A stretch of DNA of 32,000 bases, from NCBI RefSeq assembly GCF_029891685.1, contig NZ_JANQDJ010000081.1:1-32000 (forward strand), in the 5' to 3' direction. The first letter of the stretch is position 1. Each line of letters opens with the position of its first letter. Under the pieces are notes generated by a model, which was not told where the DNA came from, did not search any database, and worked only from the letters and a program-made list of their open reading frames with translations. Source of the DNA: Umezakia ovalisporum Ak1311 (lineage in GTDB: Bacteria > Cyanobacteriota > Cyanobacteriia > Cyanobacteriales > Nostocaceae). Below are positions 1 through 32,000 of this stretch, in pieces. The position numbers were made by a program, and so were the translations under genes.

Positions 1-53
1 CAGCCAATATTATTCGTAAAGTAGCGATGATGTTTAAGTTTGACTTAACCGGA

Positions 54-100
54 ATCAGTAGAGGTTGTTTAAGTCAACCTAAGAAAGTTCTTTTATGGAA
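54..100. repeat. Dispersed 47-nt repeat, copy 1. It contains the hairpin GGTTG-TTTAAGT-CAACC and lies upstream of tnpA.
   Basis: 37/47 identity, including a 15-nt exact core GGTTGTTTAAGTCAA, with 12132-12178. An adjacent imperfect palindrome GTTTAAGTTTGACTTAAC lies at about 32-49. Confidence 0.6.
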
Positions 101-383
101 TATTCAGAAATCCCCGTGTCTTTAGACCGGGGAAGCTTAAAGTTACTAAACTATTTAATTCCAAATCAATTCCTGATTCTGACCCTCAGTAGGTCTAACA
201 TCAATAATATTTCCATAGGCCCGTGGTATTATACTACTTACCGCTATATGTTATCAATCAGAAGTGCTGAATCCTGCAATAAAAATTTACAATTTTTGCG
301 TTTTACCCAGATAAAGTTCATTGTCTATTAAGAATAGAGTCATTAATTGCTCAAATTTTGTATCACCGACGCACAATTTGGAA

Positions 384-411
384 AGTCAACAGTCAACAGT
401 CAACAGTCAAC
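384..411. repeat. Heptamer tandem repeat (AGTCAAC)x4, which is CAACAGT in another phase (STRR-type).
   Basis: Four perfect 7-nt units can be read directly. The CAACAGT heptamer matches a short tandemly repeated repetitive (STRR) family known from heterocystous cyanobacteria. Confidence 0.85.
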
Positions 412-422
412 GTTGTCAATAT

Positions 423-848
423 ATGTACCATCGTGGTTTTAGGTCTGTTTATCGGCTTAACGCTCATATTATTTTAGTTGTCAAGTACCGCAAAGAAGCT
501 ATTAATACAGAAATACTCAACAGGTTAAAAGAAATAATCATGGATACCCTTAAAAAATGGGACTGTGAATTACTAGAATTTAACGGTGAACCAGACCATG
601 TACATTTATTAATTGACTACAAACCAGACAAACCACTTTCAACACTAATTGGAAATATTAAAACAGTGAGTAGTAGATTAATTCGTAAAGAGTTCCCTTG
701 GTTGGCTAAAAAATACTTCTACAACAAGCCTTATTTTTGGACTGGTGCCTATTTCGTGGCTAGTTCCGGTGGTGTCACCGTTGAAGAGTTGAAAAATTAC
801 GTTGAAAACCAAGAACAACCAAAAAGTCCCAATTCATCATCCCCTTAA
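423..848 (+). CDS. tnpA: IS200/IS605-family Y1 (HUH) transposase TnpA
   Basis: HUH motif in PDHVHLLIDY, the KYRK motif, and a C-terminal ...YFVASSGGVTVEELKNYVENQ with the catalytic Tyr. The start is moved to the internal ATG at 423 (MYHRGF...) because the upstream part of the ORF runs through the heptamer repeat. No tnpB follows. Confidence 0.85.
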   Translation: MYHRGFRSVYRLNAHIILVVKYRKEAINTEILNRLKEIIMDTLKKWDCELLEFNGEPDHVHLLIDYKPDKPLSTLIGNIKTVSSRLIRKEFPWLAKKYFYNKPYFWTGAYFVASSGGVTVEELKNYVENQEQPKSPNSSSP

Positions 849-921
849 TTCTCACCAGAGTAACGTGAGTCCTTTTGCTCCTTTAACATAGAGATTGTAG
901 TTTTGTATATCTTTTTGTTAT

Positions 922-1308
922 ATGGATATCATTCAAATTCTCACACAAGATTATCACAGATTTCCTGCCAATCAAACCTACAGCATTTACGATGAAAACG
1001 TTTATTTTCAAGACCCATTAACTAAGTTTCGGGGAGTTAAGCGCTATGAGCAGATGATTAAATTCATCCAAACATGGTTTATCAATCCCCACATGGACCT
1101 ACATGACATTCAACGTTCACAAGACACCATAAAAACTGAGTGGACCCTTAGTTGGAATACACCCCTCCCATGGAAACCCCGCATTTCCATTTCTGGCTGG
1201 AGTGAATTAAGTCTTAACTCTGATAATTTCATCATCTCCCACATTGATTACTGGTATTGTTCACCCCTAGAAGTAATCAAACAGCATTTTTTTGCCATCA
1301 GGACTTAG
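922..1308 (+). CDS. Conserved cyanobacterial/plant-type DUF2358 (NTF2-like) protein
   Basis: 128-aa ORF whose motif IYDENVYFQDPLTKFRGVKRYEQM resembles the DUF2358 family as I remember it. Confidence 0.55.
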   Translation: MDIIQILTQDYHRFPANQTYSIYDENVYFQDPLTKFRGVKRYEQMIKFIQTWFINPHMDLHDIQRSQDTIKTEWTLSWNTPLPWKPRISISGWSELSLNSDNFIISHIDYWYCSPLEVIKQHFFAIRT

Positions 1309-1390
1309 ACAAAAAACACTGACCTATTTTCTGCAAACAGTTGATAATGTAAATAAATGTAAATAATCCTGAGACAGGACGTAATCATCC

Positions 1391-2578
1391 ATGCGCGTAA
1401 TTTTGATGACAGGCAAAGGCGGCGTAGGCAAAACCTCCGTTGCTGCGGCCACTGGACTTCGTTGTGCAGAACTGGGCTACCGCACACTGGTTTTGAGTAC
1501 AGACCCCGCTCATTCTTTGGCAGATAGTTTTGACCTAGAAATGGGACATGCACCCCGAGCAATTCGCTCAAATTTGTGGGGTGCAGAACTCGATGCACTC
1601 CAAGAACTAGAGGGAAATTGGGGTGCTGTGAAGCGCTACATCACCCAAGTCTTACAAGCAAGGGGTTTAGAAGGAGTTCAAGCAGAAGAATTAGCAATCT
1701 TACCAGGTATGGATGAGATTTTTGGCTTGGTCAGGATGAAACGCCATTACGACGAAGGCGACTTTGATGTTTTGATTATCGACTCAGCACCCACCGGAAC
1801 AGCATTACGTCTGTTGAGTTTGCCCGAAATAGGTGGTTGGTATATGCGGCGTTTTTACAAACCATTTCAAAACATCTCGGTGGCGCTACGACCATTGGTA
1901 GAACCTATTTTTAGACCAATTGCGGGGTTTTCCCTCCCAGATAAAGAAGTCATGGATGCACCTTATGAGTTTTACGAGCAAATTGAAGCTCTAGAAAAAG
2001 TATTAACCGACAACACTCAAACCTCAGTGCGCCTGGTCACTAACCCCGAAAAAATGGTAATTAAAGAATCTCTCCGCGCCCATGCTTATCTGAGTTTATA
2101 TAATGTGGCAACAGATTTAGTCATAGCTAATCGCATTATTCCCCAGGAAGTTCAAGATCCCTTTTTCCAACGTTGGAAGGAAAACCAGCAGCAATATCGC
2201 CAGGAAATACATGAAAACTTTTTACCTTTACCTGTGAAAGAAGTACCGCTTTTTTCTGAGGAAATGTGCGGTTTAGCCTCCTTGGAACGTCTGAAAGAAA
2301 CTCTTTACAAAGATGAAGACCCCACCCAGATATATTACAAAGAAACAACTATTAGAGTTGTGGAGGAGCAAAACCAATATAGTTTGGAACTTTACTTACC
2401 TGGTATTCCTAAGAACCAAGTTCAATTAAGTAAAACCGGTGATGAATTAAATATCACTATTGGTAACCACCGCCGCAATCTAGTCTTGCCACAAGCTTTA
2501 GCTGCACTGCAACCAGGGGGGGCGAAGATGGAAAATGACTATTTGAAAATTCGCTTTACTAACAATATCAAAGTTTAA
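1391..2578 (+). CDS. ArsA/Get3-family ATPase with a C-terminal HSP20-like domain
   Basis: Deviant Walker [10 protein letters not shown], the motif [11 protein letters not shown], and DSAPTG. The C-terminal ~80 aa (YSLELYLPG...LKIRF) is alpha-crystallin/ArsA_HSP20-like. Confidence 0.85.
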
Positions 2579-2590
2579 TTTCCGGTAATT

Positions 2591-2784
2591 AATTAGACCT
2601 TGGTCAATAAAAGTGAAACCGTGAGGTATCCAGGGTGTCAAAGCTCACAAAAGTAAAAAAAGTGCAAGGAATAAGAGTGTCAAAATCAAAAGCTACCCAC
2701 CCATTGATGACCAGAAATCCTCAAAATCCTCCTCCTTGCCCTTTCTCCTGTCCTCACAAATAACTTTTTCACCAAGGCCTAATT
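2591..2784. repeat. 194-bp MITE-like element, or long hairpin, bounded by ~24-bp imperfect terminal inverted repeats
   Basis: AATTAGACCTTGGTCAATAAAAGTG (2591-) compared with the reverse complement of 2761-2784 (AATTAGGCCTTGGTGAAAAAGTTA) gives 20/24 matches. It lies between the convergent 3' ends of the ArsA-like gene and dnaN. Confidence 0.45.
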
Positions 2785-2788
2785 GCTC

Positions 2789-3952
2789 CTAGTTTCTCAG
2801 TTGCACCGGCATAGCTAAATAAGTCATATTCAAACCTCCCAGAGGTTTGAAAATTACCGGGGTGAGGGCTTGATTCAGTTGCATTTTAACTTCTGAGGTT
2901 GGTAATTCTTTTAACCCTTCCATTAAATATTTAATGTTAAAAGCAATTTCTATATCTTCCCCAGATATTTGGGCAGGTATTGATTCTCTACCACTACCTA
3001 CATCTTGAGCTTCACATGATAAGGTAACTTCTTGGGCGGCGCTGTTAATGCTGACTTTAACAATATTATTTTTCTGGTCGGCTAGTACAGCTATGCGCTC
3101 TAAGGTGCTAACTAATTGTTTGCGCTCAATTGTCAATTCGCGCTCAAATTGCCGGGGAATCAGTTGGCGATAAGCGGGGTATTGACCGTCTAAAGTCCGG
3201 CTGGTTAAGCGTTGATTTTGCCATGCAAATACAACTTGACCTTGATCTAAATATAAAGCGATAGCTTCATCTGAGGCAAGATTATGACCTAACATCCGTT
3301 GCAATTCCCGTAGAGCCCTAGCTGGAACTGTCACCTCTAGTTGATCACTTTCATTTAAAGGACCCTCGTTGGTAGTTTCTACCACCGCTAGGCGATGTCC
3401 GTCTGTGGCAGCAAATTCTAGAGTATCTTGTTTAACTGTTAAATGCACTCCAGTTAGTACTTGTTTGGTTTCATCACCACTGGTAGCAAATAATGAACCT
3501 TTTAATCCGGCAATTAATGCGGCTGTGGTTAATTGAATGGGTTCAGAATTCCTAATTATCGGCAATTCGGGGAATTCCTCTGCTCCCATTGCTCGTACTT
3601 GATAATGTCCACTTTTGGGTGTGAGGTTGACAACTAAACCTTCTCCTGTGGCTGTTTCTGACTCTAGAGCTGATTGATCGTCTAAAGTGACTTCTCCTTC
3701 TGGAAGGCGTGAGGTAATGTCTACAAGCAGTTTAGCTGGTAAAGCGATCGCTCCCCCTTCTAAAACTTCAGCCTCAAAACTGGTACGAATACCCAAACTG
3801 AGATCAAAGGCTGTTAAGCTGACTTGGTTGGTTTCCCCATCTGCTTGTAGCAACACATTAGCCAACACTGGATGAGTTGGGCGTGATGGTACCGCACGAC
3901 TAACGAGTGAAAGGTTGTTACTGAGATTGCTTTGGGTGCAAACTAATTTCAT
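2789..3952 (-). CDS. dnaN: DNA polymerase III beta sliding clamp
   Basis: 387 aa. The N-terminus MKLVCTQSNLSNNLSLVSRAVPSRPTHPVLANVLL is typical of DnaN, and the length and three-domain layout fit. Confidence 0.95.
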   Translation of the reverse strand: MKLVCTQSNLSNNLSLVSRAVPSRPTHPVLANVLLQADGETNQVSLTAFDLSLGIRTSFEAEVLEGGAIALPAKLLVDITSRLPEGEVTLDDQSALESETATGEGLVVNLTPKSGHYQVRAMGAEEFPELPIIRNSEPIQLTTAALIAGLKGSLFATSGDETKQVLTGVHLTVKQDTLEFAATDGHRLAVVETTNEGPLNESDQLEVTVPARALRELQRMLGHNLASDEAIALYLDQGQVVFAWQNQRLTSRTLDGQYPAYRQLIPRQFERELTIERKQLVSTLERIAVLADQKNNIVKVSINSAAQEVTLSCEAQDVGSGRESIPAQISGEDIEIAFNIKYLMEGLKELPTSEVKMQLNQALTPVIFKPLGGLNMTYLAMPVQLRN

Positions 3953-4002
3953 AAGGTACTGGGTTGTTTTTTATTAATCGAAATTGATTTGAAGACTTCA
4001 GT

Positions 4003-4244
4003 TGTGGAAATTGTGGAAAACTCCCCACAAGTGAGCTCAAAGATATAGTTGAGCAAGTTACTATTTGTGGAAAACTTGTGGAAAACTACGCTATTTTTTC
4101 CACAGGCCAATTGGATTTCACTCAGTTTTTCCCCAAAAAAATAATATTGTTCCACATATTAATTTAAAATTAATCATTTTTTATACTTTCCTTAATATTT
4201 TGGTTGCACAGCTCAATAGTTATTGCAGTGATGGTTGTGGAAAA
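4003..4244. promoter_or_regulatory. DnaA-box cluster, putative oriC, in the dnaA-dnaN intergenic region
   Basis: Perfect TTTTCCACA boxes in either orientation at 4012-4020, 4066-4074, 4077-4085, 4096-4104 and 4236-4244. ATTTCCACA lies at 4003-4011. One-mismatch boxes lie at 4137-4145 and 4158-4166. An AT-rich stretch at 4166-4200 is a possible unwinding element. Confidence 0.8.
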
Positions 4245-4295
4245 CAATTTTTTGCCCTAGAAAGGATTTTAGAGAGAAATTAGCGCCGCGTAAAT

Positions 4296-5675
4296 TTAGT
4301 AATGCTTTTCCTTGCTATTCATGTTAATGCGATCGCTCAATTGACTCAGGGTTTGTGCTAAATTCCCATCGCTTTCTCGAAGTTGAGCAATTTTATCACA
4401 ACTATAAATAACCGTTGTGTGGTCTTTCCCACCAAATTCATCACCAATCCTCGGTAAACTCAGATCAGTATGTTGGCGCATGAGATACATTCCTATTTGA
4501 CGAGCCCAACTGATTTCTCTGCGCCGGGAGTTACTTTTCAAATCTTCAATTGATATGGAAAAAGCATCAGCAATGACGGATAAAATCACCCCTGGGGTGG
4601 CGGCTACCTTCTCCGTTTGTCTTTCTAAAACTGGTGTGATATTTTCCACCGTCATAGGTAAACCCCAAATAGAAATATAAGCGAGTGCGCGAATTAAAGC
4701 TCCTTCCAACTCCCGAATATTAGAAGTGTAATTAGAAGCAATATACTCAATTACATCTTTAGGGAGGCGAATATTTTCGTATTCAGCCTTTTTTTGCAAA
4801 ATTGCCATTCTAGTTTCTAAATCTGGAGTTTGCACATCAGCAATCAAACCCATAGAAAAGCGGGAACACAGACGTTCTTGTAACTGAGGAATGTGCTTGG
4901 GAGGACGGTCCGAAGCTATGACAACTTGTTTGCCGGCTTCATGTAAAGCATTAAAAGTATGAAAAAATTCTTCTTGGGTATACTCCTTCCCCTCAATAAA
5001 CTGAATATCATCTACCAACAAAACATCAGCAGCGCGGTAATGCTCCCGGAAACTTTGCATACTATCATTACGGATAGCTGTAATTAAGTCGTTAGTAAAT
5101 TGCTCCGTAGAGACATAAAATACTTTAGACCTTGGGCAAATTTCCCAACGATAATGACCAATAGCCTGCATCAAGTGAGTTTTGCCCAAACCAACACCAC
5201 CGCACAAAAATAAAGGATTAAATTCTCTCCCCGGAGACTCTGCAACAGCCAAAGAAGCTGCGTGAGCCATGCGATTGTTAGCACCAACTACAAATCGGGA
5301 AAATACATATTTAGGGTTTAACTCTGTAGTGGGGTGGTGTTTTGGCGCAACAGTTTCAGCAGTCACGCTGTGACCGGGTAATTGCCAAGACACCTCTGAT
5401 TCCCTGAAATTAGTAACTTCATCACCTTGAGAAACTGTAATGTGTATTTCCACCGGATGACCCAAAATATCTTGCACTGCATTGGCAATGGTATTGATGT
5501 AATATTTTTGTAACCAATTACGAGCAAAAGGATTAGGAGTATTTATCACCAAGCAATTATTTTCCAGTCCCTCGGCCTTAGCAGTTTTGATCCAAGTTTC
5601 AAAGGTAGGGCGGGATAACTCCAACTGTAATCGCTCCAGCACCTGACTCCACAGACTGTCAATGGGAATTGCCAT
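4296..5675 (-). CDS. dnaA: Chromosomal replication initiator protein DnaA
   Basis: 459 aa. Walker [11 protein letters not shown], an AAA+ core, and a C-terminal DNA-binding region ...[15 protein letters not shown]. Confidence 0.95.
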
Positions 5676-5861
5676 TATTTATCACCTTTGCTACTAATCC
5701 TCACAATGGAAGATGCGAGAAAGCACTAATTTAGTATTTATTAAAAAAATAGAGCAAGGCAAAACCACCGAGATAAAGTATCGGAGCGTGGCCAAGATAC
5801 CCCATTATACTTTAGTCCGTAGACCTAGACCAGGGCAAAGCTTCTTTAGATTCAGAGTCCA

Positions 5862-5969
5862 TCAGGTACTGTCATAATGTCCTTGTTCTTCAACGTATTT
5901 TTTAACAGCCTCACTGCTAACATTACCAGAAGTACAAGGTAAATAAGAGCTTGTCCATAGAATAAGCAA
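5862..5969 (-). pseudogene. 3' remnant of an IS200/IS605 tnpA (last ~35 codons plus the stop)
   Basis: The minus-strand translation LLILWTSSYLPCTSGNVSSEAVKKYVEEQGHYDST* aligns with the C-terminus of the intact TnpA at 423-848 (PYFWTGAYFVASSGGVTVEELKNYVENQ). The reading frame is broken upstream by a stop at about 5976. Confidence 0.6.
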
Positions 5970-7430
5970 TTTTACTTAATGTTTAAGATACCCTTCCTCT
6001 GTAACTTTTGGACAATAAAGAATATAATATTTAAAACAGAAAACCCTAAAAGGTAAGTAGGGCAATGGATGTAGAATTACAAATCCTCAAACATTTGGCA
6101 AGAGATCCCCACCCAACAGTTGCAATCATAGATGAATATTGTGCAGAGTATAAAGAGCTATTTAAAGAAGTAAGGAATTATGAATGCTTCAAATATTTAC
6201 ACCTGGGGATCATATCAAAGATAAAAAGAAAATCCTTACCAGAGATAGCGAAGGTAGTGAGTATAAATTCCGCACAATCATTACACCATTTTTTAGCAAA
6301 TTCAGATTGGTCAGTAGAGAAATTAAAACAAAGAAGATTAAATAATTTGAAAAAACAATTAAATGGTCGTGCCATTACATTAGTAATAGATGAAACAGGA
6401 GATAGGAAGAAAGGTAAAAAAACAGATTATGTAGCTAGACAATATTTAGGAAGTCTAGGAAAAGTAGATAATGGAATAGTTTCAGTCAACGCCTATGGAG
6501 TTTACGATAACATAACTTTTCCATTAATATTCAAAGTATTTAAACCAAAAGAAACACTAAAGGACTCAGATAAATATAAAACTAAGATAGAATTAGCATC
6601 AGAAATAATTACAGAATTAATCGAGTTTGGCTTTACTATTAACTTACTATTGGCAGATGGTTTATATGGTGAAAGTAGCCAATTTCTGAAAAAAATAGCC
6701 GAATATAAATTAGGTTATGTAGTCTCAATTAAAAGTAATCATGCAGTGTGGCTACCACCAGAACAAACTATTAGGGCTAATAAGTGGTGTAAATTTGACA
6801 TAACATTTAGCAATCAAAAATCAGAGACAAGATATATTAGGGAAGTAATTTATGGTAAAAAAAGAGCCACAACTTACTGGGAAATAACTACTAACCCAGA
6901 AACCATGGCGGAAAATTCTACCTCCTTTGTAATGACCAATCTTCAAGGGAATTTGAAGAAGACTTTAGGGGACTTATATACATTAAGAACCTGGGTTGAA
7001 TATGGGTTTAGACAGTGTAAACAGGAACTAGGCTGGACAGATTATCGTTTCACTAGTTTCCTACATATTGAGAGATGGTGGGAGATTATTTTTAGTGTTT
7101 ATACAATGATTAGTTTAAATTCTCCAGTGTTTTTAGGCTTCAATGAATCTCGTCAACTTGACACTGACCCCCAAAAAAATAGTGATGTTGATTTTTCTAA
7201 TCATCCACAATGGAATCATGACTCTGGATGGAAGAATACTTTAAATAATCTGCGTCTTATTATCCAACCACTTTTATTATTTTGGTTAATTTATCCCTGG
7301 TTAACTATTTCCCCCAATTCACATTTGTTACCGGGATTCCATCATTTAATTACCGCAATAAATCAATTTAAACCCTGTTATGCTTCTGGATGATTTAGCT
7401 TCTTTACTACTTTCTTATTCCCGAATAAGA
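5970..7430 (+). mobile_element. IS701-like (IS4-superfamily) insertion sequence, ends approximate
   Basis: Contains the DDE transposase ORF at 6065-7393. The left limit is inferred from where the tnpA remnant is truncated. Only weak terminal inverted repeats were seen (GAATAAG at 5961-5967 versus CTTATTC at 7414-7420), so the ends are not resolved. Confidence 0.5.
6065..7393 (+). CDS. IS701-like DDE transposase
   Basis: 442 aa. The DDE triad contexts are LVIDETGDRKKG, LLADGLYGES and RTWVEYGFRQCKQELGW, which is typical of the IS701/IS4 group. Confidence 0.8.
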   Translation: MDVELQILKHLARDPHPTVAIIDEYCAEYKELFKEVRNYECFKYLHLGIISKIKRKSLPEIAKVVSINSAQSLHHFLANSDWSVEKLKQRRLNNLKKQLNGRAITLVIDETGDRKKGKKTDYVARQYLGSLGKVDNGIVSVNAYGVYDNITFPLIFKVFKPKETLKDSDKYKTKIELASEIITELIEFGFTINLLLADGLYGESSQFLKKIAEYKLGYVVSIKSNHAVWLPPEQTIRANKWCKFDITFSNQKSETRYIREVIYGKKRATTYWEITTNPETMAENSTSFVMTNLQGNLKKTLGDLYTLRTWVEYGFRQCKQELGWTDYRFTSFLHIERWWEIIFSVYTMISLNSPVFLGFNESRQLDTDPQKNSDVDFSNHPQWNHDSGWKNTLNNLRLIIQPLLLFWLIYPWLTISPNSHLLPGFHHLITAINQFKPCYASG

Positions 7431-7473
7431 CTTCTGGATAGTCACTAGATTTAATACTGATAAAAACTAAATC

Positions 7474-8007
7474 ATGCCTGAATTAATGCCAATCATTCAA
7501 TTGGGTAACCCTGTACTTCGTCAAAAAGCAACTTGGGTTGACAATATTCACAACCAACACATTCAACAGCTCATTGACAACTTAACTGTAACAGTTGCTC
7601 AAGCCAACGGTGTGGGAATTGCAGCTCCTCAAGTAGCCGCATCCCATCGTTTATTTATCGTGGCTTCCCGCCCTAATCTTAGGTATCCTAACGCTCCCTT
7701 CCTGGAGCCCACTGCCATGATTAATCCCAACATAATTGACCATTCTAGTGAAATTGTTCAAAGTTGGGAAGGTTGTTTAAGTGTTCCCGGATTGAGAGGA
7801 TTAGTACCAAGGTATCAATCAATTGTAGTGTCATACACTGACCGTTATGGCAAGTTACAAAAGCAAGAATTCACTGATTTTGTTGCTCGTATCTTTCAAC
7901 ATGAGTATGATCATCTCAACGGTGTAATGTTTGTAGATCATGTGAAAAACTATGTTGATATGCTCACGGAAGATGAATACCAAAAAATAGTCATAAATAA
8001 TACTTAA
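7474..8007 (+). CDS. def: Peptide deformylase
   Basis: All three signature motifs are present: GVGIAAPQV, EGCLSVPG and QHEYDHLNG. Confidence 0.95.
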   Translation: MPELMPIIQLGNPVLRQKATWVDNIHNQHIQQLIDNLTVTVAQANGVGIAAPQVAASHRLFIVASRPNLRYPNAPFLEPTAMINPNIIDHSSEIVQSWEGCLSVPGLRGLVPRYQSIVVSYTDRYGKLQKQEFTDFVARIFQHEYDHLNGVMFVDHVKNYVDMLTEDEYQKIVINNT

Positions 8008-8103
8008 ACCTAAAATATCTCTCAAGGAAGATACTTGACCCTGAAGCCCATGGTTATATTTAACCTATTGTTTGCCTTAGCTTCAGTGCATTTTATTGAT
8101 TAA

Positions 8104-8946
8104 ATGATAAAAGATAACAGTAGTTGCGAGTATGATTCGCAGCTTCCCAGTAATCAAGTAAACGTAAATAACTATACCAGTCAAGAAATTGCACAGTCAC
8201 AAGTGCAACTTTCTGTTCATAAATCTGTTCATAAATCTGTTCATAAATTAGAAATTGTTCACGCAACAAATGGCCGCCTCCGCATCCGTGCTACTGACGG
8301 TGATTTTAACGCCAATTTACAAACCATCAGCGAATATTTACGGCAGTACAAAGGACTGAAAGAAGTTTGTTTCCATCAGCAAACAGGTAGCTTAGTCCTT
8401 ACACTCGATGAAAACCTGCTGTCAATGTCCGAGCTGTTGAACATACTTGAACAGTTTGACATTCAACAAACACCCATCAGCAATACAGACAGCTTCCCCA
8501 GGTGGAAATCTCTGGATTTCTGGCAAAAACAATCTGTTTCGTTAATTCCTTTGCTCACAGGGTTGGCAATGACAGGAAGACTAGGGATTAGTGGTTTTAC
8601 AGCAATTCCAGTGTACATGATTACCGCCCATGCCACCCGTAGAGTGATTTCCTACATGGAACCAAAACTTTCTAGGTCTAATGTCAAAAAAGTCAGCCAA
8701 ACTTCTGTTTCTAAGAACGACCTATGTGATTATCTTCAAGCTGATTATAGTATTGTCCATGCCATACCCGGAAGAATCAGGTTTCATGTACCCCTAATTC
8801 TCCAACACAAGGCCTATGGAGAACAACTAGAGAAGTTATTAAAGGCAAATCCCCAAGTGGTCAGTGTAAGAGTAAATTATCATGCGGGATCAGTTGCCAT
8901 CACTTATCAACCTAATCAGGTCAGTGTAAGTCATGGCCTCATCTGA
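8104..8946 (+). CDS. Membrane protein with two PGRxR/HMA2-like domains, function unknown
   Basis: Two copies of the domain-start motif (HATNGRLRIRA and HAIPGRIRFHV), each followed by ...V..N...GS...Y/L. A hydrophobic segment lies between them (SLIPLLTGLAMTGRLGISGFTAIPVYMI). The start codon is uncertain. Confidence 0.6.
   Translation: MIKDNSSCEYDSQLPSNQVNVNNYTSQEIAQSQVQLSVHKSVHKSVHKLEIVHATNGRLRIRATDGDFNANLQTISEYLRQYKGLKEVCFHQQTGSLVLTLDENLLSMSELLNILEQFDIQQTPISNTDSFPRWKSLDFWQKQSVSLIPLLTGLAMTGRLGISGFTAIPVYMITAHATRRVISYMEPKLSRSNVKKVSQTSVSKNDLCDYLQADYSIVHAIPGRIRFHVPLILQHKAYGEQLEKLLKANPQVVSVRVNYHAGSVAITYQPNQVSVSHGLI
8212..8247 (+). repeat. In-frame 12-nt tandem repeat (TCTGTTCATAAA)x3 encoding (SVHK)x3
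   Basis: Three perfect 12-nt units can be read directly inside the 8104-8946 ORF. Confidence 0.9.
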
Positions 8947-9121
8947 ATTCCTTACTAGCCCCAGTGGTTAACAGTAGTTCAACTATTATTGCCCGAGTCA
9001 AGGGTTTGAATCTTGTTTTCAAACCTGGATTAAAGCAATGTATACCATCAGAAAGATGATATAACCATCCCCACCAGATTAAGCTAAAAAGCTTACATAC
9101 TCCTACTAAAGTGAATTAACT

Positions 9122-9430
9122 ATGGCACCTAAAATTCCTGATTTCGTTGAAGATGCTGGTGCTTCTGGAATTATAGTCAGCATAGGAGCGCTACTCTTGG
9201 CACCTGTCTTAATTCCTGTTGTGGCCGGAATTGGTAAACCCATAGCCAAATCATTAGTTAAAGGTGGAATTGTCGCCTACGAAAAAAGCAGAGGCGCATT
9301 TGCAGAAATGGGCGAAACATGGGAAGACATTATAGCCGAAGCAAAAGCTGAAATTGCTGAAGAAAGACAAGCACCTGCCTTTGAAGCTACTAGTACATCT
9401 GGTAGCAACACAGAAGAACATGGCGCATAA
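9122..9430 (+). CDS. Small DUF5132-like membrane-associated protein
   Basis: 102 aa. An N-terminal hydrophobic segment is followed by GKPIAKSLVKGGIVAYEKSRGAFAEMGETWEDIIAEAKAE, which resembles the DUF5132 family as I recall it. Confidence 0.55.
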   Translation: MAPKIPDFVEDAGASGIIVSIGALLLAPVLIPVVAGIGKPIAKSLVKGGIVAYEKSRGAFAEMGETWEDIIAEAKAEIAEERQAPAFEATSTSGSNTEEHGA

Positions 9431-9455
9431 ATCTGCCATGAATAAATAAAAGTTT

Positions 9456-9481
9456 GTAGCCAGGACTAAAATCCTGACTAC
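9456..9481. repeat. GTAG...CTAC hairpin (GTAGCCAGGA-CTAAAA-TCCTGACTAC)
   Basis: The 10-bp arms have one mismatch. It sits in the intergenic gap after the DUF5132-like gene. No T-run follows, so it is not called a terminator. Confidence 0.6.
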
Positions 9482-9524
9482 GAGCATAAATATAATTCAG
9501 GAGGTAATTCAGGAAGGCTGCACT

Positions 9525-10112
9525 ATGTTAATCAATAGTTATGGTAACCCTACCAAAATAGCTAAAATTATTGAGCAAGCAAGCTTAAAAACCACACCCA
9601 GACCTATATCTGCCAAAATTATCAGTAGTACTCCAGGAAGACTACGATTGAGAATTTCTCCCCCCCATCGTTATCCCGAAGAAATGAAACGTATTGCTAA
9701 TGTCCTTGAGACACAAACTCACATCCGTCAGGTCAAAACCAGTATTAATTCCGGTAGTATTACCATCCACCATGATGTTCAACATGTATCCTTGGAAAAT
9801 GTGTTGAGTACACTACTAGATTTAGGATTTAATTTTGCTGATATTACTGAAGGTAGCTCCGAAGCAGCAGAGGATGTGAAAAAGGCAATTATTAATTTAA
9901 ACAAAAGATTAGAACAAGCCACCAGTGGTGAAGTTGACTTGCGCTTTCTTTTTCCCCTAGGACTGAGTATGTTGGCGGTGAGACAAGTTATGCTCAGAGG
10001 TTTCCAACTACAGATTATTCCCTGGTATGTGTTGGCATGGTATGCTTTTGATAGTTTTATGAAACTAAATATTAGTAGCCAATTACCAGTAACTACAGAA
10101 AAATCTGGTTGA
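9525..10112 (+). CDS. PGRxR/HMA2-like domain protein with a C-terminal membrane region
   Basis: STPGRLRLRI...INSGSITIHHD follows the same domain pattern as 8104-8946. The C-terminus is hydrophobic (LRFLFPLGLSMLAV..., IIPWYVLAWYAF). An AGGAGG sequence lies upstream of the start. Confidence 0.6.
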   Translation: MLINSYGNPTKIAKIIEQASLKTTPRPISAKIISSTPGRLRLRISPPHRYPEEMKRIANVLETQTHIRQVKTSINSGSITIHHDVQHVSLENVLSTLLDLGFNFADITEGSSEAAEDVKKAIINLNKRLEQATSGEVDLRFLFPLGLSMLAVRQVMLRGFQLQIIPWYVLAWYAFDSFMKLNISSQLPVTTEKSG

Positions 10113-10127
10113 TGTTCCACAAATACC

Positions 10128-10188
10128 GCACTTTTCAAATAAATAAAATACAAACCTTAACATCATAAATCTTGTGCAGTGGGTGTCC
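10128..10188. repeat. Dispersed ~61-nt repeat, copy A
   Basis: GCACTTTTCAAATAAATAAAATACAAACC...TTGTGCAGTGGGTGTCCT is roughly 75-80% identical by eye to 11696-11757. Confidence 0.55.
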
Positions 10189-10309
10189 TGTGGGCCCTTG
10201 TGTATCCACTCAGATAAAATGCACTGTAAATCTACTTATCCACCCAGAGCAATTCCCAACTTCGCCAAGAAGTCGGGAATGTAACTCTTTGAGGATTCAG
10301 CACTTTTGA

Positions 10310-11125
10310 TCAACTGAATACTCGATGTTCCAAAGAAGGCATTTGACGGCGGACTTGTTCCAGGCGAGAGGGATTAATTTCTGCCATAGCAATTCCCGGT
10401 TTTTCACCAGCATCAGCTAAAATCACGCCCCAAGGGTCAATAATCATCGCGTGTCCGTGGGTGTGGCGACGGTCGTAGTTATTGCCAGTTTGAGCAGGTG
10501 CGATTATATAGGCAGTATTTTCAATGGCTCGTGCTTGTAATAATACTTGCCAGTGGTCTTTGCCAGTAAAGGCAGTAAAGGCAGCAGGTACAAACATCAC
10601 CTCCGCTCCCTGATCTGACAAATGTCGATACAATTCCGGAAAGCGAACATCGTAACAAACAGAAAGTCCTATATTACCAAGTTGTTCCGAGTAATAAACT
10701 GAGGGTAATTCTTCACCGGCTACAACAGTGCTAGATTCTCGATAGGTGTTGCCATCGGGAACGTTAACATCAAACAGGTGTACTTTAAAGTAGCGAGAAA
10801 GTTCTTCCCCACTGGGATCAATGAGGATTGTGGTATTATAAACCTTCCCTGTATCTTCTACGGGAACTGGAAAACTGCCCCCCAAAATGGTAACTTGAAA
10901 GCGTTGTGCCATTTTTTTGATAAATCTTGCACTTTCAAGGTAAATTTCCTCGGCTTGTCCTAGTTTGTCTTTTTCTTCTCCCATAAAAGAAAAGTTTTCT
11001 GGTAACCCAATTAATTCAGCACCTCGACGCACAGCCAGTTCAATTAATTCTTCTGCCTGCACTAAGTTTTTGTGTAAACTCGGCACACTGGTCATTTGAA
11101 TAGCCGCAGCTAAATAAGACTTCAT
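10310..11125 (-). CDS. Carbon-nitrogen hydrolase (nitrilase superfamily, Nit/omega-amidase-like)
   Basis: 271 aa. The Glu-Lys-Cys triad contexts are GLPENF, FKVHLFD and LSVCYDVRFPE. Confidence 0.85.
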   Translation of the reverse strand: MKSYLAAAIQMTSVPSLHKNLVQAEELIELAVRRGAELIGLPENFSFMGEEKDKLGQAEEIYLESARFIKKMAQRFQVTILGGSFPVPVEDTGKVYNTTILIDPSGEELSRYFKVHLFDVNVPDGNTYRESSTVVAGEELPSVYYSEQLGNIGLSVCYDVRFPELYRHLSDQGAEVMFVPAAFTAFTGKDHWQVLLQARAIENTAYIIAPAQTGNNYDRRHTHGHAMIIDPWGVILADAGEKPGIAMAEINPSRLEQVRRQMPSLEHRVFS

Positions 11126-11695
11126 AGATTCAAGAAAAAACAGTGATTTTGTCTGGTCTAGATTTTAAAAATATATCGTTGCTGAAAGAACTACGGAAAT
11201 TTTTAGCCATGGGGTCAGCTTTTTTCTAATATCCTTCTGTTGCCATCAAAAAATATCACAATCACTATTGAATCATTAACCCATAAAAATTGGGCATATC
11301 CCATCTCCCCCAACCTGGGAAAGAATTCCCCCTCAGCGAAAATTGCCTATTCTCGCCGGTGAAGTTTCTAAAAGCCCAGGACGGTTAGAACCAGCTGGTA
11401 TTCATACAGGACATTGCCTTCACCGTGATGGAGTAATTTTAGCAGTTCATTACAAATCAATATCTACAGAAAGTAGCTACAGGAAAAACTCACACAAAAG
11501 CTCAAACTACTTTAACCCGAGTTCATCTTTAACCCCAGCCTATTAAGGTAACATCAATTCAGAAAATCTTGGACATAACTTGTGAATTTCTTCCTGTTCC
11601 CAAGTTAAATATAGGGCAATCCCCCCATTATACCCATATGTCCTTATTCCGAGCCACTTAGGTAACATAGGAAGTTAAACCTTGTTTGCAACACA

Positions 11696-11757
11696 GCACT
11701 TTTCAAGTAAATAAAGTACAAATCATAATCATGGAAATTTTGTGAAATGGGCATCTT
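11696..11757. repeat. Dispersed ~61-nt repeat, copy B
   Basis: GCACTTTTCAAGTAAATAAAGTACAAATC...TTGTGAAATGGGCATCTT is similar to 10128-10188. Confidence 0.55.
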
Positions 11758-12131
11758 CACCGCCAAGGTTGTACTTCACCACACCGGAAACTGCTGTAAT
11801 AGTTAATTCACTATATTAACCTTCTATTTCACAGTGAAGTAAAGAGTCGGATGTTAATCTTTGAGTAAAATCAGACTGTAGCTATCCCAGTAGTGTAATC
11901 CAGTCCATTTATAATTCTGCAAACATTGACCCACCCCCCACCTTTAGGTGAGGGGATTGTGAATTGATTAGTTTTCCTGATTTAATTCCATAGGTTCCAG
12001 GTTTTACCTGTTTTCTGGTGTCCACCCTTCAGGTTTTGTGCCTAAAGCTAAGTAGAAAATCACCATAAAATCACTATAAAATAGGTAATGCTACATACTA
12101 AAAGTGTCCCTGCCAAATCGATATTGACAGC

Positions 12132-12178
12132 ATCGGTAAGGGTTGTTTAAGTCAAGCTAAAAAACTTCCCTTGGGGAA
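12132..12178. repeat. Dispersed 47-nt repeat, copy 2
   Basis: 37/47 identity to 54-100. It lies immediately 3' of the LCP gene stop codon. Confidence 0.6.
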
Positions 12179-12180
12179 CC

Positions 12181-13623
12181 TTAACGCAAATAAAACCCTG
12201 AATTAGGGACTTCAAACAGACGTTTTTGTTGTAACCAATCCTTACCTAACTGAACAGTAACATCGGAATCAAGAACACCAGTACTGTCAACTCGCACTTC
12301 TCCAAATCCTAAAGTATTACGAATTAACTCTGCCTTCTCAGTATCTCCCTGTTGGGCAATGATGTTAGTTACCTCTAAAGTTTCATGCCAAGGTGGAGAT
12401 ATGTAGGCTTGGGGATATCCCGATGCTTGTAAAGTCCTAATCAAAGATTTTATTTCAGAGCGATCGCTACCTGTACTATCTTGAATATATACTCGCAATC
12501 CTTGTGAATTCACCTGTTGGAGTTCACTAGTTAATTCCATACCAAAGTGTTGAGACATTAGTCGGGCAATACCAGATTCATTTGGTATCCAATAACTAGC
12601 AAGATATTCATCTTTTTGGCCAAAGCGACCTGGTAACATGAACATATGCATATTGGAACGGTTTGTTCCCACACTAAAACCTGCTAGGGCTAATAATTCT
12701 TCAATTGTTAAGTTAGTATCAATATTGTCTTTAACTACACTGAGGATTTTAGGTAATTGCCCTAGTGTTCGAGGGTTAAAAGTTTGATCTATTAATGCTC
12801 GCATCACCATTTGTTGGCGTTGAACCCGTCCAATATCTCCCAGTTCATCATGACGAAAGCGTAGCAGTTGCAAAGCTTGCTCCCCGTTGAGATGTTGTTT
12901 ACCCGCCTTTAAATCAATATATAAGTGTTGGCTATCATCTCGGTATTTTAAATCTTTGGGGATGTGTACTGTCACCCCACCCAAGGCATCGATTAACTTA
13001 CCAACACCAAGAACATTAATTCGGATATACCGGTCAATTGGTACATCACCCAAAAGATTACTTACACTTTTTGCAGTTAAAGCAGGGCCACCGTCAACAT
13101 TGGCAGAATTAAGTTTTTTCACCCCATGACCAATTACCTCCGTACGAGTATCTCTGGGAATGGAGAGCATGGCTATTTTTTTTGTCTCAGGATCAAATTT
13201 CACCAATATCATCACATCAGACAACCCTTCAAAAGAGTTTACCTGTGGTTTATAGCCCAGATTCTGAAATTCTGAGGGAGGGTCCTTTAGGTCAGATGTA
13301 AGTACGCTCATCCCCATGACCAACAAATGAACAGGGCGAGTTAATTCCGACAATCCTAATCCAACCCCAGAAATGCGATCGCTATCAAAAACCGCCTCTT
13401 CTTGAGGACTTAACGCTGCTTGTTGCAGTGGCTTACTGCTTAAAGAAACAGCTAACAGAGCCCCTGCTGTTGCTGAAACCATAGCGATACCGCTCATACC
13501 CAGCCAGAACCACAGCCAACCTCCAGACTTAGGTATGTGAGGACTTTGGTGTTTGGATTCGAGAGCTTTCGCTAACTGGTTTTCTTTCGCTGAAGTTCTT
13601 TGACTGGTCACAGAGTTCCTCAC
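12181..13623 (-). CDS. LytR-CpsA-Psr (LCP) family cell-envelope protein
   Basis: 480 aa. An N-terminal TM segment is followed by an LCP core with SDVMILVKFDP...LSIPRDT...NSANVDGGPALTAKSV..IDRYIRINV.G..KLIDALGGV. Confidence 0.85.
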   Translation of the reverse strand: MRNSVTSQRTSAKENQLAKALESKHQSPHIPKSGGWLWFWLGMSGIAMVSATAGALLAVSLSSKPLQQAALSPQEEAVFDSDRISGVGLGLSELTRPVHLLVMGMSVLTSDLKDPPSEFQNLGYKPQVNSFEGLSDVMILVKFDPETKKIAMLSIPRDTRTEVIGHGVKKLNSANVDGGPALTAKSVSNLLGDVPIDRYIRINVLGVGKLIDALGGVTVHIPKDLKYRDDSQHLYIDLKAGKQHLNGEQALQLLRFRHDELGDIGRVQRQQMVMRALIDQTFNPRTLGQLPKILSVVKDNIDTNLTIEELLALAGFSVGTNRSNMHMFMLPGRFGQKDEYLASYWIPNESGIARLMSQHFGMELTSELQQVNSQGLRVYIQDSTGSDRSEIKSLIRTLQASGYPQAYISPPWHETLEVTNIIAQQGDTEKAELIRNTLGFGEVRVDSTGVLDSDVTVQLGKDWLQQKRLFEVPNSGFYLR

Positions 13624-14729
13624 ACTTACTGCTCAAACAAACTTGGTAAATTTTTCCACTGACTGATATGCCACTAAATTAACTTATACAAGTTAAGGTT
13701 TCAGTCACCATGCTGACCTACCAGATATTGTGTCAACCACAACACTTATAGGAAGACTTCTCTTTCTTTGTAGCAAATCCGGAAATAAACAAATAAACAA
13801 TTAACTGAAGTATGACAACAATAAACTAATTTAACCAGCTGTGATGTCAAATTATCTGCCAGTTTAAAAAACCACCGTAATCATACTAGAGTGGGCTGAG
13901 TTATGTGTGCCACACAAATCCTGTTCCCAGACCCCCTGGCCAAAGCCACTAAAACTTGAGCAAGGATGAGATTTCTCCTGAATAACTGCAATAATGAACC
14001 CAACACCCACCGAAAACTAACCAAATCTCGGAAAACTATTAAAAATTAACATCCCTAACGTAAAAAATTTCCAAGTTCCAGCCCCAGTTGATCACAACAA
14101 ATACCCCAAGACCTAAGTAAAGGCCAAGGTAATAGACAGATTACTCACAGTTAATTGTTCCCCAGATCCCCACAGCCCATAGAAAATCCACAACCATGGT
14201 AAAAAACCAACCACTGGAATAAAAAACTTCTACTCACAAAATAAGCTGAACACCCCGAAGTGAAATGCCGGAAAACATGGTTTTTCAGGATTCCGACGGT
14301 TTCAATCTCCCTGGAGTTAAACATCAAAGCCAACCAGAGCGCTTTAGCCCTTGGTGGCATTCAGTGTTATCATATTTTCAGCAGTTCAGGGTAATAAACC
14401 TGGATAAACATCCAGTAACCTAATGGTCAGCTTGTGCACCTTGATAATTCAATGTGTAGAGTTCTACTTCCTAGTTCTGGTTTTCCTCCAGAAGTAAGTA
14501 AAAAATTCATGGGAACTAGACTAATGGCTTTTTAACTCCAAGAAATATTAAAAAAATATTCGAGTAATCCAGCTAAGGTAAGGCATACCCAAAGTTAAAG
14601 CTTGAGGAAAGAACCACCTCTAGGCTAGATAACCTAAGAAATCTGGTTTAAGTGGGCTCGTTGAATCAAGAATCTCCACGTCTTTGGACAGGAGATTGTC
14701 AATCAGTTCTATCCCGCAATCGGCTAAAG

Positions 14730-15872
14730 ATGCAGACACGCAAGCTACTCAACTGGTGGCAAACATTTACACCCATAACGCGAATTGGGGCCATCGCCTT
14801 ATTCGCGCCACTTTTAGTTCTAAATGGTTGGGCCATTTCGGAAATTTTCCATTATTTCCACTCTCTCATAGTTATTTTAGTTGGAGCCTCAGTACTAGCA
14901 TTTCTGCTCAACTATCCCGTTAGCTGGATGGAGCGTCAAGGCGCCAGAAGAGAACAAGTTGCCATTTTGGTTTTTTTGTTAGCCTTATCAGTGCTATTAG
15001 CCCTAGGTGTCACCCTGTTTCCCCTAGCCCTTACCCAAGCCCAGCAATTAGTGGCTCGATTACCAGAGTTAATTGACTCTGGACGTTCTCAGTTAATGAT
15101 CTTAAACGAGAAAGCAGAAAGCCTGAGTTTACCAATTAACCTTGATGCTCTTCTAGTGCAAATTAATGATCGTGTCAAGAGTCAATTGCAGGCCATAGCC
15201 GGACAAGTGCTAAACCTGGCGGTGGTCACCTTCACCAGCCTCCTAGATTTTCTCCTAACCATGGTTTTAACTTTTTACCTGTTGCAGCATGGAGGTGAAC
15301 TCTGGGAAAGTTTAGTAGAATGGCTCCCCACCACATTTCGCGAACCTTTTTCTAAAACAGTACGCCTGAGCTTTCAAAACTTTTTCATCACTCAACTAAT
15401 TTTATCCACCTGCATGGCATCAGCCCTCATTCCCACGTTTTTGTGGTTAAAAGTACCATTTGGTCTTTTGTTCGGGTTAACTATTGGGATCATGGCACTG
15501 GTTCCCTTTGGTGGTTCAGTAGGTATAGCCTTGACCACCTCCCTGGTAGCACTGCAAGATTTTTCCATGGGCATTAAAGTTCTCATCGCCGCCGTTATCG
15601 TACAGCAAATTTTAGAAAACTTAATTGCACCGCGAATCTTAGGTAGTTTTACTGGGTTAAATCCAGTTTGGGTACTAATTTCTGTCCTCACTGGAGCCCG
15701 GGTTGGTGGACTTTTAGGCGTAATTGTAGCAGTACCCACTGCTGTAATTATCAAGACTGCTTTAACAGCCTTACGTCCCCAGAGGTTAGGTGAAGCGGAA
15801 GAAAAAACCACAGCCTTTATTACAGAAAAATCACCAACAGCTGAACCCAACAATCCACTAAGTGTTTCATAA
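14730..15872 (+). CDS. AI-2E family transporter (PerM/UPF0118)
   Basis: A multi-TM protein with the conserved C-terminal block ENLIAPRILG...GLNPVWVLISVL.GA...G..G...AVP. I prefer the ATG at 14730 (MQTRKLL...) over the GTG at 14652 used in the ORF track. Confidence 0.8.
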   Translation: MQTRKLLNWWQTFTPITRIGAIALFAPLLVLNGWAISEIFHYFHSLIVILVGASVLAFLLNYPVSWMERQGARREQVAILVFLLALSVLLALGVTLFPLALTQAQQLVARLPELIDSGRSQLMILNEKAESLSLPINLDALLVQINDRVKSQLQAIAGQVLNLAVVTFTSLLDFLLTMVLTFYLLQHGGELWESLVEWLPTTFREPFSKTVRLSFQNFFITQLILSTCMASALIPTFLWLKVPFGLLFGLTIGIMALVPFGGSVGIALTTSLVALQDFSMGIKVLIAAVIVQQILENLIAPRILGSFTGLNPVWVLISVLTGARVGGLLGVIVAVPTAVIIKTALTALRPQRLGEAEEKTTAFITEKSPTAEPNNPLSVS

Positions 15873-15938
15873 CCCACATCACCTTAACGGCAAATGAGCC
15901 ATGGGGAACAGGAAATCAAGGGGGAGTCTTAATAATCG

Positions 15939-17270
15939 CTACTGTGGATTGGTAATTGAACCCATAAACAAAATCCTACCGGTTTGATTATCTCCAATGA
16001 CAGAGAAAAAGGGACGGTCAACAATCATGCGGAAAGGTTCCGGTTTTTCTTTAAAAGCTGTGGGGACAATTCCCACCGATGTAGTAGCTGCGGCTTCTGT
16101 ACCTTCCTCGTTGACCTCCACAAAGGTTTTATGTTTAACTTCACTAATTTTCAAATTACTACCCATCCCAGAAAAGTCGGCCTGATTGCTAAAGGCTTCT
16201 CCCATCCCCAACCCTTGTAGTGCATCATTAAGTGTAACAGCGTAATCTGTCTTGAAGCGAGGTAAGCGAATAAACCCATCGCGATTTCTAAACCGGGACA
16301 TCCACTTTTCCCAATTCTCAAAATTCCAGTTTTGATAAAAGGTTTGCAAATCAAACTTTTCTTTAGGCAAAAAGATATAAAAGCTGACCTTGCCATCCGG
16401 TCCATAAGGTAAACTTACCGCCTGAAAATCCTCGTTTTCATAGTATCTATATTCCCCAGTTTGAGACATCATCGGGTGTTGCTTTTCTTCGCCGGATATT
16501 AACTTAAAGGGATGTTTAGCAGTTTGTGACTTATTAAAGGGATTGCTCCATTCCCCTTTAAAATATATGGCATTAATCAAAAACAACACCTGTTCTGGAG
16601 GAACTTCTTCAACTATTTTGTTGATTTTTCCCCCAGTGTTTTCTTGAACCCACTGATTGATAGTGTTAGCAGATGATGTAGCATCTTTAAAATCTAAATT
16701 GGCGACTTTGGCTCTGTAAAATTCCTTGGTGCTTTGCAGAAACTTCCTCTGTAATGTAGCTTCTTCACTTGCCCATAGGGAGTTAGCAATTGTCAGTTTT
16801 ACTTGGGAATCAGGATTTTCTACCAACCCTGTTAACGTGCCATAACCTGAGTTAATTTCTGGTAAACTCATTCCCTGGAACTCTAGGGTTTTAGCCATTG
16901 CTTCTTGGGTAGCACCCTTGGCACCATTATATGTCATGGCCAGAGCCATGGCCACACTTAAAGGTGAAACAAAAATATTATCTTCACCACTGTTTTTCCG
17001 GTAAATTTCTGAAAACAGTTTGAAGCCAAATTTATTATTAGCATCCACCAGTTTACCATCATAAATTGATGTTTTTTTTCCCAAGGGAGTCTCTGAATGA
17101 GGTGGATCAGATTGCTTAAGGGAATTTGTACTACCACTAACCTGGGAACACCCCAACACACTGAACAAAACAACACTAGCCGCTGCCAAAACATAACGTC
17201 TTCCTAGACTAACACCATAACGTCTTTGTAAGAATTTTCCTTCCACATCACTAAGTTTTTGCCGATTCAT
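15939..17270 (-). CDS. Serpin-family protease inhibitor with a lipoprotein-type signal peptide
   Basis: The serpin N-terminal block is NIFVSPLSVAMALAMTYNGAKG. The inhibitory-type hinge is EEGTEAAATT, and the C-terminus reads PF.M.VDRPFFSVI....G.ILFMGSI.NP. The N-terminus contains a ...LFSVLGC lipobox-like motif. Confidence 0.85.
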   Translation of the reverse strand: MNRQKLSDVEGKFLQRRYGVSLGRRYVLAAASVVLFSVLGCSQVSGSTNSLKQSDPPHSETPLGKKTSIYDGKLVDANNKFGFKLFSEIYRKNSGEDNIFVSPLSVAMALAMTYNGAKGATQEAMAKTLEFQGMSLPEINSGYGTLTGLVENPDSQVKLTIANSLWASEEATLQRKFLQSTKEFYRAKVANLDFKDATSSANTINQWVQENTGGKINKIVEEVPPEQVLFLINAIYFKGEWSNPFNKSQTAKHPFKLISGEEKQHPMMSQTGEYRYYENEDFQAVSLPYGPDGKVSFYIFLPKEKFDLQTFYQNWNFENWEKWMSRFRNRDGFIRLPRFKTDYAVTLNDALQGLGMGEAFSNQADFSGMGSNLKISEVKHKTFVEVNEEGTEAAATTSVGIVPTAFKEKPEPFRMIVDRPFFSVIGDNQTGRILFMGSITNPQ

Positions 17271-17668
17271 TGTCCCGCCTCCTTTGCCCGATATTTTTAA
17301 CTTTCTAGAGAAAATTGACGTTAAATTATGTTTCGATAGTTCACTATTGCATTTACCACACTGGTAATTTCAGATGGTTACAGTTTTAGTAACAGACAAT
17401 GACTAGGGGTAATTAAATATAACTTATATCAGCTATGGAATAAGAAAGCTATTTTGACTCATATTGAGACAAAATCACAGTGTAAAATAGTTTAATTCAA
17501 AAGTTTTTGTATAATAGGATACTTAACTGCCAAATAATTATTTTTATTGCCTTGTTAATGATAAATAAATCTAATAGTTTTAATCTTCCTAAAGTAAGAT
17601 AAATTTTCTAAAAAATTGCATTACAATACACATTTTAGCTGAAATACCGCCTCCAAAAGCAAAAATCC

Positions 17669-18661
17669 CTAAAAGTATTTATGCCTAATTTTTTTGTACA
17701 TATTCTGAATACGTAATTTTGCCAAGCGAGTTGGTGACAAATCTGGAATATTATTTGCAAAATTAATTTTGTGATCAAAAAATTCATTTAATTGCGCCAA
17801 AATAACTTCAAGGCGTTGGATAATGTTTTCACTGCGATACTCTGCAAAAAATTCTTCAGCCAAGGAGTTAGTTTGTGGGGATTTCAGCGCCTTCAGCACA
17901 CGCTGAACATCATACTCTTTTGAATATCCGGCGATTTTATGGCAATTAAATCCTGGGTCTAAATAATCCGACAATCCACCGTTGACACTAGAAAATACCT
18001 GACAACCACAAGCAAGAGCTTCCATTGGTTGTAGTCCAAAGCCTTCGCTGACCGCTTGTTGCGCCCAATATTCAGCAGAGTCATACAGATAAATATGCGA
18101 CTCATTAAACAGTCTGGGCAAATCTTCTACATAAGAATTGACTAATTTGACTTGACACTGTTTCTTCAAAGCCGGAATCAATTCTTCCATTAAATACTGA
18201 GAAGATTTTCGGCCTTGAACTAAAACATCAATATCCCGGTGTAGATGCAAATTTTTAAATTCATTACTAATTTCATTAGGTAAATAGTAAATGAGAGAGT
18301 TAGGAGACTTTTGCCCCCAGTAACCCATGGTGTTACGGCTAACTGTGATAATAGGAATACTCCCCGGTAGGCGAAATTTGTAACCTGCACTATGGGCATG
18401 ATAAACAACATTATATTCCTTGAGCTTAAGAGCTAGTTTAGGTACATCAAATCCCCAGCTAATGACAAAAATTGCCCCATCTAAATTTTTTTCTCTGAGC
18501 AAATCATCAATAAACAGTTCCTCTGATTCTCTTTGGCGATAAGTGACCACATCAGCACTACAAATTTGCTGGGCTAGTTTAACTGTTTTTAATTCTGCCC
18601 AAAGTCCACCACAAGCAAATTGGCCATATGTACCTGGAACTAAAAAGTATAGCTTTCTCAT
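17669..18661 (-). CDS. Glycosyltransferase (GT-B, GT4-like)
   Basis: C-terminal EGFGLQPMEALACGCQVFSS motif (E-x7-E region). The start is moved to ATG 18661 (MRKLYFLVPG...). Confidence 0.65.
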   Translation of the reverse strand: MRKLYFLVPGTYGQFACGGLWAELKTVKLAQQICSADVVTYRQRESEELFIDDLLREKNLDGAIFVISWGFDVPKLALKLKEYNVVYHAHSAGYKFRLPGSIPIITVSRNTMGYWGQKSPNSLIYYLPNEISNEFKNLHLHRDIDVLVQGRKSSQYLMEELIPALKKQCQVKLVNSYVEDLPRLFNESHIYLYDSAEYWAQQAVSEGFGLQPMEALACGCQVFSSVNGGLSDYLDPGFNCHKIAGYSKEYDVQRVLKALKSPQTNSLAEEFFAEYRSENIIQRLEVILAQLNEFFDHKINFANNIPDLSPTRLAKLRIQNMYKKIRHKYF

Positions 18662-18745
18662 AAAGATATTGAATTGATAGGATAATTGACACCCTCCACA
18701 AAACCCCACCTTCTATGCAAGGATGACGTTGGTCATGGACATGGA

Positions 18746-19219
18746 CTAGCCTTTGGGAATTGCTCGCCGCCGTTGGTAAAAACCAATCACTTTGTTGACG
18801 TAGGTGCTACTAAAGCCTTGATTGCACCCCGTGTAGCTACCAGTCATCCACCAACAAGCTACGTTACCCACACTTTGATTTTCATTATTAGTAATGCGAA
18901 ATTGATTACCTAACTCACGACTGATAATACAGGATACTATGGAGCGTGCAGTGTCCGGGCTATTTTCAAACTGCCTAGGGGTTAATTCTCTTTTGAGACA
19001 ATATTTTGACCAACCTCTCAGAGTTTCTGCTTTTACTTGCCATTCACTGTAAAGTCCATCATTTTTAATGCCGGTTTGGGGTGCTGCTAATCTCAACGCC
19101 TCTACCATTGCTGCTACTTCAGCATTAGACAGCCCTTGTTGTGCTTGACCTAGGGATGACAGTACTCCAATTTGTGCAATTACTGCAAATATCAGTAATG
19201 GTATAGTCTTGTTTCTCAT
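18746..19219 (-). CDS. Secreted hypothetical protein
   Basis: 157 aa with an N-terminal signal-peptide-like segment MRNKTIPLLIFAVIAQIGVLSSLGQA. No family was recognised. Confidence 0.5.
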   Translation of the reverse strand: MRNKTIPLLIFAVIAQIGVLSSLGQAQQGLSNAEVAAMVEALRLAAPQTGIKNDGLYSEWQVKAETLRGWSKYCLKRELTPRQFENSPDTARSIVSCIISRELGNQFRITNNENQSVGNVACWWMTGSYTGCNQGFSSTYVNKVIGFYQRRRAIPKG

Positions 19220-19298
19220 ATTTCTAGATTCTAATTGGGAATTTTGTGTTGTTAATCACTTTATAAGTTTTTGATAAGTTTTTGAATGGAAAAACCTG

Positions 19299-19952
19299 TC
19301 AATCTTGCCATGTGACTTTTACGAAATGTCCCTGTCTTCCCCAAGGGTCACGATTCACAGTAATACTTTCAATTGCTAAGTTAAAGGGAATAGCCGTGGT
19401 AAAGTAGCGCTGTGCTATGTAACCCAAATCAGGTGCGAGTTCTGCTGCTGTGGTAGCCGCCAGTCCTAAACCAATTAATTGCTCAATTGGTCGCAATGGT
19501 AGTAACAAATTGACACCCAGAGCCAGTCCAAATGTTAACAACATAGCCACCGATGCATTAGTACCGCATCGGGGATGTAAGGCTAAATCCCATTCACCAT
19601 TCACCAGACGATTTAAGCCCACTGTCACCGCCCGCCGCAAATCACTGATATTCACTTCACCATAAAGGTAAAATCCTTGTTCTGTGGACAAACCCCCTAA
19701 TAGTTCGTTATCTACCTGTAGTTTTGAACCTCTACCCCTGGGTGCATAGGCGTTGTTAGTTTCACTGAGAACCCAAACCGTAGCGTGTTCTAAGGCGTGA
19801 ACTTGTCGCAGCAAAATCATTTCTTTTAACCCTGGGATGAATGATAGCTGTTTAAGTAAATCAGCATCTCCTGTGGGTTGGGGTGCGGTAAAGTCAAAGT
19901 TGAAAAAATCAAAGGTAGATGAGCCGCCTGGAACAAAAGCAGAACTATTCAT
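19299..19952 (-). CDS. Conserved hypothetical membrane protein with HALEHAT and HPRCGTN motifs
   Basis: 217 aa with a hydrophobic C-terminal half. Two His/Cys-containing motifs suggest metal binding. The family is not confidently recognised. Confidence 0.5.
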   Translation of the reverse strand: MNSSAFVPGGSSTFDFFNFDFTAPQPTGDADLLKQLSFIPGLKEMILLRQVHALEHATVWVLSETNNAYAPRGRGSKLQVDNELLGGLSTEQGFYLYGEVNISDLRRAVTVGLNRLVNGEWDLALHPRCGTNASVAMLLTFGLALGVNLLLPLRPIEQLIGLGLAATTAAELAPDLGYIAQRYFTTAIPFNLAIESITVNRDPWGRQGHFVKVTWQD

Positions 19953-20145
19953 AAAAACACTGCTCTCCTAGCTGATGGAGGAACTTAGATTTTTTTTATC
20001 AATGTAACCTTTGGGGTTCGGGATTGTTGCTAATTTTTGTTGATGATTCTCAATGGGGACTAGTTGGTTTCAGATGCTAATCAGAATTTACGCTGGAGAT
20101 TCCTCTCAAAACAAAGATGTGAGCAAAACAAAAAGTTAGTCCACA

Positions 20146-20499
20146 TCAGCAAATGTTCTCATCGTTTTTGATGGGTAGAGAACAGCAATTAACTTCATCT
20201 AGGCAAATCTTACCCCACTGCAAAGCCCAACGCACGAGAGCCACTCGGTTTTCGGTTTGGGTTTTCGTGAGAATATTACTGATGTGGTTATCCACTGTGC
20301 GTTTGCTAATCTCTAGTTTGACCGCAATCTCTTGGTTAGTTAAGCCAGCGGCCACCAAGTCGATAATTTGCAGTTCTCTGTCTGAGAGACTAACCGGGGT
20401 CTGAGACTCGCCACCAGCCATAACTTTTTCCATTCTCCCTTGGTATATGTACTTATCCTCCTCTAATTCTAGAAGATTCTTTTGATGGGAGGGTTCCAA
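20146..20499 (-). CDS. LuxR/FixJ-type HTH transcriptional regulator (DNA-binding domain only)
   Basis: LSDRELQIIDLVAAGLTNQEIAVKLEISKRTVDNHISNILTKT is a canonical LuxR C-terminal HTH. The start is uncertain because in-frame Met codons also occur at MEKVMAGG. Confidence 0.75.
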   Translation of the reverse strand: MEPSHQKNLLELEEDKYIYQGRMEKVMAGGESQTPVSLSDRELQIIDLVAAGLTNQEIAVKLEISKRTVDNHISNILTKTQTENRVALVRWALQWGKICLDEVNCCSLPIKNDENIC

Positions 20500-20844
20500 G
20501 TTATGGCATTAATGCAATTGACTATATTTTCTTTAGATTTGGCAGGGATATCAATATACAGCTAACTTAGTAATTTGTCATACTTCTTATTAAAAAAATT
20601 AGCAATATTACATAAGTGCAAAAACTGTGACACCAGTAGCAAAAACTACTATTTTTTTGAACTGAAAACTGGCGACAAATAAGCCAAAACTGTTGTAGAT
20701 TTTATAACGAAAATGCCGAAATTTGCTCCATACTGAAAACTGCCACACATCAAAACAGCAAATTGCAGAATTTCCTTACCTTTAGCTCAGGGAGTGTCAA
20801 ACTAAAATTACTAAGTCAAAATTAACCGCAGCTTCTGAAATGAA

Positions 20845-21822
20845 ATGAGCAATCCCCGTGTTTTGTGCCTTGGTGAAATTTTGTTCGATTGTTTGGCTGA
20901 CCAATTGGGGCTAACCCTAGAAGAAGTAAAGTCTTGGACTCCTTACCCAGGGGGCGCTCCCGCTAATGTGGCCTGTGCTTTGGTAAAACTGGGAACCTCC
21001 GCAGGTTTTATTGGGGCTGTGGGCGAAGATGACCCAGGAAATCAACTAGTTAAGCTATTAGAAGAGGTGGGTGTAGATATCACAGGGGTGCAACGCCATT
21101 CCACAGCACCAACCAGGCAAGTTTATGTTGTACGCGATTTGGCAGGCGATCGCAGTTTTGCCGGATTTGGTGAGTATGACACCTCTGAATTTGCAGATAC
21201 CCGCTTACAAGGGCAAAAATTGCCAGAGTCGTTATTTGAAAACGCAGATTTTCTGGTTTTGGGTACTTTAGAATTAGCCTACCCTGAAAGTGAACAGGCA
21301 ATTCATCGCGCCTTAAAACTTGCAGAACAATACGACTTGAAGATTATTTTGGATGTGAACTGGCGACCTGTATTTTGGCAAGATTTAAACATCCCTCGGC
21401 AAAAAATCCTAGCATTACTTAAGCAAGTTGATTTTCTCAAACTTTCCCAGGAAGAAGCACAATGGCTATTTGATACCTCAGACCCCGGGGCAATTACTTA
21501 CCGTCTAGGCTCCATTGAGGGAGTACTGGTGACCAAGGGGGAACATGGTTGTACCTATTGTTTAGGTGAAAATGAAGGCCATTTACCTTCCTACGCAGTA
21601 AATGTTGTTGATACCACCGGTGCAGGAGATAGTTTTTTGGCAGGATTTATCCACCAGCTCATTGAACATGGTCTTCAAGGATTGCAAAATGCAACAACAG
21701 CTCAACGCATCGTTGCTTATGCTAACGCAGTTGGGGCCTTGACCACTATTAAACCAGGTGCCATAGCCTCCCAACCCACTGCTGCTGAAGTTCAAGCCTT
21801 TCTTGCTTCCCACAAAATTTAA
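20845..21822 (+). CDS. PfkB-family carbohydrate kinase (fructokinase-like)
   Basis: N-terminal LCLGEILFD...GGAPANVA and the PfkB signature DTTGAGDSFLAGF. Confidence 0.85.
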   Translation: MSNPRVLCLGEILFDCLADQLGLTLEEVKSWTPYPGGAPANVACALVKLGTSAGFIGAVGEDDPGNQLVKLLEEVGVDITGVQRHSTAPTRQVYVVRDLAGDRSFAGFGEYDTSEFADTRLQGQKLPESLFENADFLVLGTLELAYPESEQAIHRALKLAEQYDLKIILDVNWRPVFWQDLNIPRQKILALLKQVDFLKLSQEEAQWLFDTSDPGAITYRLGSIEGVLVTKGEHGCTYCLGENEGHLPSYAVNVVDTTGAGDSFLAGFIHQLIEHGLQGLQNATTAQRIVAYANAVGALTTIKPGAIASQPTAAEVQAFLASHKI

Positions 21823-21929
21823 CCATCACTTTGGGAACTGAAAGTTATCCACCGATGGTGTTATCATTAAACCCCCAGAACCTTCAGTTGGGGTAGTCTA
21901 GACATATCTACAAAAATACCATTATCATC

Positions 21930-21970
21930 CTCCTCAAGGCTCTCTAATTGGCTGTTGAGGAGTTTTTCTT
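21930..21970 (+). terminator. Rho-independent terminator candidate downstream of the fructokinase gene
   Basis: An 8-bp stem CTCCTCAA (21930-21937) pairs with TTGAGGAG (21955-21962) and is followed by TTTTTCTT. Confidence 0.6.
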
Positions 21971-22123
21971 ACCAAGAAACCACACCCAGTCCCCTAGCTT
22001 TAGACATGGGGATAAGTCCCTAACCACTTCAGTTTTTTCATCCAATTTAGCCATATTGTCATCGGTTATCATCCCCTGGGTATTTACTCATATTTTTTAC
22101 CCACACATATCCAGAAAATCTAT

Positions 22124-22870
22124 TTAAATTTTTAGTGCTGCTAAACCTAGATAGCGTATCCCCTCTGGGGAAATCCAAAAACGGCAAGGTAATACCTCTA
22201 AACCCAAAGCAATGGCATCTCGCAAGAGCTTACCATATATAGGATCTGTAATATCACCAGGGGAAAACTCAGTACAATCACCTCTGTTGATGAAATACAA
22301 CATTACAGCACGACTTTGGGGTAGTAGAGCTGTTAATTCTCGTAAATGCTTTTGTCCTCTTGTGGTTTCCGTGTCGGGAAATAATGCCACACTACCTTCA
22401 CACCAAGTTGTATTTTTTACTTCTAAATAAATTGAGGGTTCCCCATCGCCACCGGTTAAAAAAAAATCTACTCGACTTTTTTGGTCTTGTCCATAAACCA
22501 CTTCGCTTTTAACTTGGCTATAGTTTCCTAATTCAGGGAACAAGTATTTTGCTAAAGCTAATTTTACTATGCGATTGGGTAGAATAGTATTCACTCCCAC
22601 CCAAGTTGGCTGATTATCATGTACCTGAATCAATTCTAGGGTGTAAGCTAATTTCCGCTGGGAATTATCACTTTTGGAAACCTGTACTGCACTACCAACA
22701 GCAGATACTCCCGTCATTGGCCCTGTGTTGGGACAATGTGCTGTGACTACTTCGCCAGAGTCAAGTTGAATATCAACAAAAAACCGCTTGTAACGCTTTA
22801 ACAGTATTCCTGAATATAAAGGTGGATAGCGGTAAAGCCAGTCTGTAATTAATTGGTAATTCATACCCAT
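22124..22870 (-). CDS. sfsA: SfsA family protein (sugar fermentation stimulation protein homologue)
   Basis: The N-terminus ...GILLKRYKRFFVDIQLD.GE.VTAHCPNTGPMTG is typical of SfsA. Confidence 0.85.
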   Translation of the reverse strand: MGMNYQLITDWLYRYPPLYSGILLKRYKRFFVDIQLDSGEVVTAHCPNTGPMTGVSAVGSAVQVSKSDNSQRKLAYTLELIQVHDNQPTWVGVNTILPNRIVKLALAKYLFPELGNYSQVKSEVVYGQDQKSRVDFFLTGGDGEPSIYLEVKNTTWCEGSVALFPDTETTRGQKHLRELTALLPQSRAVMLYFINRGDCTEFSPGDITDPIYGKLLRDAIALGLEVLPCRFWISPEGIRYLGLAALKI

Positions 22871-22906
22871 TGATAGTGCGATGGCGTCAATAATTAATTT
22901 AAATTA

Positions 22907-22951
22907 GGAAGTGCATTACCCCACAAATTCATCCTGGGGTAACTAAGCACT
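22907..22951 (-). terminator. Extended hairpin immediately after the last cmr gene (possible operon terminator)
   Basis: TTACCCCA (22915-22922) pairs with TGGGGTAA (22934-22941), extended by an outer AAGTGC/GCACTT pair. No clean U-run follows, so this is a weak call. Confidence 0.35.
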
Positions 22952-22953
22952 TG

Positions 22954-24864
22954 TCAAAAGGGAAAAATTACTACCCTATTCTCCAGCATTTCTAAATACT
23001 TTTTCCGGGGATGTTCATTAGCACCAAATACCGTTACCACTTGGTATTTCTCTAAATCTGCAATCCATACAGGGGAAGGAATTACCTCCCGTCTAGTATT
23101 TCTATCGGGAAATGGATAATCTACCCTAACACCACCGCACAAGTTTTTAGCTTCAGTGTAATTTGGTCTTTCTAATTGGTGGAAATATTGATGTAAAATG
23201 TCTAGTGCATATCCCTTGTTACCATCATCTCTATTACTGACAACTATAATTTTACCATTAATATCTAAGGCCTCAAACCAGGTAAAAGAGTTAACTTTAC
23301 CACAGTTCTTTAATTGACGATGATTGAAATTAACCCCTAACCCTTGCAATCCTTGATAAAAAGCTTCTAGTCTTTGTCTAAATAATCTCTGAAATTCCTG
23401 GGGAGTGTTTGGTAGTTTCCAAAATCTATCCTCGGTATCTGGTATAAGGGTAGAACCACGTACATAAGGTCTTGTTTGGCCACGAGAATAACAAGGTCTT
23501 CTTGCACCTTGACCAACACCACCTAAATGAAACATTAACCAAGCTAGATTTTTAGCAAGTTTTTGGAGGTTATTTTTTTGGTTTTCTGGTATCTCCGGAG
23601 AATAGTTTAATGTTAAAGTACCCTCCTGTTCCCCCACAGGATCATTGTTACGTTGAGGTTCTCTTGTAGTTATCCTCCCTTCCAATACCCTCACCATTAA
23701 CCAACCATATTTTTTCTCAGGGGTAATTGTGCCAAAAATTTTACCTTCCCATTCCTGAACTTGTGTAGGGTCTAAAACTCCTAATGCAAAAGTTCTAAAC
23801 CAATAACGCAACATTGATTTAAAAGCTACAGGACGCACTTCCCCATGATTAATTGTATCCGGTCTTAAATTGTTATGGTTATTGATATAAGGTTGACGAA
23901 GATTCCTAAATTTTTGTCCACCGTGAATCAGTTGACCTTGTAAAATAAAATCAACTTGGAAAAATTCACTTTGAGGGGTAACTCTACCTGCGGGATTTAG
24001 TTGACCATAACCACTATTAACTTGAGAACCCACCCCACCCTGTAGTCCAGTAATTAACCAATGTTTGACCTTTTCTAAAATCCCATGATCTTCACAACCA
24101 CTAGCTAAACGTAATCCAATTATAAAGAAAGGTTTTTCTAAACTTAAAAATGGGTTGGGATTAGGACTATATTGTATTGAATTACCTTCCCACTTCCAAA
24201 TATTATTAGCCATGTCCACAGTTAATATATTTGCTGGCCCTTGGTTAGCCTCCGGATAAGCATCGAGAAATACAACTTTACCGGAGCGATGTTCAGGGTT
24301 TTCTCCCTCCAGAGAACCGAACCAAGGCGCAACTTGTTTTTCTGCATCTTTCCATTGAATTTGCTGTTGCGTCACAATTTCTCTAATAGCTTGGGTTCTA
24401 GCCACCCCCCGCAAAGTGCTAGAAGGAATGTATGGTAAACCCAATGCATCAAAAGCAGGTAACAAAATACTCTCTGGTCCCCGATGTCCACCTACTCTGA
24501 TCCGCCAAGGACACTGAACTTTAAAACTATTTTCGGCGATTAATTTTGTGCGCTCAGTCAGTTCTTTTAATCTTTCGCTGTAATTAGCCTGTTCGCAGGC
24601 CATTTGTAATATTTCTAATTTCGTAGAGTCTTTATACTCAGCCTCAGGCCATCGCATCCATCGCAGATATTCCACAAAACTGGCTCCTGAATCTGGTTTG
24701 GGTGGATTTTCTGGATTTATCCAAGGGGAAGGTACAGGAGGTTGGCCACCACCCCCACCACCACCTCGGTTTCCTCTATTACCTCCGTCACCATGAGAAT
24801 TATTTCTAGACTCATTGGTATTAGATTGACTTCCATTCCGTCGTCTAGGTCTTTCAAATGTCAT
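22954..24864 (-). CDS. cmr6: Type III-B RAMP protein, a Cmr6-like N-terminal half fused to a Cmr1-like C-terminal half, with a Gly/Arg/Asn-rich N-terminal tail
   Basis: First half: WRIRVGGHRGPES...LGLPYIPSSTLRGVAR, GKVVFLDAYP, and the G-rich loop GGVGSQVNSGYGQL. Second half: GEVRPVAFKSMLRYWFRTF and the G-loop HLGGVGQGARRP. The start is set at ATG 24864 (MTFERPRRR...), which has AAGGAG ~12 nt upstream and lies 5 nt after the cmr5 stop. Confidence 0.8.
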   Translation of the reverse strand: MTFERPRRRNGSQSNTNESRNNSHGDGGNRGNRGGGGGGGQPPVPSPWINPENPPKPDSGASFVEYLRWMRWPEAEYKDSTKLEILQMACEQANYSERLKELTERTKLIAENSFKVQCPWRIRVGGHRGPESILLPAFDALGLPYIPSSTLRGVARTQAIREIVTQQQIQWKDAEKQVAPWFGSLEGENPEHRSGKVVFLDAYPEANQGPANILTVDMANNIWKWEGNSIQYSPNPNPFLSLEKPFFIIGLRLASGCEDHGILEKVKHWLITGLQGGVGSQVNSGYGQLNPAGRVTPQSEFFQVDFILQGQLIHGGQKFRNLRQPYINNHNNLRPDTINHGEVRPVAFKSMLRYWFRTFALGVLDPTQVQEWEGKIFGTITPEKKYGWLMVRVLEGRITTREPQRNNDPVGEQEGTLTLNYSPEIPENQKNNLQKLAKNLAWLMFHLGGVGQGARRPCYSRGQTRPYVRGSTLIPDTEDRFWKLPNTPQEFQRLFRQRLEAFYQGLQGLGVNFNHRQLKNCGKVNSFTWFEALDINGKIIVVSNRDDGNKGYALDILHQYFHQLERPNYTEAKNLCGGVRVDYPFPDRNTRREVIPSPVWIADLEKYQVVTVFGANEHPRKKYLEMLENRVVIFPF

Positions 24865-24869
24865 TAATT

Positions 24870-25265
24870 TTAGTCTCCTTGAATATCTGAATAAATAGCA
24901 GTAGCCCAAAAACTAAATTCCTGTGCTAAAGCCAAACCTAATCCTGTTAACCCCAAATATTCATCTGTATCCAGATTTTTTAAAGTTGCTAAACCCTGGT
25001 CATTAGCTAAATTCGGTGTTCCTGAAAGTTCTTGTAAACATTCAAAAAATTTCTGCACAACCTGTTTTTTACCCATCATATTTTTGTCTAAAGCCTTTTC
25101 TTCAGCTTTGAGACGCATCATTCCCCAAGTAGAAAGGTAGGTATATAGTTCAACCGCTTGACTTTTTTGTTGCCTTAAACGAACCTCATCTTGATTGGGT
25201 AAAAAACGCAAATTATTTAAAGCATCATAAATTGGTGTGGCCATGGTTCTGGGGTCAAAGGTCAT
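24870..25265 (-). CDS. cmr5: Type III-B small subunit Cmr5
   Basis: A 131-aa helical protein at the canonical position between cmr4 and cmr6. The assignment rests on position and size. Confidence 0.7.
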   Translation of the reverse strand: MTFDPRTMATPIYDALNNLRFLPNQDEVRLRQQKSQAVELYTYLSTWGMMRLKAEEKALDKNMMGKKQVVQKFFECLQELSGTPNLANDQGLATLKNLDTDEYLGLTGLGLALAQEFSFWATAIYSDIQGD

Positions 25266-25302
25266 ATTTGTTTATTCCTATTTATTCCTAAGATTGTAAA
25301 TT

Positions 25303-26094
25303 CTACATCCATTGTTGGACAAAACCTCGCCCTAAACTTTCCTGTCCACCAATTTGCATAATTTTATTAGCGGCTAATAAATTTTGGAAATCGGTGTAAG
25401 ATTTTTCTGATGTTCCATTTGCTTGAGAGGTGATTCCCCAAGGTAAATACATTAATGTATCCGGGGGAATAGCTTCTTCGTAACGAAAACCACCGTCTAC
25501 GGATTTGTGTACATCCAACTTAATTTTTACTTGTCGCCACAAACTCATTTGAATTAATGTAGCGCAATGTTTGTCAGACAAAACTAACAAGCGATTTGTA
25601 AACCTGGTTATAGAATTGGTTGCTGATGATTGAGGGACAAACTCTTTCCATTTATCCCAATTTTGTAACCTATCAGCTTTGATAATGGCATCTTTGAGGT
25701 AAACAGCAGATCTACCATTAGTAAAATTACAACTATATTCCCCAGGTATAGTTAAATTATTGCCTTGTAATCGTTGCCATCGTTGTAATAACATAGGGCA
25801 ACTAACCCAAACTACACTGTGACTTAATGAAGGTACTGGTATCCACAATACAGAACCATCACCAATCCAAATATTACCTTGTTCTAATTTTCCATCTTTT
25901 AAATCAGTGCCAAATAATCGATATTGGGTATCTTTATCTGTGACACTTGCTCTGAGTCTACCGCGAACAGTACTAGAAGGAATATAAGGTAAATTAGTGT
26001 GAGATTCACGAGCAATTCCTAGTAAGTTTCCTTCTTGGGTGGTACCACCAGTATGTAATGGTGAAATTAAGTACAAGTAAATAGATGAAATCAT
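25303..26094 (-). CDS. cmr4: Type III-B backbone RAMP subunit Cmr4
   Basis: The N-terminus reads ...SPLHTGG......IARESHTNLPYIPSSTVRGRLR, and the C-terminal G-loop is GGQESLGRGF. GAGGAG lies upstream of the start. Confidence 0.85.
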   Translation of the reverse strand: MISSIYLYLISPLHTGGTTQEGNLLGIARESHTNLPYIPSSTVRGRLRASVTDKDTQYRLFGTDLKDGKLEQGNIWIGDGSVLWIPVPSLSHSVVWVSCPMLLQRWQRLQGNNLTIPGEYSCNFTNGRSAVYLKDAIIKADRLQNWDKWKEFVPQSSATNSITRFTNRLLVLSDKHCATLIQMSLWRQVKIKLDVHKSVDGGFRYEEAIPPDTLMYLPWGITSQANGTSEKSYTDFQNLLAANKIMQIGGQESLGRGFVQQWM

Positions 26095-26107
26095 GATTTC
26101 TCCTCAT

Positions 26108-30264
<4,157 letters not shown>

Positions 30265-30529
30265 CAGTAATATTTTTATGTATCCAATGTCGCCATTTTA
30301 AAACCTTAATTCAAGGTTTGTCTATTAACACCAGATATCTCAAATTTTTTTTTACCCAAGCTCAAATGATTTATACGTAAAGGTTTCAGGTATTTATTTA
30401 GAATCATCAACAATATTTTTTCTTCTTTGACATTTGTTACATTTTCTGAAACATTCCACTCATAAATCCTTACCCGGTTTCAACCCACCACCTAGGTTTC
30501 CTTTACCTTAACAAGTTCCCACTGGGGTA

Positions 30530-30639
30530 TTTTCCCCTTCAATTAATTTCTTTAGGAAGTAGGAATTAGTTCATTTTGACCCAGTTCATTTTGACCCAGT
30601 GAAGTTTCCATTGAACTAATATCCCTAGGAAGTAGGAAT
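30530..30639 (-). CRISPR. Two degenerate CRISPR repeats flanking a 37-nt pseudo-spacer (detached trailer end of the array)
   Basis: 30604-30639 GTTTCCATTGAACTAATATCCCTAGGAAGTAGGAAT has 5 mismatches to the consensus. 30530-30566 TTTTCCCCTTCAATTAATTTCTTTAGGAAGTAGGAAT has about 8 differences plus an indel. The spacer at 30567-30603 is a 15-nt tandem duplication. Confidence 0.8.
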
Positions 30640-30873
30640 TTAAGATGAATTAACTTTTAACAATTTCCCATGATGCCAAATGTGTTTGAAACAAAAGCTA
30701 TCACGGTAGGTATTCGGTGTAGAAATCAACCAGTTGAGTTTCTCCCCCAAAGGTAACCTAGGTGTTTATCTATTTCTATATCCTAGGGTAGATGACGAAA
30801 TTCTGTTGTACTCCTTAGTTGCTACAAAAAATCATGTCTATTATTATACCTTTGTCCGAATATTCAGAAAAGT

Positions 30874-31524
30874 ATGGCTAATTGTCCTAATTGTGGTTCT
30901 ACTCACATTCAACTCAACAAGGAAACTCAAGTCAATTGGGGACGAGCCGTTGCTGGTTGGGTTTTATTTGGGATTGTAGGTGGTGCAATAGGTGCAGTGA
31001 CAGGGGAGGCTAAAAATGCTAATGTTTGTATGGATTGCGGTACATCTTGGAAAGCTGAAGATATATATAAAATTCTAGAGGTTATTAAAAAGTTAGCTAA
31101 CATAAAACTAGATTTATCTGAGGAAAAACACCGTTCATTTCTGAATAAATTTATCACCACAATCGGTACTTATATAGAGGAAGTATCTGAAACTGAAAAG
31201 AAAGCAGAGGCATTTGTGACCAAAGCCAAACAAGAGGCGGAAAGTAAATATGTATTTGCATCTGGTTGTGGTTGCTTATTCTTAATATTTAGCATATTTA
31301 CTGCCTTATCGGCTGCCGATATTTCTGGTTTCGCTTTTATCCTGGGTTTATTAGTATTCATAATAGGTTGTTTGATTGATGCTAGTAGATCTAATGCTAA
31401 CAAAGAAAACATTAAGAAAGAAATAGAAATGGCAAAAGCAAAAGCAGAAGAAATGAATATTAACGCTCAAGAAAAACTGAAAGCAAAAGTCAGCCTTTTT
31501 GTGCAGAATAATCCTCTGAATTAA
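30874..31524 (+). CDS. Zinc-ribbon membrane protein (CxxC, hydrophobic segment, CxxC, coiled coil, two TM helices, Lys/Glu-rich coiled coil), function unknown
   Basis: 216-aa ORF. It has C4PNC7 and C52MDC55 flanking WGRAVAGWVLFGIVGGAIGAVTG. Two TM helices lie at about aa 135-180, and the tail is charged (KKEIEMAKAKAEEMNINAQEKLKAK). The ORF is long for this AT-rich sequence, but no homologue was recognised. Confidence 0.6.
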   Translation: MANCPNCGSTHIQLNKETQVNWGRAVAGWVLFGIVGGAIGAVTGEAKNANVCMDCGTSWKAEDIYKILEVIKKLANIKLDLSEEKHRSFLNKFITTIGTYIEEVSETEKKAEAFVTKAKQEAESKYVFASGCGCLFLIFSIFTALSAADISGFAFILGLLVFIIGCLIDASRSNANKENIKKEIEMAKAKAEEMNINAQEKLKAKVSLFVQNNPLN

Positions 31525-31559
31525 ATGACGAGTATAACCAAATATACTAAGGGGTCCTC

Positions 31560-32000
31560 GTTTCCATTCAATTAATATCCCTAGGAAGTAGGAATTTACT
31601 CCTTACTCCTTACTTCTTACTTCTTACTCAGTCGGAAGTTTCCATTCAATTAATATCCCTAGCGAGTAGGGATTCATTCCGACATTTGTAGGGACGTATT
31701 GCAATACGTCCCTACACGAGTTTTCATTCAATTAATATCCCTAGCGAGTAGGGATAATATTAATTTCCCTACGTCCTTTACTGGAAATGTATAGTTTCCA
31801 TTCAATTAATATCCCTAGCGAGTAGGGATAATATTAATTTCCCTACGTCCTTTACTGGAAATGTATAGTTTCCATTCAATTAATATCCCTAGCGAGTAGG
31901 GATTGTTCGAGCAATTTCAGCCAACACTGGTATGCTACAGTTTCCATTCAATTAATATCCCTAGCGAGTAGGGATTTGACATCTACAAAAAGCTTGGTTT
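31560..32000 (-). CRISPR. CRISPR array of 36-nt repeats, continuing past the window edge
   Basis: Repeats lie at 31560, 31638, 31720, 31794, 31868 and 31940. The plus-strand consensus is GTTTCCATTCAATTAATATCCCTAGCGAGTAGGGAT. Spacers measure 42, 46, 38, 38 and 36 nt, plus a partial one. The strand is inferred from the degeneracy gradient (degenerate end on the left) and from the minus-strand repeat ending in ...AATGGAAAC. Confidence 0.9.

Follow-up and report, generated by a model that had tools for sequence, protein, structure and literature searches.

Type III CRISPR systems include membrane effectors such as Cam1, Csx23 and CorA, and CreTA and CreR are CRISPR-repeat-derived regulatory modules that lie beside cas operons. 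Arrays can also receive mobile DNA: cyanobacterial Tn7-like transposons target them by inserting into a spacer, in many cases between the final two repeats, without damaging the repeats (Chacon Machado & Peters 2025, PMC11837452), and the phage PhiAP1.1 is cited in the same paper as integrating into CRISPR repeats. At the protein level, the LITAF/SIMPLE-like domain (PF10601) is a zinc-binding monotopic membrane anchor (PMC5095921, PMC5142333). The Umezakia ovalisporum locus described here has points of likeness to all of these. A 920-nt segment encoding a 216-aa membrane protein sits in the trailer of a type III-B array, and we consider it probable that this segment is a stand-alone gene with its promoter region, captured in the trailer as a passenger and later reshuffled by recombination.

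The relevant features of the window (the whole 32,000-nt stretch of DNA that was analysed) are listed below. The repeat names R0, R3, R5 and R9 match the number of mismatches to GTTTCCATTCAATTAATATCCCTAGCGAGTAGGGAT, the repeat consensus of array 1; G denotes the gene and S a spacer.

27259-30264, minus strand: cas10/cmr2, first gene of the cmr2-3-4-5-6 operon, GGDD present
30324-30295, minus strand: promoter-like site upstream of cas10 (pattern match, consensus scan)
30531-30566, minus strand: R9, the terminal and most degenerate CRISPR repeat (9 mismatches), aligning with the last repeat of the Nodularia array
30567-30603, minus strand: spacer S1, 37 nt, holding a tandem duplication of AGTTCATTTTGACCC
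30604-30639, minus strand: degenerate repeat R5, the R3 variant with 2 further substitutions, next to the insert towards cas10
30640-31559, plus strand: 920-nt segment in a spacer slot, comprising the gene together with its own upstream region and ~35 nt of downstream flank
30819-30847, plus strand: promoter-like site TTGCTA-17-TATTAT, a pattern match alone from a consensus scan, ending 27 nt before the ATG
30874-31524, plus strand: 216-aa membrane-protein gene, an ORF predicting a glycine-zipper hydrophobic hairpin between two CxxC motifs, the first of them N-terminal, followed by a helical stalk that carries a two-helix transmembrane tip
31525-31559, no strand: 35-nt stop-to-repeat stretch, spacer-sized and mostly non-homologous to the Anabaenopsis flank
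31560-31595, minus strand: variant repeat R3, flanking the insert on the leader side (3 mismatches)
31596-31637, minus strand: spacer S2, a (TTACTCC)n heptamer microsatellite, 42 nt here versus 35 nt in other strains
31638-32000, minus strand: canonical part of array 1, continuing past the window to ~23-32 repeats, with the leader adjoining cas2

Array 1 is type III-B. Its leader adjoins cas2, and transcription runs from there in the direction of cas10 on the minus strand. On that strand the repeat has ...ATTGAATGGAAAC at its end, degeneracy grows towards cas10, and cas1-cas2 (located beyond array 1, outside the window) and the strain-variable spacers are at the array end far from cas10. The leader-side spacers are wholly different among strains, indicating that the array is active. 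The canonical repeats at 31638, 31794, 31868 and 31940 match the consensus perfectly and the one at 31720 has a single mismatch, after which the count rises to 3 at 31560, 5 at 30604 and 9, ungapped, at 30531. The first-pass annotation had described this right-to-left rise, giving about 8 mismatches plus an indel for the outermost copy, at 30530. It had also reported a variant common to the three degenerate copies, and we observed GGAAGTAGGAAT in all of them (R3, R5 and R9), the terminal repeat included. Its coordinates for the 920-nt segment and the 216-aa ORF were confirmed, as was the orientation of the ORF opposite to cmr; the cmr genes are all on the minus strand and antisense to it.

The homologous locus of Nodularia (75% Cas10 identity) has an array of 23 repeats, from the same repeat family, that contains no gene, is co-oriented with cas10 and ends ~250 nt before it. 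The Nodularia junction is homologous to Umezakia 30265-30566, including the ~265 nt between the last repeat and cas10. Because the leftmost degenerate copy aligns with the Nodularia terminal repeat at this homologous array-to-cas10 junction, a chance resemblance is excluded. R9 appears to be the ancestral last repeat of the cmr-linked array, and sequence comparison suggests that the gene-less Nodularia array is the ancestral state.

Comparison among strains showed that the trailer has been reshuffled within the species. The window reads R9 S1 R5 G R3 S2 R0 S3..., the strains L034, L035, L036 and L038 read R9 S1 R5 G R6 S2..., and the sister U. ovalisporum strains L037 and L039 read R9 S2 R0 S3 R3 G R3 S2 R0 (S3).... 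Two identical R3 repeats thereby bracket the gene in L037 and L039, and a perfect repeat and real spacers follow in the direction of cas10, whilst R6, which stands in place of the leader-side R3 in the other four strains, is a chimera of the 5' part of R3 and the 3' part of R9. In L037 and L039, S2 also lies between the gene and cas10; it recurs, together with S3, at the trailer of the second, 57-repeat array. These layouts and the Nodularia junction agree with the earlier proposal that the degenerate copies are relics of one trailer end split by the gene-bearing segment. Array 2 of L037 also has two perfect repeats separated by a 3,390-nt insert with two genes; arrays in U. ovalisporum do take up other DNA.

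The gene is carried by every Umezakia assembly on record, and no gene-less Umezakia array was found. Across the six Umezakia assemblies compared, the 920-nt segment is 100% identical; cas10 divergence among the assemblies is only 0.07-0.2%, so zero differences in 920 nt are expected by chance. Some observations count against a passenger: presence in all Umezakia assemblies with complete identity of the 920 nt makes retention by selection possible, and the exact identical-repeat flanks in L037 and L039 also fit an integrase-type event.

The insert occupies the spacer slot with the repeats left intact. Its closest copy was found in Anabaenopsis tanganyikae CS-531, where 30644-31525, the only stretch that matches, has 92% nucleotide identity and lies without repeats between purD and another gene. 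The 230 nt around the promoter-like site are 91% conserved with Anabaenopsis. A related genome with a 95%-identical PurD has no copy of the gene at purD, and a PurD search for the Umezakia purD, as a translocation test, identified no Umezakia entry. The 920 nt contain no transposase or integrase, the 216-aa ORF being the sole substantial ORF; no terminal inverted repeats were found, and comparison with the Anabaenopsis flanks revealed no target duplication at the insert junctions. The consensus scan gave no terminator-like site in 31525-31559, and an Rfam scan of the window at gathering thresholds gave no match. Capture by spacer-protospacer recombination was rejected, as the two insert junctions share no sequence.

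A U. ovalisporum hypothetical protein matches the 216-aa protein at 100% identity, and 161 homologues were found. More than 100 full-length homologues matched at E values of 1e-136 to 1e-45 over 95-100% of the query, and a profile search recovered 69 clusters at E<1e-30. In an alignment of 28 sequences the N-terminal 62 residues are near-invariant, the cysteine and hydrophobic-stretch columns are invariant, and the Umezakia protein carries the family N-terminus MANCPNCGS...WGRA...GAVTGE...C.DCGTSWKA. The dN/dS value against the Anabaenopsis ortholog is 0.39; dS for the gene is 0.145. The homologues, the profile clusters, the invariant N-terminus and this ratio together argue that the gene is real, and the ORF is a genuine member of a small, patchily distributed cyanobacterial family of ~214 aa. 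The full-length architecture is confined to cyanobacteria. Family members are labelled hypothetical proteins in the sources, some with precomputed PF24029 and PF27000 assignments; in our Pfam scan of the 216-aa protein PF24029 fell below the cut-off, PF27000 was missing from the output, no family reached the cut-off, and there was no CARF, SAVED or other sensor domain. PADLOC gave no match for the protein, a PDB profile search returned nothing meaningful, and tblastn against phage genomes and a scan of IMG/VR viral contigs gave no match. Literature searches found no report on this Umezakia array locus or the ~214-aa family.

The protein contains C4xxC7, a Gly-rich hydrophobic stretch of 20-22 aa (A25-G44) with a GxxxGxxxG glycine zipper, and C52xxC55, and residues ~126-172 of the AlphaFold2 model form a helical hairpin whose tip is hydrophobic; model confidence is low in the N-terminal hydrophobic stretch (pLDDT <50, residues 24-46). 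Sequence, alignment and model agree with the initial description of a zinc ribbon split by a Gly-rich stretch and followed by a coiled coil, a transmembrane hairpin and a charged coiled-coil tail. As the CxxC knuckles lie at both ends of the hydrophobic stretch, both ends would have to be on the same membrane face. We infer that one zinc ion, bound by the two knuckles, would clamp the hairpin with its glycine zipper into the cytoplasmic leaflet, giving a topology like that of LITAF. The second hydrophobic helical hairpin would span the membrane, and two long charged helices would form a cytoplasmic stalk. Such a design would suit a membrane anchor or scaffold that oligomerizes, or an accessory protein that perturbs membranes.

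Linkage to CRISPR was not a property of the family. We searched the surroundings of family members for CRISPR arrays and for homologues of cas10, cmr3-6, cas1, cas2, csx18 and CARF-WYL, and none of the 71 homologue loci (30 genome and 41 metagenome) had a linked array or cas gene. No conserved neighbours emerged, and no Cas family was among the commonest families in 124 neighbours; among the features found nearby are gidA, purD and the 5S rRNA end of rrn operons. A sensitive two-copy repeat scan of the homologue loci found no CRISPR-like pairs except in a 4-repeat mini-array on the Nostoc N6 linear plasmid pNPM10. The homologue on this plasmid lies 1.26 kb from the mini-array, an observation that counts against a passenger. 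Many homologues are near contig ends, where arrays might be hidden; this was rejected, since the contigs of Dolichospermum and Cuspidothrix break off at the 5S rRNA end of an rrn operon, and no array was present at the other homologue contig ends examined. Apparent array matches in L002 were 81-nt tandem repeats, not CRISPR.

The first-pass annotation had put the protein forward as a candidate type III accessory or effector protein, and had set beforehand, as a refutation, homologues in cyanobacteria without enrichment near CRISPR-cas; such homologues are what we found. It had also suggested a structure search; Foldseek searches of PDB and BFVD with the AlphaFold2 model returned only non-significant coiled-coil and helical-hairpin matches, none of them at E<0.05. 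With no CRISPR link at any of the 71 loci, no sensor domain, no PADLOC match and a gene antisense to cmr, the proposal was not borne out. The presence of relatives of the gene at ~70 other cyanobacterial loci without a CRISPR link makes it look like a captured passenger, not an immune effector, and the data fit the fallback offered at the outset, a cargo gene sheltered in the array. We therefore favour a model in which a gene-plus-promoter module would have entered the type III-B array at a spacer position close to its old end, the trailer, in an ancestor of the sequenced U. ovalisporum strains. Homologous recombination between repeats, and between the duplicated trailer blocks (S2-repeat-S3), would then have shifted spacers across the gene, and the same recombination would have made the chimeric repeats.

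Several other explanations were weighed against this model. The 920 nt could be a giant spacer, placed at an internal repeat by Cas1-Cas2 or a related off-pathway integration that duplicated the repeat. The gene of L037 and L039 does lie between two identical variant repeats with canonical neighbours, the 3,390-nt segment in array 2 of L037 is flanked by perfect repeats, and the array is active. However, Cas1-Cas2 measures length and integrates leader-proximally, whereas the insert here is at the trailer; the occurrence of GGAAGTAGGAAT in the terminal repeat as well means that shared variants need no duplication, and the duplicated S2-S3 blocks and the chimeric repeat point to homologous recombination. 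We regard this origin as very unlikely. There is a slighter chance that the segment is the remnant of an array-targeting mobile element (Tn7-like, an IS, or a repeat-integrating phage or plasmid) of which the cargo gene alone is left. Cyanobacterial Tn7-like elements insert into spacers and keep repeats intact (PMC11837452), the family member on pNPM10 shares a linear protelomerase plasmid with an integrase and the mini-array, and the N-terminal module occurs in phage protein families. Nonetheless, the 920 nt have none of the hallmarks of such an element (transposase, integrase, terminal inverted repeats or target duplication), the published array-targeting elements are without cargo (PMC11837452), phage genomes and IMG/VR contigs gave no matches, and the sequence corresponds to a chromosomal intergenic-plus-gene module in Anabaenopsis.

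The remaining alternatives would give the gene a role in immunity. We assign the same slight chance as to a mobile remnant to lineage-specific co-option, in which the Umezakia protein would now be a type III-B ancillary effector, activated directly or indirectly by Cas10 signalling and damaging or gating the membrane. Its position between cas1-cas2/array and cas10, its retention in every assembly, the GGDD of Cas10, the existence of membrane effectors in type III systems and the modelled membrane embedding through a glycine zipper and helical hairpin are all consistent with co-option. On the other hand, a ligand-sensor domain (CARF, SAVED or other) is absent from the protein, PADLOC does not recognize it, the gene runs on the opposite strand and has a promoter-like site of its own, cas association is absent from all 71 other loci, and the nearest ortholog adjoins purD. 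The earlier statement that the locus has no recognizable effector holds inside the window, but a CARF+WYL/Csx1-like gene lies just beyond the array, outside the window (PADLOC E=1.5e-70); the premise of a locus without a signal sensor is therefore wrong, and co-option would add an effector where a CARF+WYL protein is already present. It is scarcely probable that position wires the gene to CRISPR, such that its mRNA would read into the array, Cmr with the repeat-adjacent crRNA would cut it, and full tag/anti-tag pairing would silence Cas10. Least probable of all is a CreTA-like guard or CRISPR-regulated gene. A crRNA comprising the repeat at 31560-31595 and the adjacent 35 nt would pair perfectly with the 3' end of the mRNA, which Cmr would cleave, and loss of cmr or the array would be punished if the protein were toxic in excess. 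The tag AUGGAAAC pairs along its whole length with the anti-tag GTTTCCAT, so the mRNA would match the 8-nt tag too and Cas10 would stay silent; read-through into the array is plausible because no terminator-like site separates the stop codon from the repeat, and degenerate repeats beside a cas operon recall CreA/CreR elements. Yet this is pure geometry, a property shared by any antisense array transcript. There is no sign of toxicity, ~70 homologue loci live without CRISPR, and the R3 variant weakens the repeat hairpin, making crRNA processing uncertain. A search for a CreTA/CreR-type partial-match pseudo-spacer likewise found none: S1 has no second match or partial target in the window at <=3 mismatches, leaving just the trivial antisense complementarity of the repeat-adjacent 35 nt. 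If position did wire the gene to CRISPR, the array and cmr would hold down a potentially harmful membrane protein, as a protein-based type III analogue of the CreTA guards through which CRISPR-Cas loci become addictive. In a weaker version, array transcription may regulate the gene via antisense interference.

Should the gene be a passenger, as we favour, the locus would be a clean natural case of an array stably keeping an ordinary gene in a spacer slot, and would indicate that repeat and trailer-block recombination can reshuffle array ends within one species, which bears on models of array evolution. Annotation pipelines that split such arrays, or tag embedded genes as 'cas-associated', would be affected, and the locus is a cautionary case against guilt-by-association inside cas loci. 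It also draws attention to a small uncharacterized cyanobacterial family whose zinc-ribbon/glycine-zipper module, of LITAF-like topology, recurs in phage proteins.

Among the described systems, array-targeting Tn7-like elements and PhiAP1.1 resemble the Umezakia insert in its spacer position near the trailer, the intact repeats and the untouched leader-side spacers. They differ in that the Umezakia insert has no mobility genes, element ends or target duplication, and consists of one host-type gene plus promoter, which recombination between repeats afterwards rearranged. Compared with Cam1, Csx23 and CorA, the 216-aa protein is likewise a small membrane protein encoded inside a type III locus with a GGDD Cas10, but lacks a ligand domain, an operon link and a recurrent type III association. 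The degenerate repeats, like those of CreTA/CreR, flank non-spacer sequence directly upstream of an effector operon, and the repeat-adjacent RNA would be complementary to the neighbouring transcript. Unlike CreTA/CreR, the locus belongs to a type III system and carries a conserved 216-aa protein gene as payload in place of a small toxic RNA.

The protein itself was initially likened to LITAF, and the likeness holds for topology: both have the order CxxC, ~20-22 hydrophobic residues and second CxxC knuckle. Sequence kinship was not found, since PF10601 was absent from the hmmscan of the 216-aa protein at E<=10 and hhalign gave a probability of 2% against a manually entered human LITAF sequence; the resemblance appears to be one of topology only. 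The Umezakia module also differs from LITAF in being N-terminal, in its glycine zipper and in the transmembrane helical hairpin that follows. Finally, residues 3-61 are matched by the phage families phrog_3845, 2546, 6837 and 24502 (E ~1e-6 to 1e-10). These unnamed families share the zinc-ribbon/glycine-zipper module, which also ends many small non-cyanobacterial proteins; in the phage families it is C-terminal, after unrelated domains, whereas in the 216-aa protein it is N-terminal.

The right end of the window is a CRISPR array (array 1), the repeat of which reads GTTTCCATTCAATTAATATCCCTAGCGAGTAGGGAT on the plus strand. Recounting of the repeats and the ORF found the coordinates and mismatch counts of the first-pass annotation to be essentially correct. 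All three degenerate repeats contain GGAAGTAGGAAT, and the 920 nt segment between two of them (30640-31559, designated G) holds one substantial ORF, encoding a protein 100% identical to an Umezakia ovalisporum hypothetical protein. The whole locus is visible on contigs of at least six assemblies, in the following order.

Features of the locus (coordinates are those of the window)
sfsA and cmr6-5-4-3-cas10, minus strand
27259-30264, minus strand: cas10/cmr2 of this cluster, followed by cmr3, cmr4, cmr5 and a 651 aa Cmr6-type fusion, all minus strand
30531, 30604 and 31560: degenerate repeats with 9, 5 and 3 mismatches
30874-31524, plus strand: the 216 aa gene
31638, 31720, 31794, 31868 and 31940: near-perfect repeats with 0, 1, 0, 0 and 0 mismatches, in array 1 (23-32 repeats)
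cas2, cas1 and csx18, minus strand
CARF+WYL/Csx1-like gene, 396 aa (PADLOC 1.5e-70)
array 2, ~57 repeats, repeat and orientation as in array 1

The features past the right end of the window, from cas2 to array 2, correspond to L034:12552-19938 in another U. ovalisporum strain. The earlier view that the locus has no recognisable effector holds only within the window, as the CARF+WYL protein, a recognisable signal sensor, is encoded just outside it. The last cmr gene (22954-24909) encodes a protein with two RAMP regions, matched twice by Cmr6 models and weakly by Cmr1, and is possibly a fusion of the Cmr1/Cmr6 type. Among the genes called in the 20 kb locus, cas6 was not seen.

Transcription of array 1 starts at a leader next to cas2 and proceeds on the minus strand in the direction of cas10, as three observations show: on the minus strand the repeat has the end ...ATTGAATGGAAAC, repeat degeneracy rises toward cas10, and the strains differ completely in their spacers near cas2 but share those near the gene. 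The gene is therefore antisense to both the array and the cmr operon. By pattern matching only, it has its own promoter-like site (TTGCTA-17-TATTAT, 30819-30847), and no terminator-like site was found between the gene and the next repeat.

The position of the gene relative to the array was compared among strains. In the layouts below, read on the plus strand from the cas10 side, Rn is a repeat with n mismatches, S1, S2 and so on are spacers, and L034-L039 are other U. ovalisporum strains or assemblies.

Strain layouts of array 1 around the gene
Window: R9 S1 R5 G R3 S2 R0 S3 R1 S4...
L034, L035, L038: R9 S1 R5 G R6 S2 R0 S3 R1 S4...
L036: R9 S1 R5 G R6 S2 R0 S6...
L039: R9 S2 R0 S3 R3 G R3 S2 R0 S3 R1 S4
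L037: R9 S2 R0 S3 R3 G R3 S2 R0 S4...

Two identical repeats bracket the gene in L037 and L039, where a perfect repeat and two genuine spacers lie on its cas10 side. A Nodularia metagenome-assembled genome with a 75% identical Cas10 carries, in the same orientation as its cas10, 23 repeats that belong to this repeat family, stop ~250 nt before the cas10 start codon and have no gene among them. Window 30265-30566 is homologous to the array-cas10 junction of this genome, R9 can be aligned to the final Nodularia repeat, and the old Umezakia repeats keep a Nodularia-like ATTCCTAC start where younger repeats have ATCCCTAC. It follows that R9 is the ancestral terminal repeat and that the gene lies inside the array proper. 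The first-pass placement of the gene within the array is confirmed, and the proposal that the degenerate repeats are an old trailer end is supported.

Several spacers near the gene are unusual. S1 (30567-30603) contains a 15 nt tandem duplication and S2 (31596-31637) is a (TTACTCC)n heptanucleotide microsatellite of 35 or 42 nt depending on the strain; both are odd 'spacers' at the trailer. S3 (31674-31719) is unusually long at 46 nt, holds a perfect 28 nt palindrome, GTAGGGACGTATTGCAATACGTCCCTAC, and recurs in both arrays and, in L037, also in mid-array (L034:15889-15934; L037:20093-20138). S4, which has CCCTACGTCC in common with S3, is present twice in succession in the window (31756-31793 and 31830-31867) and in L037, and once only in L034, L035 and L038; the doubling is a unit duplication by repeat recombination. 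Upstream of the gene, a 17 nt stretch (30772-30788, ATTTCTATATCCTAGGG) shows 82% complementarity to the variant repeats flanking the insert on either side, at their 3' end. This complementarity is weaker in the Anabaenopsis copy and is probably due to chance.

Outside the locus, matches to the segment are limited to 30644-31525, which shares 92% identity with Anabaenopsis tanganyikae CS-531. In that genome the gene, together with 230 nt upstream, lies between purD and an 809 aa ORF, with no repeats. In a related genome whose PurD is 95% identical, an MFS transporter gene takes the corresponding place, so the gene of the segment is variable even there. The segment is a discrete promoter-plus-gene module, in which no terminal inverted repeats, junction duplication or mobility gene were found. 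R6 is chimeric, joining the 5' part of R3 to the 3' part of R9, and the S2-repeat-S3 block, with which the trailer of array 2 also begins, lies on different sides of the gene in different strains. The duplicated blocks, the chimeric repeat and the differing sides show that homologous recombination among repeats and trailer blocks takes place in the Umezakia locus. Capture of the segment and its later reshuffling would most likely both have proceeded by recombination. It should be noted that array 2 of L037 is split between two perfect repeats by a 3390 nt insert (L037:16345-19806) carrying genes for a phosphonate-binding protein (385 aa) and a VapE-like protein (422 aa). As a second and independent instance of genes occupying a spacer slot, this insert supports the view that Umezakia arrays accumulate DNA.

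The first-pass annotation had put the gene forward as a type III accessory or effector gene or, failing that, as cargo sheltered in the array. At E<=1e-3 the protein has 161 homologues, which for the most part are 212-220 aa long and 40-55% identical; their sources include Nostocales, Microcystis, Rippkaea, Cyanothece, Chamaesiphon and Pseudanabaenales. An exhaustive profile search of 1.84 billion representatives matched no more than 69 clusters at E<1e-30, and the family is therefore small. The flanks of 30 loci in species-representative genomes and of 41 metagenome loci, ~0.6 Mb altogether, were searched with a k-mer array finder and with a sensitive two-copy scan, each of which recovered the window's array as a positive control. 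Neither detected a CRISPR array near a homologue, with a single exception, and tblastn with cas10, cmr3-6, cas1, cas2, csx18 and CARF-WYL found nothing in the flanks. The homologues had no conserved neighbours beyond local synteny. The most frequent Pfam/PADLOC families listed for the 124 nearest neighbours were gidA, purD, kinases and scattered toxin-antitoxin or methyltransferase genes, with no cas core genes among them.

The exception is the family copy on a linear protelomerase plasmid, the 21.9 kb pNPM10 of Nostoc sp. N6 (L044:10499-12654). Here, the homologue (48% identity) lies near the plasmid end, 1.26 kb from a mini-array of four repeats of a different family (ATTGCAATTAACCTAAATCCCTATTAGGGATTGAAAC), with an integrase gene in between; one case in ~70 is not enrichment. 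The location of homologues near contig ends was rejected as a sign of CRISPR, having mundane explanations: for example, in Dolichospermum and Cuspidothrix (L004:1-120, L014:1-150, L019:60-210), the homologue is, by eye, directly downstream of the apparent 5S rRNA end of an rrn operon, which is why the contigs break there. The AATCCTG-rich clusters of an 81 nt tandem repeat on both sides of the Cronbergia sp. homologue (L002:8619-9925 and 10670-10727) are likewise not CRISPR repeats. Homologues that show no CRISPR-cas enrichment are precisely what the first-pass annotation had given as grounds for refuting the effector proposal. That proposal is not supported, and the cargo alternative is.

Residues 1-62 of the protein are nearly invariant in the family (MANCPNCGS..WGRA.AGW.LFG.VGGA.GAVTGE....C.DCGTSWKA); beyond them the architecture is kept but the sequence is not. 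Against the Anabaenopsis ortholog, dN/dS is 0.39, with two non-synonymous and three synonymous changes in the N-terminal module. In Sphaerospermopsis aphanizomenoides (L006:10001-11467) there are two tandem copies, the second of which is broken into two ORFs and is possibly a duplicate in decay; a split ORF is also seen in L012 and L020. No Pfam family scored above its cut-off, and there was no PADLOC match or significant structural match. The AlphaFold2 model (pLDDT 72.8, with low confidence at residues 24-46) has short ribbon strands followed by a long helical hairpin (84-145 and 151-212) with a hydrophobic tip (~126-172). To hold one zinc ion, as predicted, the two CxxC knuckles must meet, and the 20-residue GxxxGxxxG stretch that separates them would therefore enter no more than one leaflet. 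Such a one-leaflet topology has been described for LITAF (PMC5095921, PMC5142333), to which the protein is alike in predicted topology but has no detectable sequence relationship. On its own, the N-terminal module has matches in several phage protein families without a known function and at the C-termini of numerous unrelated small proteins, and therefore looks like a general membrane-anchoring module. PIN-domain, AbiE or integrase genes lie next to a few members of the family. The architecture, patchy distribution and variable contexts suggest an oligomeric membrane anchor or scaffold, or a membrane-perturbing accessory protein.

It is conceivable that the position of the gene has a regulatory or CreTA-like role. 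Read-through of the array would produce RNA antisense to the gene, and transcripts of the gene would extend into the array. A predicted crRNA comprising R3 and the 35 nt beside it would be complementary to the mRNA of the gene at its 3' end, and pairing of the 8 nt crRNA tag with the anti-tag GTTTCCAT would be complete. In type III systems, a complementary target with full tag/anti-tag pairing permits RNA cleavage and blocks Cas10 activation. The antisense and tag/anti-tag geometry would permit such a role, which we consider very improbable. We favour the reading of the segment as cargo. Inserted DNA that interrupts a CRISPR array is a known kind of event; what is unusual in Umezakia is that the insert consists of one conserved host-type gene, lacks mobility functions, is stably kept and has been reshuffled by repeat recombination.
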